A stretch of DNA of 64,000 nt from Shigella phage JK55, in sequence record MK962758; one strand, given 5' to 3'. The translations under genes were made by a program, and so were the position numbers. A model generated the notes under the pieces. The model ran no database searches. It saw nothing but the letters and a program-made list of their open reading frames with translations, and was not told where the DNA came from. This document shows, piece by piece, positions 1 to 64,000 of this stretch; positions within the stretch are counted from its first letter, which is position 1, and every line of letters begins with the position of its first letter.

Positions 1-6830: not shown

Positions 6831-6906
6831 GCTCCATTACTCCAATTGGCAGAGAGGCCAGACTTAAAATCTGTGTTATGTATCGGTTCGAATCCGATAT
6901 GGAGTA
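6831..6906 (+). tRNA. tRNA with anticodon TAA (Leu by anticodon; short variable arm)
   Basis: acceptor gctccat/atggagt, anticodon stem caga/tctg, loop cttaaaa, T-arm atcgg-ttcgaat-ccgat, discriminator A. Confidence 0.6.
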
Positions 6907-6914
6907 CCAAATTT

Positions 6915-6987
6915 AGCGGTATAGCATAACTGGCAATGCAGCAGTCTCTGAAGCTGTCTTATTAAGGTTCAAATCCTTATGCCGCTG
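6915..6987 (+). tRNA. tRNA-Gln (CTG)
   Basis: acceptor agcggta/tgccgct, anticodon loop ctctgaa, T-arm taagg-ttcaaat-cctta. Confidence 0.7.
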
Positions 6988-7021
6988 CCACTTCTAAGGG
7001 TTCTTACGAGAGTCCTTAAAT

Positions 7022-7094
7022 GTGGCCTTATCATAAATGGTAATGACCCATGCTGTGAACATGGTCTATACGGGTTCAAATCCCGTAGGTCACC
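7022..7094 (+). tRNA. tRNA-His (GTG)
   Basis: acceptor gtggcct/aggtcac, anticodon stem ccatg/catgg, loop ctgtgaa, T-arm acggg-ttcaaat-cccgt. Confidence 0.75.
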
Positions 7095-7102
7095 CCAATT
7101 TA

Positions 7103-7177
7103 TAGTCCAAGTAGCTTATATGGTTAAAGCGCGTGTCTGAAAAACATGAGAAGAGGGTTCGAATCCCACTGGACTAC
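7103..7177 (+). tRNA. tRNA-Phe (GAA)
   Basis: perfect acceptor tagtcca/tggacta, anticodon loop ctgaaaa, T-loop ttcgaat. Confidence 0.75.
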
Positions 7178-7195
7178 CAATTTCAAAGGTGCTTA

Positions 7196-7930
7196 ATGAA
7201 AGAGATGACAGAACAAGGTAAGGAGATTTTTAATCTCTTAAAAACCGGTAAAGGGTTTTCTAACCCACTTATTACTGGTGCAGCAGTTCTCGGTGGAACC
7301 GTAGCTGCTTCTACATCACTTGTAAGCTCTATTAGTTCTGTAACAGACCCTACAATGCAGGAGAAACTTGTTGCTGCTGGACTTACAACAGTCCTTCTAA
7401 ACAGCTTTACAACAAGCCTTACAAGCACTACAGCAACTACTAAAACTCTGACAGACTACGGTCAAAAGTCTATTGATGAGTTTTCATCACGTATGCAGGT
7501 AGCAAAGGGGTATTCCAATGTTATGGGTGCAGCAGGAGAGCAAGTTGGTTGTACACCATTCAGTGGTATCATGGGTGTTGCTACAGAGTATGGTCAAAAA
7601 GCTATTAACATGATGAACAGTACACTAGATAGTGTTAATGGTGTGTTAAGTGACTTACAAGATGCTATTGATAAGGGTCTTGATACTGTTTCTGATTTAG
7701 CTAATCAGGCTGTTAGTAAGATTAATGAAGGTATTTCAAAGATTACAGCTTATGCAGATGAAGTTGTGCAGATGATTGAAGAAGAAGCTTCCCTTATTGC
7801 AGAGTACCTTAAAACGAATATCAATGGGTTCTTAGCAGGTATCTTACCAGACTGGTTTGATGATGCCTGTAAAACTGGTGTGATTGACACTATTGCAACA
7901 CCAGAAATGAAGAGCGCATTACAGAAATAA
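7196..7930 (+). CDS. hypothetical protein embedded in the tRNA array (Ser/Thr-rich N-terminal half, helical C-terminal half)
   Basis: ORF-track start 7133 lies in the tRNA-Phe anticodon loop; ATG at 7196 follows tRNA-Phe and an aaaggtg RBS. Confidence 0.55.
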   Translation: MKEMTEQGKEIFNLLKTGKGFSNPLITGAAVLGGTVAASTSLVSSISSVTDPTMQEKLVAAGLTTVLLNSFTTSLTSTTATTKTLTDYGQKSIDEFSSRMQVAKGYSNVMGAAGEQVGCTPFSGIMGVATEYGQKAINMMNSTLDSVNGVLSDLQDAIDKGLDTVSDLANQAVSKINEGISKITAYADEVVQMIEEEASLIAEYLKTNINGFLAGILPDWFDDACKTGVIDTIATPEMKSALQK

Positions 7931-7931
7931 T

Positions 7932-8021
7932 GGAAGATTAACCCTAAAAGGTAAGGGAGCAGTTTGCTAAACTGCCAGTAGCTGAGAAATCGGTGTACCA
8001 GTTCAAGTCTGGTATCTTCCT
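7932..8021 (+). tRNA. tRNA-Ser (GCT), type II
   Basis: 90 nt, perfect acceptor ggaagat/atcttcc, anticodon stem gcagt/actgc, loop ttgctaa, long variable arm, T-arm accag-ttcaagt-ctggt. Confidence 0.75.
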
Positions 8022-8028
8022 CCAATTT

Positions 8029-8101
8029 GAATCCGTGACAGAAATGGATATGTGCCTGTCTGCAAAACAGGTTTATAAGGGTTCGAGTCCCTTCGGATTC
8101 T
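8029..8101 (+). tRNA. tRNA-Cys (GCA)
   Basis: perfect acceptor gaatccg/cggattc, anticodon stem cctgt/acagg, loop ctgcaaa, T-arm aaggg-ttcgagt-ccctt. Confidence 0.8.
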
Positions 8102-8141
8102 CCAAGTTATTTTACTCTCTCTCAATTAAAATAATAATAAT

Positions 8142-8201
8142 GCCCTGCTATAAGTATTCTTCCTTTCGCTACCGAAGAGTATTTTTAGACAGGGCTTTTT
8201 T
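8142..8201 (+). terminator. intrinsic terminator closing the tRNA array
   Basis: outer stem gccctg/cagggc plus inner 10-bp stem (two G.U pairs), followed by tttttt. Confidence 0.6.
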
Positions 8202-8267
8202 ACAGAGTTATACTTTATAAGAAGGCTTATACAGTATGTCTCTGACGTACATTGTGGTTTCTCCTTG

Positions 8268-8291
8268 ACGGTCTCTGTGCCGTCTTTTTTA
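8268..8291 (+). terminator. intrinsic terminator
   Basis: gacgg-tctctgtg-ccgtc followed by tttttt. Confidence 0.55.
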
Positions 8292-8326
8292 AGGAGAAAC
8301 ATGGTTAATTATTTGGAGAAAACATA

Positions 8327-8527
8327 ATGAGTGAGGCCGTTTATAAAGAACTTTATGAAGCTAACAAAAAGCTAGAATTTATGCAGAACACTATCATGGC
8401 AATTGCAGATAGATTATCTGTAGCAACAGGTATTGATATCAAAGAAGCCTCTATGGATGCACTTCTTGATGCTGTTGATGCAAAGTTCGAAGTTAAGAAA
8501 GAAGAGACTGCTACAGACTCTGAATAA
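8327..8527 (+). CDS. small acidic protein upstream of terminase
   Basis: 66-aa ORF with RBS ggagaaaacata before ATG. Confidence 0.5.
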   Translation: MSEAVYKELYEANKKLEFMQNTIMAIADRLSVATGIDIKEASMDALLDAVDAKFEVKKEETATDSE

Positions 8528-8548
8528 TTCTATTTGCGGAGGTGCTTA

Positions 8549-10150
8549 ATGGACTTAAATGCTGTTAAGCAGAAGCGAGTGGAAGATGTTAGGAAAGTCC
8601 TAGCTGGAGAGTTGGGGCTTTCTGATGAAGTAAAAGAAATTATCAAATCATTCGGTAAAGACCCCTCTAAATTCCTTCCAACTCAAATTCTGACTTTATT
8701 AAGATACACACCAGACCAAGTTCGCCTTATCTTTAAGTTGATGACTGATAAGAACTATGTAGCCCCTCAGCCGGGTTCTCAAGAGGTCTTTTTAAACACT
8801 AATGCTGACTTGGTACTCTATGGTGGTGCTGCTGGTGCTGGTAAGACTGCTGCATTGTTAATGGACTCTTTAAGATTTATTGAAGACCCTAACTATAATG
8901 CTGTGTATTTCCGTCGAAACACAACACAGCTACAAGGTGGTTTATGGCCTGCTGCAAAGAAACTATTTGGTAAGTTTGGTGGGATTCCTCACGAGCAGAA
9001 AATGACTATTACATTCCCTTCTGGGGCAACTATCAAGTTTACCTACCTAGAACTTGAAAAGCACGCTGAAGGTCATCAGGGTATTGAATACTCAGCTATT
9101 TACTTTGACGAAGGTACACACTTTTCTGCTTCACAGATTTCATATCTACAAACCCGTTTACGTTCTGGTGCTGAAGGTGATTCATACATGAAGATTTCCA
9201 TGAACCCAGACAGAGACCACTTTATTTATGATTGGGTAGAACCATTCTTAGATGAAGAAGGTTATCCAGACCCTGAAAAGTGTGGTCGTATTCGTTGGTA
9301 TGTAATGAATGATGGTGTGATGGTTTCTGATTGGGAGAGAGACAAGATTCTTGAAATGTTCCCTCTGGAGATTCCTCAAACATACACCTTCATCTCTGGT
9401 ACGATTGATGATAACCCAATTCTTGACTTCTTAGAACCTAAGTACCGTGGTAAGCTGGAAAACAACACCCCTGTAAACGTTGCAAGACTTCGTTTCGGTA
9501 ACTGGAAGGCTCGTGCAGAAGGTTCAAACTATTGGCAAAGGCAATGGTGTGAAATTGTTGATTCACTCCCAGAGGATGTATTTGATGTTAGAGCATGGGA
9601 CTTAGCAGCAACTTTACCATCTGAAATTAACCCTAATCCAGACTGGACAGCAGGTGTTAAGATGGGTAAATCTAAAAAAGACGGTTGCTATTATATCATT
9701 GATGTAGTAAGATTTAGAGATAGACCCTCTGGAGTCGAAACACAAATTAATTTGACTGCTGAAAGTGACGGTAAGCGAACTGGTATTTTTATCCCTCAAG
9801 ACCCAGGCGCTGCTGGTAAATCCTACGCAACATCCCTCATCAGGAAACTTGCCGAGAAAGGTTATCGAGCAAGAGCCAAACCAACAAATAAAGATAAAGT
9901 TACCCGCTTTGCGGGGTTTTCTGCTGCTTCTGAAGCTGGACTTGTAAAAGTTTTGAGAGGTAGTTGGAACGAAGCTTATTTCCAAGAGCTTGAAGGCTTT
10001 TGTGGTGATGGCAAAACTAAAGATGACCAAGTGGATGCTACCAGTGATGCTTTCAACAGTCTTAACGAAGTTAAATTATTCAAGCCACCATCAATGGGTG
10101 CTCACACAGACTTAGTGAGAGGAAACCCATATGAGGGGCTTAGACGTTGA
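8549..10150 (+). CDS. terL: terminase large subunit
   Basis: Walker A LVLYGGAAGAGKTAA, Walker B-like AIYFDEGTHF, C-terminal nuclease domain; RBS ggagg before ATG 8549. Confidence 0.9.
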   Translation: MDLNAVKQKRVEDVRKVLAGELGLSDEVKEIIKSFGKDPSKFLPTQILTLLRYTPDQVRLIFKLMTDKNYVAPQPGSQEVFLNTNADLVLYGGAAGAGKTAALLMDSLRFIEDPNYNAVYFRRNTTQLQGGLWPAAKKLFGKFGGIPHEQKMTITFPSGATIKFTYLELEKHAEGHQGIEYSAIYFDEGTHFSASQISYLQTRLRSGAEGDSYMKISMNPDRDHFIYDWVEPFLDEEGYPDPEKCGRIRWYVMNDGVMVSDWERDKILEMFPLEIPQTYTFISGTIDDNPILDFLEPKYRGKLENNTPVNVARLRFGNWKARAEGSNYWQRQWCEIVDSLPEDVFDVRAWDLAATLPSEINPNPDWTAGVKMGKSKKDGCYYIIDVVRFRDRPSGVETQINLTAESDGKRTGIFIPQDPGAAGKSYATSLIRKLAEKGYRARAKPTNKDKVTRFAGFSAASEAGLVKVLRGSWNEAYFQELEGFCGDGKTKDDQVDATSDAFNSLNEVKLFKPPSMGAHTDLVRGNPYEGLRR

Positions 10151-10166
10151 TAGCTAGGTGAGAAGA

Positions 10167-11633
10167 ATGGCAGATATTACAGAAACACAAGAAAGCTTAC
10201 CACCATTTAGAATGGGTGAAGTAGGTTCTTTGGGTCTGAAGGTTAAGAATGGAAGAATCTATGAAGAACCTCGTCAGGCACTAAGGTTCCCTGAAAGTAT
10301 TAAAACTTTTCAATTAATGATGCGTGACCCTGCTGTAGCAGCATCTGTAAATATTATTAAGATGTTTGTCAGAAAAGTCAACTGGAGATTCGTACCTCCA
10401 AAGGGAAAAGAGCAAGACCCTAAAATGCTTGAAAGAGCAGACTTCTTTAATTCTTTAATGGATGACATGGAGCATGATTGGGCAGATTTTATTAACTCTG
10501 TAATGTCATTCTGCACTTATGGGTTCTGTGTTAACGAGAAAGTTTATAAGAAACGTCAGGGCAAGAAAGGGAAGTACCAGTCTAAGTTTGATGATGGTCT
10601 AATTGGATGGGCTAAATTACCAATCAGAAACCAATCAACACTTGATAAGTGGTATTTTGATGAAGACTTTAGAAAAGTTACTGGTGTCAGACAAAATCTG
10701 AGAAATGTTTCACATATTGCTGGAGCAATTAATCTTGGAGAAAGACCACTAACAAGAAAACTTCCACGAGCTAAATTCATGCTGTTTAAGTATGATGATG
10801 AATATGGAAACCCAGAAGGTCGTTCACCATTACTTAATGCCTATGTACCGTGGAAGTATAAAGTTCAGATTGAAGAGTACGAAGCTGTTGGTGTTTCAAG
10901 AGACTTGGTAGGTATGCCAAAAATTGGTTTACCACCAGATTATCTGGATGAAAATGCAGAACCTGAAAAGAAAGCTTTCGTACAATACTGCAAAACTGTT
11001 GTTAACGATATGATTGCTAATGATAGAGCAGGTTTAATCTGGCCTAGATATATCGACCCAGATACTAAAGAGGATATTTTCGAGTTCTCATTAGTATCTA
11101 GACAGGGTGCTAAAGCATACGATACAGGTTCTATTATTGACAGATATTCCAAGCAGATTATGATGGCATTTATGTCAGATGTTCTTGCTATGGGTCAGTC
11201 AAAATATGGTTCATTCTCTCTTGCAGATTCTAAGACAAGCTTACTAGCAATGTCAGTGGATATTCTGCTGAAGCAAATTAAGAACGTAATTAACCGTGAT
11301 TTAGTTGCACAGACTTATGCTCTTAATATGTGGGATGATGAAGAACATGTACAAATCACATATGATGATATCGAAACTCCAGACCTTGAAGCAATTGGTT
11401 CTTATATTCAGAAGACTGTTGCAGTAGGTGCTTTGGAAGTTGACAAAGAGCTATCTAACAAACTTAGAGAGCATATTGGTCTTCCTCCTGCTGATGAGTC
11501 TCAACCAGTATCTGAAAAGCTTTCTCCAAATAGCCAAAGCCGCTCAGGAGATGGTTATAAGACCGCTGGAGAAGGTACTGCAAAGACACCTTCAGCGAAA
11601 GACCCAAGCACAGCAAATAAGGCAAATAAATAA
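10167..11633 (+). CDS. portal protein
   Basis: about 490 aa immediately after terL and before the protease/scaffold, with acidic flexible C-terminus; assignment from position and size. Confidence 0.7.
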   Translation: MADITETQESLPPFRMGEVGSLGLKVKNGRIYEEPRQALRFPESIKTFQLMMRDPAVAASVNIIKMFVRKVNWRFVPPKGKEQDPKMLERADFFNSLMDDMEHDWADFINSVMSFCTYGFCVNEKVYKKRQGKKGKYQSKFDDGLIGWAKLPIRNQSTLDKWYFDEDFRKVTGVRQNLRNVSHIAGAINLGERPLTRKLPRAKFMLFKYDDEYGNPEGRSPLLNAYVPWKYKVQIEEYEAVGVSRDLVGMPKIGLPPDYLDENAEPEKKAFVQYCKTVVNDMIANDRAGLIWPRYIDPDTKEDIFEFSLVSRQGAKAYDTGSIIDRYSKQIMMAFMSDVLAMGQSKYGSFSLADSKTSLLAMSVDILLKQIKNVINRDLVAQTYALNMWDDEEHVQITYDDIETPDLEAIGSYIQKTVAVGALEVDKELSNKLREHIGLPPADESQPVSEKLSPNSQSRSGDGYKTAGEGTAKTPSAKDPSTANKANK

Positions 11634-12133
11634 TGGCTGAAGTTATCTCTATTTCAAATGCTACACGAGTGCATTCGTATAGGGGTGTACTTATCATTAC
11701 TGATAAATTATCTGTAGAGGCTGGCTCAAGGGTCAGCCTTTCAGGTTATGTAAGTGATGGTGGAGCCTCTGACGTTTTCACTATTTGCAGGTTACTTGAT
11801 GCACCAATGAGTGGAAAACCGTTTATTTCAGGAAATTGTAGTGAAATTGTTAAAATTCCATTTGACAGTTCATGCCTTTTGGGTGTAAAGTTATATAACT
11901 GCGAGAATAAACGTATCAATGTTAATAGCATTGAAGCCGCTTTCATTACCCTCGACACTGCATTTCAATCTCCAATGACAGTTAATAAAGAAACAAACAG
12001 ACTTGAGTACATTTTTTCACAAAATGATTACAAAGTACTTGTCAAAGGTAAAGTTTATGATATGATTGTAAATGTGGTAGATGAATCTGGTAACCATTCA
12101 ACAGTCCTTAAACAAAAAGTAAGGTTTAATTAA
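11633..12133 (+). CDS. hypothetical head-module protein
   Basis: 166-aa ORF translationally coupled to the portal gene. Confidence 0.5.
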   Translation: MAEVISISNATRVHSYRGVLIITDKLSVEAGSRVSLSGYVSDGGASDVFTICRLLDAPMSGKPFISGNCSEIVKIPFDSSCLLGVKLYNCENKRINVNSIEAAFITLDTAFQSPMTVNKETNRLEYIFSQNDYKVLVKGKVYDMIVNVVDESGNHSTVLKQKVRFN

Positions 12134-12465
12134 TGGGAACATTAACTATTGATGGTAAGAATAAAATCCTCGCCACGCTAACCCCAACGACTATTATTTT
12201 ACACAATGTAGACCCAACGGCAGACCCTACAGCAAATAAGGTTACTCAGCCAGTGGCTATTTATTTTTCTGAACCGGATAATGGCTTAATTGCCTCAGAA
12301 GACACAGTTAACATTACTGTCCCAGCTTCTGCAACGGTCTCACACTATAGCTTGTGGGATGCTAACGATAAATGCGTGGCAACTGGTGCTCTTAGCAAAC
12401 CTCAATTCTTTGCTGAAGAAGGTATTTATGTTATCTCTTCAGTCTCTGTAGATTTAAACAAATAG
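12133..12465 (+). CDS. hypothetical head-module protein
   Basis: 110-aa ORF overlapping the upstream stop codon. Confidence 0.5.
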   Translation: MGTLTIDGKNKILATLTPTTIILHNVDPTADPTANKVTQPVAIYFSEPDNGLIASEDTVNITVPASATVSHYSLWDANDKCVATGALSKPQFFAEEGIYVISSVSVDLNK

Positions 12466-12476
12466 GGTGAGTAAAA

Positions 12477-13823
12477 ATGAGTTCGAATATCTTCAGACTT
12501 GCTGATAGATTATTCAACCAACCTTTACTAGCCACTGAATCATTAGCTCACTCAGCAGCAACTTATGTGAATAACAGATTGCTGGGTGATGTCCAAGCAG
12601 CAGTAAACTTTGATAAACCCAAAGGTGAAGCAAGAAGTCTTTTAAAAGTGAAAGATGACATTGCTATTATCCCTATTATGGGTGGTTTAACCCATCGTAT
12701 GACATTCATTGATGCAATGTGTACAGGTGGATTAAGCTCTTATGAAGGTTTGCGTAGAGGCTTTGACGAAGCTTTAGCAGATGAGTCAATCAAGACTATT
12801 GTTCTGCACATCGATTCTGGTGGTGGTGAAGCTTCAGGTTGCTTTGAATTAGCACGTCACATTATGGCTTCAAGAGGCCAAAAGAAAATTATTGCTTATG
12901 TAGATGAGTTCGCTTGTTCCGCTGCATACGCTCTTGCATCTTCTGCTGAAGAAATTATCGCATCACCAGATGCAGATGTTGGTTCGATTGGTGTAATTAT
13001 GGTTCATCAGGAATTAACTAAGGCATTTGAAAAGAATGGCGTAACAATTAACGTCATCAAAGCTGGTGAGTTTAAAGGTATGGGTTCACCATTCCAAGCA
13101 CTTTCAGAAGAAAGCAAAGAAAGACTTCAAAAGAGAATTAATGATACCTACGCAACCTTTACAGGTTTTGTAGCCGAATCTCGTAATCTCTCTGAAGAAG
13201 CTGTAAAGAATACTGAGGCGAATGTTTATTCTGCTCAGGAAGCTCTTGAACTTGGTTTAATTAACTCAATCATGTCTCAAGATGATTTCTTAAATTACTT
13301 ACAAGGTTCTGAAGAGGCTCCTGTAAGTTTAAACGTTAACAATTCAGGTGAAGAAATGACTGAACAAGAAAAGCAAGAACTAGAAGCTTTGCGTCTTCAG
13401 GTTGCTCAAATGAAAGCTAAAGAACAGGAAGCTGCTTTGTCAGATTTGACTAATAAGATTTCTGCTTCTGCTGAAGCTTTTGGATTTGATGCAAAAGAAG
13501 CTGCAACGACTATTTTAGGTGCTGGTCTTGATAACCCTCTGAGTGTTCTGTTTATGAATGCTATGGAAGGTGCTAACCAGAAACTTAATGAAACTATCGC
13601 GTCCCATGCTTCTGCAATGGAAGAAAAAGAATCAGAAATTACCAAGCTGAAAGAAACTGCTGGTGCTGTTCTTGAACATTCTAATGCTATGGAAGAAATG
13701 GGTAATGACGGCGAAGCTGATTTGGTTGAAGAAGAAAAAGAACCAGCTAAGAATGCTTCCGAAGACACCGCTGAACAACGCAAACTGGCTCTCCAGAATG
13801 CTCTAAAATCTCTTATCAAATAA
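12477..13823 (+). CDS. prohead protease (S49/SppA-like) fused to scaffold-like C-terminal domain
   Basis: IVLHIDSGGGEASGCFELARHI and ayalassAEEI motifs typical of S49 peptidases; C-terminal 150 aa coiled-coil, acidic. Confidence 0.8.
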   Translation: MSSNIFRLADRLFNQPLLATESLAHSAATYVNNRLLGDVQAAVNFDKPKGEARSLLKVKDDIAIIPIMGGLTHRMTFIDAMCTGGLSSYEGLRRGFDEALADESIKTIVLHIDSGGGEASGCFELARHIMASRGQKKIIAYVDEFACSAAYALASSAEEIIASPDADVGSIGVIMVHQELTKAFEKNGVTINVIKAGEFKGMGSPFQALSEESKERLQKRINDTYATFTGFVAESRNLSEEAVKNTEANVYSAQEALELGLINSIMSQDDFLNYLQGSEEAPVSLNVNNSGEEMTEQEKQELEALRLQVAQMKAKEQEAALSDLTNKISASAEAFGFDAKEAATTILGAGLDNPLSVLFMNAMEGANQKLNETIASHASAMEEKESEITKLKETAGAVLEHSNAMEEMGNDGEADLVEEEKEPAKNASEDTAEQRKLALQNALKSLIK

Positions 13824-13834
13824 GGAACACAATA

Positions 13835-14212
13835 ATGGCATATCAAGGTTTTACTAAGTTAGGTAACAGAGAACCTCTGAATGATATCATTCTTTGGGAA
13901 CAGATTACACCAACAGGCCACTCTCGTAAAGAGTACACTCCAGTTGCTTCAACAGAATACCGCGTAGGTGAAGTTCTGAAAGCAGATGGTACTAAGGTAC
14001 AAGCTGGAGAAGAAGCCCAAGCAGACTCTGTATGTATCGTTAATTTCTACGCAGACCTGCAACTGTCTTATCATGGTCAGTTGAAAGTGGTAGGTATCCA
14101 CCGTGATGCAGAACTGAAAGACCTGCTAACTCTTGAATCAAGCGTTGATGCTACTGAAGTCAAGAAAGCTCTGGCTGCTAAAGGTATTGATTTCGTACCA
14201 ACTGGCCTGTAA
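13835..14212 (+). CDS. putative head decoration protein
   Basis: 125-aa ORF between protease and major capsid gene, as in lambda gpD; positional inference only. Confidence 0.4.
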   Translation: MAYQGFTKLGNREPLNDIILWEQITPTGHSRKEYTPVASTEYRVGEVLKADGTKVQAGEEAQADSVCIVNFYADLQLSYHGQLKVVGIHRDAELKDLLTLESSVDATEVKKALAAKGIDFVPTGL

Positions 14213-14245
14213 TAACAATAATAAGACATTCTGGAGAATTTTACA

Positions 14246-15355
14246 ATGTTGACTAATTCTGAAAAAAGCAGATTTTTCCTTGCTGACCTGACTGGTGAAG
14301 TCCAGTCTATCCCTAATACTTATGGGTATATTTCCAACTTAGGTCTGTTCCGTTCAGCACCAATCACCCAAACTACTTTCCTTATGGACTTGACTGATTG
14401 GGATGTTAGCTTGCTTGATGCGGTAGACCGTGATAGCCGTAAAGCAGAGACTAGCGCACCTGAGCGTGTTCGTCAAATCAGCTTCCCAATGATGTACTTC
14501 AAAGAAGTTGAAAGCATTACTCCTGATGAGATTCAGGGTGTACGTCAGCCAGGCACTGCAAACGAACTGACTACTGAAGCTGTAGTACGTGCTAAGAAGC
14601 TGATGAAGATTCGTACCAAGTTCGATATTACTCGTGAGTTCTTGTTTATGCAAGCTCTGAAGGGTAAAGTTGTTGATGCTCGTGGTACTCTGTATGCTGA
14701 CCTGTACAAGCAGTTCGACGTTGAGAAGAAGACTATTTACTTCGACCTTGACAACCCTAATGCTGACATCGATGCTGCTATTGAAGAACTGCGTATGCAC
14801 ATGGAAGACGAAGCTAAGACTGGCACTGTAATCAACGGTGAAGAAATTCACGTAGTTGTTGACCGTGTATTCTTCAGCAAACTGGTTAAGCACCCTAAGA
14901 TTCGTGACGCTTATCTTGCACAGCAGACTCCACTGGCTTGGCAACAGATTACTGGTTCTCTGAGAACTGGTGGTGCTGACGGCGTTCAGGCTCATATGAA
15001 CACTTTCTACTACGGTGGTGTTAAGTTTGTCCAGTACAACGGTAAGTTCAAAGACAAGCGTGGTAAGGTTCATACTCTGGTTAGTATTGATGGTGTTACT
15101 CAGGATGGAACTGTAGGTGTAGGTCATGCTTTCCCTAACGTTTCTATGCTGGGTGAAGCAAACAACATCTTCGAAGTGGCATATGGCCCATGTCCTAAGA
15201 TGGGTTATGCAAATACTCTGGGTCAGGAACTGTACGTATTCGAATACGAAAAAGACCGTGACGAAGGTATTGACTTTGAAGCTCACTCTTACATGCTGCC
15301 ATACTGCACACGTCCTCAGTTGCTGGTAGATGTTCGTTCTGACGCTCAAGAATAA
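14246..15355 (+). CDS. major capsid protein
   Basis: 369 aa, strong RBS, position after protease/decoration genes, followed by rare-codon-poor highly expressed-looking sequence. Confidence 0.75.
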   Translation: MLTNSEKSRFFLADLTGEVQSIPNTYGYISNLGLFRSAPITQTTFLMDLTDWDVSLLDAVDRDSRKAETSAPERVRQISFPMMYFKEVESITPDEIQGVRQPGTANELTTEAVVRAKKLMKIRTKFDITREFLFMQALKGKVVDARGTLYADLYKQFDVEKKTIYFDLDNPNADIDAAIEELRMHMEDEAKTGTVINGEEIHVVVDRVFFSKLVKHPKIRDAYLAQQTPLAWQQITGSLRTGGADGVQAHMNTFYYGGVKFVQYNGKFKDKRGKVHTLVSIDGVTQDGTVGVGHAFPNVSMLGEANNIFEVAYGPCPKMGYANTLGQELYVFEYEKDRDEGIDFEAHSYMLPYCTRPQLLVDVRSDAQE

Positions 15356-15376
15356 TATTCTTAAGGAGGGTTATGA

Positions 15377-15826
15377 ATGTGTTATACAGGCGACCCAGCC
15401 AATAACCCTCTTGATAGAGTAAGAATCCTCTGCACAGACACCAATAATGATGAAATTCTTATTGAGCAGTCTGTGCTAGAGTGGTTCTATCTAGAATCTG
15501 GAAAGGATGAAAAGAAAGCAGCCATCAAAGCTCTTAAATATTTACTCTTTCAAGTAGCCAAGATGGGAGATGAGAAGGTTGGTGGTGTTTATTTACGTAA
15601 CTCTTCCAGATTCAAGTCTCTGAAAGCTGTTTATGACGACCTTGTTAAAAGCTCTGTTTCAGGACTACCCTATGCAGGTGGTATTAATCAGTGTGATATT
15701 GACATGCGTCGTCAGAATCCTTGCTCTGTCAAGAAATACACAGAATATGGTGATGCTGCCAGATACGAAGGCAGAGATTACTGCAACCGTGTTAATGGCG
15801 TATTTATTATCGAGCGAGATGAATAA
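15377..15826 (+). CDS. hypothetical head-tail joining protein
   Basis: 149-aa ORF in structural operon. Confidence 0.45.
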   Translation: MCYTGDPANNPLDRVRILCTDTNNDEILIEQSVLEWFYLESGKDEKKAAIKALKYLLFQVAKMGDEKVGGVYLRNSSRFKSLKAVYDDLVKSSVSGLPYAGGINQCDIDMRRQNPCSVKKYTEYGDAARYEGRDYCNRVNGVFIIERDE

Positions 15827-16308
15827 TGGTTAAAAGGGTTATTCACCCCGCTAGAGCAAAATTAGTCGGGGCTATGAAGAACTTGCAAACGGCTAATGCT
15901 CAAGTTGGGTATTTTCAAGAACAAGGTCAACATAGCTCTGGTTTTTCTTATCCTGCTTTAATGTATTTACAAGAAGTTATTGGGGTTCCTTCAGCTTCTG
16001 GTAAAGTATATCGTAGGTTGTTTGAAATTACTATGATGCTAAACAAACAGACCTTGTTAGAGCAGACTAAGAAGAATCTATATAAGCAACTTAGCAGTCT
16101 CAACACAGACCCTTCGAATACCTTAGAAGCATTTGCAAAAAATGCTCAAAAGGCAATTAAAAGAGGCTTTGGTAATTCTGCTATCCTCCCTCCTAACGCA
16201 CCTTCCACAGTCAAGAAAAAAGGCTTTAATGCACCTCTTGTTGAGACAGGTGACTTAAGAGATAACCTTGCTTATAAAATTTCTACTAAGAAGGGTATTA
16301 AGAAATGA
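15826..16308 (+). CDS. hypothetical head-tail joining protein
   Basis: 160-aa ORF, start overlaps upstream stop. Confidence 0.45.
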   Translation: MVKRVIHPARAKLVGAMKNLQTANAQVGYFQEQGQHSSGFSYPALMYLQEVIGVPSASGKVYRRLFEITMMLNKQTLLEQTKKNLYKQLSSLNTDPSNTLEAFAKNAQKAIKRGFGNSAILPPNAPSTVKKKGFNAPLVETGDLRDNLAYKISTKKGIKK

Positions 16309-16706
16309 GACTCTTAAACAGACACAGCTTTGTAGTAAAGCGTAAAGTCTCTGAAGACGGTTATTATAACGATGATGGTGATTGGGTAGCTTCACAAGAT
16401 ATTGTAGAGGTTAACTGTAAAGGTAATATCCAGCCATATATCAAAGGTTCTGTAAAGAACGGTACACAGATTGCTTTACCGGAAGGTATTAGACTTACCG
16501 ATACAAGAATCCTGTATACCACATATAAGCTTAGAACTTCAGATGATGTAGAGTGGAATGAGTCTGATATTGTTATGATTGATGGTCATGAGTATGAAGT
16601 ATTTATGACTATGGATTGGTCACAGCAATTAGCCCATACGTCCCATTATGAATATATCATTATTAGAAGGGATAAAATGAATGCAGTTAGAAACAGCAGA
16701 ACTTGA
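16305..16706 (+). CDS. hypothetical head-tail joining protein
   Basis: 133-aa ORF, overlapping start/stop. Confidence 0.45.
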   Translation: MRLLNRHSFVVKRKVSEDGYYNDDGDWVASQDIVEVNCKGNIQPYIKGSVKNGTQIALPEGIRLTDTRILYTTYKLRTSDDVEWNESDIVMIDGHEYEVFMTMDWSQQLAHTSHYEYIIIRRDKMNAVRNSRT

Positions 16707-17280
16707 AAAAGGTCTAGTTAGAACCTTAGTGGATGTTATTGGTCACAGACTAGCTCGTGATAAAAATAATAGGCCAAACGTAATTAGAGCTTACCCTTCT
16801 GATAACTCAAATGACAAAGGTTTAAAACCTGACCAGCCATTTATCACCGTATATTGTCAAGATGCTGCAACACCTTATGGTTGGGTTCTTGATAAGTTTG
16901 TTGAGGATGATGTAGTTTGCTACAGAATTGCTTTTCAGATTCCTGTATTGATTACGGTAAATGGTAAAGGTGCTCACAGTATTATGCTTGAGCTTAAACA
17001 ACGATTAGAGATGAGTTCAGTCAGAGATTTAATCCTTGAAGAAACAGGAGCTACAGTACTAGACACTGGAGCTATCCCGAATGACTACACTTATCTCAAT
17101 ACAGATTTCGAAAATTCTGCGCCTCTTGTTGTAACTCTTGTAAAAAACTCAGTCCTGAAGGATGAACGTGGAAGTATTATTGAGCGTGTCATTGTTGATG
17201 GTGAGTTGGTTTATGAAGAAGGACAAGAGCCACCAGAATATACTATCCATCTAGATGTAGACTCCAAAGGGGTAAAATAA
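16681..17280 (+). CDS. hypothetical tail completion protein
   Basis: 199-aa ORF in structural operon. Confidence 0.45.
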   Translation: MQLETAELEKGLVRTLVDVIGHRLARDKNNRPNVIRAYPSDNSNDKGLKPDQPFITVYCQDAATPYGWVLDKFVEDDVVCYRIAFQIPVLITVNGKGAHSIMLELKQRLEMSSVRDLILEETGATVLDTGAIPNDYTYLNTDFENSAPLVVTLVKNSVLKDERGSIIERVIVDGELVYEEGQEPPEYTIHLDVDSKGVK

Positions 17281-18633
17281 ATGTGGAATCCAATTGTTAA
17301 TGTAGATATTACATTGAACACCGCAGGAACTACAAGAGAAGGTTTTGGTTTGCCACTATTCTTAGCTTCAACAGATAACTTTGAAGAAAGAGTGCGTGGT
17401 TACACTTCCTTAACTGAAGTTGCTGAAGATTTCGATGAGAGGTCTGCTGCATATAAGGCTGCTAAACAACTTTGGAGTCAGACTCCTAAAGTAACTCAGC
17501 TTTATATTGGTAGACGTGCTATGCAGTACACTGTATCAATTCCTGATGCCGTTACCGAAAGTACAGACTACTCAATTACTGTAGCTGTTGGCGGTGGAAT
17601 TTCTCAACCATACCAGTACACAGCACAAGATTCAGACACTGCTGAGGTAGTGTTGCAACAGTTTAAAACACAGATTGAAGCTGACCCAACAATCAAAGAT
17701 AAGGTTTCTGTGAATGTAACTGGTAGCAATGGCTCTGCCACAATGATTATTACCAAAGCTGGTGATAATGACTTTGTGAAAGTAACAACCACAGCACAGA
17801 CTGTATATATTGCAAGTACAACTGCTGATACAGCAGCAACTGCTCTGGCAGCTATCGAAGCTTACTCTACTGACTGGTATTTCATTGCAGCAGAAGACAG
17901 AACTCAACAGTTTGTCTTAGCAATGGCTTCTGAGATTCAGGCTCGTAAGAAAATCTTCTTTACGGCTAACTCTGATGTAACAGCCCTACAAGGTACAGAA
18001 TTAGCCAGTGCAAATGATGTTCCAGCACAGCTTGCTAAGAATATGTACACTCGTACAGTTTGCTTGTGGCATCACGCAGCAGCAGAAGATTACCCAGAGA
18101 TGGCATACATTGCTTATGGTGCTCCATATGATGCAGGCTCAATTGCTTGGGGTAATGCTCAGCTAACTGGCGTAGCAGCTTCTCTACAACCATCTAATCA
18201 GAGACCTCTGACAAGTATTCAGAAGTCTGCTTTAGATGTACGTCACTGTAACTTTATTGACCTTGATGGTGGTGTTCCAGTGGTTCGTAGAGGGATTACT
18301 TCTGGTGGGGAATGGATTGATATCGTCCGTGGTGTTGACTGGTTAGAATCAGACCTGAAAACTTCTCTGAGAGACTTGCTAATTAACCAGAAGGGTGGTA
18401 AGATTACTTATGATGATACTGGTATTACCCGTATTCGTCAAGTCATTGAAACCTCTCTGCAAAGAGCAGTCAACAGAAACTTCCTGTCATCTTACACAGT
18501 TAATGTTCCTAAAGCCTCTCAAGTTGCTTTAGCAGACAAGAAAGCACGTATCCTGAAAGATGTTACCTTCGCAGGTATCTTAGCAGGGGCTATCTTGGAT
18601 GTTGACTTGAAAGGTACAGTGGCTTACGAATAA
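17281..18633 (+). CDS. tail sheath-like protein
   Basis: 450 aa immediately upstream of a 148-aa tube-like gene, chaperone pair and tape measure; size and order fit a contractile tail. Confidence 0.5.
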   Translation: MWNPIVNVDITLNTAGTTREGFGLPLFLASTDNFEERVRGYTSLTEVAEDFDERSAAYKAAKQLWSQTPKVTQLYIGRRAMQYTVSIPDAVTESTDYSITVAVGGGISQPYQYTAQDSDTAEVVLQQFKTQIEADPTIKDKVSVNVTGSNGSATMIITKAGDNDFVKVTTTAQTVYIASTTADTAATALAAIEAYSTDWYFIAAEDRTQQFVLAMASEIQARKKIFFTANSDVTALQGTELASANDVPAQLAKNMYTRTVCLWHHAAAEDYPEMAYIAYGAPYDAGSIAWGNAQLTGVAASLQPSNQRPLTSIQKSALDVRHCNFIDLDGGVPVVRRGITSGGEWIDIVRGVDWLESDLKTSLRDLLINQKGGKITYDDTGITRIRQVIETSLQRAVNRNFLSSYTVNVPKASQVALADKKARILKDVTFAGILAGAILDVDLKGTVAYE

Positions 18634-18648
18634 TAGAGGTAAATTGGA

Positions 18649-19095
18649 ATGGCTATGTATCAGCAATATTCCCCTAAAGACGTTGTATGTAGCTGGAACG
18701 GCATTGCTATTGAAGGCTTTGCTCCAGACTCATTCTTGCGTCTACAGAGAACATCACCACTTGTGACACCAGTTGTTGGTGCAGGTGGTCAGGTTGCTCT
18801 GACAAGAAATGCAGACAAGACAGGTACTATTGAGATTGAGTTAATGCAGACTTCTCTCTCTAACCAGATGCTTTCTGCAATTCAAGCTAAACAAGACAAT
18901 ATGGAACTTGAAGAAGATATCTCTTCTAACTTCGTAATCTACGACCCATCAGGCTCTGTTCTGGCAACTGGTATTAACGCTTGGTTGCAGGAGTTACCGC
19001 AGATTGAACTTGGTCGTGACCAGAACTCTAAAACTTGGATTTTTGGTTGTGAGAAGTTAGACTACACTTCTACAATTCCAGCGTCAAGTGTTTAA
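18649..19095 (+). CDS. tail tube-like protein
   Basis: 148 aa, followed by a strong intrinsic terminator. Confidence 0.5.
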   Translation: MAMYQQYSPKDVVCSWNGIAIEGFAPDSFLRLQRTSPLVTPVVGAGGQVALTRNADKTGTIEIELMQTSLSNQMLSAIQAKQDNMELEEDISSNFVIYDPSGSVLATGINAWLQELPQIELGRDQNSKTWIFGCEKLDYTSTIPASSV

Positions 19096-19107
19096 TAAAT
19101 CCTATAA

Positions 19108-19139
19108 GGGGGAGACTTTAAAAGGTCTTCCCCTTTTTT
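19108..19139 (+). terminator. intrinsic terminator
   Basis: gggggagac-tttaaaag-gtcttcccc followed by tttttt. Confidence 0.65.
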
Positions 19140-19168
19140 GTTTCTTTTAAAAGTATTAAGGAATCACA

Positions 19169-19567
19169 ATGAAAACAGAATCTAGAGTAATTAATGGTAA
19201 GAAAGTAAATATCATCCTGCTTGGGGCAAGAGATGGTATTAAGATGTCTATGAAGTTGGGTAAAATTGTTGTTCCAACATTTGCACAGATGCTGTCAAGT
19301 CTTACGGATAAAGATAAGAAAGAAGCTCCAATGGTTCCATTTAAAGAGCTTGTTGAAGCTTGTTTTGACAGAATTGAAGAAATTAACCTTGAAGAGATGG
19401 CAACCCTGTTATTTCAAGGGGCAACTGTTGATGACTTCCCACTTAATATTGATACGTACTTCCAAGCAAACTATGGTGAGTTCATTGATTACTTAGCATT
19501 TGCGCTGGAGGCAAACTTCGGAAGTTTTTTCGAAGCAAGCATTTTCAAAAGCCTAACTTCTCAGTAA
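19169..19567 (+). CDS. tail assembly chaperone
   Basis: 132-aa acidic protein directly upstream of tape measure. Confidence 0.45.
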   Translation: MKTESRVINGKKVNIILLGARDGIKMSMKLGKIVVPTFAQMLSSLTDKDKKEAPMVPFKELVEACFDRIEEINLEEMATLLFQGATVDDFPLNIDTYFQANYGEFIDYLAFALEANFGSFFEASIFKSLTSQ

Positions 19568-19569
19568 AC

Positions 19570-19808
19570 ATGGGTAACACTCTACAGACACCACTAACTG
19601 ATGCTGCTGTAGAGGCAACCTATGAAGAAGCAGACGAGATGAAATTTGTGCTTGCTATTTATGGTATGGAAGGGTGTAAAGAAACACTTGACCAACTCTT
19701 TGCTATGACATTCTCTGATTTATTATCATTGAGACAATTTCTTGAAATTCAGAGGTCGTATAAAGAGGAAATTGCTTACAACGAACTTAGAAGAGCAGGA
19801 AAAATGTA

Positions 19809-19809
<1 letters not shown>
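19570..19809 (+). CDS. tail assembly protein
   Basis: 79-aa ORF between chaperone and tape measure. Confidence 0.4.
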
Positions 19810-27810
<8,001 letters not shown>

Positions 27811-27812
27811 TA

Positions 27813-28961
27813 ATGGCAGTAGGTGAAATTCAAATTAGTGCCTTGCCTCAAGCAGCCTTACCAATTGACCTTAGTGATATCTTCCATCTTAAACAGGGTA
27901 TCGAGGATAAGAGATGCACTCTTGAGCAATTACTTGCTCCACACTCAAGCCTAAGAAATAACCCTCATGGTGTTACTAAGACACAAATTGGTTTAGATAA
28001 CGTTATTAATGCTCTCCAGTTAGTTGCTGAAAATAACTTATCAGACATTGTTAATGTAGCTGAGGCAAGAGCAAATCTACAGATTATGTCTTCAGAAGAG
28101 GTTAATAATCTTATTCAACAACATATTGATGATAAGAGCAACCCACACAATACCACTAAGGCACAGGTTGGGTTAAGTAATGTTCAGAACTGGGTGACAT
28201 CTAACCTTTATAACGAGGATGCAGATAAGTATGCTACAGCAAGAGCAGTAAATAACTTGTACAAGGCTGTTCAGGCTTCTTATCCAGTAGGTACTATCCA
28301 TCTCTCTATGAATCCTGCAAACCCTTCTACATATTTAATTTGTGGAGGTACTTGGGAGTTAGTTTCAAAAGGAAGAGCACTTGTAGGTTATGATAGTGCT
28401 TCTAGGCCAGTTGGCTCAACGTTTGGTTCGCAGACTACTGCACTGACAGTTAACAACATTCCTGCACATACTCACTCAGTATACGTCACTGGTGGTGGTC
28501 ACACACACGGTGCAACGGCCTCTATCAGTGCTTTTGACTACGGTACTAAAGGGACTACAACGTTTGACTATGGAACAAAGACTGTATCTACTTATGACTA
28601 TGGTAACAGAACAACCAGTGCTGCTGGTTTAACACAAACAACATTCATTAATCGTGGTTATGCTGATGGTGGTTGGAGAGGTTTATCAGTTGAGGGGGCA
28701 AGCTATGACCCAAGAGCTACGCTGACAACAGCTAACAACCACACTCACTCTGTAGCAATTGGTGCACATAATCACACAGTTGGTATTGGTGCTCACAGTC
28801 ATTCTGTTGCAATTGGCTCCCACAACCACTCAGCAACAGTAACAGTAACCGGAGCAGGTGAGCATTCGCACTCTGGCACAACTGGCACAACTGGTTCTGG
28901 TCAAGCATTTAGCGTTGAACAGCCATCCTTCGTATTGTATGTATGGCAGAGAACAGCTTAA
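27813..28961 (+). CDS. tail fibre protein with His-rich (HxH) C-terminal domain
   Basis: repeated HTHS/HNHT/HSHS motifs, FDYGTK repeats, C-terminus AFSVEQPSFVLYVWQRTA shared with the next fibre gene. Confidence 0.7.
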   Translation: MAVGEIQISALPQAALPIDLSDIFHLKQGIEDKRCTLEQLLAPHSSLRNNPHGVTKTQIGLDNVINALQLVAENNLSDIVNVAEARANLQIMSSEEVNNLIQQHIDDKSNPHNTTKAQVGLSNVQNWVTSNLYNEDADKYATARAVNNLYKAVQASYPVGTIHLSMNPANPSTYLICGGTWELVSKGRALVGYDSASRPVGSTFGSQTTALTVNNIPAHTHSVYVTGGGHTHGATASISAFDYGTKGTTTFDYGTKTVSTYDYGNRTTSAAGLTQTTFINRGYADGGWRGLSVEGASYDPRATLTTANNHTHSVAIGAHNHTVGIGAHSHSVAIGSHNHSATVTVTGAGEHSHSGTTGTTGSGQAFSVEQPSFVLYVWQRTA

Positions 28962-28970
28962 TTTCTTTAC

Positions 28971-28991
28971 AGGGGCTGTATAGCCCCTTTT
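28971..28991 (+). terminator. hairpin terminator (weak T-run)
   Basis: aggggct-gtat-agcccct followed by ttt. Confidence 0.4.
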
Positions 28992-29007
28992 AAGAGGAAA
29001 ATTTATA

Positions 29008-31395
29008 ATGGCAGATTACAAGTTGAGTGAATTAAACTCAATTGATACAATTCGTTCAGACGACCTCCTTCATGTCAGGGTTAAAAAGAGACCTGAAATG
29101 CTGGGTGATGAAGACCGTCGAATGACCTATCAAGACTTCTTAGCATCTTTTAAACTAGAAAGGTTTGTCCAGATTGCTGGTAGCACTATGACGGGTGACT
29201 TAGGAATTGTCAAGTTACTTTATGGTGGTAAGGCAGTATTTGACCCTACAGGTTCTTCTGAGATTACTATGGGGGATGTTTTAAAGGCTTTTAAAATCAA
29301 TGCAAATGGTCTTAAACTAACTATTGCAGATGCTTCAAGGTCTGCAACTGTTTATCATACTCTTAATAAGCCAAGTCCTAATGAGCTTGGAATGAGAACC
29401 AATGAAGAGAATGATGCAAGATATGCAAGACTCGCTGTAAATAACGCCTTTAGGGCCACTCAAAATATTCTATCTGATAATGAAACTATTATTGTTAAGA
29501 ATGTTACACAAGGGATGCCGCTGTATATTCGCGGTCAAGATGCAGATGGCTCTAACAGGTGGTATCTAGGCAATGATAACAAAGGTACAGACAATCTTGT
29601 TTTAAAAAATGTTAAATCTGGTGCATATGTAGCTATTTTGGATAGCTTAATCACTGTGAACAAATCTATCCAGATTACTGGTCAAGTTCAGCCTTCTGAC
29701 TTCTCTAACTTAGATGCTAGATACTTTACTCAGACAGCAGCTAATCAGAGATTTGCACAGTTAGTTGGTAATAACACATTCAGTGGTTTAAACACATTCA
29801 ACCAACTAAGTGTTTTCAAAAAAGATGGTGAAGCAATTAGGCTACAGAATGCCAATGCTGCACAACCATTGTACATTAAGGCGATTGATAGCACAGGTGT
29901 CAACAGATGGTACATTGGTAATAGTAACGAAGGTGATAACGTAGCTCTAGAAAACTACAAAACTAGTGGCAAGATTACTGTAGGGACAAGTGTTAATATC
30001 AATAAAACACTAACTGTAACTGGTCAAGTTCAACCTTCAGATTGGACTAACATTGACTCTCGTTATGTTCTTATCGGTTCATACGCAAATCTTGCTAAGA
30101 AGAATGAAGCTAACACATTCACTTTACAGCAGAATATTCAATCTGATGGTGAAGCATTAAGAATCTACAGCAAGGCTCAGAATAATTCTTCTTACATTGT
30201 TGGTAAGAATACTGATAACACAAATAAGTGGTTTATCGGTTGTGGTACTAATGGTTCTGGTACGGCATCATTCCATAACTACTTGACTGGTGCAAGACTC
30301 GATTTAGCTGACGAAGTTCTTCTGTCTAAATCTCTACAGATTACTGGACAGGTAAAACCTTCTGATTGGTCTAACTTAGATGCTAGATTCTTGAAGGTTT
30401 CTGGAAGCACAGCAGCGAACCTTATTATTGACTCTACTAACCACGGTGTGATGACTGGTAAGCTTATCTCCATCCCAACTAGGGCTGACTGGAACAGACC
30501 ACAAGGTTTTACAGCTATGGCTATAGCGCCTGATTCAAGTGTCATCCCAGACTTCCCAGCAGGTCCAATCGCATACCTACACGTCTTTGCTAAAAGAGAT
30601 ACTAAAGGTGGTCAATTAGCATTCTTGGCAAACTACTCTACTAAGGGCATTTGGCTAGCGAGAAGTTTAACTTCAACTGATGCGATTACCTTTGAGAAAA
30701 TCTATACAGATGGTACTAAGCCAACCCCTTCTGAGCTTGGTGCATACACTAAAGCTGAAACTGACCAGAAGATTGCACAGGCAGTAAGTGACTCTACAGA
30801 CCTTAACAAAATCTACCCAGTAGGCATTGTAACGTGGTTTAACAGTAATGTTGACCCTAATACAGCACTGCCTGGCCTAACTTGGACGTATCTGAAGAAT
30901 GGCGTTGGTAGGACTATTAGAATTGCAGCAGCAAATGGTTCAGATGTTGCTACAACTGGTGGTTCAGATTCTGTAACGTTAGCTGTTGGTAACTTACCTT
31001 CACACACTCACAGTTTTTCTGCTACCACTTCATCTTTTGACTACGGAACAAAAAACACTAACACGACTGGTGCTCACGCTCACTCTGTAAGTGGCTCTAC
31101 TTCATCTGATGGTTACCACAACCACGCTATCTCGTGGATTGGTCAGAACTCTACACACTACTCTGGTGGTGGTGGTGGTAGAATCGGTACAGGTCCGGGT
31201 TACACTGATGCGGGTGGTGCGCACACCCATACAATCTCTGGTACTGCCGCTTCTGCTGGTAACCATGCTCACAGTGTAGGTATCGGTGCTCACACTCATA
31301 CAGTTAGTGGTAACACTGGTGGTACAGGTTTTGGTTCAGCATTTAGTGTTACTAACCAGTTCTACAAGTTAATGGCTTGGGTAAGAACTGCTTAA
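29008..31395 (+). CDS. long tail fibre protein with three internal repeats and His-rich C-terminal domain
   Basis: three copies of ITGQVQPSD(F/W)(S/T)N(L/I)D(A/S)R(Y/F); C-terminal HTHS/HAHS/HNHA/HTHT repeats and ending [18 protein letters not shown]. Confidence 0.75.
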
Positions 31396-31474
31396 TCCCT
31401 TGTTGACTGATTGTTAAGATGGTGTTAATATTCTTTATGGGTATTCTCACCATCTTGGCTGATGAGGTGATTAA

Positions 31475-31672
31475 ATGCCTACAATCCTAGCAATTCTTCT
31501 AAAAAATCTAGGTAGCTTCTTCTGGAAACTCATTTTATCCCTTCTAAGTGAATACATGATTGAGAAAGTGTTCTTTAGGCTTGCAAGATATCTTGCGAGT
31601 AAAACAGACACACCTATTGATGATGAGTTCGTAGATAACTTAGAAAAAGCTTTTAAGGGGGAGAATAAATGA
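31475..31672 (+). CDS. small membrane protein
   Basis: 65-aa ORF with hydrophobic N-terminus. Confidence 0.4.
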   Translation: MPTILAILLKNLGSFFWKLILSLLSEYMIEKVFFRLARYLASKTDTPIDDEFVDNLEKAFKGENK

Positions 31673-32040
31673 AGTGGCTAGAGGAAGCTTTTAAAAACAA
31701 TATTGGTGCAATTGTTGTTGGTATTTTTAGTGTTATTGGGATGTATACCACTATGCAAGTTTCAAGTGGTAAGCAAGAAGTGTCTGTCACAACAAAGTTA
31801 CAGCAGCTAGATAATTATTCCAAAAGTAACTATTCAGCTATTCGTGATTTACAGTCTGACATGAGACTGATTCAGCTAGGGATGGAGAACCAGAAAGTTC
31901 AGTTAGAGAATGTTAAGGGTGAAAACGCAAAACTTACCAAAACTCTTGATAAATTCTCTGACAGTGTAAATAATCTGGCTCAATCAGTATCAGCCCTCCA
32001 AGCTATTACTGAGAAGAACACAAAGAATACTGAAAAATAA
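31669..32040 (+). CDS. membrane-anchored coiled-coil protein (possible lysis-associated)
   Basis: N-terminal TM segment IGAIVVGIFSVIGMYTT followed by coiled-coil. Confidence 0.4.
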   Translation: MKWLEEAFKNNIGAIVVGIFSVIGMYTTMQVSSGKQEVSVTTKLQQLDNYSKSNYSAIRDLQSDMRLIQLGMENQKVQLENVKGENAKLTKTLDKFSDSVNNLAQSVSALQAITEKNTKNTEK

Positions 32041-32046
32041 AATTTT

Positions 32047-32075
32047 AAGGCTCCTTTTTACGGGAGCCTTTTTTG
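32047..32075. terminator. bidirectional intrinsic terminator between convergent operons
   Basis: aaggctcc-ttttta-cgggagcctt flanked by A-run and T-run. Confidence 0.65.
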
Positions 32076-32078
32076 TTT

Positions 32079-32978
32079 CTACTTACCTACTGACAAAGGT
32101 GCTTCAATCTTTCCTGCATGTTGGTAGTTACTAATTCCACCGATAAAGTCACTTGCAGTAAGATGTTTCAGGTCACTTAAAGTATTAAGTTGTAGACCAA
32201 TCTCAAAAGTTGGTGCATGGAACTCTTCATTGTTCATCAGTTCATAAACCTGCTTCATATGGTTCTGATAAATCTGAGTATCCCCAAAGACACCTATCAA
32301 GTACCGTGGAGTATATCCAGTCATCTTGCAAAGTACTTCCAGAATAAAACCATAAGATGCAATGTTAAATGGAAGACCTAAAAAGGTGTCTACAGAACGT
32401 TGATACCATTGTAAGTCAACCTCACCTTCGTTAGTGATATAAATCTGAAACAGAACATGACAAGGTGCTAAAGCCATTGAGTTAGCTGCAATATCTGCTG
32501 CATTCCAAGCATTAACAAGCATGTAACGGTCTGTGATATCACCTTTCATCTTCGTTACTAAGGTCTCTAACTGGTCTACAACACAACCGTTATGACCTTC
32601 AAAGTTTCTCCACTGAACCCCGTAGATTCTCCCACCTGCATCTTCTAACCAGTCTTGCTCAGAAGAATAGTTAGAGCTTAACCAGCGTTTAAAATCATCT
32701 GACCAGATAGTCCAACGTTCCCCATCATTTTCACCCCAAGTACGATAACGGAGTTCACCAAGTTTATTCTCACCATTCAGGAACCATAAAGCTTCCCCAA
32801 TAACTTGCCGTGTAAACACCTGTTTAGATGTTAAGAGTGGGAAACCAGTACGCATATCAAAACGAAATTGTGGTGGAGCAAATGCAGAGATAACATCTCC
32901 AGTTCGTGTAGTACGCAGTTCACCAACGGATAAAACATGGTTCAGGATATTTTTGTAACTCAAATCAGCTTGTGACAT
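32079..32978 (-). CDS. thyA: thymidylate synthase
   Basis: active-site region LAPCHVLFQIYI and QRSVDTFLGLPFNIASYG. Confidence 0.9.
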   Translation of the reverse strand: MSQADLSYKNILNHVLSVGELRTTRTGDVISAFAPPQFRFDMRTGFPLLTSKQVFTRQVIGEALWFLNGENKLGELRYRTWGENDGERWTIWSDDFKRWLSSNYSSEQDWLEDAGGRIYGVQWRNFEGHNGCVVDQLETLVTKMKGDITDRYMLVNAWNAADIAANSMALAPCHVLFQIYITNEGEVDLQWYQRSVDTFLGLPFNIASYGFILEVLCKMTGYTPRYLIGVFGDTQIYQNHMKQVYELMNNEEFHAPTFEIGLQLNTLSDLKHLTASDFIGGISNYQHAGKIEAPLSVGK

Positions 32979-32979
32979 A

Positions 32980-33525
32980 TCAAAAGTGCCCTTTTACTTG
33001 TGGAACATAAATCTCAAAGGTTGCTTTACCATCCTCTGAGGGTCTTGATTGTACCTTTGCAAATACACGGCTATCATACAGTTTATCAAAGAAGTTTTCA
33101 AAAGGTAAATACACAGTGGCCTCTTCAGTGACTTTATGGAAAACTGTATGGAAAACTACACCAGCATACGGCAAAGCATCGACAAGAACACCTGCACCAC
33201 CAATTACAAAGACATCTTCATCAATAGAGCTATCAAGATACTTCAAAAATGCTCCAAATGACTCTTTACTGGCTTTAGCATACATTACATCATCTTTGCC
33301 AAAGTCTATGCCTAAGTATGGTACAGAATTTGTTAAGATGAGGTTTGCACGTTCTGGTAAAGGTTTACTACCCAGAGTCTTAAAAGTCTCATTACCCATG
33401 ACTACTAAGTTATTTTTAGTGAGTCTCTTAAACTCTTGCATGTCCTGTTTATGTCGAGGCCACGGCATACCAGTCGGTGTACCAAATTCACCGTTTTCAC
33501 CACTTGCAAATATTAGTTTAATCAT
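32980..33525 (-). CDS. frd: dihydrofolate reductase
   Basis: N-terminal MIKLIFASGENGEFGTPTGMPWP and VVMGNETFKTLG; immediately upstream of thyA. Confidence 0.8.
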   Translation of the reverse strand: MIKLIFASGENGEFGTPTGMPWPRHKQDMQEFKRLTKNNLVVMGNETFKTLGSKPLPERANLILTNSVPYLGIDFGKDDVMYAKASKESFGAFLKYLDSSIDEDVFVIGGAGVLVDALPYAGVVFHTVFHKVTEEATVYLPFENFFDKLYDSRVFAKVQSRPSEDGKATFEIYVPQVKGHF

Positions 33526-33565
33526 TTTGTAAACCCTTTCTTAATGAACCAGTTGATGACACTCT

Positions 33566-33781
33566 TCACAAATTTACTACGATGGTAGATAAAATGTGAG
33601 AGGGTTGGTATGAACCATAAGCCCAGAAAGCGATAATTTCATTACACCCTGTGCATCGGGTACTTTCTTCAGCAATATGACCATTGACTATTTCACTTAC
33701 CTCACCTTGTAAGTCTGTACACCCACAATGTGGACAACGGATAGGTGTTCCATCAGACTCATAGCAGTGTTCAATTTTCAT
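33566..33781 (-). CDS. zinc-ribbon protein
   Basis: CPHCGC...CTGC cysteine pairs. Confidence 0.45.
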   Translation of the reverse strand: MKIEHCYESDGTPIRCPHCGCTDLQGEVSEIVNGHIAEESTRCTGCNEIIAFWAYGSYQPSHILSTIVVNL

Positions 33782-34297
33782 CTATTTAACCTCAAAAACT
33801 GGCTCAAGAACCAATATAAAGCCTACACAGTCATCTTCTTCATCCAGAATACCATCAAAGTTCTTAGGAACGAAGTCGAAGAGGCTCATAACAAAGCAGT
33901 CAGAAGTGACCTTGATAGTTCCTCCCATGTTCTCTACAGTCAACACTGTACGACTTTCTTTTACCTCCCTCAGAAGATTACCCACAAAGTCGTCTAAGAA
34001 GTACTTCATCAATGACTTAAAACCTTTAGGATAATCTGTACCAGAGTATGTTTCAATCTGAGGTACAAGCTTAACATTTATACTAGTCTTTGTTAAGAAC
34101 GTTTTAGAGAACATACTATCAGGTAACTTACAAACAGTCTTTCCAGTACCTTCATGCTCAATCTCAACAAAACCAGCTTCGTCGCCACATGTAACTATTT
34201 TAAAAGATGCTTCATTCTCATACTGTGAAGCCATAAACTTTTTAAGCATCTCTTTAAGGAAGTCTGCATGAGCATCTTGTAAGAAGATATCAATCAT
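33782..34297 (-). CDS. hypothetical protein
   Basis: 171-aa ORF. Confidence 0.45.
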   Translation of the reverse strand: MIDIFLQDAHADFLKEMLKKFMASQYENEASFKIVTCGDEAGFVEIEHEGTGKTVCKLPDSMFSKTFLTKTSINVKLVPQIETYSGTDYPKGFKSLMKYFLDDFVGNLLREVKESRTVLTVENMGGTIKVTSDCFVMSLFDFVPKNFDGILDEEDDCVGFILVLEPVFEVK

Positions 34298-34310
34298 AGT
34301 TAATCACCTA

Positions 34311-34670
34311 TTATGGGAACAAACACTTAATGTCATCGTTTTTGAAAACAAAACTTGTGTAATTATGACCATCAACATCCAGCCAAACAGCCTGAACATC
34401 TACACCATCAAGATTTTGGTAAAGCTCTTTGATGAAGTGGTCTTTTACAATCTGACTGCTAGTTGTTTCCAACTTAATGTTCGAGATTGCTGAACCTACA
34501 GCCATATAGCCCATGACACGTTTCTTCTCAGTATGCTTAATCTTACCATCTTTGTAAGCCATAATGAGATTGGAAAGAATCTTTACACCATAATACTTTT
34601 CAAGGTGAGTAGGTACACCATAAAAGCCTAATGCGAAGTTTTCAGAGTGGATAATGTTTTCACGTTTCAT
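34311..34670 (-). CDS. hypothetical protein
   Basis: 119-aa ORF. Confidence 0.45.
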   Translation of the reverse strand: MKRENIIHSENFALGFYGVPTHLEKYYGVKILSNLIMAYKDGKIKHTEKKRVMGYMAVGSAISNIKLETTSSQIVKDHFIKELYQNLDGVDVQAVWLDVDGHNYTSFVFKNDDIKCLFP

Positions 34671-34671
34671 A

Positions 34672-35001
34672 CTAGTCTGCCAACCTTAAATTGAAATTAA
34701 CACCAAATTTTTCACATACTTCCAACATATACTCAAGGGAAACATTACCAGTGAGGTGGATTATGTTGGATACACGAGCCTGAGAGATACCACAAATTTT
34801 AGCAACTTGCTCTTGAGAAAGACCTCTGGATTTAATCTCTCTCTTAAAACGATGTGCAACGAAGTCTCTCATTTCGTCTACATCCATTGGACAAATATAA
34901 CTCTCCATTTCAGCCTCTCTATCAGCCTCCCAATCATCTTGTGGAGCATAAGGGTCAAAAACTTCATTCATCTTTCTTCTTCCGTTTGCGTGAAGTGTCA
35001 A
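34672..35001 (-). CDS. XRE-family helix-turn-helix regulator
   Basis: C-terminal HTH LSQEQVAKICGISQARVSNIIH. Confidence 0.6.
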   Translation of the reverse strand: MTLHANGRRKMNEVFDPYAPQDDWEADREAEMESYICPMDVDEMRDFVAHRFKREIKSRGLSQEQVAKICGISQARVSNIIHLTGNVSLEYMLEVCEKFGVNFNLRLAD

Positions 35002-35177
35002 TCAATGAATCTATGTTTGTAGCCCTAACCTTTTCACGTTCATCGTTAAGATAATCATCAAGAGCCTTTTCAATCTGTGAATCATCTTGACAGATAACTG
35101 TAAAGACTGTAAAGCCGTCTGTATCGTCAATTATCTTACCATAACCGCTTCTGGGATGTAACTTTTTAAGAGCCATA

Positions 35178-35561
35178 TCAAATACCTGTGCAGCTTCTGT
35201 TTTCTAAGAAATACTCAACACCATACATAGCTTTTTGCATCAAATCTTCTTTAAACTGGATACGATGATTAAGCATAGCCTGTACATCAATATCATCATG
35301 GTGCTTCTCTTTGATATTTGCAGATTGCAGGAAATACTCTGCAAGAACACGATACTGATAGTCAGTTACCTTATCAGTCATCTCTGTTAAAGACTCTTCA
35401 GAGATTGGTTTAAGTAGCTCACCATTAGCCAGAGCAACACCTTTTACAATCTGACAAGTGTCTTCTGAAACACCTGATAAGTCAACATTTGGAAGTTCTG
35501 TTGCATTGACTGGTAAATTTATTGCCATAACCATTGCAGCAGCTAATAAAATCTTTTTCAT
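35178..35561 (-). CDS. secreted protein with Sec signal peptide
   Basis: MKKILLAAAMVMAINLPVNA followed by TE; RBS gagg upstream. Confidence 0.6.
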   Translation of the reverse strand: MKKILLAAAMVMAINLPVNATELPNVDLSGVSEDTCQIVKGVALANGELLKPISEESLTEMTDKVTDYQYRVLAEYFLQSANIKEKHHDDIDVQAMLNHRIQFKEDLMQKAMYGVEYFLENRSCTGI

Positions 35562-35745
35562 AATGACCTCAAAGTTATATTAAATTTTGTATTACATTGA
35601 GTATAAAAATAAGCTATAACACCTGACTTGTCAACAGATTTTATAGCTTATTTGGCAGATTTTTTATAAGGCTACTGCCATCCTTCCATACCAAACCCTA
35701 CCGAACAGAACCATGCTTTGCCATACTGGACAACACCTGACCAGA

Positions 35746-35783
35746 CATCACTTAAAAACCCTTTCAAAGACTCTTAAGTGATG
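35746..35783. repeat. hairpin repeat R1a (10-bp stem catcacttaa/ttaagtgatg)
   Basis: near-identical copy R1b at 36030..36069. Confidence 0.6.
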
Positions 35784-35784
35784 T

Positions 35785-35823
35785 AATCGAATTTTAATGT
35801 AGCTCCGATTAACTACCCATACC
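35785..35823. repeat. hairpin repeat R2a (stem aatcg/cgatt, loop attttaatgtagct)
   Basis: copy R2b at 35943..35981 keeps the loop and tail but changes both stem arms compensatorily. Confidence 0.6.
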
Positions 35824-35826
35824 TTG

Positions 35827-35880
35827 CATTACTTCACCAAACCGTACATTACTTCACCAAACCATACATTACCAGACCAT
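35827..35880. repeat. tandem direct repeats of 20-mer cattacttcaccaaacc(g/a)ta, about 2.5 copies
   Basis: units at 35827-35846 and 35847-35866 plus a degenerate third. Confidence 0.6.
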
Positions 35881-35942
35881 GCCACACCTGTCCAAACTCA
35901 ACCTCATTAAAAGACCCTGTTTAAAGACCTTTTAAAAAGGTA

Positions 35943-35981
35943 AGTCTCATTTTAATGTAGCTGAGACTAACTACCCATACC
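35943..35981. repeat. hairpin repeat R2b (stem agtctc/gagact)
   Basis: see R2a. Confidence 0.6.
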
Positions 35982-36029
35982 AAACAGCACCGCACTATGC
36001 CTTACCCCACCTCACCGAGCCTCGCCCCA

Positions 36030-36069
36030 CATCACTTAAAAAACCCTTTTCAAAGACTCTTAAGTGATG
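36030..36069. repeat. hairpin repeat R1b
   Basis: see R1a. Confidence 0.6.
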
Positions 36070-36283
36070 TTGGTGAGTACCCGTTGGTTTATGCTGCTCA
36101 GTATACTCACCAAATTTTCTATGTCAACAACTTTTTATAAAAAGTTCTGATAGCTATATGTGTCACGAAACAAAAGATTGTAAACAAGACACCCATTGCA
36201 AAAGATGTGTCCAAAAGCTTACTTGCAACATATGACAATACAAAGACAACCAGTATAAACATAATGACTGTACTGAACATAGT

Positions 36284-37387
36284 TTACTCATAATCCCTAA
36301 TAACTAGCCCAACAGGAAACTGTAAAGAACCCTTACGAGTCATCTTCTGGAACTGAACCGTTAAAGGTTTCCCGATAAACTCTTCAGGATGCTCAGCAAG
36401 ATACTGTTTCTTCTCATGAGTAGTCTTCCATGAGACATCTACAAAGACGTTAGGAAGAGTCTCTACAACGAACTTACCGTGACCACGTTTATCGGTCTTG
36501 ACACCAGTCACTTTAAACTCTTCAGTGTGCATCTTCTTGTGCTTAATCAAGAAGTATGAACGGTGACAACACTCATAGAAGGAGTCTTCAGAGATTGAAC
36601 GGTACATTGCACCTTCAAACTTAGCTTCAACCCACTTATCATGAGCTTCATCAAACTCTTCCCAAGAATTTACACGACGAGATTTAACAGGGACAACTTT
36701 ACAGCCGTCTCTAAAGTCATTCAATGGTGAAGTCTCAATAATATCTCTACGCTCAGGCCACGTTTTAGTACTGTCACAGATATCATACCAGTAGAACTTA
36801 AGTAAGTGTCTGTCAGGATTGTCTTCATTTTTAATCATGGAGACAATATCTTCTAAGTCCCACCCATGAGCATAAATCTCTCCATCAAATTCATCAACAT
36901 CTTTGTGGAGCCTTAACATTGCCATAATGTCAGGTATTAGTTCAGTAGGGATTTTGTAAACAGTATTCTCACGAGAATATGCTGTAAATACACTGCCAAT
37001 ACTTAAGTGTCTTGAAATTCTACAACGTACACCATCAAGTTTTGGTTGAGCATCAGCAGGGAACTTCAGATACTTTGCATGACTAACCTTTGCAGCATCA
37101 TGAGCAAGTTGTACACCTACTTTCTCAGTATTCTTTGCAGACTCTTTTGTGTAAGCGTAGCCTTTACGGTCAACTTGCTTTTTATACTTAGCAGCAACTT
37201 CAAAGAGAGCTTGCTGTTCAGCGTTACGCTCATTCTTTTTACCGATGTTTTTCGGTTCTGCTGTGTACTCTTCAAACATCATCTTGCCATTTTCTTTACC
37301 ATAGGTTGTAATAACTTTGTCACCTACAGCAACGCATGACCAGACGTTGAAAGAGCCATCTTTATTTTGTTTGTATAGGATTGTCAT
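36284..37387 (-). CDS. ATP-dependent DNA ligase
   Basis: motif I PKLDGVRC, motif III FDGEIYAHG, motif IV FEGAMYRS, motif V FLIKHKK; RBS agagga before ATG at 37387. Confidence 0.75.
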   Translation of the reverse strand: MTILYKQNKDGSFNVWSCVAVGDKVITTYGKENGKMMFEEYTAEPKNIGKKNERNAEQQALFEVAAKYKKQVDRKGYAYTKESAKNTEKVGVQLAHDAAKVSHAKYLKFPADAQPKLDGVRCRISRHLSIGSVFTAYSRENTVYKIPTELIPDIMAMLRLHKDVDEFDGEIYAHGWDLEDIVSMIKNEDNPDRHLLKFYWYDICDSTKTWPERRDIIETSPLNDFRDGCKVVPVKSRRVNSWEEFDEAHDKWVEAKFEGAMYRSISEDSFYECCHRSYFLIKHKKMHTEEFKVTGVKTDKRGHGKFVVETLPNVFVDVSWKTTHEKKQYLAEHPEEFIGKPLTVQFQKMTRKGSLQFPVGLVIRDYE

Positions 37388-37389
37388 TT

Positions 37390-37581
37390 TTATTCCTCTG
37401 AGTGATACCAAGTATTGCAAGCATTACATGCGTAAAGCTCTAAGTCATTTTTATCTGGTTTATGAAAACAGTTTGCTCCGCAGTGGCAACGAAATGGCTT
37501 TCCACCAACTGTCAGGACGAAGGACTGAATCTTTCCATCAGGAGTCCGTACAGCATTTTTATGCTTATCTTCTTTGTTCAT
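37390..37581 (-). CDS. small Cys-rich protein
   Basis: 63 aa with CHCGANCFH and CNACN. Confidence 0.4.
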   Translation of the reverse strand: MNKEDKHKNAVRTPDGKIQSFVLTVGGKPFRCHCGANCFHKPDKNDLELYACNACNTWYHSEE

Positions 37582-37883
37582 TTCCTCTTGCCACCAATTT
37601 CTACGTCAATAACTTGAACATCACCAGCAACATCAAACTTATGAATGATGCTTTCCACAGTGTAAGTCCAACCATCAATGCGAACCAACTCACCTTCTCG
37701 TGGGACGATTGGGTTACGTTGAGCTACCGTTGTAGTAGAGTGAACAACATCATAACAATAGATATAGTTTACTAGGACTTCCATCGTGAAACCCTCACTC
37801 AATAACCGTAGTGTGTGATTGACCATTTTTGCCATAGCTATAAGATGTTGTTGTTTGGGAGTTTGGACATCTGACAACAACAA
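37578..37883 (-). CDS. hypothetical protein
   Basis: 101-aa ORF. Confidence 0.4.
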   Translation of the reverse strand: MLLSDVQTPKQQHLIAMAKMVNHTLRLLSEGFTMEVLVNYIYCYDVVHSTTTVAQRNPIVPREGELVRIDGWTYTVESIIHKFDVAGDVQVIDVEIGGKRK

Positions 37884-38031
37884 TATCTCTGCTTATAGCA
37901 TCACCATGTAACTTGTATACTCTGCAATCTTGCATCTCTGGTGGGAGGCTGTAAGAAGCATTTTTATCTTCATAAGAAGGGTTGCAGCCAGATAGAAAAA
38001 TAACACCAAGCGCAATTACTGATTTCCACAT
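37795..38031 (-). CDS. small lipoprotein
   Basis: signal MWKSVIALGVIFLSGC with lipobox LSGC; mature part about 60 aa. Confidence 0.55.
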   Translation of the reverse strand: MWKSVIALGVIFLSGCNPSYEDKNASYSLPPEMQDCRVYKLHGDAISRDIVVVRCPNSQTTTSYSYGKNGQSHTTVIE

Positions 38032-38044
38032 AATACACCCCTGT

Positions 38045-38200
38045 TTACTGTTCACGATGCTCTACTTCTCTGTATGTACGTCGATAATGAATGATAAGTG
38101 GTGCTAATTCATTGCTTTTAACATTTGAGCGTAACAGTTGCCAGTCAAAACCTTTACCAACTCTTCCATATAAATTAAAAAACTTAACTTTGCGTTTCAT
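38045..38200 (-). CDS. possible unannotated 51-aa basic ORF
   Basis: MKRKVKFFNLYGRVGKGF...; RBS ggaga upstream; below ORF-track size cut-off. Confidence 0.3.
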   Translation of the reverse strand: MKRKVKFFNLYGRVGKGFDWQLLRSNVKSNELAPLIIHYRRTYREVEHREQ

Positions 38201-38218
38201 TTTCGGTATCTCCAATAT

Positions 38219-38446
38219 TCAGAGGTTAATATTAATACGTTCGCCCTTAAGGACTCCAGTACGGTCCCTTGCAATCTTACCATCAACAATAAGGATATGC
38301 GCAGACCTTAAAGAGTCATTATTAAAACCTTTTACGAACTTACTAGGCATCACTACAATAAGCATCTCCTGAATCAACTCTGGAGTATAGCAGTTATCAT
38401 GAAGTTGTTGGATAACGTCTGCAAGTGTCATTTTTGATGTCTCCAA
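38219..38446 (-). CDS. hypothetical protein
   Basis: 75-aa ORF. Confidence 0.4.
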   Translation of the reverse strand: METSKMTLADVIQQLHDNCYTPELIQEMLIVVMPSKFVKGFNNDSLRSAHILIVDGKIARDRTGVLKGERININL

Positions 38447-38637
38447 TACTCAATGTCAATAAGTTCTTGTGCAATGCTTTTCAGATTACCTTTCAAGAAA
38501 ACCTTCTCAGAACCTGAAAGAGATGAATTGTCAATTAACCTGTTCATTCTCTCAAACAACTTCTGCTTACGGTTCTTGATAGTTTCCTTTGAAGCGCCTT
38601 TCATCATCGCTGCATGGGTTCTTCCACGATGGCTCAT
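38428..38637 (-). CDS. hypothetical basic protein
   Basis: 69-aa ORF. Confidence 0.4.
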   Translation of the reverse strand: MSHRGRTHAAMMKGASKETIKNRKQKLFERMNRLIDNSSLSGSEKVFLKGNLKSIAQELIDIEYWRHQK

Positions 38638-38688
38638 AAGTCCTCCTATACAAGATATTGTATAAGGTACTCTTCCCTGAGCACCTTG

Positions 38689-39201
38689 TCAAGATAGTTT
38701 TGCAAACTCTCCGTGGAGTTTAATAGCAGCTTCACAGTAAGCTTTATGGGCTTCTTCTGGTGTGTCAAACATACCAAGATGATAGTTTTTACCTTGTAAA
38801 CGTATCATTGCTCGAAACCTTTTACTTATCTTCTGTACACCTTTTGGCAACCCAGATGGGGACTCTCTTGACCGATTGCAAGAGTTTTGTGAAGCTGTAC
38901 AAACCCTTAAATTCAAGTACCTATTGTCCCAACCGTCCCCATTCTTATGGTCAACCTGTAAGGTTTTATCAGGTAGATATCCATCCATATACAAGATAAC
39001 TAAACGATTTGCTTGGTAACCCCTTCCATCAATCAGCAACTGAACTGACTTGTGTCCATCAGTATTTGTTCTGTAGTTTCCAGCCCTCTTACCTCCAAAT
39101 CTAGAGTTAAAGTTTGCATTACCTTCTCTAAACTTCCAAGTAAAGACCCCTGTTTCGGGGTCGTAGTCCAATAGCTCCTTAAGACGAATTTCTGTAATCA
39201 T
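38689..39201 (-). CDS. HNH homing endonuclease with AP2 DNA-binding domain
   Basis: HNH motif VDHKNGDGWDNRYLNLRVCTASQN; AP2-like GVQKISKRFRAMIRLQGKNYHLGMFDTPEEAHKAY. Confidence 0.8.
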   Translation of the reverse strand: MITEIRLKELLDYDPETGVFTWKFREGNANFNSRFGGKRAGNYRTNTDGHKSVQLLIDGRGYQANRLVILYMDGYLPDKTLQVDHKNGDGWDNRYLNLRVCTASQNSCNRSRESPSGLPKGVQKISKRFRAMIRLQGKNYHLGMFDTPEEAHKAYCEAAIKLHGEFAKLS

Positions 39202-39211
39202 TTCAACACCA

Positions 39212-41911
39212 TCAATGCACTTCCAACCAGCTCTTACCAACCTTACCTGTGCCAGTTACAAGCGTCTCACTCTTCAAACCTAAATTCTTAGATGCCTGAC
39301 CATACATCCAGTCAGTTATGGCTTTAACTTCTTGAGTCATACTTTCTGGGCACTCCCAACTGTTTTCATCGTGGTATGCCAGCAAAAGCCTAGCACCAAT
39401 TGCTGGTTTTCGTCCATTTAATTTTGTCAACCCTTCTTCACATGCTCTTCTACAAGCAAGGTTAATTGCCTCATTTTGAATCTGAGCCTCTGAACCCATC
39501 AAAAGATAGTTCAATAATTTGTGTGGAGATTTACACCACAACCAAGCTCCTGCAACCTTTACAAAACCTCCTTTAGAGATTGCAGCAGTCTTACCAAACA
39601 CCTCTTCAAGTGCCTTTTTAGTTGCTTTGTAGTCAGCTTCCAAGTCATCTAGCAGCTTCTTAATTTTAGGCAAACGAATAAAGTAAGTCTGTTTAGTTAG
39701 TGCGCCTTCCTGAGTAGTTGCAGCTTTAATCGTCTTAGCAAACTTCTCATCACCTGCACCGAACAGCAGTGCATAGATACCATTCTTAGCTTTCTTACGA
39801 CCCTTACTAATCTCATGGAGAAGGTTCTCATCCTGAGTAGCACGACAAGTCAAGATGTCCTGCTCATCATTCAAGCTAAAGTAAATACTATTCAGTGTAT
39901 GCGCATCAGTCCCTGAATAGACAACATACAGGTCATTCTCAGAGTCATAACGAAGGTACTTATCAATCTCTGGGTTGAGGTACTCATCAAAGTGTTTGCA
40001 GTAATAGCGTCCATCTTCTTGACGAATAAACTCAATCTCTTCTTTACCTTGCGTTACCGCTTTGGTGAAGTCTTTGTCACCCATAAAGTTACAAAGGAGA
40101 ACTAGCTGGGCTGAGTTCATGTCTACAGAGACAACGTTAGTACCTTCTTCACAAATCCACACTGCCCTCATTGGTTCCCCATAGACAGCAGCACCAGACG
40201 GTACGTTTACAATACCATATTGTGTCATACGTCCAGTTGAAGTGCCAAATACCATTGCACCAGCACTAAGGCGACCATCAGGACGAATCTGGTTCAACCA
40301 ACCTTTTTCATCATCTTTTGAGTTCTCAATAGTTCTGCGTCGGTGCATTAAAGTATAGTACTTAGCAATCTTCTGTCCAAGCTCACCTTCAATCGTATCA
40401 TAAGATGATTCAGTAAGTTTTGGTGAAGTACGGATTAAGCAAGGCTCAAGCAAATCTGTGTACTTCTTCACAGACCAGTTATGCTCAATGTACTGTACAC
40501 CTTCGTGCTCAACATAGCTCAAACCACACCGCTCAACCATTTCCTGCCACTTAGGATGTTTTGTAATCATCTTTTTATTGTCTTTGAAACGACAAACTTT
40601 GACAGGGCGACCGTCTGAGTCTTTCTTGTAGTTCCAGTCATCTGGAATCCAACCAACTGATTTCAAGTAGTCTTTAACAACTGCTACCTGAGTCATACGA
40701 GAAACTTCAAACTCAATTGGTGTATATGGTGCATCAATCAAACCTGTGTAGCGACTTGACTCAAGTTCAAAGTGGTTAACAACGTGGCTGTTATAGTACT
40801 TCACAGTTTTGACTGTTTTTACTGGCTTCCAGTCTTTGCATTTCTTACCAATCTTTGCATTCAACTCATTGCAAATTGCACGAGCATCCTTCATTGCTAC
40901 AAAACCTTCCTTGTACTCTTCACCAGTTACAGAGTTGGTTGGTGTATAGCAATTCCTTTTTTCAATGTTAAAAATCTTTGTAGTTGGCTTACCAAATGGT
41001 TTGATTTCATAAGTCTGCATCTCACCATTACGTACCTGCTGACGATACTTTGTCTTAGGGTACTTGGTAATTCTTTTCAGTCCATCTGCATGACCAAATG
41101 TTTCAACATACTCATTCCAAGCTTTTGCAAACTCTTCTCCAGTGACTTTACCTTTGGTCTTAATAGTTGGAGGTAGATGTGGTTCAACCTCTGAAGCAAG
41201 CTCATTAGTCAACTTGTCAAGCTCCTTTACATGGAACTCCATAAGCTCTTTATCAGCTTTCCAACCATTGATAGCTTGTTGACTCATCCAGAAAGATGTT
41301 TCTTTAGCTCGCATGTAAGTTTCATAAGTGTCTATACCACACTTCTTAAGCTTGAGATACTCGTTATCAAGTGCCCGTTTAGTTTTGGCATTAATACGGA
41401 TATCTTCTACAACACGAGTGAAGATTTCTGCATTCCACACACCCCAATGTTCAATCTCTGGTTTACGGACACCAACACGAGCACCCCATGCAGCCAAACC
41501 ATGAGCACCTTTATAGCCCTTTGGAGTTGGTCTATCCATCCACTGAACACGGGACTGGATAAGAGAATCCTGAAAGAAATTACTCCACGGTTTACACTTT
41601 GGATTATCAAAGTTCCATAAATCAGGTGCAATGTGATTAAAAACCCACCAGTCATAACCGAGACCATTATGGATGCAAAGACGTTTTGCCTTTAACGCAA
41701 ATTCAACACCTTCACGTAAACCACCTTTGATGTACTTAGTGTACTTGTGACCGAGGATAGGCTCATCTGTAAAGACCCATACAGGTGGCTCTTCATCGTC
41801 AGATTTATAGTCTGCAAAGGCCATTACGTGAACTTTAGTGAACTCAAGGAGTAAACCATCAGTTTCTGTATCACCAACCAAATGTAAGTTTTTAAAATCT
41901 ACGTTTTCCAT
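39212..41911 (-). CDS. family A (Pol I/T7-like) DNA polymerase with 3'-5' exonuclease domain
   Basis: exo I GDTETDG, motif B-like KKAKNGIYALLFGAG, motif C LLAYHDENSWE; RBS gagggag before ATG at 41911. Confidence 0.85.
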   Translation of the reverse strand: MENVDFKNLHLVGDTETDGLLLEFTKVHVMAFADYKSDDEEPPVWVFTDEPILGHKYTKYIKGGLREGVEFALKAKRLCIHNGLGYDWWVFNHIAPDLWNFDNPKCKPWSNFFQDSLIQSRVQWMDRPTPKGYKGAHGLAAWGARVGVRKPEIEHWGVWNAEIFTRVVEDIRINAKTKRALDNEYLKLKKCGIDTYETYMRAKETSFWMSQQAINGWKADKELMEFHVKELDKLTNELASEVEPHLPPTIKTKGKVTGEEFAKAWNEYVETFGHADGLKRITKYPKTKYRQQVRNGEMQTYEIKPFGKPTTKIFNIEKRNCYTPTNSVTGEEYKEGFVAMKDARAICNELNAKIGKKCKDWKPVKTVKTVKYYNSHVVNHFELESSRYTGLIDAPYTPIEFEVSRMTQVAVVKDYLKSVGWIPDDWNYKKDSDGRPVKVCRFKDNKKMITKHPKWQEMVERCGLSYVEHEGVQYIEHNWSVKKYTDLLEPCLIRTSPKLTESSYDTIEGELGQKIAKYYTLMHRRRTIENSKDDEKGWLNQIRPDGRLSAGAMVFGTSTGRMTQYGIVNVPSGAAVYGEPMRAVWICEEGTNVVSVDMNSAQLVLLCNFMGDKDFTKAVTQGKEEIEFIRQEDGRYYCKHFDEYLNPEIDKYLRYDSENDLYVVYSGTDAHTLNSIYFSLNDEQDILTCRATQDENLLHEISKGRKKAKNGIYALLFGAGDEKFAKTIKAATTQEGALTKQTYFIRLPKIKKLLDDLEADYKATKKALEEVFGKTAAISKGGFVKVAGAWLWCKSPHKLLNYLLMGSEAQIQNEAINLACRRACEEGLTKLNGRKPAIGARLLLAYHDENSWECPESMTQEVKAITDWMYGQASKNLGLKSETLVTGTGKVGKSWLEVH

Positions 41912-41970
41912 TTTTACTCCCTCTAAAATCATTAACCTCATACATTACTGCAAAAAATTATAAAAAGCAA

Positions 41971-41995
41971 GTTGACAATGTACTTGACAAGGTGT
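41971..41995 (+). promoter_or_regulatory. conserved 25-nt element gttgacaatgtacttgacaaggtgt
   Basis: 24/25 identical to 1086..1110; divergent intergenic region between the polymerase and the 42169 gene. Confidence 0.55.
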
Positions 41996-42083
41996 TAATC
42001 TTTGCGAAGTGGGTTTTTACTTAAAAGGTTACTTAACAGTTTAACTATACAGATACTTTAAAACTCTTAAAAGATTATTTAAT

Positions 42084-42124
42084 AGCTTTTAAAAAGCTTT
42101 AAAGTATAACGTATAGAATACGTT
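42084..42124. promoter_or_regulatory. two palindromes: agcttttaaaaagct and aacgtat-aga-atacgtt
   Basis: perfect 15-bp palindrome at 42084-42098 and 7-bp-arm inverted repeat at 42108-42124. Confidence 0.4.
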
Positions 42125-42168
42125 AAGATAAAAGATTAAAACTTAATAGTTACTTAAAAGAGGCTTAC

Positions 42169-42591
42169 ATGCAGAAAATGTTTGTTCACCCAGACATAGC
42201 TGACTTTGTTAGAGCTTTGCAGAAGTTGGAAGAACTTGACATTGCTGCTCAACGGGAATATGCTCACCATCACAGGAGAATGGTTGATATACAACATGAA
42301 ATAGAGTTGTCTGAAAACTATGAAGATGACTTAAAATGCTCTGTATTTGAGCATATGAAAGATGTTGCTATAGCTAGACGTAAAGCCAAAGACACAGTTG
42401 CTTTACTAGATTCTCTTAAAAAGAGGTTGCAAAGTGGTACAGACCTGTGTAATCTAGCGTCACTGATTAACGATGTTGAAACTTCTTGGGATAGGCACTA
42501 TTATCCACGTTCTGAAAAGACACTTGACTTTTCTTCATCCGAAAACTTAAAATGTTCTAGAAAGAAACTTAACCAACTGAGAGAGAAATAA
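42169..42591 (+). CDS. hypothetical early protein
   Basis: 140-aa ORF, first gene after divergent regulatory region. Confidence 0.5.
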   Translation: MQKMFVHPDIADFVRALQKLEELDIAAQREYAHHHRRMVDIQHEIELSENYEDDLKCSVFEHMKDVAIARRKAKDTVALLDSLKKRLQSGTDLCNLASLINDVETSWDRHYYPRSEKTLDFSSSENLKCSRKKLNQLREK

Positions 42592-42592
42592 T

Positions 42593-43393
42593 ATGAATAT
42601 CAATGTAGAAAAGATGCTTGAAGAAAAAGGTATTGACGAAGCATTTTTAATCAATGCCGTAGAAAGCATGGCTATGATTCTTCGTGGGAACAACTACACA
42701 GAACAGTTTATGCCTTCAAGCTATAACTTGCCTGAAGACAAGTCTGATAACGGTGCTTTTGCAGAACAGGTTAACATGATGTTGACAGACACTACACTTG
42801 CTTTAGCATCTATAGTCGTAGGTGTTGATGCTCTTGCAGAGTTCATTTTTAAGGAGATGCAGAAAAATGACTATATCTCCCTTAACTCTGAAGAAAAGGA
42901 CTTATTACTGTCATTAGGTAATAATGAGTTAATTTCCATGATAATTTCATCAACAAGTGCTGTTATGGCTGCTCTTGAGAAGCGAATGGAAGAGAAGCTG
43001 TCACGATATGAAAAACTTGATTGGGGGGTAGAAGAACTAAACCCACGAATCCAAGAAATTATCCAGCAAACTAAAGAGTCTTTGGAAGAAGCTGTTGAAA
43101 ATGACTCTGTAGCTGATATAGAACCACTTCAGGTGAAAGTTGCACTGATGATTCCAGCTATCTCTACGATGATGAATATCGTTGCACTAATCCAACTTTC
43201 ACAGATGATGGGTATGAGTATTGAGTTCATTGAGGAGATGACTGGTGGTGTCAGTCTGCAAGCAATCAATGATGTTTTGGTGAACATTGGTGCTTCAATC
43301 ATTGAAGAAAAACTACGCATTAACTTCGGTGATGATTTTGTGAAGCAAATCTCAGCTATGGCTGAAAAAGAGTCTGCTGAGCAACTGCACTAA
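42593..43393 (+). CDS. hypothetical acidic helical protein
   Basis: 266-aa ORF. Confidence 0.5.
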   Translation: MNINVEKMLEEKGIDEAFLINAVESMAMILRGNNYTEQFMPSSYNLPEDKSDNGAFAEQVNMMLTDTTLALASIVVGVDALAEFIFKEMQKNDYISLNSEEKDLLLSLGNNELISMIISSTSAVMAALEKRMEEKLSRYEKLDWGVEELNPRIQEIIQQTKESLEEAVENDSVADIEPLQVKVALMIPAISTMMNIVALIQLSQMMGMSIEFIEEMTGGVSLQAINDVLVNIGASIIEEKLRINFGDDFVKQISAMAEKESAEQLH

Positions 43394-43410
43394 ATCTTTA
43401 TAAATCTTAA

Positions 43411-43436
43411 AAGCCTCCTTAGTTGGGGGCTTTTTA
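43411..43436 (+). terminator. intrinsic terminator
   Basis: aagcctcc-ttagtt-gggggctt followed by ttttt. Confidence 0.5.
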
Positions 43437-43454
43437 GTAATTAAGGGAGATAAA

Positions 43455-44198
43455 ATGAGTAATATTATCGCATTTACTGGAAAGGCACGTTCTGGAAAAG
43501 ACACCTCATGTTCTATTGTGAAGAACATCTTAGAGGATGAGTACGGCTACAATGTTGCTGTAATGGCCTTTGCAGACAACCTTAAACTGTCTGCATCAAA
43601 GATATTTGACCTGACTTGGAATGACCTGTATGGTGAAACTAAAGAGACTCCACAGGTATTTAACTTATCATATCCTGAACTGATGTTTAAAGTTACGGAA
43701 GCTATGGAGTTCACCTTCAGAGATGAACGTTACCATATGGACTTCAAGCTTATGTCAGAGTTAACCGGACGATTAATCATGGAGCTTAAGAAGGTTGCTA
43801 AACCGACTCTATTGACACGTCTGGGGTTTAGCAAAAAGTATAAATTCTCATCAAGACAAATTCAACAGGTTTGGGGCACTGAAGTTGTCCGTAAAGTAAT
43901 GGGCGACAAGTTCTGGTCTAAAGACCTTGAAAAAAGAATGGTTAGATTCCATGAAATGTGCTCACTTAGAAATCAATATGGTTTTGTATTAATCAGTGAT
44001 TTAAGATTTGACTCTGAAGCTGAATGGCTGAGTAGATTTGCACACCAAACTATTGAAGTAAAAAGAGACAATGTGGACAAAGTTTCATCACATGTTTCAG
44101 AAAATGGGATTTCTACAAAATATGAGCGTGACATTATTCATAATAATGGTACTCTTGCAGACCTTGAGAACAAGCTAAGAGCCATCATTAAAGTTTAA
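43455..44198 (+). CDS. P-loop kinase (dNMP kinase-like)
   Basis: N-terminal Walker A AFTGKARSGKDT. Confidence 0.45.
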   Translation: MSNIIAFTGKARSGKDTSCSIVKNILEDEYGYNVAVMAFADNLKLSASKIFDLTWNDLYGETKETPQVFNLSYPELMFKVTEAMEFTFRDERYHMDFKLMSELTGRLIMELKKVAKPTLLTRLGFSKKYKFSSRQIQQVWGTEVVRKVMGDKFWSKDLEKRMVRFHEMCSLRNQYGFVLISDLRFDSEAEWLSRFAHQTIEVKRDNVDKVSSHVSENGISTKYERDIIHNNGTLADLENKLRAIIKV

Positions 44199-44206
44199 AA
44201 GAGAGA

Positions 44207-44407
44207 ATGAAGATGAGAGTAAAAGACAATTTTAAAGTTATTGACCACCGTTTAGTGGAACTCTCATCTCTTTCCAATGAGGTAATGATTGAACGTCTTA
44301 AGAGAGTTGAATCACGAAGGAAAGAGATTGCAGATGAAATTCATGAACTGGACAAGATTGAAAATGGATTGAAGGCAGAACTACAACGAAGAGGTGCTAA
44401 TGTCTAA
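44207..44407 (+). CDS. small coiled-coil protein
   Basis: 66-aa ORF. Confidence 0.4.
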   Translation: MKMRVKDNFKVIDHRLVELSSLSNEVMIERLKRVESRRKEIADEIHELDKIENGLKAELQRRGANV

Positions 44408-46385
44408 AGGTCGTAAATTGAAAGAGGCTGGTCAGTTTGTTGGTCATTGTGCATGTCCACGTTGTGGTTCATCAGATGCTGGTTCAATCTATCATCATGA
44501 CGATGATTCTTATTCGATGACTTGCTTTAGTTGTAAGAAAGGTTTCCCAGAGTGGGATTTTGATAAAGGACAAATCGTGAGCACTTATTCTACTGGTTCA
44601 GACAATAAAAACCGTACTTTCCGTGGAATGGATTTAGACGATGTAAAAGAAAACCTAGAAGCAATGGACTTGAAAGACAGGAAGATTCCTGCAAAAGTTC
44701 TTGAGCGTTTGGGTATTAAGGTTGACATTGACAGTGATGGTGAAATTGACGCACATTTCTACCCAACTTACAAACGTAATGAAGATGGTAAGCTAGAACA
44801 TGTTGGCTACCGTGTTCGTCACCGTTACCCAGAAGACCATCCAAAAGAGCACCTACGTGGTAAGCTAAAAGACTTTTCTGGTGGTGTTGGAGACATTAAA
44901 GGTGAACTGGCAATGTTTGGTTCATGGATTGCTCCAGAAGGTGGTAACCGTCTATTCATCTGGGAAGGTGAGATGGAATGTGCGACAGCAATCTACATGA
45001 CCTCTTTGGCGATTAAAGATAAGTCTCGTCGTAAGAATTACTGTCACGTATCTGTCCCATCAGGTGCAAACATTAAGTCTATCAAAGACAACTATCAGTA
45101 CATCACATCATTTGATGAGATTTACTTGTGCTTTGATAACGATGAAGCAGGTGCTAAAGCTACCAAAGAGGCTGCTGGCATTCTCCCTATCGAGAAGGTT
45201 CGTTTATTCCAGTATCCAGAAGGTGTAAAAGACCTTAACGAATGGTGGACAAAGTTCTATAAAGAGAAAGATACAGTTCTGGAAGGATTTAAGCAGCGTA
45301 TCTACAATGCACCTCGTTACTGTCCTGCTGGTATCAAGAACTTCGCAGATGGTTTTGAGGCAATGAAGAATCGTGGTCAGATTCCATTGATTCCTTTCCC
45401 AGAATCATTCGGAGATTTGAACAGACTGACTTATGGTGGTTATGGACTAGGTGAGATTACAACTCTGGCAGCACCATCTTCAGTGGGTAAATCAGCATAC
45501 ACTCGTGAAATGATTTACACAGCTTGGAAAGAAACCGATTACAATATTGGTGTAATTCCTGTAGAAGATACCTATGAAGAGTTGATGGAGATGCTCTGTG
45601 CAATCCACCTGAGCAAGCAGATTTCTGAGATTCCTTATGACGAACGTGATTGGGATGAATTGAAGGGAGCGCACGCAGAACTATCTAAAGGTCGTCGTAT
45701 CCACATCGTAGACCATCAAGGGGCAATTGACCAAGATAACTTACTGGAGTTTGTTGACTATCTTGTTAATAGCTTAGACTGTAAGATTATTATTCTTGAC
45801 CCTATTACGTTGGCTCTGTCACGTTCAGATACGGATGAAGAGGAAGTTTTGTCTGAGCTATTGCGTCGTTGCAAACGCTACCAGTATGCACAAGTGAACG
45901 TCTGTCACGTTCGTAAGAGTGCAGGTGGTCAGAAGGCTAACTCTGAAGGTGGGGATATCTCTGAAGAGGATATTAAAGGCTCTGGTGCGTATTTCCAGAT
46001 TTCTATGAACAACATTCTGTTAATGCGTAACAAGGTTGACCCAGACCCTGTTAAGAAAAACTTGACAAAAATCAAGCTAACTAAATGTCGTCGTCACGGT
46101 AAGTCAACGGGTATTGCTGGTCATACTTGGTACAATCCAGATACAGGACGCCTCATCAAAGCATCTGGTTGCGGAGTTGACATTGATGGTGCAGCAGAAA
46201 ATATTCGCCAACAGTTTGGTATTGGTGAAGCTGAAGACCATTACGATGACTCTTTGCCACATTATGAGGATGAAGTGTTTGACCGTGAGACTGGTGAAGT
46301 CTATACTGAAGAGCAGCGCCAAAGCTCAACGATTCCACCTGTATTAAGTGAGGATGCAGATGACTGCCCATTCGAAACTGAGTGA
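44400..46385 (+). CDS. bifunctional primase-helicase (T7 gp4-like)
   Basis: zinc ribbon CACPRCGSS...CFSCKKG, TOPRIM LFIWEGEMECATA and CFDNDEAGAKA, helicase Walker A APSSVGKSAYT; RBS gaggtg before ATG 44400. Confidence 0.8.
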   Translation: MSKGRKLKEAGQFVGHCACPRCGSSDAGSIYHHDDDSYSMTCFSCKKGFPEWDFDKGQIVSTYSTGSDNKNRTFRGMDLDDVKENLEAMDLKDRKIPAKVLERLGIKVDIDSDGEIDAHFYPTYKRNEDGKLEHVGYRVRHRYPEDHPKEHLRGKLKDFSGGVGDIKGELAMFGSWIAPEGGNRLFIWEGEMECATAIYMTSLAIKDKSRRKNYCHVSVPSGANIKSIKDNYQYITSFDEIYLCFDNDEAGAKATKEAAGILPIEKVRLFQYPEGVKDLNEWWTKFYKEKDTVLEGFKQRIYNAPRYCPAGIKNFADGFEAMKNRGQIPLIPFPESFGDLNRLTYGGYGLGEITTLAAPSSVGKSAYTREMIYTAWKETDYNIGVIPVEDTYEELMEMLCAIHLSKQISEIPYDERDWDELKGAHAELSKGRRIHIVDHQGAIDQDNLLEFVDYLVNSLDCKIIILDPITLALSRSDTDEEEVLSELLRRCKRYQYAQVNVCHVRKSAGGQKANSEGGDISEEDIKGSGAYFQISMNNILLMRNKVDPDPVKKNLTKIKLTKCRRHGKSTGIAGHTWYNPDTGRLIKASGCGVDIDGAAENIRQQFGIGEAEDHYDDSLPHYEDEVFDRETGEVYTEEQRQSSTIPPVLSEDADDCPFETE

Positions 46386-46794
46386 TAGTTATAAAAGAGA
46401 GGGGTTCACACCCTTCTTTGAAGAAAAAAGTTTAAATAAATTTCAGGAAGAGTGTTTGACAAAGATTGATAGATTCTATAGAATGCTCCTCATGAAATGC
46501 GATGGAGAGGTTGAGATAAAAGAAGATTTTCACCAGAGCATGATTACAGTCATCATTGCGCTGCCTCAGCATAATATTAGTTGGCTGTTTATAATTAAAG
46601 AAAATGTGTTTGAATATCAAGTATATCGGAGAATATCATGAAACACTCTAAAGCATTTGAAAAAGTTTTTGGGGATTCCTTAAAAGCCACTGCTGGAAAA
46701 CCAGCAAAATACTATGAAGAAAAACGTGTAAGAACTGGAAAAACTGCACGTAAAGCAGCTTCTAAAGATAAGCACAACTTCCAGTAATTAGTAT

Positions 46795-46823
46795 TTGACA
46801 ATAGAGTATCAACAAACTAGAAT
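46795..46823 (+). promoter_or_regulatory. sigma70-like promoter TTGACA-17-TAGAAT
   Basis: consensus -35, 17-nt spacer, near-consensus -10, 37 nt upstream of the 46860 gene. Confidence 0.5.
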
Positions 46824-46859
46824 TGGTACTCTTCATAAATTGAGATAGAGGTTTAAATA

Positions 46860-47717
46860 ATGTCTAAAGTTGTTAAAATGAAAGCTCCGGTAGAGAAATA
46901 CAATGGTACTGAACGCCAAACTCTGCGATACCTGCTGAAAGATGTCTGGTTTTATTACCTGAACACTTCACCACGTCCGGGAAAAGGTAAGTCTATTGAT
47001 AAGAAATTCCCAGGCAAAGACTGTAACTACAGCGTATCAATTCTGGCAGAAGACGGTAACAAACTGTTTAAAGAGTTTACTAAGTCTAAGAAAAATCCAG
47101 AAGGCTGGGATAAAGTCACTACTGAAGCAGTTGATGCAGATGACTTCGAAGAGAAGTTTGGTTGTAAACCACCTTTTGAAGCAGACACTTACTACATCTT
47201 GAAAGTAAGTCGTGCAGCAGCTTATAAAGATGGTGCTGTATGGACAGCTAAACAGTCATTCCCTGTGATGCTGATTGAAGAAGTAAATGGTAAGCGTGTA
47301 GCTGTTAAACAGCCGATGAAGAAAATCAAAGCTCAAGCATCTGATAAACATGAAGATGACAAGAACTATGATGTAATTCATCCAGATATTGCAGTCGGTA
47401 ACGGTTCTTTTGGTAGTGTGATTCTTTCTACTCACTTCTACACTTTTGAGAACAATGTTCTGACAAAACCTATTCAGGAACAGTTTATCATTGATACTCT
47501 TGTACCTTACACTGGTGGTAACGGTGCTAACGGTGAACCTGAACTGGATGAAGACGAACTGGCTATGCTTGGTCTTGATGGTGTCGAAGATAACGGTGAA
47601 ATCACTGAAGAAGATGCAACAGACCATAAATCTTCGAATGAGTCTGATGATGGTGATGATGAAGATTTGCCAGACCCAGATGACGAAGAAGATGAAGACT
47701 TCGATACAGAAGACTAA
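46860..47717 (+). CDS. single-stranded DNA-binding protein (acidic C-terminal tail)
   Basis: C-terminus DDGDDEDLPDPDDEEDEDFDTED; between primase-helicase and flap endonuclease. Confidence 0.45.
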   Translation: MSKVVKMKAPVEKYNGTERQTLRYLLKDVWFYYLNTSPRPGKGKSIDKKFPGKDCNYSVSILAEDGNKLFKEFTKSKKNPEGWDKVTTEAVDADDFEEKFGCKPPFEADTYYILKVSRAAAYKDGAVWTAKQSFPVMLIEEVNGKRVAVKQPMKKIKAQASDKHEDDKNYDVIHPDIAVGNGSFGSVILSTHFYTFENNVLTKPIQEQFIIDTLVPYTGGNGANGEPELDEDELAMLGLDGVEDNGEITEEDATDHKSSNESDDGDDEDLPDPDDEEDEDFDTED

Positions 47718-47735
47718 TCTCTAAAAGTTACTTTA

Positions 47736-47764
47736 AAGCCCTGTACTCAGTATGGGGCTTTTTC
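47736..47764 (+). terminator. intrinsic terminator
   Basis: aagccc ... gggctt followed by tttt. Confidence 0.5.
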
Positions 47765-47779
47765 ATATGGAGAGCCATA

Positions 47780-48820
47780 ATGGAGAAGTACACATTAACA
47801 AAGCTTCCCGATTCAGTTACACATGTTTTTATTGACTCTGACAGTATTGCCTATAAAGGTGCTTGTGTAGTTGAGAAAGCAAAGTATAAATATGTCAATA
47901 AACTCACAGCAGAAGAGTCTGAGCCATTTGATAATGCGAAAGATGCTGCAAGATGGTTAGCAGACCAGAGAATCCTTGTGGAAGAGCTTGGCCTGACATT
48001 TAATGAAGATGAATGGGAAAGGCAGACTTGGAAAGAAGCTAAGAGTGAAAAAGAAGCTATCATGGCTACTCAACAGGTTCTTCAGGAATGGCTTAAGGTT
48101 GTTGGTAAAGAGAGAATTTGGGTAGGTTATCTAACAGAGAAAGGTGTGCATAAGCATAAAGACATTAAAGGTCTTGAGCACCAATATCAAGGTAACCGTA
48201 AAGATGCTGTCACACCAACACACTTAGTTGCTTGTCGTGAGTATCTTCTGTCAAGACCAGAGTTCAAACTAATTCTTGATGGATTTGAAGCCGATTCTAT
48301 CGTTATTGCTAAAGCTGAAAAGATGGGTAAAAAGGCTGCCTTGATGAGTATTGATAAAGACCTTCGTCAAGCTGAAGGGACTTACTGCATTGATATGACC
48401 TATGAAAAGTCACCTTTGATTTTCATTGCTGACAACAACGTAGGTGAAATTTGGGATTGCCCAATAAAATCGACACCAAAAGCTAAGAAGACAGTTGGGG
48501 TAGGTTTTAAATTTCTTTGTTACCAAGCTGTGGCTGGTGATAATGCTGATAATTATTTTGGTTTAAAGGGCGTTGGTAAGGCTACTGTAATGAAAGCACT
48601 TGAAGGTAAAACCACCTACAAAGAGTGTCTTGATGCAATTTATGAGCTTTATGCTAAGAAAGAGTCATACACTTATGTCTCGTGGGATGGTCAAACAATT
48701 ACCAGAACACCTTTAGAGTTAATGCAGCAACACTTTTTCTTAGCTTATCAGGAAAGAAACAAGAAAGACGATTTCACTTTTAAGAAATATAATTGGGAGC
48801 CGTGTATGAATGAAGATTAA
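47780..48820 (+). CDS. 5'-3' exonuclease / flap endonuclease
   Basis: H3TH-like AGDNADNYFGLKGVGKATVMKAL. Confidence 0.6.
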   Translation: MEKYTLTKLPDSVTHVFIDSDSIAYKGACVVEKAKYKYVNKLTAEESEPFDNAKDAARWLADQRILVEELGLTFNEDEWERQTWKEAKSEKEAIMATQQVLQEWLKVVGKERIWVGYLTEKGVHKHKDIKGLEHQYQGNRKDAVTPTHLVACREYLLSRPEFKLILDGFEADSIVIAKAEKMGKKAALMSIDKDLRQAEGTYCIDMTYEKSPLIFIADNNVGEIWDCPIKSTPKAKKTVGVGFKFLCYQAVAGDNADNYFGLKGVGKATVMKALEGKTTYKECLDAIYELYAKKESYTYVSWDGQTITRTPLELMQQHFFLAYQERNKKDDFTFKKYNWEPCMNED

Positions 48821-49307
48821 AGGATTTGGCAATTGCCCTACCTATGGTCATTGGGTATCTTTATGTGGGGAAGTTGACCCCACTAAACATTTTGGTTTTG
48901 TCTATTTAGTGTACTGCAAAAAGACTGGACAGTATTATTTGGGTAAGAAACAGTTTAATAGCGTGACCAAAAGAAAAGTTGCTGGTAAGACTCGGAAGAA
49001 GATAGTCACTAAGGAAAGTGATTGGCTGACTTACGAGACTTCTTCTGAGTATATCAAAAAAGATATTGAGAGCTTTGGAAAAGAATCTTTTGACTTTTAC
49101 ATTATTCAGACCTACTACACAAAAGGTGGCCTAGTCTATGGTGAAGCAAACCTTCAACATAAATTCGATGTAATGACAAAAAGGATTGACTCGAAGCTCA
49201 GACTCTTCTACAATGCCAATATTGCAGCAATTAAGTTTATTACTAAAGAAACTTATGAAGATGCTGAAAAAAGAATCCATAAGGTAATGAAAGCAAATTG
49301 TGCTTGA
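48810..49307 (+). CDS. hypothetical protein (GIY-YIG-like N-terminus?)
   Basis: FGFVYLVYCKKTGQYYLGKK loosely resembles a GIY-YIG core. Confidence 0.3.
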   Translation: MKIKGFGNCPTYGHWVSLCGEVDPTKHFGFVYLVYCKKTGQYYLGKKQFNSVTKRKVAGKTRKKIVTKESDWLTYETSSEYIKKDIESFGKESFDFYIIQTYYTKGGLVYGEANLQHKFDVMTKRIDSKLRLFYNANIAAIKFITKETYEDAEKRIHKVMKANCA

Positions 49308-49313
49308 TAACTA

Positions 49314-49577
49314 TTGAGAGAGAATAAAATGTTTAACAAAAGTAAAGCTGTGAGTCATGTAGCAAAAGTTGACAGCAAGATTGAAGAACTTGAGCGCATC
49401 CTTGCAAATGCTAGAGAGTCAATAATTAAAGAAGTTGAAGCTGTTGAGTCTCAAATGCAGCACCTAATGCTTAAACGTCAAGAGCTACGTGAACATCTAG
49501 AATATATTGAAACACGAGAGCTAAAGGTTAACAAATATTTTAAGGAGTCCGAATGTTTAACTCAAGAGAATCAGTAA
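49314..49577 (+). CDS. small coiled-coil protein
   Basis: 87-aa ORF. Confidence 0.4.
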   Translation: MRENKMFNKSKAVSHVAKVDSKIEELERILANARESIIKEVEAVESQMQHLMLKRQELREHLEYIETRELKVNKYFKESECLTQENQ

Positions 49578-50308
49578 AAAACTGGAACCTTCGTTGTGGA
49601 AACACTCAAAAGCAACCTTACAGTGATGAGTATTGGGAATCTTTAAAATCTCAATCTCTGTGTATGCTTGAAGAAGCAAAAGAGCTTGTAAAAGCAATTG
49701 AAGAGAAAGACCCCATTGAGACACTGGATGCTCAGGCAGATTTGCAATATGTTCTTGACGGCTTGATTTATCTGTCACAACATGACCATAACGGTGCTAT
49801 GAAAGCTGTTTGCCGTAATAATGACCTGAAGTACACAGATGACTATGAAGAAGCTTTAAAACGTCTTGCAGACATTGAAAAGCGTACTGGTCAAGAGTGT
49901 ATTATCAGAATGTCAGTAGTTGATGGTAAAGAGTGGTATGCTATTGTTCGTGCAGCCGATGGGAAGATTATGAAGCAATCAAATCTCCCTAAAGTACAGC
50001 TTGGTGAATACATTGTAGAACTTGAAAGCCAAGAACTTTTTGTGGTAGTATCTGAGACATGCGTTATCTGCAAAGGTATTGTAGGTAGCTTAAAGGATTT
50101 GGGTGTAGATGGTTTTGTAGAAGTTAATCCAATTACCTCTAAAGCAGATAAAGACTTCTGTAAAGAGAACGGACTATGGATTGCAGATATTGTCTACTAT
50201 GATGGTGAGCAGTTCCATGTAACCTCATACCCGAAACTGAATTATGATGCTAATAACCTGAAGTGCTGGTTAAAAGGGGTTGGTTATAATGGATTCACAG
50301 AACATTAA
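49553..50308 (+). CDS. MazG-like nucleotide pyrophosphohydrolase domain protein
   Basis: LCMLEEAKELVKAIEEKDPIETLDAQADLQYVLDGLIYL resembles a MazG-type helical NTP-PPase core. Confidence 0.35.
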   Translation: MFNSRESVKNWNLRCGNTQKQPYSDEYWESLKSQSLCMLEEAKELVKAIEEKDPIETLDAQADLQYVLDGLIYLSQHDHNGAMKAVCRNNDLKYTDDYEEALKRLADIEKRTGQECIIRMSVVDGKEWYAIVRAADGKIMKQSNLPKVQLGEYIVELESQELFVVVSETCVICKGIVGSLKDLGVDGFVEVNPITSKADKDFCKENGLWIADIVYYDGEQFHVTSYPKLNYDANNLKCWLKGVGYNGFTEH

Positions 50309-50612
50309 TAAAGAGGGTGTGGCTCAGAAGAGCCACTTCTCAAACTACAATATTTCTATGACGGTGTTTATGAATGACCCGTTACTAGAAAAATATGGTG
50401 AGACTCCAGATACACTTCTGGACAATGAACAAGTTTTAAAAGCAGTCCTGTACAAATACGGTATTGATATTGAGAAAGAGTATTCTTTTGAAATCTGCCA
50501 ACACAGAAACACTTTTGGTAAAGTTGTGATGGCTCCACTCTTTATGGGCGTAGAAAGGACTGACTATGGCTGGTTGTATCTGAAAAGAAACTTGGAGAAA
50601 TACCGTGTCTAA
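50289..50612 (+). CDS. hypothetical protein
   Basis: ORF starting at ATG 50289, overlapping upstream stop. Confidence 0.4.
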   Translation: MDSQNINKEGVAQKSHFSNYNISMTVFMNDPLLEKYGETPDTLLDNEQVLKAVLYKYGIDIEKEYSFEICQHRNTFGKVVMAPLFMGVERTDYGWLYLKRNLEKYRV

Positions 50613-50940
50613 AGCAAAAAAGCTATCTTATGATGACATTATCTCAGGTGCTAAGTTAGGTGTTGATAGTATCGGACAAGAGGTTAAGCACGGAGACACA
50701 GTCATGTACTGTGATGACCGAAGAGGTAGAAGTGCAATCTTGTTTGGAAGAATTGTTTGCAAGATGAGAGGTAATTACGTTGTTGCAGACATGGATGTGA
50801 ACGTTACACAAAAACTTGAAACAATTATGGATGCTAGCGCACCATCATGGTTCCTAAATTGTATGCACACCTCGTCAGTCACAAAAGTAAGTGATAAGTT
50901 TTACGATATGTGGCAGAATGAGCAAATTTTCAAGATTTAA
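50605..50940 (+). CDS. hypothetical protein
   Basis: 111-aa ORF followed by terminator. Confidence 0.4.
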   Translation: MSKAKKLSYDDIISGAKLGVDSIGQEVKHGDTVMYCDDRRGRSAILFGRIVCKMRGNYVVADMDVNVTQKLETIMDASAPSWFLNCMHTSSVTKVSDKFYDMWQNEQIFKI

Positions 50941-50945
50941 ACTAT

Positions 50946-50968
50946 GGAGCCTCTTCGGAGGCTCTTTT
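50946..50968 (+). terminator. intrinsic terminator
   Basis: gagcctc-ttcg-gaggctc followed by tttt. Confidence 0.55.
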
Positions 50969-50986
50969 CATCTGTAGGATTCAAAA

Positions 50987-53221
50987 ATGATTAAGACAAT
51001 TAAAAAATCAAATGGTACAGTAGTAAGCTTTGACCCAGAAAGACTGAATAAGTGGGCATCATGGGCAGATAAACGTGGGATTATCTGGTCAGAAGTCACT
51101 ATGGAAGCTATGAAACGTGTCTATGAGGGTTGCACTACAAAAGAGATGCACCAAGCCATGATTGATGTTTGTGTTGATAAACAAACTCAAGAGTACTCAG
51201 ACATGGCTGGACGGCTACTTTTGGGTATTATCTACAAAGAAGCCTTTGGAGGCTTTACTAAAGTTCCTACACTGGTTACCTTCGTTAAAAATATGGAGAG
51301 AGCAGGACTTTGGGAGAAGATGGACTATTCACAGGAAGAGCTTGAATACCTGCAAGGGTACATTGTGCACTCAAAAGATATCTCTTATGGTTATGCAGTC
51401 CTGAAACAGTTCAGAGACAAGTATGGTATCCGTGATATTAAAACGGGAAGACTTTTTGAGTCACCACAGTTTATGTTTATGGGTATGGCTATGAAAGCCT
51501 TTGAGAAGCAACCAAAGCACCGTAGACTGCAAGATGTTATCAAGCTGTACACTTACCTATCTGACCTGAAGATTAACGCTCCTACGCCTTATCTGAATGG
51601 TTTAAGAGCCACTAAATCAGGTTATGCGTCATGCTGTTTGATTAAGGCAAATGATACTGCTGAATCACTTGGTATTGCTGCAAAGGTTGCTTATGATATG
51701 ACTACAAAGCAAGCTGGTATTGGGATGCTGATGGAGACTCGCACTATTGGTGATGGTATCCGTCAAAACACGATTGAACACATGGGTAAGCTACCTTATT
51801 ACAAGCTTGTACGTTCATCTGTAGAGGCAAACAAACAGAAGAGTCGTGGTGGTTCAGCTAATAACTTCTACACTGCTCTAGACCCGCAGATTGAAGATTT
51901 ACTGCGTTTGAAGCACCCTACAACGGTTCCTTCGAAACGTATTAATGAGATGGACTACTCATTTGGTACAAATGATTATTTCTGGCAGTGTGTTCAATAT
52001 GATACAGACTGGTTGCTATTCTCTTACAAGGATGCGCCAAAACTCTATGACATGTTTTACACAGCATCTGCTGATGAGTTTGCTATGGCAGTTGGTCATG
52101 CAGTGCATTCAGGTGTTAAGCACAGACGGGTGAAGGCTCGTGAAATTGCTAAACTATTTATCCAGCAGCGTTATGCAACAGGACGTGTGTATCCATTCTT
52201 CACTAACAATGCGAACACACATACACCATTTAAAGAACCATTGAAGATGTCAAATCTTTGTATGGAAATTGTGTTGCCAGTGTATGGTTTTGAGAAAGAG
52301 ACAGACCTTTACAGAGACGATGCTGTGAAAGAGGATGGTGAGGTGGCTCTTTGCTTCCTAGCTAGTTTGGTTGCAGGGAGAATTTCAGAAGATGAATACG
52401 CTGACGTTGCTTATTATGCTCTTGCAATGGTTGACTCCGTTATTGACCTTATGGATTATCCGTATCCGTCGATGCGTAACCATGTTCAGAAGCGTCGTTC
52501 TGTTGGGATTGGCCTTACAAATGTGGCTCATTACCTTGCGAAGAACTACGTGAACTACTCTTCACGAGCAGGTAAAACGAAACTTCATGAACTGGCAGAG
52601 ATGCACTCTTACTATCTGCATGAAGCCTCTCTGAGACTTGCTAAAGAGCGTGGCGTTCCAGAGTACATGAAGTTCACTAAGTATCCTGAAGGCTGGGTTC
52701 CTCCAAAGACAGCTAACAAGAAGATTGATGATAAGCATGATGCAAAACTAAGATATGATTGGGATGACTTAGCACAACGTATCAAAGAAAACGGTGGCAT
52801 CCGAAACTCTGTACTTGAGGCTTATATGCCTAATGAGAGTTCTTCACTGGCAACTAATACGACAAATGGCTTGTACCCAATTCGTGACTTTATTTTAACT
52901 AAAAAGTCTGCAACTGGTAACGTACTGTTTATTGTTCCAGATTATGAAGAACTGAAGTATGTCTATGAAATTGCTTGGGATATTGACACCTTTGATATGA
53001 TTGATTGTTATGCAATTGTTCAAAAGTTCACTGGTCAGGCTATCTCTTCAGACTTCTATGTTGACTATGCAAAGTCTAAGAAGGTATCATTGGCTCAAGC
53101 TTTGAAGTACATGATTTATGCCAACTCGGTAGGTATGAAAACCATGTACTACCTTAACAGTCGCATTGGTGTAGGTAAATCTGCACTGCAAGATGCTTAT
53201 TGCGAGGGTTGTGGTGTTTAG
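50987..53221 (+). CDS. nrdA: ribonucleotide reductase class I large subunit
   Basis: N-terminal ATP-cone MIKTIKKSNGTVVSFDPERL, catalytic NLCMEI, C-terminal Cys pair YCEGCGV. Confidence 0.9.
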   Translation: MIKTIKKSNGTVVSFDPERLNKWASWADKRGIIWSEVTMEAMKRVYEGCTTKEMHQAMIDVCVDKQTQEYSDMAGRLLLGIIYKEAFGGFTKVPTLVTFVKNMERAGLWEKMDYSQEELEYLQGYIVHSKDISYGYAVLKQFRDKYGIRDIKTGRLFESPQFMFMGMAMKAFEKQPKHRRLQDVIKLYTYLSDLKINAPTPYLNGLRATKSGYASCCLIKANDTAESLGIAAKVAYDMTTKQAGIGMLMETRTIGDGIRQNTIEHMGKLPYYKLVRSSVEANKQKSRGGSANNFYTALDPQIEDLLRLKHPTTVPSKRINEMDYSFGTNDYFWQCVQYDTDWLLFSYKDAPKLYDMFYTASADEFAMAVGHAVHSGVKHRRVKAREIAKLFIQQRYATGRVYPFFTNNANTHTPFKEPLKMSNLCMEIVLPVYGFEKETDLYRDDAVKEDGEVALCFLASLVAGRISEDEYADVAYYALAMVDSVIDLMDYPYPSMRNHVQKRRSVGIGLTNVAHYLAKNYVNYSSRAGKTKLHELAEMHSYYLHEASLRLAKERGVPEYMKFTKYPEGWVPPKTANKKIDDKHDAKLRYDWDDLAQRIKENGGIRNSVLEAYMPNESSSLATNTTNGLYPIRDFILTKKSATGNVLFIVPDYEELKYVYEIAWDIDTFDMIDCYAIVQKFTGQAISSDFYVDYAKSKKVSLAQALKYMIYANSVGMKTMYYLNSRIGVGKSALQDAYCEGCGV

Positions 53222-53276
53222 TTTTAACAACTATGAGGGTCGTAAAAGACCCTCTAAAAATAACTTTGGAGAGACC

Positions 53277-53534
53277 ATGAAAGACTTAATAGAAAAACAT
53301 GAGCGGCCTATATACTTGCTCCACAAGCCTCGGAAAACGATGTACTATGTGAGTAGCACAGATATGATGATAAAACAAAATGATGACTCATGGGTTGCTG
53401 GTATCTCTTACATCTCTACAGCAGATGGTAAAATCTACGCAAGACCTTATGAGATGTTTAACAAAGAAAACTGGGAAGTTTTAGACAGAAAACAAGCCCG
53501 AGAAATGATAAAGAAAGGAGAAATCACGCTATGA
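53277..53534 (+). CDS. hypothetical protein between nrdA and nrdB
   Basis: ATG 53277 with RBS ggagag; ORF-track start 53193 overlaps nrdA. Confidence 0.4.
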   Translation: MKDLIEKHERPIYLLHKPRKTMYYVSSTDMMIKQNDDSWVAGISYISTADGKIYARPYEMFNKENWEVLDRKQAREMIKKGEITL

Positions 53535-54604
53535 TTAACCAGCACCCAATCTTTTTAGGTGGTGAGAGAAAAACTTTTGACTCACTTAATAAACACTACC
53601 CAAAAATCTTTGAACTTTATAAACAACAAAAAGCACAAGACTGGTCAGAAGATGAGTTCCCTTTTGAACAATCACGTCTTGATTTTGAGAGTGTCCCAGC
53701 ATCAATGTCAGGTGTAATGCTTGAGATTCTTAAGTGGCAATGGGAAGCAGACACTCAAGTTGCTAAGAGCTTGGCATTTGCCTTTGCACCTTTTATCTCT
53801 GATGACATCTATGCAACTGCAATTATGAAGCAGTCTGAGATTGAAAACCTACATGCTCTTACTTACTCAGAGATTGTAAGGCAATGTATTAAAAACCCTG
53901 AAACAATCTTAGATGAGATTAACCAGAATGTTGCTGTGCAAGACCGATTAAAAACTGTGAATCGTGTTCTTGAAGAATTACTGGATGAAGGTATAAACTA
54001 TCGTCTGAGTTATGTTCGTGATTCACTTCTGGACAAAGACCCTTTACACTTCCATAAAGTGATTCTGAAAGGGCTGTTTGCAGTGACTGCACTTGAAGGT
54101 ATATCTTTTATGGCATCATTTGCATGTACTTTTGCACTTGATGCTCAAGATAAATTTCAGGGTATTGCTCAAGCGGTACAGAAAATTATGCTTGACGAAA
54201 TCCTTCACACTAAAATTGATATTGAAGTTTTAAAAGAAACTTTAAGAGATGATGAGTGGCAGAAAGCTTTTCAACAAATTCTTCCAGAGATTAAAGTAAT
54301 CTTAGATGAAGTAGTTGAAAGTGAAGAGAAATGGTCGTATTATATCTTCTCCGAAGGACGTGCTGTAGTTGGCCTAAATACAAAGCTTCTTCATGAGTGG
54401 GTTTACTATAATGCTGCCCCATTGTATGATATGTTTGGCATTCCCAGAGATTTTGTAGCTCCTAAAGAACCACCTTTGAAGTACATGATTAAGAAGATGG
54501 AAATTGATAAAGAGCAGAATGCTAATCAGGAGCAACAGAACGGTGCGTACCTATTGAATACTGTTGTAGATGATTTGAATAGTGGATTTTTAGAGGTTCC
54601 TTAA
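53531..54604 (+). CDS. nrdB: ribonucleotide reductase class I small subunit
   Basis: 357 aa directly downstream of nrdA; helical ferritin-like composition with E/H-containing motifs. Confidence 0.8.
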   Translation: MINQHPIFLGGERKTFDSLNKHYPKIFELYKQQKAQDWSEDEFPFEQSRLDFESVPASMSGVMLEILKWQWEADTQVAKSLAFAFAPFISDDIYATAIMKQSEIENLHALTYSEIVRQCIKNPETILDEINQNVAVQDRLKTVNRVLEELLDEGINYRLSYVRDSLLDKDPLHFHKVILKGLFAVTALEGISFMASFACTFALDAQDKFQGIAQAVQKIMLDEILHTKIDIEVLKETLRDDEWQKAFQQILPEIKVILDEVVESEEKWSYYIFSEGRAVVGLNTKLLHEWVYYNAAPLYDMFGIPRDFVAPKEPPLKYMIKKMEIDKEQNANQEQQNGAYLLNTVVDDLNSGFLEVP

Positions 54605-54846
54605 TGACTTATGTAATTTACTCCAAAACTGGATGCCCTCAGTGTGAGACTGCAAAGAATTTTGCAAAAGCTCGTGGTATTGACCATGTTGTGAGAATGT
54701 TAGGGCAGGACTATGAGCTATCAGACCTGATGGATATTGCACAGATGCCAGTTCGTCAGATGCCATTCATCATGAAAACTGATGGACAAAACCTAAAACC
54801 TGTTGGTACGCTACAGAATTTTATGGCAGAGGTGAATAATGCTTAA
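54604..54846 (+). CDS. glutaredoxin/NrdH-like redoxin
   Basis: N-terminal VIYSKTGCPQCETAK (CPxC). Confidence 0.65.
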   Translation: MTYVIYSKTGCPQCETAKNFAKARGIDHVVRMLGQDYELSDLMDIAQMPVRQMPFIMKTDGQNLKPVGTLQNFMAEVNNA

Positions 54847-55045
54847 ACGCCTTTGGGAAGGTTTGGTTGTTGATGCACCAGCTATTGTGATTGGTATGCT
54901 TATTGTTAACCTATTTACTGACTTTGAACAAGGTTCATTGTTTGGAGCTATGTTACTATGGGTTATCTTTGAAATATTAGAGATACAGTTAGGTATAACT
55001 GAAAAACTAAGAGAACTCTTTTCGAAGTTTTCTAAAAAGATTTAA
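54839..55045 (+). CDS. small membrane protein
   Basis: 68-aa hydrophobic ORF. Confidence 0.4.
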   Translation: MLKRLWEGLVVDAPAIVIGMLIVNLFTDFEQGSLFGAMLLWVIFEILEIQLGITEKLRELFSKFSKKI

Positions 55046-55093
55046 AATGAAAGGGTCTCTTCGGAAACCTTTTTAGCATGTAAAGGGGCAATA

Positions 55094-57238
55094 ATGAACA
55101 AAGTACAGATTATTAAAAAGAACGGCTCACTTGAAGAACCTGATATCAAAAAAGTTTTAGCAGCAGTCACAAAGTCAGCTAACAGAGTTGGTTATAAAGA
55201 GCTTCCACCAGATGTTACTCAAGCTCTTGAGTCAGCATTTATGAGGATTCTGGTAAAGTCCACTAAGCAGAATAATTTGCTAATTTCTGTGAATGATATT
55301 CACAGTATTGTTGAGGGTGCTTTGGCAGAAGTCAATCACGAGATTTATGAGTCTTACTCAACATATAGAAATTACCGTAAAGAAGTTGCTCAAAATTGGG
55401 ATGAACTCTACCAGAAGACCAAAGATACACTCTTCTTAGGTGACAGAGAGAATGCTAACTTTGACAGCAGTTTAATTTCTACAAAAGGTTCAATTATTCG
55501 TGGTTATCTGACTAAAGAAATCTTTAAACAGTACCACTTAACACCAGAGGAACTTGAAGCCATTGAAAAAGGGTTTATCTATATCCATGATTTAAGAGAC
55601 CTAATTTTTGGTGGTATCAACTGTTGCCTGTTTGACATTGGTAAAGTCCTGAAAGGTGGCTTTGAAATGTCTGGCATTGAATATTGTGAACCAAAGTCTG
55701 TACTTTCAGCCTTACAGGTTATTGGTGACGTAGTTCTTTCAGCAACTGCACAGCAATTTGGTGGCTTTACTTTAGCAGAGATTGATAAGGTACTTGTGCC
55801 GTATGCTAAGAAGTCTCTACGCTATCATGCTGAGAAAGCAGCATCTTATGGTATTCCTAAAGAACATTACCACAATTATGTCATGGAGCAGCTACAGATT
55901 GAACTGACTCAAGGTTTCCAGTCACTTGAAATGAAACTAAACACTGTACCTTGTAGTCGTGGGGATTTTGCATTTACAACTTTGACATTCGGGTTGCTTG
56001 ACTCAGATATGTCTAATGAAGATAACCGACTGCAATACATGATTGCAAGTACTCTCCTAGATGTTCGTATGAATGGACAAGGTAAGAGCAAGAAGCCTGT
56101 TGTATTCCCTAAACTGGTTTATATTTATGACCAGAAGAGACACGATGAGAATATCTGTCAAGGACACCTGTACAGTAAAGCTATAGAGTGTTGCTCTAAA
56201 GCGATGTATCCAGATTTCTTAAGTGTATCTGGTCATGGTGCTGTAGCAGAGGCTTTTGAGCGTTCTGGCAAGGTTATTTCGCCGATGGGTTGCCGAGCGT
56301 TCTTATCTCCGTATCTTAACGAGAATGGGGAAGAGTTCTACGTTGGTCGTGCTAACATTGGTGCTGTGTCTTTGAACTTACCAATGATTTACCAGTATTC
56401 TAAAGAGAATGGTTTAGATTTCTGGAAAGAGCTTGATAAGTACCTAGAAATGATTCGCAGCTTCCACAAGAAACGTTACGAAATGATTGCTAATATGCCA
56501 GCAAGTTCTAACCCTCTTGCATTTACACAAGGTGGTCTGTATAAAGGAACTAAGAAGCCTACTGACAGGGTTGGTTGGGATATTGTGAAGTCATTCACAG
56601 CTTCTTTTGGGGTTACTGCGCTTGATGAACTATCTGTTCTTGCTGAAGGTAAACGACTTCATGAAGTTGGAAGCTATAGTTTTGCATACGATGTTCTGGC
56701 GTACATCAACATGAAAACTGAAGAGTTTAAAAATGAAGATGGTTTCTTATATGCAGTCTATGGCACTCCAGCAGAATCACTTTGTGGAACTCAGCTAAAA
56801 CAGTTCAGAGATATGTTTGGCGTTATCAAAGGTGTTTCTGATAAAGAATACTTTACAAATAGTTTCCATATGAATGTTGCAGCAGACATTACACCATTTG
56901 AGAAGCAGAACTTAGAAGAACCCTTCTTCCATATCTGTAGAGGCGGCAGAATCCAGTATGTAAGGGTAGCTAACCCAGAAAACTTACCAGCACTTAAAAG
57001 TTGTATTACAAGAGGGATGTTGAAAGGTTTCTATCAGGGACTTAACTTTGACTTAGCAATCTGTGAACATTGTGGTAACAGACCAAAGGCTGATGTTGAA
57101 GAATGTGAGGTTTGTCATTCACACGATATCTCTGTGATTAACAGGGTGTGCGGATATTTGGGATGGACTAAGATTAAAGGTGAATCCCGAATGAATGATG
57201 CAAAAATCGCTGAGATTCGTGACAGAATTTCTATGTAA
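55094..57238 (+). CDS. nrdD: anaerobic ribonucleotide reductase (class III)
   Basis: C-terminal zinc ribbon CEHCGN...CEVCHSHD and glycyl-radical motif NRVCGYLG. Confidence 0.9.
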   Translation: MNKVQIIKKNGSLEEPDIKKVLAAVTKSANRVGYKELPPDVTQALESAFMRILVKSTKQNNLLISVNDIHSIVEGALAEVNHEIYESYSTYRNYRKEVAQNWDELYQKTKDTLFLGDRENANFDSSLISTKGSIIRGYLTKEIFKQYHLTPEELEAIEKGFIYIHDLRDLIFGGINCCLFDIGKVLKGGFEMSGIEYCEPKSVLSALQVIGDVVLSATAQQFGGFTLAEIDKVLVPYAKKSLRYHAEKAASYGIPKEHYHNYVMEQLQIELTQGFQSLEMKLNTVPCSRGDFAFTTLTFGLLDSDMSNEDNRLQYMIASTLLDVRMNGQGKSKKPVVFPKLVYIYDQKRHDENICQGHLYSKAIECCSKAMYPDFLSVSGHGAVAEAFERSGKVISPMGCRAFLSPYLNENGEEFYVGRANIGAVSLNLPMIYQYSKENGLDFWKELDKYLEMIRSFHKKRYEMIANMPASSNPLAFTQGGLYKGTKKPTDRVGWDIVKSFTASFGVTALDELSVLAEGKRLHEVGSYSFAYDVLAYINMKTEEFKNEDGFLYAVYGTPAESLCGTQLKQFRDMFGVIKGVSDKEYFTNSFHMNVAADITPFEKQNLEEPFFHICRGGRIQYVRVANPENLPALKSCITRGMLKGFYQGLNFDLAICEHCGNRPKADVEECEVCHSHDISVINRVCGYLGWTKIKGESRMNDAKIAEIRDRISM

Positions 57239-57248
57239 AACTTGACAA

Positions 57249-57286
57249 GGTGATGTGGGTCTTGATAGGCTTACATCACCTTTTTA
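57249..57286 (+). terminator. intrinsic terminator
   Basis: ggtgatgt-loop-acatcacc followed by ttttt; overlaps a copy of cttgacaaggtg. Confidence 0.5.
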
Positions 57287-57636
57287 TTTGGAGTTACATT
57301 ATGGACTTGTGGCTTTATGTAGCAGCTTGTGGGATTGTATGTCTGATAATCTTATTTATTCTTGGAATAATGCGATTTAGAGACATAATACAGTCAGATT
57401 TTTTGCCTGAGTTTGCCATGATAGTTGGGGTTATTGCCCTTTGTGTCTTGGCAGTGTTCTATTCATACAAAACTGTGATATGGATGGAGGCAAACAATTG
57501 TGTAAAAACTCATCAGCATCGTGAGGTTACTCATTTTGTGAGTGTACTTAGTGGTAGCACCACTATACTTGTCCCACAAACTTCTGTAGAGTATCTTTAC
57601 ACATGTGATAATGGTAAAACTATATGGTGGAATTAA
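57250..57636 (+). CDS. small membrane protein
   Basis: 128-aa ORF with two hydrophobic segments. Confidence 0.4.
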   Translation: MMWVLIGLHHLFIWSYIMDLWLYVAACGIVCLIILFILGIMRFRDIIQSDFLPEFAMIVGVIALCVLAVFYSYKTVIWMEANNCVKTHQHREVTHFVSVLSGSTTILVPQTSVEYLYTCDNGKTIWWN

Positions 57637-57839
57637 CAATGACAACAATCTTAAAGGTATTGACACCCATACTACACATAGTAATCTTCTTCTTTGGTGT
57701 TAGTGTTATGGTATGGGGTTTTTCAGACCCACAATGGAATTTCTCATATCATGGTAAGATGGATTTATGGTCATGCTTCAAACCATTTTTAGGGTTAGCT
57801 ATAGCATTCAGTGCATTACCAACTAAGGTGAAATTATGA
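57624..57839 (+). CDS. small membrane protein
   Basis: 71-aa hydrophobic ORF. Confidence 0.4.
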   Translation: MVELTMTTILKVLTPILHIVIFFFGVSVMVWGFSDPQWNFSYHGKMDLWSCFKPFLGLAIAFSALPTKVKL

Positions 57840-58231
57840 TTAAGTTAAACCAAAAACAGTTAGAGTGGATTAAAGATTACGCCTCAGAGTGTGGCTCTTG
57901 CGAAAAGAATCACGTAAGATACTCAACATTCCACACGGTCTTCACATTGTACATCAGCGACAACGTTCTAAGTGATTCTGTAGAAGATGGTGTAGCATTA
58001 CCTAATGAATTACTTGATAAACTGGCTGTAGTCTCTGGAACTTGGTCTGAAGAGGATGGTCATGAGCTATCTGACGATGTTATCTTCTACACCCTTGAAA
58101 ACATCATGAATCCAGAGTACATTATGCTAATGACTTGCGCACAAGATTGTGTACCATTACAAAACTTCATTAAAGAGCACTGTGAAGAATTTATTACTAA
58201 ACAGGTTCCTTGTCAGGTGGTGTTTGAATGA
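57836..58231 (+). CDS. hypothetical protein
   Basis: 131-aa ORF. Confidence 0.4.
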   Translation: MIKLNQKQLEWIKDYASECGSCEKNHVRYSTFHTVFTLYISDNVLSDSVEDGVALPNELLDKLAVVSGTWSEEDGHELSDDVIFYTLENIMNPEYIMLMTCAQDCVPLQNFIKEHCEEFITKQVPCQVVFE

Positions 58232-58527
58232 GTAAAACAATTCGAAGAAAAGGTTTAAAGAACGTTCATGGGCTTTATGAGTGGAGAAATGAGGTACGTA
58301 ACAGAGAAAACGCTTCAGATGTCTACTTCCATTCTGATATGATGTCCAGAAAAGGTGGCTCTTATGACTTTACAAGCCAACCTTGTAGAGAGATTAAGAA
58401 GGCTACTAAACGTCTTACAAGAACACAAATAAGGCAGCTTTCTAAGACATCTTTCTTAGATGAATACTTTGACATTGACAGCAAGTCTCCAAAGAAAGCT
58501 GCTCAGAGCACTTATATGTATTGGTGA
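58228..58527 (+). CDS. hypothetical protein
   Basis: 99-aa ORF. Confidence 0.4.
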   Translation: MSKTIRRKGLKNVHGLYEWRNEVRNRENASDVYFHSDMMSRKGGSYDFTSQPCREIKKATKRLTRTQIRQLSKTSFLDEYFDIDSKSPKKAAQSTYMYW

Positions 58528-58536
58528 GGTAACTAG

Positions 58537-59022
58537 ATGAATTACATGGAGATTAGACCATTTGACACAGCTAATGGTGAAGGGGTTCGTGTAAGCCTCT
58601 TCGTAGCTGGCTGTAAACATCACTGTGAAGGCTGCTTTAACAGGGAGTCTTGGAAGTTTAATGCTGGTAAAGTATTTACTTATGCAAACCTCTACGGCAT
58701 CATTAAGTTAATGGATGATGAGGCCATCACTGGGTTGTCAATACTTGGTGGGGAGCCTCTGGATGATAGAAACATTCAAGAGGTCACCAACATATGCAAA
58801 CGTATTAAAACTGTTTATCCAGAAAAGTCTATATGGCTTTGGACAGGTTTTCAACTGCACGAAAAAATCCACTTAGATGTGATGAAATATGTTGACGTGG
58901 TGATTGATGGTAAGTATGATTCATCTAAACCAACAGTTAAACCATATCGTGGTTCTGATAACCAAAACCTCTGGAGGAAAGAGTATGGATGGCAAGGCGA
59001 TTGTCAATGGCGAGCAGAGTGA
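58537..59022 (+). CDS. nrdG: anaerobic RNR activating enzyme (radical SAM)
   Basis: CKHHCEGC radical-SAM cluster motif; downstream of nrdD. Confidence 0.85.
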   Translation: MNYMEIRPFDTANGEGVRVSLFVAGCKHHCEGCFNRESWKFNAGKVFTYANLYGIIKLMDDEAITGLSILGGEPLDDRNIQEVTNICKRIKTVYPEKSIWLWTGFQLHEKIHLDVMKYVDVVIDGKYDSSKPTVKPYRGSDNQNLWRKEYGWQGDCQWRAE

Positions 59023-59260
59023 TTATTCTGGCAAATGGACTTACGACATCAACAAGTTAGATGCTTGGATGATTTATACGAGAGAAAAATTTGGTGCAAG
59101 TTCATTATGTGCTCTTGCAACGATGGTGAAGAACGTTACCTTTGACATTCATGACTCAGATAAGTTTGGAGACTTCTACAGGATTCAAAACATCAGAGAA
59201 GGTATGACTCCAATTGGTATCACTGAAGAAGAACTTCATAAGTTCTGTATTAAACTTTAA
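58985..59260 (+). CDS. hypothetical protein
   Basis: ATG 58985 with RBS ggagg; overlaps nrdG 3' end in another frame. Confidence 0.35.
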   Translation: MDGKAIVNGEQSDYSGKWTYDINKLDAWMIYTREKFGASSLCALATMVKNVTFDIHDSDKFGDFYRIQNIREGMTPIGITEEELHKFCIKL

Positions 59261-59275
59261 TGAGAGAGACTAAAA

Positions 59276-59542
59276 ATGGGAATTTTAGGTAATATGAAAG
59301 CTGGATTCTTGAAAGCACTGGAAAAAGCAGCAGCAATCATTTCTATGACTGGAAAGCAGGTTGGTGTCGATGCTTCAGCAGTTGCACAAGTTCTTGCAAG
59401 CCAAATTGAACAGCAGCCTTACATCTACGTAGGACGTGGAAAAGGTGGTAAAAAACAAGCACATCGACCAACTGGTGCAGCAGCAATTAAACGTGCAGCT
59501 AAGAAAGCTCGTAACCGTAAACGTAATAAGAAGGCTAAATAA
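59276..59542 (+). CDS. small protein with highly basic C-terminus
   Basis: C-terminus AAKKARNRKRNKKAK. Confidence 0.4.
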   Translation: MGILGNMKAGFLKALEKAAAIISMTGKQVGVDASAVAQVLASQIEQQPYIYVGRGKGGKKQAHRPTGAAAIKRAAKKARNRKRNKKAK

Positions 59543-59544
59543 TC

Positions 59545-59865
59545 ATGAGCAAAGTTTATAACACTCGCAAATTACAGATTTTCGTACTGTGCCAGTTTAT
59601 GGCTAAAGAATACAACTTCTACTATTGTGGTACAGGTTTTATTAGTGATGATGATGGCTCATACCTCCCATTCAAAGAAGCTGTAAAACTCTTTAATGAA
59701 GAGAAAAGCTCTAAGAAAGATATTGAAAAGGTTAAGCTAAATTACAGCAAGAAAGATAAGAAGATTATCTGCCTAGATAACTTTGTAAAAGTTACTGGAG
59801 AAGCAAAAGAGTTTATGAATGAGAGTGAGATTTCATTCACAAGCATCTTGAAAGTAGCTCAGTAA
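59545..59865 (+). CDS. hypothetical protein
   Basis: 106-aa ORF followed by terminator. Confidence 0.4.
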   Translation: MSKVYNTRKLQIFVLCQFMAKEYNFYYCGTGFISDDDGSYLPFKEAVKLFNEEKSSKKDIEKVKLNYSKKDKKIICLDNFVKVTGEAKEFMNESEISFTSILKVAQ

Positions 59866-59876
59866 ACAGATACTAT

Positions 59877-59905
59877 AGGGGAACTGTAAAGGTTCCCTTT
59901 TTATT
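59877..59905 (+). terminator. intrinsic terminator
   Basis: gggaac-tgtaaag-gttccc followed by tttttatttt. Confidence 0.6.
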
Positions 59906-59916
59906 TTGGAGATGAT

Positions 59917-60432
59917 ATGTATCTGTCAAACCTGAAACGTTCTGCTGCAATGTCAGTGTTAAGACTCAGCTTTGAGGAACGTCAAGAGTTCATTGACTCC
60001 CACCAATACGACCCCTCAAACTCCAATCACATGATTCTCTGGAATCATGAAAGTACTCGTGAAAGAGCACTATTCCGTTATTACCCACACTATACTATAG
60101 ATAATCTGTATGAATTGTTTGTTGTGAAGAACACCATTACAGTGCTCAATAAACTTTGCAGATACACAGGTAGTCAATCCTTCACATTAGGCCACCACAA
60201 ACCTGTTACAAAGGGTGGTGAGCATCACTGTGCAAACTGGTTTATCCAGACTAAACTTGATAATCAGAATCAAGGAGATAGCCTTCTAAGCACCCCTAAG
60301 ATGACCTATGAAGAGCAAGAGAAATATATCAAAAATAATATGCCAGAGGTGCTTGACAACAACTATACAGATTTGGCAATATCTCTCCTGTTGAAGTTCG
60401 AGACAGTTTATAGGGCAACTTACAATGGCTAA
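59917..60432 (+). CDS. HNH-like nuclease
   Basis: LGHHKPVTKGGEHHCANWFIQTKLDNQNQGD resembles a His-Me finger. Confidence 0.4.
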   Translation: MYLSNLKRSAAMSVLRLSFEERQEFIDSHQYDPSNSNHMILWNHESTRERALFRYYPHYTIDNLYELFVVKNTITVLNKLCRYTGSQSFTLGHHKPVTKGGEHHCANWFIQTKLDNQNQGDSLLSTPKMTYEEQEKYIKNNMPEVLDNNYTDLAISLLLKFETVYRATYNG

Positions 60433-60703
60433 AGAGAAGTGGGAAATTTTACCATTAGTGAGTGAAGGTGGTAATGGTTGTGAGATGTACATGATACGTG
60501 GTCATGTTCCAGAACCAATTGCACTTGAGATGGTAAACAATTTTACAGATGGCTCTTACAAAGATTTAGGAGAGCCAACTATAAAGCATCAATGGGTCAA
60601 ACCTGTACCAGACAGCACAGGTAACTGTAGTGTACTTTATCACGTTGTAGACCCTGCAAAATGCAAATCTGCAATGGCAGTAACAAACATAACCTTTGAT
60701 TGA
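60425..60703 (+). CDS. hypothetical protein
   Basis: 92-aa ORF. Confidence 0.4.
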   Translation: MAKEKWEILPLVSEGGNGCEMYMIRGHVPEPIALEMVNNFTDGSYKDLGEPTIKHQWVKPVPDSTGNCSVLYHVVDPAKCKSAMAVTNITFD

Positions 60704-60716
60704 GAGAGAGAAAACT

Positions 60717-61598
60717 ATGAAAACTGTTATTGAAGTCGTTGTCACCGCACAAGAGAAATTCTTCCACACAGAAAAATTTAATATCATCCAATTCCCATCT
60801 GGAGAAATTGGTGGAAACTTCTCTGAAGATTTTGTTAAGTTTACTGAGCGTAATGCTGGTAAGATTGACAATGTTATACTTACTGTGCAGGGATATGATA
60901 AAGATACACTGTTTGCATTAGCTTTGGCTAAGGATGCCGTTGACAGTCTTGTTCCACATAAATCAGCGATGAAAACCGTTGTTTTCGGGTTCTTACCGAA
61001 TGCTCGATATGACCGACATATGTTCAAAGGTGATTCAGCAGCACTGAAAGCTTTTGCCAACCTCGTTAATGCAATGGGCTTTGATGCAGTATGTGCTCTT
61101 GACCCTCACAGCAATGTTGCAGAAAACTTATTTAAGTGCTTTCAGGGCATGAAGCAAAAAGATGTAGCAGCACACTTTGCAAGTGACCCACGCATTGATT
61201 TCTTGGTAGCCCCAGATGCAGGTGCAGCTAAGAAGACTGAAGAGACTGCTAAAGAGGTGGATAAACCATATATCACAATGTCTAAAATGCGTAACCTTAA
61301 GACTGGTGAAATTACTGGTATGCGAATCCTTGATGATGTTGATTTGACCGATAAAACTGTTATGATTCTCGACGATATCTGTGATGGCGGTCGAACCTTC
61401 ATAGAAGCAGCTAAACATCTTCGTGAAGCAGGTGCAAAACGTGTGGAACTCTATGTAACTCATGGCATTTTCTCTAAAGGTGTTGAAAGCTTACTTGACA
61501 ATGGTATTGACCATATCTACACTACAAACACTTTAGGTGAAGCTAAAGACCGTGGCTTAACACATTATGGCCAAGTTACTGTAGCAACCATTGATTGA
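60717..61598 (+). CDS. ribose-phosphate pyrophosphokinase family protein (Prs-like; candidate ADP-ribose pyrophosphokinase)
   Basis: PRPP/ribose-phosphate binding loop VMILDDICDGGRTF, flexible-loop-like NARYDRH; ATG 60717 with RBS gagagagag. Confidence 0.8.
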   Translation: MKTVIEVVVTAQEKFFHTEKFNIIQFPSGEIGGNFSEDFVKFTERNAGKIDNVILTVQGYDKDTLFALALAKDAVDSLVPHKSAMKTVVFGFLPNARYDRHMFKGDSAALKAFANLVNAMGFDAVCALDPHSNVAENLFKCFQGMKQKDVAAHFASDPRIDFLVAPDAGAAKKTEETAKEVDKPYITMSKMRNLKTGEITGMRILDDVDLTDKTVMILDDICDGGRTFIEAAKHLREAGAKRVELYVTHGIFSKGVESLLDNGIDHIYTTNTLGEAKDRGLTHYGQVTVATID

Positions 61599-61607
61599 AA
61601 CTTTATA

Positions 61608-61628
61608 GGGGCTTGAAAGCCCCATTTT
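61608..61628 (+). terminator. hairpin terminator
   Basis: ggggct-tgaa-agcccc followed by atttt. Confidence 0.45.
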
Positions 61629-61643
61629 GAGAGAGATTAAAAG

Positions 61644-63425
61644 ATGACTAAATCACTTTATGCAGTACCAGCAGGTTTAAACGCAGATGCTTACAAATCT
61701 GGTCATGTTTACCAGTATCCTAGTGCAACAGATTACTTGATGTTCAACCTGACACCACGTAGCGACAAATGGTTTAACAGCCCTTTAGCAATTGATGGTG
61801 TAGTGGCTTTTGGTATTCAACGTTTTGTTAAAGATTACTTGATAGACCACTGGAACGCCACTTTCTTTGAACGTGATAAAAAAGAAGCAATTGACGAAAT
61901 CTTAGAAGTTATGAATGGTGTTCTGGGGAAAGATGCTATCGGTCGAGAGCATTGGGAAGCACTTCACGACTTAGGTTATCTACCAGTTGAAGTGTACGCT
62001 GTAGAAGAAGGCACAGTTGTCCCGATGCGTGTCCCAATGATTGTCTTCCAGAACACTGTTTCAGGTTTCCATTGGGTAGCAGGTTATCTAGAAGACGCTT
62101 TCTCTGCTGAGATTTGGAAGGCTTGCACCATTGCAACTATTGCATTGCACTACAAACGTATCTGTAAGAAGTGGGCTGACCTCACTTGCGACAACGACTT
62201 GCATTTACCTTATCAGTGCCATGACTTTGCTATGCGTGGTATGTCCGGCTTTACTGATGACGCATTCAACGCTGTAGGACACTTAACCAGCTTTAAAGGG
62301 ACTGATAGCTTCCCTGCTGTATACACGGCTAAACGTATCTATGGGCAGACCTATCCAATCTCTGATATTGGAAGCTCTGTACCAGCCACTGAACACTCTG
62401 TAATGTGTGCAAACATTGCTTGGGAAGGTGGTAACGAGTTGGTTGAAGAAGAAAGACGATTTAAAGGTGAGTTACAAACCTTCCGTCGTTTCTTAACAGA
62501 AACTTACCCAACTGGTATTGCAAGTATTGTTTCAGACACTTATAACTTCTGGAGAACTGTGTCAGAAATCTTACCAGCACTTCGTAAAGAAATTATGGAA
62601 CGTGATGGTAAGCTGGTAATTCGCCCTGACTCTGGAGACCCTGTACATATTGTCACAGGCTATAAAGCAATCCACTTAGAGTGTGCTAAGAAGGCTTATT
62701 ATGAGCACCTAAGCAAGCTGGAAGCTAGTGACACAATGTTGAATGCTGTTCTGAACATGAAGCTTGAAAACATCAACTATGGTATTGCTGGATGGCTACT
62801 GTCAGAAGGCTACGAAATGGTTGTTGACAGAGAAGACTTTGAAGTTGCTGATACAGTGATGTTGAAAAATGCTTATATGGTTGGCTCTGCAAACGTTGTA
62901 ACACGTCCTGTAGCAGAGATTGATGGAGCTATTAAGACCCTGTACAACATCTTCGGAGGGACTATTAACTCTAAAGGGTTTAAGGTACTGGATGAGCACA
63001 TCGGCCTTATCTATGGTGACTCTATCACGCTGGAACGTGCAAACGAAATCCTGAAGCGTCTGTATGAAATGGGTTTTGCAAGCTCTAACGTAGTGTTTGG
63101 TGTAGGCTCTTACACTTACCAGTACATGACTCGTGACACCTTTGCATTTGCTGTCAAAGCAACTCTTGCAAGCATTGGTGGTAAAGAGATTATGCTTGCA
63201 AAAGACCCTAAAACAGATAGTGGTGTTAAGAAATCTGCCTTTGGTGGTGTAGCACCTATGTGGGATGGTGATAAGCTGAAAGCTGTAGATGGCTATGGAT
63301 TCCAGAGTTTTGCAGATGTACTTGACCACCAAGCTTGTGCTTTACGTTTAGTCTTTAGCGACTCTGAGCAGTTCGGTTATACAACTCTTGGAGATATTCG
63401 AAATAATATTGACAAGCAGCTTTAA
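61644..63425 (+). CDS. nicotinamide phosphoribosyltransferase family protein (NAMPT/NadV-like)
   Basis: AYKSGHVYQYP, LPVEVYAVEEGTVVP, CHDFAMRGMSG, GTDSFPAVY, PATEHSVM, VSDTYNFW, IRPDSGDP all match conserved NAMPT blocks. Confidence 0.85.
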   Translation: MTKSLYAVPAGLNADAYKSGHVYQYPSATDYLMFNLTPRSDKWFNSPLAIDGVVAFGIQRFVKDYLIDHWNATFFERDKKEAIDEILEVMNGVLGKDAIGREHWEALHDLGYLPVEVYAVEEGTVVPMRVPMIVFQNTVSGFHWVAGYLEDAFSAEIWKACTIATIALHYKRICKKWADLTCDNDLHLPYQCHDFAMRGMSGFTDDAFNAVGHLTSFKGTDSFPAVYTAKRIYGQTYPISDIGSSVPATEHSVMCANIAWEGGNELVEEERRFKGELQTFRRFLTETYPTGIASIVSDTYNFWRTVSEILPALRKEIMERDGKLVIRPDSGDPVHIVTGYKAIHLECAKKAYYEHLSKLEASDTMLNAVLNMKLENINYGIAGWLLSEGYEMVVDREDFEVADTVMLKNAYMVGSANVVTRPVAEIDGAIKTLYNIFGGTINSKGFKVLDEHIGLIYGDSITLERANEILKRLYEMGFASSNVVFGVGSYTYQYMTRDTFAFAVKATLASIGGKEIMLAKDPKTDSGVKKSAFGGVAPMWDGDKLKAVDGYGFQSFADVLDHQACALRLVFSDSEQFGYTTLGDIRNNIDKQL

Positions 63426-63440
63426 AAGTATATGATAAGA

Positions 63441-63462
63441 GGCTCCTACGGGAGCCTTTTTA
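63441..63462 (+). terminator. intrinsic terminator
   Basis: ggctcc-tacg-ggagcc followed by ttttt. Confidence 0.6.
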
Positions 63463-63478
63463 ATTTCTGGAGAAGATT

Positions 63479-63814
63479 ATGAAAATCAAAGAAATGAACA
63501 TTAACGTTGTCCTAGAAGAACGTTGGGAGAACATTAAGAAACCTGAAGATGGTAAAAAGTTCCTTAACAAAATTTTAGTAGCAGCTAAAGAAGAACTGAC
63601 TGGCAAGATTGCAGCAGCAATCACAATAAAAATCTGTGTAAAAGGTCTTCCACAACATCACCAATTTGCACTTGACGAGTTTAAAGAAAGCTTCTACAAT
63701 CCAAACAAACAGATGTTTGAAAGTAACTTTGCAGTGTCTACAAGTATCGTCCATGACAGAAGCTTTATCCTTTACAAGAATATGAGAGGTGAGTCATGCA
63801 AGCATATTGGATAG
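63479..63814 (+). CDS. hypothetical protein
   Basis: 111-aa ORF. Confidence 0.4.
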   Translation: MKIKEMNINVVLEERWENIKKPEDGKKFLNKILVAAKEELTGKIAAAITIKICVKGLPQHHQFALDEFKESFYNPNKQMFESNFAVSTSIVHDRSFILYKNMRGESCKHIG

Positions 63815-63972
63815 AAATTTTACTGTCACTTGGTAGTGTAGCAGTATTTGTTTACCTTCTTTGCAAGTACTATGCAGAGCACAAGAAGTGTGATTACTGC
63901 AACGGGGAAGGGTACACAAGAGCAGGTTGTTGCCCTATTTGTGGTGGTTCTGGTAAAATGTTTAATAAGTAA
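63796..63972 (+). CDS. small membrane-anchored zinc-ribbon protein
   Basis: 58 aa; hydrophobic N-terminus then CDYC...CPIC; below ORF-track cut-off. Confidence 0.35.
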   Translation: MQAYWIEILLSLGSVAVFVYLLCKYYAEHKKCDYCNGEGYTRAGCCPICGGSGKMFNK

Positions 63973-64000
63973 TTTAACAGTAAACTAAGAGGAAAGTATT

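Follow-up and report, generated by a model that had tools for sequence, protein, structure and literature searches.

The small envelope proteins that phages make during infection determine the winner when two phages meet in one cell, and whether or not progeny is lost on debris. Few of them (Llp, Cor, Rtp45, Spackle and Imm) are understood, and each has exposed both a mechanism and a vulnerability of the host. Receptor masking is established for T5 Llp, which targets FhuA, and for Rtp45, which targets LptDE (PMC9586334; PMC12685063), and Rtp45 docks by beta-strand addition (PMC12685063).

We consider here two genes of Shigella phage JK55 (MK962758), in a stretch of 64,000 nucleotides (the window) that comes from a Felixounavirus and matches phage tootiki at 98%. 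Judged from their sequences, the products, a lipoprotein and a secreted protein, are two unrelated, genuine and conserved phage proteins that carry envelope-targeting signals, and an envelope-directed accessory role is likely for both. At a probability of about 40%, we favour the reading that they are non-virion exported proteins acting as envelope-level accessory factors by binding proteins in the periplasm.

Setting and expression of the two genes

The features of the locus are collected in Table 1. According to the original prediction, both genes lie on the leftward strand, are expressed early and are not near the structural genes. Strand and place were correct, as both are found on the minus strand in a replication and nucleotide-metabolism block (32079-41941) that is transcribed opposite to the tail-fibre genes. 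The remoteness from structural genes stands as regards this opposite block but not as regards distance, since the long tail-fibre gene ends at 31395, 3.8 kb from the secreted-protein gene and 6.4 kb from the lipoprotein gene. In Felix O1, RT-PCR covered ORF87 (the secreted-protein orthologue), which was positive with a maximum at 25 min and was placed by the authors in their "middle" class alongside DNA ligase and DNA polymerase; "early" therefore holds only in part. This peak, at 25 rather than 5 min, comes later than is seen for exclusion genes of the classical kind, of which T5 llp is an example. Virion association, named beforehand as an observation that would speak against the idea, was looked for in the Felix O1 proteomics, and neither orthologue is among the 17 virion proteins. 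Literature searches, including those for Felixounavirus lipoprotein, exclusion and transcriptome studies, found no experimental work on either family.

Table 1. Features of the locus, with positions given in the window
Feature	Coordinates	Strand	Description
Genes 3' of the secreted-protein gene	34672..35176	-	70-aa ORF, 34964-35176; Cro/CI-type HTH regulator, 34672-35001
Secreted-protein gene	35178..35561	-	127-aa precursor; predicted Sec signal MKKILLAAAMVMAINLPVNA before TE; PHROG 4332; Felix O1 ORF87 orthologue
Sigma-70-type promoter in palindrome	35606..35653	-	TTGACA-17-TATTTT at 35634-35606; score 10/12
Second strong sigma-70-type promoter-like site	36100..36127	-	TTGACA-16-TATACT; score 11/12
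53-aa ORF with two predicted TM segments, envelope protein	36119..36280	-	Hydrophobic segments 1-25 and 26-45 predicted; PHROG 22006 (8e-32)
Lipoprotein gene	37795..38031	-	78-aa precursor; lipobox signal MWKSVIALGVIFLSG before C; PHROG 902; Felix O1 ORF91 orthologue

The lipoprotein gene is flanked by soluble ORFs of 56 and 68 aa. The 53-aa ORF encodes a third envelope protein within the interval of the two genes, which the original prediction overlooked. It is a variable accessory gene, with 81% identity in JohannRWettstein, no real orthologue in Mushroom and no ORF annotated at this place in Felix O1. The second promoter-like site is at its 3' end and heads a repeat-rich spacer of about 560 bp (35562-36118). 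An Rfam scan of 34500-39000 gave no match above noise.

A lipoprotein family of many phage lineages

The lipoprotein CDS begins with an ATG preceded, at 6-7 nt, by a GGGG Shine-Dalgarno sequence, and an alternative GTG start at 38055 lines up with the Felix O1 start. The N-terminus, MWKSVIALGVIFLSGC, contains the lipobox L-S-G-C with Cys16 (C24 if the GTG start is used), and the mature protein of 63 aa reads CNPSYEDKNASYSLPPEMQDC…VVRCPNSQTTT…GK…; the anticipated lipoprotein signal with a mature chain of about 60 aa was therefore confirmed, the Cys being invariant in the family. Using a PROSITE-type lipobox scan ([LVI][ASTVI][GAS]C near the N-terminus, Cys at position 15-35) of all ORFs and all starts in six frames of the 64 kb, we found this ORF, which has the pattern, to be the single credible lipobox gene, two further matches being antisense within long genes. 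The protein is a predicted substrate of Lgt and LspA. Under the Lol sorting rule of enterobacteria, Asp at +2 causes inner-membrane retention; the +2 residue is Asn here, and the outer membrane is therefore the expected location. Family members carry Asp at +2 in 14% of cases, so localisation may differ among them.

Both the lipoprotein and the secreted protein are under purifying selection (dN/dS 0.05-0.10 each). The lipoprotein is 82% identical to Felix O1 ORF91. Of about 259 Ounavirinae records, 63 (~24%) lack its gene, which is cleanly absent in phage RPN213; the gene is dispensable, as one with an accessory or competitive role should be.

The lipoprotein matches phrog_902 (1.9e-16), a family labelled as of unknown function, unnamed and without a Pfam model, that comprised 475 clusters at 50% identity in an exhaustive search. 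Its motif consists of the lipobox, a tether of 19-21 residues, …Y-x-L-P-x-E-L-x-D-C-K … V-V-R-C-P-N-S-x-T-T-T … G-K, and all these elements are present in the window lipoprotein; the tether is itself partly conserved in sequence (C-x-P/A-S/G-Y-x-D…Y-x-L-P-x-E-L-x-D-C). An alignment of 135 sequences shows no variation at C16 (the lipid Cys), C36 and C55, and at least 90% conservation at P30, P56, T60 and K68. Among the 147 family members that carry a lipobox, 133 have the second Cys 19-21 residues after the lipid Cys and 118 have exactly one extra Cys pair. The predicted structure is a small beta-meander of moderate confidence (pLDDT 69.7), and sequence and profile searches found no PDB, Pfam or fold match for it. 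For both proteins, sequence and profile searches of Pfam (to E<=10), NCBIfam, PADLOC and PDB gave no functional match, the sole library match being a generic lipid-attachment-site model hit by 27 of the 135 family members. PF16225, given as a precomputed domain in a homologue table, was disregarded as direct hmmscan did not reproduce the match, and no mention of it was found in the literature.

Virulent phages that are unrelated to one another and infect Escherichia, Vibrio, Aeromonas, Acinetobacter and Erwinia carry the family as a lone gene, and its range spans the Ounavirinae, Demerecviridae, Straboviridae, Vequintavirinae and jumbo phages as well as plasmid-like contigs of about 111 kb from A. 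baumannii. In the lineages examined the gene is always amid replication and nucleotide-metabolism genes and small ORFs, and six annotated loci from other lineages have no structural gene within 4 kb on either side. When 23 neighbourhoods (+/-4 kb) were compared across phage lineages, no gene but that of the lipoprotein was common to them, and it therefore has no conserved phage partner. The core motif occurred at 1 locus in 185,579 bacterial species genomes (Hylemonella), which makes the family rare in bacteria and prophages.

These data bear on receptor masking of the T5 Llp, Cor and Rtp45 type, in which the lipoprotein would disable the phage's own outer-membrane receptor from the periplasmic face and so keep the cell from being infected again and progeny from being lost on debris; we regard it as highly unlikely. 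The size class (~6-7 kDa mature), lipobox, internal disulfide and virulent phage do match a mechanism that is established elsewhere, but neither the lipoprotein nor the secreted protein follows tail-fibre divergence: between the window and Mushroom the lipoprotein is 88% identical, against 74% for the short fibre and 59% for the long tail fibre. Relatives with 35-50% identity are also carried by phages that infect Vibrio, Aeromonas, Erwinia and Acinetobacter and whose tails are unrelated, and Felixounaviruses need the LPS core as receptor rather than an outer-membrane protein (PMC8594841).

A family that moves as a single gene across unrelated virulent phages argues instead for a target that is conserved in Gammaproteobacteria and is not the phage's own receptor. 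In the accessory-factor reading that we favour, the lipoprotein would be a small, disulfide-bonded beta protein on a membrane tether of conserved length, most likely binding a periplasmic or outer-membrane component of the host conserved across this class. As PHROG 902 is large, crosses families and genera and has no link to receptor-binding genes, this target probably lies among the conserved components of the envelope, and would be relevant to envelope biology and to antibacterial design.

The same features, namely independence of the receptor, many hosts and the absence of a phage partner, would also suit a host-takeover or anti-defence function unrelated to other phages and acting, for example, by inhibition of an envelope stress pathway, of a protease in the periplasm, of an enzyme of the cell wall or of division, or of a defence sensor at the membrane. 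The position amid takeover-type small ORFs and replication genes in every lineage examined agrees with it, as does the fact that the secreted protein and small ORFs without assigned function evolve fastest between the window and Moogle. We consider this function unlikely, as neither a PADLOC model nor a characterised inhibitor was matched and no target can be named from sequence; it also overlaps with the preferred reading and does not exclude it.

The secreted protein and its palindromic promoter

The secreted-protein CDS has a GAGG Shine-Dalgarno sequence 5 nt 5' of its start. Its Sec signal is made up of an MKK n-region, a 13-residue h-region (ILLAAAMVMAINL) and PVNA followed by T, with a V-x-A cleavage motif, and predicted cleavage between PVNA and TE leaves a mature chain of 107 aa. 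Homologues down to 30% identity (32 in all) share without exception the signal peptide, the Ala at -1, C36, C124 and a GELxKP motif, so that the second claim of the original prediction, an ORF with a Sec signal peptide, is upheld. With all the Sec-signal and cysteine features present, the product is predicted to be a Sec-exported periplasmic protein, and the retention of paired cysteines by both proteins is consistent with periplasmic location and oxidative folding. AlphaFold2 models it as a three-helix bundle (pLDDT 86.8; helices 31-45, 55-86 and 93-121) and no catalytic features were seen.

The protein matches phrog_4332, again labelled as of unknown function, over its full length (1.9e-66), and is confined to the Ounavirinae, where 258 of 259 records contain it. 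Within the genus it hardly varies, being 98% identical to Felix O1 ORF87, and it is the most diverged orthologue between genera, with 32% identity to Moogle against a genome median of 78.6%. The other fast-evolving orthologues of this pair are small ORFs, in the replication and nucleotide-metabolism blocks, and whole-gene dN/dS shows no arms-race signature. Near-invariance within the genus combined with divergence between genera is how a protein that binds a specific partner protein evolves.

Directly 5' of this gene is the palindromic promoter, unique in the window, with perfect 13-nt arms (AAATAAGCTATAA) at 35607-35619 and 35641-35653. A stretch of about 95 nt here shows 100% identity among six phages, Moogle being one of them, and the palindrome (35607-35653) is a candidate operator. 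The downstream HTH regulator (HTH_3 match at 6e-10) may bind to it. The order secreted protein, 70-aa ORF, HTH gene is kept in JohannRWettstein, Mushroom and Moogle, and the three genes are apparently co-transcribed because their junctions are of 1 nt or overlapping.

We infer for both proteins the actual localisation, the mode of binding, the host target and any exclusion phenotype. In the preferred reading of envelope-level accessory factors, both would be exported into the host envelope during infection, the secreted protein as a disulfide-stapled three-helix bundle and as first gene behind its own host-type promoter with an operator-like palindrome. They would then condition or protect the infected cell by shutting out competing phages (exclusion in a broad sense), by guarding it from lysis from without or by modulating the envelope or the stress response. 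A more far-reaching form, which we hold to be doubtful, makes PHROG 902 a receptor-independent envelope effector common to many lineages and the secreted protein a genus-specific periplasmic exclusion determinant. The effector would then act on a conserved, possibly essential envelope machine (e.g. BAM, Lpt, Lol or cell wall-outer membrane tethering) as a general mechanism of host takeover or exclusion distinct from receptor masking, and alleles of the secreted protein may be swapped via recombination at the invariant promoter.

Exclusion could also be of the Spackle type, with the secreted protein (or the lipoprotein) inhibiting the tail-tip muralytic enzyme of superinfecting phages and so blocking DNA entry in the periplasm. 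The secreted protein is, as T4 Spackle, small, Sec-exported, all-helical and disulfide-bonded, and it is specific to its genus with fast divergence between genera; no muralytic or tail-lysozyme domain is detectable in the tail genes of the window phage, and we find this explanation quite improbable.

A lysis function is in our view very improbable; it would make the lipoprotein an o-spanin or an accessory of spanins, or else give the secreted protein the part of a periplasmic antiholin like RI that sets the timing of lysis. T4 RI is likewise a small helical periplasmic protein. Felix O1-like genomes have their lysis genes dispersed (PMC4319497), and two proteins of the window have each been annotated as "holin", a coiled-coil membrane-anchored protein (31669-32040) and a DUF7338 membrane protein (6187-6744). 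Against the spanin role, Mushroom (84161-84671) and Moogle have a separate, overlapping i-spanin/o-spanin pair annotated elsewhere, which already fills it; the lipoprotein gene adjoins no i-spanin gene and is lacking in the ~24% of relatives noted above, and its product is not rich in proline and carries an intramolecular Cys pair. The RI/holin-T idea was rejected, as there is no T4 holin T homologue and the secreted protein shows no co-variation with either holin candidate (in Moogle one is 91% conserved and the other absent).

Felixounaviruses are widely used in biocontrol cocktails against Salmonella and E. coli. If either protein excludes other phages, the design of such cocktails would be affected; if neither has a phenotype, they are two more ordinary accessory ORFs.

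Comparison with described systems

The analogy with T5 Llp that accompanied the original prediction did not hold up. Like Llp (PDB 8A60, 7QJF), the window protein is a small lipoprotein with a 77-78-aa precursor, an internal disulfide and no place in the virion, made by a virulent phage in the course of infection. However, hhalign of the 135-sequence family profile pairs only 19 columns of signal peptide and lipobox, and phmmer and hmmsearch against PDB (E<=10) gave no Llp match although Llp is in the library. Its gene has no receptor-binding gene beside it and shows no co-variation with the tail fibre, PHROG 902 spans phages with unrelated receptors, and the outer-membrane protein receptor is replaced here, on the basis of the literature, by host LPS (PMC8594841).

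The analogy with T4 Sp (Spackle) fared no better. Spackle (gp61.3) and RI of T4 share with the secreted protein that they are small, helical, disulfide-containing periplasmic proteins with a signal peptide, made by a virulent myophage, but neither sequence nor fold matches, and the window phage has no detectable tail lysozyme domain or holin T homologue. Rz1-type o-spanins are likewise phage-encoded outer-membrane lipoproteins of about 60 aa, from which the window lipoprotein differs in being solitary, predicted as beta with an intramolecular Cys pair, and dispensable.

Both proteins match PHROG families (902 and 4332), and no Pfam, NCBIfam or PADLOC model. From Rtp45 and Cor, the LptDE or FhuA binders of small siphophages, the lipoprotein differs in its genomic placement, in the rarity of PHROG 902 in bacterial genomes and prophages and in that no PDB chain was matched at E<=10, which presumes that the Rtp45 entry 9RPS is in the library copy; its likeness to them is that these are periplasm-facing lipoproteins of about 6 kDa and that the window model is also a beta-meander.

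Export signals and genomic setting

The original prediction of one lipoprotein and one Sec-signal protein among the leftward genes proved correct, as both coding sequences were found with their respective signals. A lipobox scan of the 64 kb, from all starts in six frames, gave no other credible lipoprotein gene, and the only classical cleavable signal among the coding-strand ORFs is that of the 127-aa secreted protein. Compared with the related phages JohannRWettstein and Mushroom, both genes have dN/dS values of 0.05-0.10, indicating purifying selection and resembling those of DHFR or DNA polymerase. There is thus good support for the export of both proteins.

Coordinates of the features discussed, as positions in the window
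Feature	Position	Strand	Description
185-aa DUF7338 membrane protein	6187-6744		called holin in Mushroom; absent from Moogle
123-aa N-terminally anchored coiled-coil protein	31669-32040		putative holin in Moogle; 91-100% conserved
Leftward-transcribed block	32079-41941	minus	contains both exported-protein genes
Secreted-protein CDS	35178-35561	minus	N-terminus MKKILLAAAMVMAINLPVNA, then TE
Sigma-70-type promoter TTGACA-17-TATTTT		minus	upstream of secreted-protein gene; set in palindrome
Region upstream of the secreted-protein gene	35562-35680	minus	includes the ~95 conserved nt; promoter -35 box lies between perfect 13-nt inverted repeats (AAATAAGCTATAA)
Non-coding spacer	35562-36118		560 bp
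Duplicated 31-nt element	35754-35784, 36040-36070		copies 94% identical
53-aa ORF, PHROG 22006	36119-36280	minus	two predicted transmembrane segments; between DNA ligase and spacer
DNA ligase	36284-37420		intact
Lipoprotein CDS	37795-38031	minus	N-terminus MWKSVIALGVIFLSG, then C
AP2/HNH endonuclease gene	38689-39240
DNA polymerase	39212-41941		intact

Read in the direction of transcription, the block runs from DNA polymerase through the HNH endonuclease, small ORFs, the lipoprotein, two further small ORFs, DNA ligase, the 53-aa membrane ORF and the spacer to the secreted protein, which is followed by a 70-aa ORF, the gene for a Cro/CI-type HTH regulator, another three small ORFs and finally DHFR and thymidylate synthase, an order common to JohannRWettstein, Mushroom, Felix O1 and Moogle. 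The region has matches in 259 phage records, almost exclusively from Ounavirinae (Felixounavirus, Mooglevirus, Suspvirus), with Escherichia phage tootiki 98% identical. The matches also include a 94%-identical copy of the Felixounavirus region in "Staphylococcus phage SA1" (GU169904.1, 147 kb; 90162-94864) and two "Campylobacter" phage records, all probably chimeric or contaminated assemblies. The ligase is split in many relatives (annotated "DNA ligase x2", the match being lengthened by ~1.1 kb) and the polymerase in Mushroom, which is consistent with homing-endonuclease traffic.

The 53-aa ORF, which varies among relatives, is a third predicted envelope-targeted product within the interval spanned by the two genes and loosely resembles small inner-membrane immunity proteins. 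The same annotation group gave the label "holin" to two different genes in different relatives, and the true holin of the genus seems unsettled.

The lipoprotein family

A word-indexed search with the lipoprotein returned close relatives only; when 1.84 billion representatives were searched exhaustively with HMMER, 475 clusters were recovered at E<=1e-3. A lipobox is present in 147 of the members examined. An alignment of 135 sequences shows the lipid Cys and two further Cys to be invariant and P30, P56, T60 and K68 to be conserved in at least 90%, with the consensus …L-x-G-C-(10)-Y-x-L-P-x-E-L-x-D-C-K-x-Y-x-L-(9)-V-V-R-C-P-N-S-x-T-T-T-x-Y-x-x-G-K. The lipid Cys lies 19-21 residues from the next Cys in 133 of the 147, and exactly one extra Cys pair occurs in 118 and two in 23; this odd Cys count is the pattern expected if the protein is lipidated, disulfide-bonded and periplasmic. 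The +2 residue is variable, being Asn in the window protein and Asp in 14% of the family. Searches of Pfam, NCBIfam, PADLOC and the PDB revealed no relationship, and the corresponding PHROG 902 is labelled "unknown function". Two exceptionally long predicted proteins, P0027 (1017 aa) and P0089 (2972 aa), match the lipoprotein core, residues 32-68, in 5-7 tandem stretches (lipoprotein residues 33-68 for P0027, 32-67 for P0089), and are probably spurious gene calls and not real multi-domain relatives because their sequences resemble translated DNA repeats (…SVVELRDQSFSLHSRALSSIIAAPR…).

By tblastn, 596 GenBank phage records carry the family, among them Ounavirinae, Acinetobacter phages, T5-like Vibrio phages (Demerecviridae), T4-like Aeromonas phages, Certrevirus and the jumbo phages Asteriusvirus and Eneladusvirus. 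Further members lie on plasmid-like A. baumannii contigs of ~111 kb and on a variety of IMG/VR contigs, the longest 381 kb. Only one locus in 185,579 bacterial species genomes carries the core motif. This sole match to the strict form VVRCPNS[QST]T, in Hylemonella gracilis ATCC 19624 (NZ_AEGR01000062.1, locus L014, 4956-5234), encodes a lipobox-bearing member of the family, 92 aa long (…SLAGC, then D).

The lipoprotein is the sole gene common to 23 neighbourhoods from different lineages; in the six annotated loci of other lineages it stands amid small ORFs and has genes of replication, repair or nucleotide metabolism next to it, never tail-fibre or lysis genes. Of about 259 Ounavirinae records, 196 have the gene and RPN213 cleanly lacks it, and two homologues (P0013 and P0014) are frameshifted; the gene can therefore be regarded as a single-gene module that is dispensable and moves horizontally. 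Such a distribution argues for a putative conserved host envelope target over a receptor.

The secreted protein and its upstream region

The secreted protein is confined to Ounavirinae (258 records, 32 clusters), and homologues as distant as 30% identity all retain its signal peptide, C36, C124 and GELxKP motif. The confident AlphaFold2 model (pLDDT 86.8, >90 across the mature part) predicts three helices, at 31-45, 55-86 and 93-121. Identity is bimodal, at 93-100% inside Felixounavirus and ~32% in Moogle- and Susp-viruses. In the comparison with Moogle, no other full-length orthologue of the window has diverged as far (32.3% versus a median of 78.6%); the lipoprotein, at 79.5%, lies at the median. 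One homologue, P0207, is a natural chimera joining a Felix-type signal peptide to a Moogle-type mature protein. This pattern argues for a putative lineage-specific binding partner.

The gene is the first past the repeat-rich spacer. The ~95 nt upstream of it are 100% identical in six Ounavirinae including Moogle, with 32% identity at the protein level in the CDS downstream, and may form a recombination anchor for swapping alleles. The promoter-palindrome element occurs once in the window and the HTH regulator is encoded two genes downstream; the palindrome is a candidate operator for this regulator, which might thereby be autoregulated. Besides the duplicated element, the spacer holds a 73-nt repeat in three copies and five G/T-rich ~20-nt repeats of the GGTTTGGTATGG type on the minus strand, and has no Rfam match; its equivalent is annotated as repeat_region x3 in tootiki and as "possible binding site of StbAB" in KhF3. 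The position is an insertion hotspot, since Mushroom and Moogle have two extra ORFs in place of the spacer.

The secreted protein shares 98% identity with its Felix O1 orthologue, ORF87, and the lipoprotein 82% with ORF91. By RT-PCR, ORF87 was maximal at 25 min, alongside ligase (ORF88) and polymerase (ORF96); neither the ORF87 nor the ORF91 product is among the 17 Felix O1 virion proteins identified by mass spectrometry (PMC3185647).

Comparison with known exclusion and lysis proteins

An envelope-level accessory or competition role for both proteins, exerted by periplasmic protein binding, is our leading but tentative reading (probability about 0.4). As a lead for experiments, the finding is reasonable and moderately interesting. 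Among lysis functions, an o-spanin role for the lipoprotein is excluded by the separate overlapping spanin pair in the genus and by the dispensability of the gene. For the secreted protein, a likeness to the T4 periplasmic protein Spackle (Sp) has neither sequence nor fold support and no evident target, since no muralytic domain is evident in the tail genes; a likeness to T4 RI equally lacks sequence or fold support and an evident target, no holin T homologue being found.

The exclusion lipoproteins Llp, Rtp45 and Cor bind, on its periplasmic face, the outer-membrane protein that their own phage uses as receptor; such genes adjoin the receptor-binding gene in siphophages (PMC9586334; PMC12685063). 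The analogy with T5 Llp originally drawn for the lipoprotein fails on several points: its profile aligns with Llp over the signal peptide only, its gene has no linkage to fibre genes, its conservation is 88% against 59% for the long fibre, and Felixounaviruses use LPS (PMC8594841). Classical receptor masking is unlikely.

Follow-up and report, generated by a model that had tools for sequence, protein, structure and literature searches.

The repeat-rich region at positions 35562-36283 of the window—by which we mean the whole 64,000-nt stretch of Shigella phage JK55 (sequence record MK962758) analysed here—most probably comprises three vrRNA genes, i.e., genes for guide RNAs of a SUSP1-clade type II VIPR system whose effector genes have been lost. 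We put the probability of this reading at roughly 90%. An original prediction for this DNA had proposed either a replication origin or a regulatory RNA locus, and the second proposal proved right in kind: the elements correspond to three guide RNAs homologous to the characterised vrRNAs of SUSP1.

VIPR is described, in the available text of a bioRxiv preprint (10.64898/2026.04.26.720920; 25 June 2026), as a system built around Vipr, a small RAMP-fold protein of ~20 kDa, together with an accessory gene, vap. According to the same text, a vrRNA consists of 9-16 YNNGG repeats followed by a conserved 3' tail, which in the SUSP1 clade is folded as a pseudoknot; base pairing to double-stranded DNA is through the NN dinucleotides, one target base (usually the codon wobble) is skipped per repeat, and transcription of the target is silenced (10.64898/2026.04.26.720920). 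The available text of the companion preprint places one Vipr protomer on each repeat, with the GGY buried (10.64898/2026.04.26.720927). For SUSP1 and P. fulva, vrRNAs were shown to be discrete RNAs of ~100 nt that co-purify with Vipr, and small-RNA sequencing of SUSP1 revealed one array before and three after two cassette genes (10.64898/2026.04.26.720920). VIPR, which recognises DNA by means of RNA guides and was first reported in 2026 through a discovery pipeline that began from the Vipr protein, is proposed there to predate CRISPR (10.64898/2026.04.26.720920). Both sources are 2026 preprints, ahead of peer review; VIPR guides themselves are already known, and the available text of neither preprint mentions an effector-less, guide-only variant.

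The window belongs to a Felix O1-like myovirus of the genus Felixounavirus. A 1-kb query around the locus matched 294 phage records, nearly all of them Felix O1 relatives listed as Escherichia, Salmonella, Shigella, Citrobacter or Erwinia phages; the close relatives retrieved are members of Felixounavirus or Suspvirus. The locus lies inside a leftward gene block, flanked by the genes for DNA ligase (36284-37420) and for a 127-aa protein (35178-35561). The 720 bp between these genes had been taken as non-coding throughout, which holds for 35562-36118 only, the remainder being occupied by a conserved 53-aa ORF. Every repeat family listed in the original prediction was recovered at its position: R1 hairpins at 35745-35784 and 36029-36070 (93% identity), a degenerate R1 copy at 35901-35941, tandem 20-mers at about 35826-35885, and R2 elements at 35785-35825 and 35942-35981, in which the loop is kept and the stems differ yet are still complementary. 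These families are not independent of one another, as had been assumed, but make up an ordered unit of R1 hairpin, array and R2-type tail that occurs three times. The strand skew was likewise confirmed (8 G vs 29 C across 35680-35760; GC skew -0.57), while the ccatacc boxes and C/A-rich tracts, although present, are in fact 5-nt-periodic NNGGY arrays on the minus strand. Within the 64-kb window, the core motifs of R1 and R2 occur at this locus alone; other partial matches to R1 or R2 motifs are due to chance and fall inside a tail-fibre gene. The features of the locus are collected in Table 1.

Table 1. Features of the JK55 vrRNA locus, in window coordinates. Promoter, processing and terminator roles are predicted.
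Feature	Position	Strand	Description
53-aa ORF	36119-36280		In the upper 165 nt of 35562-36283; conserved; phrog_22006
Promoter Pup	36100..36127	-	Sigma70-type, TTGACA-16 nt-TATACT, 11/12; presumed start of the vrRNA precursor
Leader hairpin TTGGTGAGTA...TACTCACCAA	36070..36113	-	Inverted repeat overlapping the -10 box; sense fold -15.6 kcal/mol
R1 spacer hairpin, copy 1 (type A)	36029..36070	-	Directly 5' of the vrRNA1 tract; presumed processing signal
vrRNA1	35943..36028	-	Predicted mature length 86 nt; ~11 NNGGY repeats (35977-36028) and pseudoknot tail (35943-35978)
R1 spacer hairpin, copy 2 (type B)	35901..35941	-	The degenerate R1 of the original prediction
vrRNA2	35785..35900	-	Predicted length 116 nt; ~17 repeats (35819-35900), including the tandem 20-mers, and pseudoknot tail (35785-35820)
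R1 spacer hairpin, copy 3 (type A)	35745..35784	-	-16.8 kcal/mol in sense RNA
vrRNA3	35654..35744	-	Predicted length 91 nt; 11 repeats (35690-35744) and H3-type pseudoknot tail (35654-35689)
Terminator-like 47-nt hairpin, then T-run	35607..35653	-	Inverted repeat; fold -17.8 kcal/mol; putative terminator
5' UTR and ribosome-binding site of the 127-aa gene	35562..35606	-	Outside the RNA array

Read on the minus strand, the C/A-rich stretches resolve into three strict N-N-G-G-Y arrays (~11, 17 and 11 units); a pseudoknot tail of 36 nt comes after every array, and hairpins of 40-42 nt act as separators. Allowing for the variants observed at the first G, the unbroken pentamer runs comprise 12, 14 and 13 units; no run longer than 5 exists elsewhere in the 64-kb window, and shuffled sequence gave a mean of ~5 runs of at least four pentamers, much like the rest of the real window. 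A comparison of the minus strand with that of the relatives, in which modules were mapped in 29 loci, uncovered a shared grammar: Pup, R1 and an array, then n repetitions of tail, R1 and array, and finally a tail, the terminator-like hairpin with the next promoter, and the 127-aa gene. Pup itself is kept in all 29 related loci, as well as upstream of SUSP1 vrRNA1, and among relatives the region is as short as 273 nt with a single array and reaches 2132 nt where five arrays are combined with a two-gene cassette. Across 808 pentamers from the 66 distinct arrays of these 29 loci, position 3 is G in 80% of cases, position 4 is G in 94% and position 5 is Y in 96%—with position 3 never being C and positions 1-2 near random. 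In 64 of the 66 arrays, no break in the 5-nt register occurs between the R1 hairpin and the module that follows. In the window, 24 of 37 pentamers (65%) have a perfect GGY, and the departures are mostly at the first G.

The modules that separate the arrays point to a structured RNA. The 36-nt tail exists in four sequence types, all compatible with a single H-type pseudoknot; over 24 distinct tails, 96.2% of the cells are paired and nine of the 11 pairs display compensatory double changes, as compared to a pairing of at most 42% in slid controls. R1 comes in two types with different arms, and all 46 variants fold as a hairpin of 17-19 bp in the sense RNA. Its G.U pairs would become A.C mismatches on the opposite strand, and for 45 of the 46 variants the antisense RNA folds with clearly lower stability, indicating that the molecule that folds is the minus-strand transcript. 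In copy 1 of the window, for instance, the sense stem spans ~18 bp with G.U pairs and has a folding energy of -16.9 kcal/mol (-10.1 kcal/mol for the antisense). The locus presents two hallmarks of a vrRNA, namely a tract of NNGGY pentamers with hypervariable NN and a structured 3' tail. A search of Rfam release 15 with permissive thresholds returned sub-threshold chance matches only, and that release contains no vrRNA family. At the downstream end, the loop of the terminator-like hairpin contains the -35 box (35629-35634) of the putative promoter of the 127-aa gene, TTGACA-17-TATTTT; a terminator scan called none.

The SUSP1 locus sits at the same place, between the ligase gene and a homologue of the 127-aa gene, and the synteny extends over the ligase, promoter, arrays, 127-aa gene, a 70-aa gene and an HTH regulator. 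Besides its position, the SUSP1 locus has in common with the window the promoter, the R1 hairpins, the two tail types and the (NNGGY)n design of the tracts. The tail of vrRNA1, which overlaps its repeat tract by 2 nt, is identical to SUSP1 vrRNA tails, and that of vrRNA3 has the same sequence as the one ending the last SUSP1 vrRNA; the vrRNA1 array is identical to the one in the vipr-carrying phages tootiki and garuso. Some features set the window apart: vrRNA2, with ~17 repeats, lies one above the reported range of 9-16, and the R2a tail variant (stem AATCG/CGATT) is absent from SUSP1. In addition, the window is devoid of vipr (195 aa) and vap1 (146 aa), so its three guides are contiguous, whereas in SUSP1 the vipr/vap1 genes are preceded by one guide and followed by three.

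We assigned the 195-aa gene of SUSP1 as vipr and its 146-aa gene as vap1 on the basis of gene order and size. The cassette proteins of VpaE1 share 97% and 99% identity with the two SUSP1 cassette proteins, and the 195-aa cassette protein of the relatives matches the Vipr family profile with E = 7e-86. Pfam and PADLOC gave no match for the cassette proteins of the relatives, and PHROGs only families without known function. The association of Vipr with such arrays extends further: a scan of IMG/VR with the DNA pattern (GGTNN)x7 returned at least 120 contigs, including many unrelated viruses with long multi-array regions. Among the IMG/VR matches listed, a Vipr-family ORF was present in the retrieved stretch of 34 of 52 diverse-array loci vs three of 68 simple-repeat loci, and it adjoins the arrays in all four IMG/VR loci for which coordinates were compared.

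Through their NN codes, vrRNA2 and vrRNA3 designate genes of an E. coli satellite that parasitises these phages. According to the available text of the VIPR preprint, an E. coli satellite phage is the common target of guides from the SUSP1 clade (10.64898/2026.04.26.720920), and the window and SUSP1 share this predicted target class—an E. coli satellite with a Felix O1-like baseplate gene. We located the satellite through that baseplate homology: a chromosomal gene annotated as 'phage baseplate protein', with 90-97% DNA identity to window positions 22043-22600, is present in 474 of 5426 complete E. coli genomes. Four copies of the satellite were retrieved for guide scoring, one of which (L155, from strain SCU-387) encodes WP_096972663 and WP_096972664, proteins named in the available text of the preprint (10.64898/2026.04.26.720920). 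Guides were scored by the NNx rule, in which one nucleotide is skipped, with significance estimated from 1000 shuffles. As a positive control, guides of relatives scored 88-100% on the same satellite, including a perfect 22/22 for a guide of UAB_Phi87.

Under this rule, vrRNA2 matched the satellite HTH gene in frame at 27 of 34 positions (L152 8844-8893; L153 4859-4908), a score of 79% that falls just below the 80% criterion given in the available preprint text (10.64898/2026.04.26.720920) and was reached by none of the 1000 shuffles. Its 3' 11 dinucleotides match at 21 of 22 positions, the 5' third being mismatched and degenerate; a query with a guide-derived pseudo-target found no satellite variant fitting this 5' third better than L152/L153. 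For vrRNA3, 20 of 22 positions (91%) matched L155 at 5446-5477, antisense to the gene at 5197..5751, and again no shuffle out of 1000 did as well. With both guides, the skipped bases are codon wobble positions. The tandem 20-mers are readily understood in this light: in NN code they read TT-GA-AA-AC / TT-GA-AA-AA, mirroring TTA GAT AAA ACA / TTA GAT AAT AAT, which encodes an LDKT/LDNN repeat in the satellite target gene. For vrRNA1, the best score in the four satellites was 16/22, reached by 289 of 1000 shuffles; no exact match was found in IMG/VR and no match in any retrieved locus. Two exact 20-base matches to vrRNA1 occur in metagenome contigs (L156 and L157), in unrelated-looking ORFs, and we judged them to be about the number expected by chance, given an estimated size of the collection. 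None of the guides has a self-target within the window, and the array region had no blastn match in any of the 5426 E. coli genomes.

Neither of the two genes that a complete type II VIPR requires, vipr and vap1, was found in the window. There is no ORF between the arrays; tblastn across the 64 kb with Vipr and Vap1 queries gave a best E of 0.25 (1.0 for Vap1); and a profile of 118 Vipr homologues searched against 560 window ORFs reached 0.84 at best, compared to 7e-86 for the VpaE1 control. The vipr-vap1 cassette lies inside the orthologous locus of SUSP1, wV8, VpaE1, tootiki and garuso. At a broader scale, the array region is found in about 230 phage records and Vipr in 130 (131 places), 118 of the latter being Ounavirinae at an identity of at least 90%. 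When records are grouped by the opening word of the organism name, 77 of the 115 for Escherichia contain Vipr, compared to 17 of the 75 for Salmonella. In the complete genome of UAB_Phi87 (87,603 bp), two arrays lie at 58.1-58.3 kb, and neither Vipr nor Vap1 is encoded at any position (best profile E = 1.1). The guide-only state is shared by roughly half of the related genomes of the genus. UAB_Phi87, over its whole genome, and apparently Felix O1 itself are effector-less phages.

A comparison with the nearest records provides a clue as to how the cassette may have disappeared. The best-matching records, garuso and tootiki, are 96.6-97.6% identical to the window and both bear the cassette. From the ligase stop codon to the very last base of the second R1 hairpin (35901-35941), the window and garuso share 98.2% identity, after which they diverge. 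This break at an R1 hairpin suggests recombination between R1 copies, by which the cassette may have been lost or swapped.

Could the orphan guides still be in use? A perfect GGY is found in 77.7% of 597 pentamers from vipr-positive loci, in 72.7% of 176 from effector-less loci with several arrays (p = 0.19 vs vipr-positive), and in 61.3% of 75 from the single-array Felix O1 class, which includes Felix O1, Meda, IME338 and JN01 (p = 0.004 vs vipr-positive). Erosion is limited to the first G: whatever the class, about 95% or more of pentamers retain the second G, and likewise the Y, and the tails and R1 are nearly invariant across classes. The 65% of perfect GGY in the window, as compared to 78% in vipr-positive loci, could reflect early decay. 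Taken together, the GGY picture is mixed: it fits a recent orphaning followed by slow decay, and guides that still operate with Vipr provided in trans are a less probable alternative. Transcription of the guides probably continues, but they would be unable to act alone; they may be recently orphaned relics, or they may be usable only with Vipr from a co-infecting, vipr-positive relative. Since blastn detected no vipr- or vap1-like DNA in the 5426 E. coli genomes, the source of Vipr in trans would be a co-infecting phage. A further proposition, which we regard as rather unlikely, is that guide-only genomes represent a maintained strategy, their vrRNAs loading onto the Vipr of a co-infecting vipr-positive relative. 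If so, either an anti-satellite defence would be shared at no cost, or the effector of a rival would be redirected or titrated by what amounts to an RNA 'anti-VIPR'—an exchange of guide RNAs in trans by competing viruses that would have no precedent.

The promoter, processing sites and RNA ends in the window are predicted by analogy with the characterised system, and a working model can be outlined on this basis. Leftward transcription would start from the sigma70-type promoter (36127-36100), as its homologues suggest, and the precursor would be cut at or near the three R1 hairpins, as expected from SUSP1, into RNAs of ~85-115 nt; the leader hairpin would be removed and absent from the mature RNA. 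Each RNA would be composed of an (NNGGY)n tract and the 36-nt H-type pseudoknot tail. If Vipr were supplied, one protomer would occupy each pentamer, burying GGY and presenting NN to double-stranded DNA. The pairing of NN would skip every third target base and transcription of the target would be silenced, as in SUSP1.

Other readings of the region were weighed against an orphan vrRNA locus. A complete, working VIPR could still be encoded if vipr were located in the ~23 kb of genome outside the window. Felixounavirus records are 84-90 kb long, and the window takes in roughly three quarters of such a genome (~87 kb here); intact arrays and tails, and two guides that still match satellite genes, would agree with such a scenario. 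We consider it very unlikely, however, because Vipr records of Ounavirinae are essentially single-copy, with the gene lying between the ligase and 127-aa genes in every relative examined, because the whole genome of UAB_Phi87 combines two arrays with neither Vipr nor Vap1, and because only ~118 Ounavirinae records have Vipr vs ~230 with the array region. A recombination hotspot of promoter/terminator cassettes, similar to the PeSL of T4 and without any RNA function, is even less probable. The two-gene cassette is indeed present or absent between repeated modules, the garuso homology break falls at an R1 hairpin, and in public annotations one annotator lists R1 as a terminator, others having marked 'repeat_region' or 'DR_4'. 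Yet a strict GGY-every-5 register with free NN over 66 arrays is not expected of such cassettes, which also leave the covarying pseudoknot and the codon-register matches to the satellite unexplained. Recombination at R1 is real, but a side effect rather than the function of these elements.

We give almost no credence to a replication origin, in which the 20-mers would be iterons bound by an initiator or primase-helicase and the hairpins would flank an unwinding element. Its appeal rests on the presence of repeats and hairpins in a long intergenic region near replication genes, and a non-template strand that is G-rich 3' of a strong promoter might in principle form R-loops. Against it, the 20-mers are absent from all relatives, and their NN positions match the codon repeat of the satellite target base for base. 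Phages that are otherwise >90% identical have from one to five arrays of unrelated sequence in regions of 273 to 2132 nt, with only the GGY periodicity being kept, whereas a site for initiator binding would behave in the opposite manner. In addition, the cumulative GC skew has no turning point at 36 kb; its turns, at about 32 and 42 kb, coincide with changes in the direction of transcription. Moreover, the same elements are expressed in SUSP1 as ~100-nt RNAs that co-purify with Vipr, according to the available preprint text (10.64898/2026.04.26.720920). The packaging site that had also been suggested was rejected: in this genus, packaging proceeds from direct terminal repeats of 608 bp, which were mapped to the ends of the UAB_Phi87 genome (PMC4837284), and the ligase locus of that phage lies at 57-58 kb of 87.6 kb, ~30 kb from these repeats. 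Further candidates were dismissed on the grammar of the arrays. Rho loading at a rut site of the antisense RNA leaves the invariant Y and the strict register unexplained; an origin primed by an R-loop or G-quadruplex fails in that a G4 requires GG but not Y; and Chi sites (GCTGGTGG) cannot be embedded in arrays where pentamer position 3 is never C. Random NN positions likewise speak against BREX/EcoP1 site decoys, primase recognition clusters, and sponges for anti-Shine-Dalgarno or tRNA-CCA sequences.

An orphan vrRNA locus in JK55 has several implications. Effector-less arrays fall outside any discovery based on the Vipr protein, and in the best-studied VIPR clade, guide genes persist where the effector is missing. 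This situation raises the question of whether orphan guides are relics, shared goods or decoys in the conflict among phages and their satellites. In practical terms, the 'repeat regions', 'DR_4' elements and predicted terminator of public records are parts of vrRNA genes, in a phage genus that is used therapeutically, and the R1 hairpins can be flagged as recombination points for the gain or loss of vipr-vap1.

The locus also invites comparison with other systems based on repeats. In a CRISPR array, identical direct repeats of 24-48 nt alternate with unique spacers of similar length. The locus was rejected as such an array: its conserved units (tail plus R1, ~80 nt) are of several types, and its variable parts, of 42-92 nt, are pentamer-periodic. 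Viruses are also known to carry guides without cognate effector genes in the form of orphan or mini CRISPR arrays and solitary repeat units. Like these, the window has viral guides without an effector, which might use or titrate the effector of another genome; the differences are a noncontiguous pentamer code in place of repeat-spacer units and a different partner, Vipr, for which a co-infecting sister phage is the only plausible source. Type III toxin-antitoxin RNAs are ~36-nt tandem repeats upstream of a gene for an endoribonuclease of the ToxN/AbiQ family. A ToxI-like antitoxin RNA, or its mimicry, was set aside on account of the different unit length and structure, the absence of a ToxN-like gene, and the membership of the cassette protein in the Vipr family.

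Iteron origins, as in lambda and plasmids, have repeats that are conserved in sequence, and the PeSL repeats of T4 flank variable cassettes and promote their exchange. The window resembles both in having short tandem or dispersed repeats and hairpins in an intergenic region; it differs from iterons in that its array sequences are not conserved among relatives, and from both in its 5-nt GGY register, covarying pseudoknot and codon-register matches to another element. Finally, the TRAP site of the Bacillus trp leader has a GAG/UAG triplet every 5 nt, with free 2-nt spacers and one protein subunit per repeat. The logic is similar—a conserved triplet each 5 nt, read by an oligomeric protein with one subunit per repeat—and the system is a different one, which led us to reject a TRAP-like RNA-binding array as such: the vrRNA triplet is GGY, and the information resides in the spacers rather than in the triplets. 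In contrast to TRAP, the RAMP-fold subunits of Vipr assemble as an open helical filament, as described in the available text of the companion preprint (10.64898/2026.04.26.720927).

In Felix O1 and many Salmonella phages (related array loci L160-L164, L008, L014 and L026), we found the vrRNA locus reduced to about 275 nt, comprising a promoter, a single R1 hairpin, a single array of 8-11 pentamers and a single tail—with the GGY motif of these arrays somewhat eroded (61% perfect). The R1 spacer hairpin itself varies among relatives: in three of them (L009, L011 and L013), one R1A copy carries a loop insertion of ~22 nt (TTTAAATTATATTCGATAGAGTATCTCATAGGG...; intergenic region, sense position ~1589-1650), and the spacer hairpin therefore tolerates loop expansion.

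The surroundings of the locus were also examined (see the table below). The small ORF (MFSTVIMFILVVFVL...) is flanked by the ligase gene and the vrRNA promoter; the equivalent stretch of SUSP1, like that of some relatives (L010, L022, L029 and L030), differs in sequence and showed no match to the start of this 53-aa ORF. Three genes downstream of the vrRNA array, the HTH gene is kept in all relatives, whether vipr is present or absent. Further away, the tRNA array invoked in the original prediction is indeed there, and such an array is typical of the genus (Felixounavirus).

Features of the window outside the vrRNA genes
Feature	Coordinates	Strand	Remarks
25 tRNA genes	3271-8104	plus (all)	
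ORF after tape-measure gene	22022-22819		first ~560 nt (22043-22600) resemble the satellite gene
Cro/C1-type HTH protein gene, 109 aa	34672-35001	minus	PF01381, E = 6e-10
Small hydrophobic ORF, 53 aa, conserved	36119-36280	minus	phrog_22006

The stretch resembling the satellite gene shares 90-97% DNA identity with a chromosomal gene annotated as 'phage baseplate protein', carried by 474 of the 5426 complete E. coli genomes searched. This gene belongs to a satellite of ~11 kb (copies L152-L155) that encodes a methylase, an HTH protein, a tape measure, a baseplate protein and a serine recombinase, and is integrated within the DUF72 (yecE) gene or close to dinB. Such near-identity at the DNA level suggests that helper phage and satellite have exchanged genes recently.

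Across the public records compared (EU877232 [wV8], MN850564, MN850647, MN850566, MN850637 and MZ726791), the locus is labelled 'DR_4', 'repeat_region' or, by TransTermHP, 'terminator'—the last being the R1 hairpin. Base 1 of the warpig record falls within a vrRNA, so that the record opens inside the array region, probably reflecting an assembly break at the repeats. In GU169904.1 ('Staphylococcus phage SA1', 147 kb), a stretch that takes in the flanks of the vipr locus shares 93% identity with this Felix O1-like region; the record appears to be chimeric or contaminated.

Among the matches listed for the (GGTNN)x7 pattern in IMG/VR (L031-L150), very large pentamer arrays were present on unrelated viral contigs, e.g., 16 arrays within 1.1 kb (L128), 13 arrays (L050) and a single run of 42 pentamers (L135). 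Within the same matches, no Vipr-family ORF was found in the fetched stretch of 18 of 52 diverse-array loci, which may be truncated, carry other Vipr types or be additional orphans. In several IMG/VR loci (L035, L056, L060 and L067), arrays ending in ...GGC share 1 nt with the following array (CAGGT...), an overlap matching the 'staggered arrays' described in the VIPR preprint (10.64898/2026.04.26.720920).

Follow-up and report, generated by a model that had tools for sequence, protein, structure and literature searches.

Paired hairpins downstream of the DNA ligase gene of a Felix O1-like phage as probable 3' tails of orphan VIPR guide RNAs

The gap downstream of the DNA ligase gene

The 64-kb stretch of DNA analyzed here (the window) derives from a Felix O1-like myophage of the genus Felixounavirus, carries 25 tRNA genes, has matches to 256 phage records and shares 96.4% identity over 61 kb with Escherichia phage humlepung. 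The hairpins R2a and R2b, first noticed from the sequence alone, lie in a 557-bp gap (35562-36118) between a short hydrophobic ORF that follows the DNA ligase gene and the gene for a 127-aa protein (ORF127; Table 1). All genes around the gap are on the minus strand, in a block that spans DNA polymerase to thymidylate synthase and includes ligase and DHFR, and the plus strand of the gap is nearly free of G (GC skew -0.4 to -0.7, minimum -0.68). The stop codon of the 53-aa ORF overlaps the -35 hexamer of the predicted promoter P1, and this ORF is missing or shorter in several relatives. Also in the vicinity are a gene for an HNH endonuclease with an AP2 domain (38689-39240, between the DNA polymerase and ligase genes), likely a homing endonuclease, and a gene for an XRE-type HTH regulator (34672-35001), three genes downstream of the inverted repeat at P2.

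Read 5' to 3' on the minus strand, the gap holds P1, a hairpin bracketing its -10 hexamer (hairpin P), three units and a promoter-like site (P2). Each unit consists of an inter-unit hairpin (A), a G/U-rich (GGYNN)n spacer and a 32-nt element (B), and (GGYNN)n runs occur in the window only immediately 5' of the three B elements. The pentamer profile of 74 unique arrays had G at position 1 in 81% and at position 2 in 96%, T or C at position 3 in 99%, and no constraint at positions 4 and 5. The 74 unique spacers contained 9-19 pentamers each and had lengths that were multiples of 5, a period that excludes coding. The variable dinucleotides of the first spacer read GG GA TC GA GG AA AT GC GC TT AT, and this spacer is identical in phage humlepung. 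The second contains an internal 20-nt duplication (UUUGG UGAAG UAAUG UACGG / UUUGG UGAAG UAAUG CAAGG) and many imperfect GG units, yet is identical in phage Shy.

P1 was recognized in a consensus scan in which similar matches were equally frequent in shuffled sequence. All 27 sources with arrays, the window among them along with 26 related loci, have P1 conserved upstream of the array; in the array-less relatives (loci L142-L144) it stands directly upstream of the ORF127 homologue. The array would probably be transcribed from P1 on the minus strand, a reading drawn from sequence and conservation. In L142 (11105-11175) and L144 (11265-11325) the arms of hairpin P are wholly different (TTGGTGAGTA, ACATAGCAAG, CCTGACGGG), with the repeat and the enclosed TATACT kept; hairpin P may serve as an operator or may fold as a hairpin in read-through RNA. 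P2 is annotated as a promoter in ASO1A. Its 19-bp inverted repeat (35607-35653, AAATAAGCTATAA... / ...TTATAGCTTATTT) surrounds the -35 hexamer, right after the last B element.

Table 1 Features of the gap and its edges, in minus-strand order; vrRNA designations follow the probable identification given in the text.
Feature	Position	Strand	Details
DNA ligase gene	36284-37420	minus	beyond the 53-aa ORF
53-aa hydrophobic ORF	36119-36280	minus	phrog_22006, function unknown; one edge of gap
P1, sigma-70-like promoter (predicted)	36100-36127	minus	TTGACA, 16-nt spacer, TATACT; 11/12 matches; points into gap
Hairpin P	36070-36113	minus	10-bp inverted repeat TTGGTGAGTA / TACTCACCAA; brackets P1 -10 hexamer
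Hairpin Aa-1 (R1b of the earlier note)	36030-36069	minus	CAUCACUUAA ... UUAAGUGAUG; inter-unit, precedes vrRNA-1
Probable vrRNA-1, guide body	35975-36029	minus	11 YNNGG pentamers, 9 perfect
Probable vrRNA-1, 3' tail (R2b), type b	35943-35974	minus	S1a GUAG, UU, S2a AGUCUC, AG, S1b CUAC, L3 AUUAAAAU, S2b GAGACU; covariance model 67 bits, E = 3e-15
Hairpin Ab	35901-35941	minus	ACCUUUUUAAAAG ... CUUUUAAUGAGGU; inter-unit
Probable vrRNA-2, guide body	35817-35900	minus	17 pentamers, 10 perfect
Probable vrRNA-2, 3' tail (R2a), type a	35785-35816	minus	S1a GUAG, UU, S2a AAUCGG, AG, S1b CUAC, L3 AUUAAAAU, S2b UCGAUU; covariance model 63.2 bits, E = 4e-14
Hairpin Aa-2 (R1a of the earlier note)	35745-35784	minus	inter-unit, precedes vrRNA-3
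Probable vrRNA-3, guide body	35686-35744	minus	12 pentamers, 8 perfect; first unit starts 35745
Probable vrRNA-3, 3' tail, type d	35653-35685	minus	S1a AAGG, A, S2a UGGCAG, UAG, S1b CCUU, L3 AUAAAAAAU, S2b CUGCCA; covariance model 48.4 bits, E = 4e-10; absent from the earlier list
P2, promoter-like site	35606-35653	minus	TTGACA, 17-nt spacer, TATTTT; inside 19-bp inverted repeat; adjoins the ORF127 gene upstream
ORF127 gene	35178-35561	minus	127-aa protein, function unknown; other edge of gap
Tail type c			S1a GUGG, S2a UGGUAG, S1b CCAC, S2b CUACCA

Two interleaved helices in element B

On the plus strand, R2a (35785-35823) reads aatcga-attttaatgtagct-ccgatt-aactacccatacc and R2b (35943-35981) agtctc-attttaatgtagct-gagact-aactacccatacc. 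The 14-nt loop and the 13-nt flank each occur exactly twice in the 64 kb, in R2a and R2b, so that the earlier claim of an identical loop and flank was correct, as was that of three stem differences each matched on the opposite arm (A-T to G-C, G-C to T-A and a.c to C-G). The division of R2a into arms and loop had been off by one base, with no effect on the compensation pattern, and the a.c pair, a mismatch on the plus strand, is a G.U wobble on the minus strand (AAUCGG/UCGAUU). The flank had been called a 3' tail, a label that fails on the minus (coding) strand, where it sits 5' of the hairpin.

On the minus strand the hairpin stem (S2, 6-7 bp) is interleaved with a 4-bp helix (S1) formed between the bases preceding the stem and the supposed loop, which gives the 32-nt element B an H-type pseudoknot topology with an A-rich third loop (L3, e.g. 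AUUAAAAU). The conservation of loop and tail is partly due to this mutual pairing, which is GUAG/CUAC in R2a and R2b and covaries to GUGG/CCAC and AAGG/CCUU elsewhere; the R2 hairpin is therefore one helix of a pseudoknot. Four types (a to d) were distinguished by their S1 and S2 arms (Table 1).

Covariation across homologous phages, which the earlier note had proposed as a check, was analyzed in 29 loci around ligase homologues from IMG/VR and in several GenBank loci. In 94 copies of element B (29 distinct, from 27 sources) 95.9% of cells were paired, S1 and S2 both covaried and two-sided changes were seen in 9 of the 10 pairs; the variation falls into four discrete sequence types and therefore represents few independent covariation events. 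Sliding the 3' partners by 1-3 columns lowered pairing to 31-44%, and a hand-picked set of elements left the result unchanged; one copy in phage dune has A.C in S1. The proposal that the structure of the stem rather than its sequence is conserved was thus upheld. Folding energies were unremarkable (z-scores -0.8 to -1.2), and the minimum-energy fold of R2b is the S2 hairpin.

The covariance model built from related copies matched the window, at E up to 0.1, only at 35941-35980, 35783-35822 and 35652-35691 (E 4e-10 to 3e-15), and the sole further match at E up to 10 was at 56960-56997 (11.4 bits, E = 5.6). In related loci it detected no element B outside the gap in the 10 kb on each side of the ligase gene, nor did it detect any in about 95 unrelated viral contigs. 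An exact scan of IMG/VR for the 14-nt loop returned only chance matches in unrelated contigs. Of the Rfam 15 families, only tRNAs passed the gathering threshold in the window; relaxing the cutoff to E = 10 brought three chance-level matches, none on R2. The loop-closing pair of type a, on the minus strand, is G.U in the window and G-C or A-U in other phages, and hairpin A has U.G pairs on the minus strand that would be C.A on the other; both lend mild support to a minus-strand RNA.

GenBank annotators assumed ordinary intercistronic terminators, or stem-loops for RNA processing or stability, in the ligase operon. The elements are indeed intergenic and on the coding strand, and a 'rho-independent terminator' is annotated in the homologous gap of ASO1A. 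However, a scan of 35000-36800 found no terminator-like site, the stems are A/U-rich with loops of 12-16 nt and no U-tract after them, and a plain terminator would leave the (GGYNN)n runs and the covariation of a second helix unexplained, which makes such an explanation highly improbable.

Relation to the guide RNAs of VIPR systems

[quoted passage not shown] According to these preprints, a vrRNA consists of 9-16 YNNGG repeats, with GGY conserved and NN hypervariable, followed by an invariable 3' tail of ~40 nt that contains a pseudoknot in the SUSP1 clade; the terminal pseudoknot was resolved by cryo-EM. They also report that Vipr, a RAMP-like protein of about 20 kDa, binds as one protomer per GGY in a filament guided to DNA, and that the NN dinucleotides read dsDNA while skipping one base per repeat, as demonstrated experimentally in VIPR-encoding relatives. 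The complex represses transcription of competing elements, in the SUSP1 clade mostly satellite phage, and the vrRNA was seen as a small RNA of about 100 nt co-purifying with Vipr in the SUSP1 and P. fulva systems only. In SUSP1, vipr-vap is preceded by one vrRNA and followed by three (bioRxiv 10.64898/2026.04.26.720920, 10.64898/2026.04.26.720927).

In the locus of Escherichia phage SUSP1 (L141) our covariance model gave four matches, as tails, in exactly the published 1+3 layout, and ORF195 of that locus, a protein of 22 kDa, has eight of the nine published Vipr residues (H17, E71, M72, R138, C173, D177, W178 and R179). The exact pattern (GGTNN)x6 was found in at least 120 IMG/VR contigs, many with several degenerate arrays, and a homologue of ORF195 (Vipr) was encoded, among the matches listed, in 31 of 119 IMG/VR contigs picked by the DNA pattern alone. 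The layout, the residues and the association between pattern and Vipr identify R2a and R2b as vrRNA 3' tails. We thus consider it very probable that the two hairpins belong to the 3' pseudoknot tails of two of three minus-strand tandem vrRNA genes of a type II VIPR system of the SUSP1 clade, whose vipr and vap genes are gone and whose vrRNAs are orphan.

The window resembles the vrRNA loci of this clade in its GGY/NN bodies of 11, 17 and 12 units (vrRNA-2 being one above the published 9-16), in its 32-nt tails of pseudoknot topology, three covariance-model matches with two interleaved covarying helices directly after the last repeats, and in its tandem, hairpin-separated arrangement downstream of a DNA ligase gene. 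One covariance model matches SUSP1, SUSP2 (L140) and the window. Unlike those systems, the window lacks vipr, vap and the upstream vrRNA with a type-c tail. The S1 and S2 pairs, derived here from sequence covariation, may correspond exactly to those of the published pseudoknot.

The signal seen in the raw sequence would accordingly be part of the cap at the 3' end of a guide RNA, namely one of its helices; the first report of this class of RNA-guided DNA-binding systems dates from 2026. The earlier interpretation was incomplete in that the functional strand appears to be the minus strand, the loop and tail pair together, and the element is probably a guide-RNA cap rather than a stand-alone structure. 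The idea of a protein-recognized RNA stem-loop gains from the homologous SUSP1 element, which belongs to an RNA that co-purifies with Vipr; that of a cruciform found no support. The identification also explains the labels 'DR_4', 'repeat_region' and 'terminator' in GenBank records of Felix O1-like phages.

The inter-unit hairpins have two stem types (CAUCACUUAA and CCUUUUUAAAAG) and the common loop motif GUCUUU..AGGGU, and show U.G, U-A and C-G exchanges in relatives. They are probably not part of the mature vrRNA (about 100 nt) and may mark sites of processing; look-ups in the two VIPR preprints turned up no mention of them.

Among structured RNAs, the CRISPR crRNA handle is comparable: there too a conserved, structured handle, bound by a RAMP-fold protein, caps a variable guide, an analogy drawn in the preprint itself (bioRxiv 10.64898/2026.04.26.720920, 10.64898/2026.04.26.720927). 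VIPR differs in its non-contiguous guide (NN per pentamer), its pseudoknot handle in place of a repeat hairpin and its lack of acquisition machinery. Small H-type pseudoknots whose third loop is A-rich, such as the preQ1-I riboswitch (RF00522), share the topology S1-L1-S2-L2-S1'-L3(A-rich)-S2' within about 34 nt; however, no Rfam match was obtained at E up to 10, the lengths of the two helices are interchanged, the C that contacts the ligand is not conserved and the element is not at a ribosome-binding site. A preQ1-like riboswitch was rejected for the missing Rfam match and the missing conserved residues. Also set aside were a genome terminus or packaging site, as the terminal repeats of UAB_Phi87 lie elsewhere, and a replication origin or R-loop, a G-quadruplex array, a site for a TRAP-like ring protein, an anti-Rho leader and a Shine-Dalgarno-like sponge, all superseded by the exact vrRNA match.

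An element acting as DNA, whether an R-loop-primed replication origin (a strong promoter followed by a G-rich non-template strand), iterons or protein-bound cruciforms, would suit the extreme GC skew, the position within a block of replication genes (polymerase, ligase, DHFR and thymidylate synthase) and the apparent use of the repeats as recombination substrates. We give such an element hardly any credence, because the published RNA exactly explains both the pseudoknot topology and the 5-nt period of GGY, and because loci hold from one to five units and the region is missing in loci L142-L144, which have no array, and in Kolesnikvirus (L155-L157, more distant Ounavirinae), where other genes follow the ligase gene with no gap and no vrRNA; this would be unlikely for an essential origin. 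Upstream of its ligase gene, Kolesnikvirus has a gene for a CCA-adding enzyme.

Orphan arrays, their possible targets and related contigs

The SUSP1 Vipr had no match above noise in the 64-kb window by tblastn (best E 3.6), and vap (vap1) had no tblastn match there, with ~21 kb of the genome lying outside the window. Neither vipr nor vap was matched by tblastn in the complete humlepung genome; the positive control, Shy, gave 97-99% identity (Vipr 97%). No Pfam family scored above threshold for Vipr or Vap. With vipr and vap absent here, the three vrRNAs are orphans. This state is shared by roughly half of the Felixounavirus records, including Felix O1, whose gap of 282 bp holds a single type-d unit and which lacks vipr. 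Vipr was found in 118 Ounavirinae records, versus 230-256 records for the vrRNA region, so that vrRNA units are far more widespread than vipr in this phage group.

In phage Shy, which carries vipr, the order of elements is P1-hpP-Aa-Bb-Ab-Bc-vipr-vap-GCterm(GC hairpin)-Ab-Bb-Ab-Ba-Aa-Bd-P2, and its last two guides are those of vrRNA-2 and vrRNA-3 of the window, identical in sequence. Hairpin Ab and the R2b tail together form a direct repeat of roughly 70 bp that flanks vipr-vap in relatives and is named DR_4 in the wV8 annotation. Cutting the Shy segment between its two Bb-Ab repeats yields exactly the order of the window, which places R2b at the likely recombination junction. The vipr-vap cassette may accordingly have been lost by homologous recombination between the flanking tail-b and hairpin-Ab repeats, a route that fits the architecture. 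It appears that the effector cassette is often lost by way of the system's own tail repeats. Such a consequence recalls the promoter-early stem-loop (PeSL) cassettes of T4-type phages, which Arbiol et al. reportedly described in 2010 as repeated intergenic hairpin/promoter modules flanking optional genes that recombination adds or removes. The likeness is confined to recombination: the repeats considered here would be functional RNA genes and not regulatory cassettes.

Loci with and without vipr are interleaved in neighbor-joining trees of both flanks (L126-L154, L277, L280), which implies repeated loss, or gain by recombination. Perfect repeats made up 74.0% in orphan units versus 78.5% in vipr-carrying phages, and tail scores were equal; this lack of decay fits either recent loss or retained function. 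The orphans are, in our estimation, probably recent relics, inert without Vipr, and the RNAs of this phage would be inactive alone unless a co-infecting relative supplied the protein. Among CRISPR systems, orphan arrays left without effector genes are a familiar occurrence.

Orphan vrRNAs might instead still function, either as guides in trans with Vipr from a co-infecting vipr-carrying Felixounavirus or satellite, or as decoys that soak up a competitor's Vipr (9-17 protomers per RNA). The integrity of the repeats and tails, as good in vipr-less as in vipr-carrying loci, would suit this, as would the presence of the type-d tail in all array-bearing loci, at least that unit being kept in every array-bearing Felixounavirus locus examined, Felix O1 included. 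The interleaving in the flanking-gene trees indicates that vipr-less and vipr-carrying phages share hosts and recombine, and one of the preprints reports satellites with vrRNAs of their own, as well as vrRNAs directed against other VIPR systems (bioRxiv 10.64898/2026.04.26.720920 or 10.64898/2026.04.26.720927). Against function, the guides identical in the window and Shy point to a recent deletion, which suffices to explain the lack of decay, and the IMG/VR, GTDB, metagenome and 2.8-Mb scans yielded no target for any guide of the three. Continued function is thus unlikely in our judgement, and that the arrays of vipr-less Felixounaviruses, that of Felix O1 among them, are maintained because they still work as borrowed-Vipr guides or titrating decoys is, going by sequence comparison, slightly more doubtful again. 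Were the orphans functional, trans-acting or decoy RNAs would be added to phage-phage conflict, and a decoy would amount to an RNA-based anti-VIPR countermeasure analogous to RNA anti-CRISPRs.

Following the rule of one skipped base per repeat, target patterns were derived from the NN code and searched for as exact matches. The exact xNN patterns of vrRNA-1 and vrRNA-3 had no match in IMG/VR, and that of vrRNA-3 none in GTDB representative genomes. In each of two scans, of metagenomes and of GTDB, the vrRNA-1 pattern had two chance-level matches. These lie in unrelated bacteria, with one contig shared; one match falls in the 3' end of an ORF that we take, from its sequence, to be TatD-like. 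In the 2.8 Mb searched for natural targets of the window guides, the window included, nothing exceeded shuffled guides. A BLAST comparison of the array with 5,426 complete E. coli genomes found nothing, and satellite vrRNAs, if any, are therefore too dissimilar for that search.

The element itself is already known, having been described in June 2026. What may be new is the orphan state, how often it occurs in Felix O1-like phages, and the part that the repeated tails play in loss of the cassette; look-ups in both VIPR preprints turned up neither orphan vrRNAs nor Felix O1. A protein-centered discovery pipeline such as the published one would presumably miss vipr-less loci.

In the unrelated viral contigs L158-L276 from IMG/VR, degenerate (GGYNN)n arrays were common, often 7-10 in a row (L167, L177 and L254), and the Vipr homologue of 31 of these 119 contigs is located near the arrays. 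The same set contained a second class of contigs with perfect microsatellites, e.g. (GGTTA)n and (GGTCG)n, that may have nothing to do with VIPR. In L180 (about 14807-14934, minus strand) and L270 (734-870) the arrays are followed by the tRNA T-arm motif GGTTCGATTCC, with a Vipr homologue adjoining. ARAGORN predicted no tRNA beside the arrays with this T-arm-like sequence, which may represent a different type of tail or a tRNA-like processing signal.

Follow-up and report, generated by a model that had tools for sequence, protein, structure and literature searches.

A very probable NARP1 operon (adps-namat) in Shigella phage JK55

Introduction

The closest described counterparts of the gene pair studied here are phage NARP1 operons. 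NARP1 was defined experimentally on the gp79-gp80 operon of Bas63 (Escherichia phage JohannRWettstein), whose Adps was a query there and is among the proteins that define the Adps clade (bioRxiv 10.1101/2024.02.11.579819). The Bas63 mutant Δ79-80 was sensitive to SIR2-HerA, with ~20-fold fewer plaques, and lost NAD+ restoration; ADPR-pyrophosphate (ADPR-PP, m/z 720.010) was present only with wild-type Bas63 and a defence system, and a ΔpncC ΔnadR host background did not prevent Bas63 from overcoming SIR2-HerA (bioRxiv 10.1101/2024.02.11.579819). Of the Adps-clade genes in the published phylogeny, 97% are neighboured by a Namat gene.

In the proposed scheme, NAD+ would be split by SIR2, TIR or SEFIR effectors in the course of infection, leaving ADP-ribose and nicotinamide. 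Adps would then transfer pyrophosphate from ATP onto ADP-ribose to give ADPR-PP, and Namat would use nicotinamide to displace this pyrophosphate, giving NAD+ directly. PRPP, NMN and NMNAT would therefore not be needed.

The in vitro enzymology, from ADPR and ATP to ADPR-PP and from ADPR-PP with nicotinamide to NAD+, was obtained with homologues from Bacillus phage SPbetaL1 (SpβL1) and Mycobacterium phage DyoEdafos; Bas63 Adps purified poorly (bioRxiv 10.1101/2024.02.11.579819). The SpβL1 homologue of gp79 converted ADPR and ATP to ADPR-PP, but no product formed from the substrate of Prs (bioRxiv 10.1101/2024.02.11.579819). SpβL1 Namat preferred ADPR-PP in vitro, with a PRPP-to-NMN activity about half that of human NAMPT (PMC12774641). 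The characterised homologues thus use ADPR and ADPR-PP, not the ribose-5-phosphate and PRPP of cellular salvage by Prs and NadV/NAMPT.

Two extended forms, NARP1-AP (Adps-Adpp-Namat, Vibrio phage Gary) and RyDEP-containing NARP1 (DyoEdafos), share the two core enzymes and carry a Macro or RyR gene in the operon. NARP2 (Nampt and NMNAT, Vibrio phage KVP40) also employs a NAMPT-family enzyme, with NAD+ as end product and an anti-defence purpose, but it uses PRPP and requires NMNAT, and its Nampt forms a separate clade from phages without Adps.

Here we describe a pair of this kind in Shigella phage JK55 (MK962758), analysed as one stretch of 64,000 nucleotides (the window).

Results

The locus is orthologous to the Bas63 operon

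The window belongs to a Felixounavirus genome; over 60000-64000, its DNA shares 99.5% identity with that of Escherichia phage bumzen. The two neighbouring co-oriented genes of the first-pass annotation were found again as open reading frames 60696/60717-61598 and 61644-63425 on the + strand; both are intact, with 45 nt between them. Locus DNA was 95.3% identical to that of Bas63, and gene order was unchanged in Bas63 and in bumzen. As in Bas63, homologues of gp77 and gp78 lie upstream and the rIIA region downstream; protein lengths (293 and 593 aa) and the hairpin between the genes are also equal. The differences amount to 12 (Adps) and 8 (Namat) amino-acid substitutions and to a small additional ORF, bas63_0081, which follows namat in Bas63 and is missing from the window. 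Features are listed in Table 1.

Table 1. Features of the adps-namat locus (window coordinates)
Feature	Position	Strand	Remarks
Sigma-70-like promoter candidate, TTGAAA-17-TACTAT	59848..59876	+	Consensus match alone, 9/12
Terminator-like hairpin, 9-bp stem, then TTTTTATTTT	59877..59899	+	Fold -12.1 kcal/mol, z -1.75
171-aa ORF, first in unit	59917..60432	+	PHROG 3500, no assigned function; weak HNH-like motif
92-aa ORF	60425..60703	+	PHROG 4726, no assigned function
adps, putative ADP-ribose pyrophosphokinase, Prs family, 293 aa	60717..61598	+	96% identity to Bas63 gp79
Intergenic hairpin GGGGCUUGAAAGCCCC, then AUUUUG	61608..61623	+	Between adps and namat
namat, putative nicotinamide ADP-ribose transferase, NAMPT family, 593 aa	61644..63425	+	99% identity to Bas63 gp80
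Selectivity-clamp loop (SCL) TPRSDKWF	61752..61775	+	K42 at SpβL1 R40 position, then W43
PATEHS block with H251	62382..62399	+	Invariant in alignment
Short insertion, residues 259-271	62418..62456	+	Not in Namat of SpβL1 or DyoEdafos
IRPDSGDP active-site strand	62619..62642	+	R327 = SpβL1 R306; D329 = D308
Large insertion, residues 340-427 (~88 aa)	62661..62924	+	Versus ~11 residues in SpβL1 Namat
Selectivity-clamp helix (SCH) GSYTYQYMTRD, residues 488-498	63105..63137	+	Motif defined in PMC12774641
Promoter-like site TTGACA-16-TATGAT	63409..63436	+	11/12; within namat 3' end, adjoins terminator
Terminator-like hairpin, 10-bp stem and T-run	63437..63460	+	Fold -17.2 kcal/mol, z -3.6

A nucleotide-metabolism block (NrdA/B, glutaredoxin, NrdD, NrdG) lies upstream, as had been noted before. 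The pair had also been described as bracketed by terminators. Hairpins of this type, each with a T-run behind it, were indeed present at coordinates close to those first given, but the unit that they delimit holds four tightly packed genes and not two, the additional ones lying at 59917-60432 and 60425-60703. The second of these overlaps the first by 8 nt and its stop is 13 nt upstream of adps. Both were considered as NARP1 accessory genes and rejected. In Stephanstirmvirinae, the 171-aa ORF has homologues next to genes for anaerobic RNR and a UvrD-type helicase, and no annotated adps or namat was found within 5 kb of these homologues; for the 92-aa ORF, the ORF that takes its place in Erwinia phage Prophecy had no detectable similarity to it.

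We infer that the four genes are transcribed together from a host-type promoter at ~59848, where the candidate site, a possible promoter for this unit as judged by its consensus match, directly adjoins the upstream hairpin. This hairpin is terminator-like and would end the NrdG-containing upstream unit, as the terminator-like hairpin at 63437..63460 would close the adps-namat unit; the promoter-like site next to the latter probably serves the next unit. Promoter-like sites showed no clear enrichment over shuffled sequence. Similarly, a terminator consensus scan of 58000-64000 gave 2 sites where shuffles predicted 4.0, so that the terminators were called from their anatomy, their fold z-scores and their location between genes. 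The intergenic hairpin (fold -12.6 kcal/mol, z -3.54) was equalled in 0 of 200 shuffles, is identical in Bas63 and is missing from Prophecy and SUSP1. It may act as a leaky terminator or affect mRNA stability.

The Prs-like protein groups with Adps

The adps start was placed at the ATG at 60717, which is preceded by GAGAGAGAG and agrees with the start annotated for the Bas63 and bumzen genes. The product is identical to Bas63 gp79 (bas63_0079) at 281 of 293 positions, and resembles SpβL1 Adps more strongly (34% identity, E 1e-27) than it does E. coli Prs (b1207; 26%, E 1e-15). Its assignment to the Prs family by the first-pass annotation was borne out by Pfam matches to Pribosyltran and Pribosyl_synth, far beyond chance, and the two proteins of the pair matched PHROG 619 (1.5e-97) and PHROG 448 (6e-202). 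Key residues include K190 (K162 in SpβL1), ARYDR at 96-100 and DPHS at 129-132; the motif VMILDDICDGGRTF spans residues 215-228.

The protein scored below every Prs equivalog cut-off. Its best equivalog score was 112 bits where 296 are required (NF002095); on the subfamily model NF002320 it reached 98 against 297, while E. coli Prs scored 533 bits. The sole Prs model that it passed was the broad subfamily TIGR01251 (136 against 113). Identity and profile scores, rather than a tree, thus place it in the Adps clade of NARP1.

The NAMPT-like protein carries the Namat signature

The NAMPT-family call likewise held, with Pfam matches to NAPRTase (3e-35) and NAMPT_N far beyond chance. The protein is identical to Bas63 gp80 (bas63_0080) at 585 of 593 positions, and its top PDB match was SpβL1 Namat (9W5W/9W5X, E 6e-128), compared with ~1e-40 for human NAMPT. 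A Namat-clade homologue therefore lies beside adps. Neither Pfam nor NCBIfam NF006629 can separate Namat from Nampt, and useful discrimination came solely from the SCH motif and from the scores below the Prs equivalog cut-offs.

Two of the SCH positions, Y490 and Y494, are as expected for Namat, and the third Φ position is Met where Asn or Val is usual. The more distant homologue of Vibrio phage D479 has GGGLLQQLDRD at this place. The SCL of a Namat is expected to contribute a residue that stacks on adenine, either an Arg or the one after a Lys or Tyr; here, K42-W43 matches the pattern of a Lys and its next residue described for Bas63 Namat, and is predicted from the sequence to permit adenine stacking. 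H251 is presumably the catalytic histidine of the family, as judged by alignment and by H247 of human NAMPT. The other catalytic residues are also present: R327, D221 and F195 of Namat, with H251, correspond to SpβL1 Arg306, Asp215, Phe189 and the catalytic His, and Adps has K190. Published work reports a conserved catalytic histidine and gives no residue number; R306 of SpβL1 Namat is essential for activity, and Nampt reportedly lacks the SCH motif (PMC12774641).

An insertion in the Namat of Ounavirinae

The large insertion sits right after the active-site strand IRPDSGDP. Its tblastn matches fell solely inside Namat genes of Ounavirinae, in 253 records which, as judged by organism names, belong essentially to Felixounavirus and close relatives. 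No Pfam domain was found in it, the top match being DUF4528 (E 0.03). It could be a lid or a regulatory subdomain altering substrate handling. A single-sequence AlphaFold2 model of Namat was discarded for placing it (mean pLDDT 33, pTM 0.21).

Comparison with SPbetaL1 and with the extended systems

The SPbetaL1 operon (9W5W, 9W5X) shares the adps-namat order, the catalytic residues and the SCH motif with the window pair, at 29-34% (Adps) and 47% (Namat) identity; with DyoEdafos included, the ranges are 27-34% and 45-47%. It differs in several respects: its SCL uses Arg40 instead of K42-W43, its two genes abut without an intergenic hairpin, and neither insertion (residues 259-271 and 340-427 of the window protein) is present in its Namat. 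The absence of these two insertions from the crystallised enzyme is a caveat on transferring its biochemistry.

The earlier observation that no NMNAT is visible in the window held: none of its 61 small or unannotated ORFs matched CTP_transf_like. NUDIX, Macro and RyR domains had no match among these 61 ORFs or the flanking genes, and the remaining window ORFs are structural, replication or RNR genes according to the annotation of bumzen. In the rest of the genome of bumzen, the closest relative, 35 ORFs gave no match to CTP_transf_like or NUDIX. The locus thus differs from NARP2, defined by a phage NMNAT without Adps: it has an adjacent Adps gene and the SCH motif, and neither NMNAT nor Nudix was found in the window or the rest of bumzen. 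It also differs from NARP1-AP and RyDEP-containing NARP1, as no Macro or RyR gene lies in or beside the operon.

Outside the window, ~7.5 kb downstream of namat, bumzen encodes a conserved 261-aa Macro-domain 'putative phosphatase' (bumzen_95), 28% identical to the Adpp of Vibrio phage Gary. No more than two genes on each side of NARP1 were covered by the published survey, which would therefore have missed this unlinked Macro gene.

Discussion

Taken together, these results indicate that the gene pair is the Felixounavirus NARP1 operon, encoding Adps and Namat, a reading to which we give a probability of about 95%. NARP1 in a Bas63-type phage is already published, and this is not a new system. 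By analogy, the enzymes of this phage presumably act like their Bas63 orthologues.

The first-pass annotation had preferred NARP1 to classical salvage, and orthology to the Bas63 operon, the Namat motif and the lack of any NMNAT among the ORFs searched all argue for the same choice. In classical salvage, the Prs-like protein would make PRPP, the NAMPT-like protein would make NMN and host NadR/PncC would complete NAD+. Cellular Prs and NadV/NAMPT do share both folds and the pyrophosphoryl-transfer and phosphoribosyl-transfer chemistry with the window pair, TIGR01251 is passed, and the Pfam, PHROG and NCBIfam names fit, as do nearly all GenBank annotations among the matches listed, which use ribose-phosphate pyrophosphokinase or nicotinamide phosphoribosyltransferase names. 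Such names sit beside 26% identity to E. coli Prs and scores of 98-112 bits where Prs equivalog models need ~296 or more. SpβL1 Namat does turn PRPP and nicotinamide into NMN in vitro (PMC12774641), and by analogy the window Namat might make some NMN, but the SpβL1 gp79 homologue yielded nothing from the Prs substrate, and for the Bas63 orthologue salvage is contradicted by the defeat of SIR2-HerA in the ΔpncC ΔnadR host (bioRxiv 10.1101/2024.02.11.579819). With the adenine-clamp motif of Namat present and no phage NMNAT found in the window or the rest of bumzen, we regard classical salvage as highly improbable.

The position of the pair, directly downstream of NrdA/B, NrdD and NrdG where the RNR/thymidylate block ends, would also suit a general nucleotide-supply module that raises PRPP for nucleotide synthesis, with no role in defence. 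We find this barely credible: it leaves unexplained the 97% Namat adjacency of Adps-clade genes in the published phylogeny, and Bas63 in defence-free cells gave no excess NAD+ and no detectable ADPR-PP (bioRxiv 10.1101/2024.02.11.579819), which fits a pathway running only on NAD+ breakdown products.

Within the NARP1 reading, Felixounaviruses might run an extended, unlinked form that includes bumzen_95, and/or the Namat insertion might alter substrate handling; we consider this a tentative and rather unlikely suggestion. If true, bumzen_95 could dephosphorylate ADPR-1''-phosphate, letting NARP1 also beat aRES-type defence.

The practical value of the assignment lies in annotation, as the genes can be named adps and namat instead of their current GenBank names. 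NARP1 counters many unrelated NAD+ depletion defences (type I Thoeris, DSR1, DSR2, SIR2-HerA and SEFIR), a breadth established in 2024 on the operon of the sister phage Bas63; the NARP1 study of Osterman et al. is reportedly also in Nature 2024. By analogy with Bas63, the operon is predicted to protect this phage against NAD+-depleting defences, and the phage would be expected to plate on hosts with NADase defences.

NARP1 operon of phage JK55

The first-pass annotation placed a Prs-like and a NAMPT-like gene (here adps and namat) at 60717-63425 and proposed that they form the NARP1 pathway, in which Adps makes ADPR-PP from ADPR and ATP and Namat joins it to nicotinamide to give NAD+. Both ORFs are present on the + strand. 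ATG 60717, preceded by GAGAGAGAG, is the annotated start of a 293-aa protein in the two closest phage records, and the proposed coordinates are therefore correct. The motif quoted for the Prs-like protein, VMILDDICDGGRTF, corresponds to Adps residues 215-228. Both family assignments held far beyond chance: Adps matched Pfam Pribosyltran and Pribosyl_synth and PHROG 619 (1.5e-97), and Namat matched NAPRTase (3e-35), NAMPT_N and PHROG 448 (6e-202).

As a separate observation, Adps and Namat aligned in series to the 547-position profile of PHROG 12872 (positions 32-224 and 236-534, respectively), which suggests that natural Adps-Namat fusion proteins exist. PHROG 16547 covered the N-terminal half of Namat only and PHROG 15800 the C-terminal half only, suggesting split namat genes in some other phages.

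By megablast, region 60000-64000 matched 258 phage records, essentially all of Felixounavirus or close relatives, with Escherichia phage bumzen (MN850635.1) as the top match (99.5%) and the BASEL phage Bas63 (Escherichia phage JohannRWettstein) at 95.3%. These two phages share the gene order NrdD, small ORFs, NrdG, small ORFs, two upstream ORFs, Prs-like, NAMPT-like, rIIA and rIIB. Ungapped alignments showed 281 of 293 identical residues (96%) between Adps and bas63_0079, and 585 of 593 (99%) between Namat and bas63_0080, the operon in which NARP1 was discovered (bioRxiv 10.1101/2024.02.11.579819). The pair is thus an orthologue of the founding NARP1 operon and therefore already known. These identities, the Namat clamp motif and the failure of Adps at the Prs equivalog cut-offs support the NARP1 reading.

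Bas63 deprived of genes 79-80 formed about 20-fold fewer plaques on SIR2-HerA cells and lost NAD+ restoration, and ADPR-pyrophosphate (m/z 720.010) was observed only when wild-type Bas63 and the defence system were combined (bioRxiv 10.1101/2024.02.11.579819). In vitro, the Prs substrate yielded nothing with the gp79 homologue of Bacillus phage SpβL1, which did convert ADPR and ATP to ADPR-PP, while the gp80 homologue produced NAD+ from ADPR-PP and nicotinamide (same reference). [quoted passage not shown]

Features of Adps and Namat

The sole Prs model passed by Adps was the broad subfamily model (136 bits, cut-off 113); it remained below every Prs equivalog cut-off (e.g. 112 versus 296). E. 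coli Prs reached 533 bits on subfamily model NF002320. Adps resembles SpβL1 Adps (34%, E 1e-27) more closely than it does E. coli Prs (26%, E 1e-15). Its K190 corresponds in the alignment to SpβL1 K162, which was mutated to inactivate Adps (bioRxiv 10.1101/2024.02.11.579819).

Since Pfam and NCBIfam cannot tell Namat from Nampt, nearly all listed annotated GenBank records carry the classical names. Among solved structures, the top matches of Namat were 9W5W and 9W5X (E ~6e-128), which are SpβL1 Namat according to the depositors' paper, where a 'selectivity clamp' specific to Namat is defined (PMC12774641); human NAMPT matched at ~1e-40. The clamp motif is present as GSYTYQYMTRD at residues 488-498. 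In the loop TPRSDKWF, K42 aligns with SpβL1 R40 and is followed by W43, the pattern reported for Bas63 Namat. A more distant homologue in Vibrio phage D479, unassigned as to Namat or Nampt class, carries GGGLLQQLDRD in place of GSYTYQYMTRD. The catalytic or ligand-contacting residues D15, Y17, F195, R198, D221, A248, H251, R327, D329 and G458-D459 are kept.

Compared to the crystallised SpβL1 protein, Felixounavirus Namat carries two insertions, the larger starting directly after the active-site strand IRPDSGDP. This large insertion was seen only within Namat genes (253 records, by organism name essentially Felixounavirus and close relatives, Ounavirinae) and diverges faster than the remaining protein; in certain Citrobacter phages identity falls to 48%. 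It had no Pfam match, and a single-sequence AlphaFold2 model of Namat (pLDDT 33) was unusable for placing it.

Organization of the transcription unit

Features of the NARP1 region of JK55 and of the Macro-domain gene in bumzen
Feature	Coordinates	Strand	Basis
Upstream boundary, promoter candidate + hairpin	59848-59876 + 59877-59899	+	sequence scan
Terminator-like hairpin + T-run	59877-59899	+	fold z -1.75
171-aa ORF upstream of pair	59917-60432	+	ORF listing, PHROGs
92-aa ORF upstream of pair	60425-60703	+	ORF listing, PHROGs
Prs-like ORF, longest form, 300 aa	from TTG 60696	+	ORF listing
Spacer hairpin	61608-61623		-12.6 kcal/mol, z -3.5
namat ORF, 593 aa	61644-63425	+	ORF listing
Namat insertion, residues 259-271	62418-62456
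Namat insertion, residues 340-427	62661-62924
Downstream boundary, promoter candidate + hairpin	63409-63436 + 63437-63460	+	sequence scan
Terminator-like hairpin + T-run	63437-63460	+	fold z -3.6
bumzen_95, 'putative phosphatase', 261 aa	MN850635.1 71696-72481 (outside window)	+	annotation, Pfam

The two terminators said to bracket the pair have counterparts in hairpins lying near the proposed positions. The pair does stand between them, but the unit comprises four tightly packed genes, not two. A terminator consensus scan showed no enrichment over shuffles (2 found versus 4.0 expected), so that anatomy, location between genes and the fold z-scores are the basis of the terminator calls. Further intergenic + strand terminators at 50946 and 57247 split the nucleotide-metabolism block into units. 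We infer the anatomy of the transcription unit as a whole.

Both boundaries display one architecture: a sigma-70-like promoter candidate abutting the hairpin, with a T-run, GGAG and ATG following in that order. The end of one unit and the start of the next appear to overlap. The translation-initiation regions of adps (60700-60720) and namat (61627-61647) are also nearly alike (TTGAGAGAGA...A(A/C)(G/T)ATGA, 17/21 positions).

Within the 45-nt adps-namat spacer, GGGGCUUGAAAGCCCC makes up a GC-rich hairpin, and AUUUUG comes next. Bas63 has the identical hairpin, Erwinia phage Prophecy lacks it, and in phage SUSP1 the spacer instead houses an HNH endonuclease gene. The hairpin may act as a leaky terminator or stability element setting the Adps:Namat ratio.

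Classical salvage and accessory genes

The pair could instead make NMN from PRPP, with an NMNAT encoded elsewhere. In agreement with the first-pass annotation, no NMNAT was found in the window: 61 small or unannotated ORFs gave no CTP_transf_like, NUDIX, Macro or RyR match in Pfam, the others being structural, replication or RNR genes going by the bumzen annotation. The search of the remaining genome that it had called for, run on 35 ORFs of bumzen beyond the window region, revealed neither NMNAT nor Nudix. Moreover, Bas63 protection was kept in a ΔpncC ΔnadR host (bioRxiv 10.1101/2024.02.11.579819), which rules out the NMN route. Classical salvage is therefore very unlikely as the main function. 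Nevertheless, SpβL1 Namat retains part of the PRPP-to-NMN activity in vitro, and by analogy a minor NMN-making side activity is conceivable.

Neither upstream ORF is supported as a NARP1 accessory. In Stephanstirmvirinae phages (about 150 kb), homologues of the 171-aa protein (PHROG 3500, weak HNH-like motif HHKPVTKGGEHHCANW...NQNQGD) adjoin genes for a UvrD-type helicase and for anaerobic RNR, and neither adps nor namat is annotated within 5 kb of them; the protein is not NARP1-specific. For the 92-aa protein, the Prophecy ORF at the same position has no detectable similarity. Near the 171-aa ORF homologue of Klebsiella phage phi1_175008 (Stephanstirmvirinae; segment 1-1562), an NMN adenylyltransferase and a PnuC-like transporter are annotated, a phage NAD+ route of the NadR/PnuC type, different from NARP1 and mentioned in the discussion of the NARP1 paper.

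Known NARP1 accessory genes encode Adpp, a Macro-domain phosphatase (NARP1-AP), and RyDEP, a RyR-domain glycosidase; the JK55 operon has neither. Two further readings, modest in scope and unproven, are that the Namat insertion may serve a function and that an unlinked Adpp-like partner may exist. The candidate for the latter, bumzen_95, lies ~7.5 kb downstream of namat in bumzen and is kept in ~200 Felixounavirus records. Its N-terminal part matches the Macro domain PF01661 (30.3 bits versus cut-off 22), and it has a C-terminal extension of ~110 aa. In an alignment of 164 positions (E 5e-14) it shares 28% identity with Adpp of Vibrio phage Gary, whose activity as the ADPR-1''-phosphate phosphatase of NARP1-AP has been validated by experiment. 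The published NARP1 survey looked at two genes either side and would thus have missed bumzen_95, which, judged from its sequence, could serve NARP1 as an unlinked partner in these phages.
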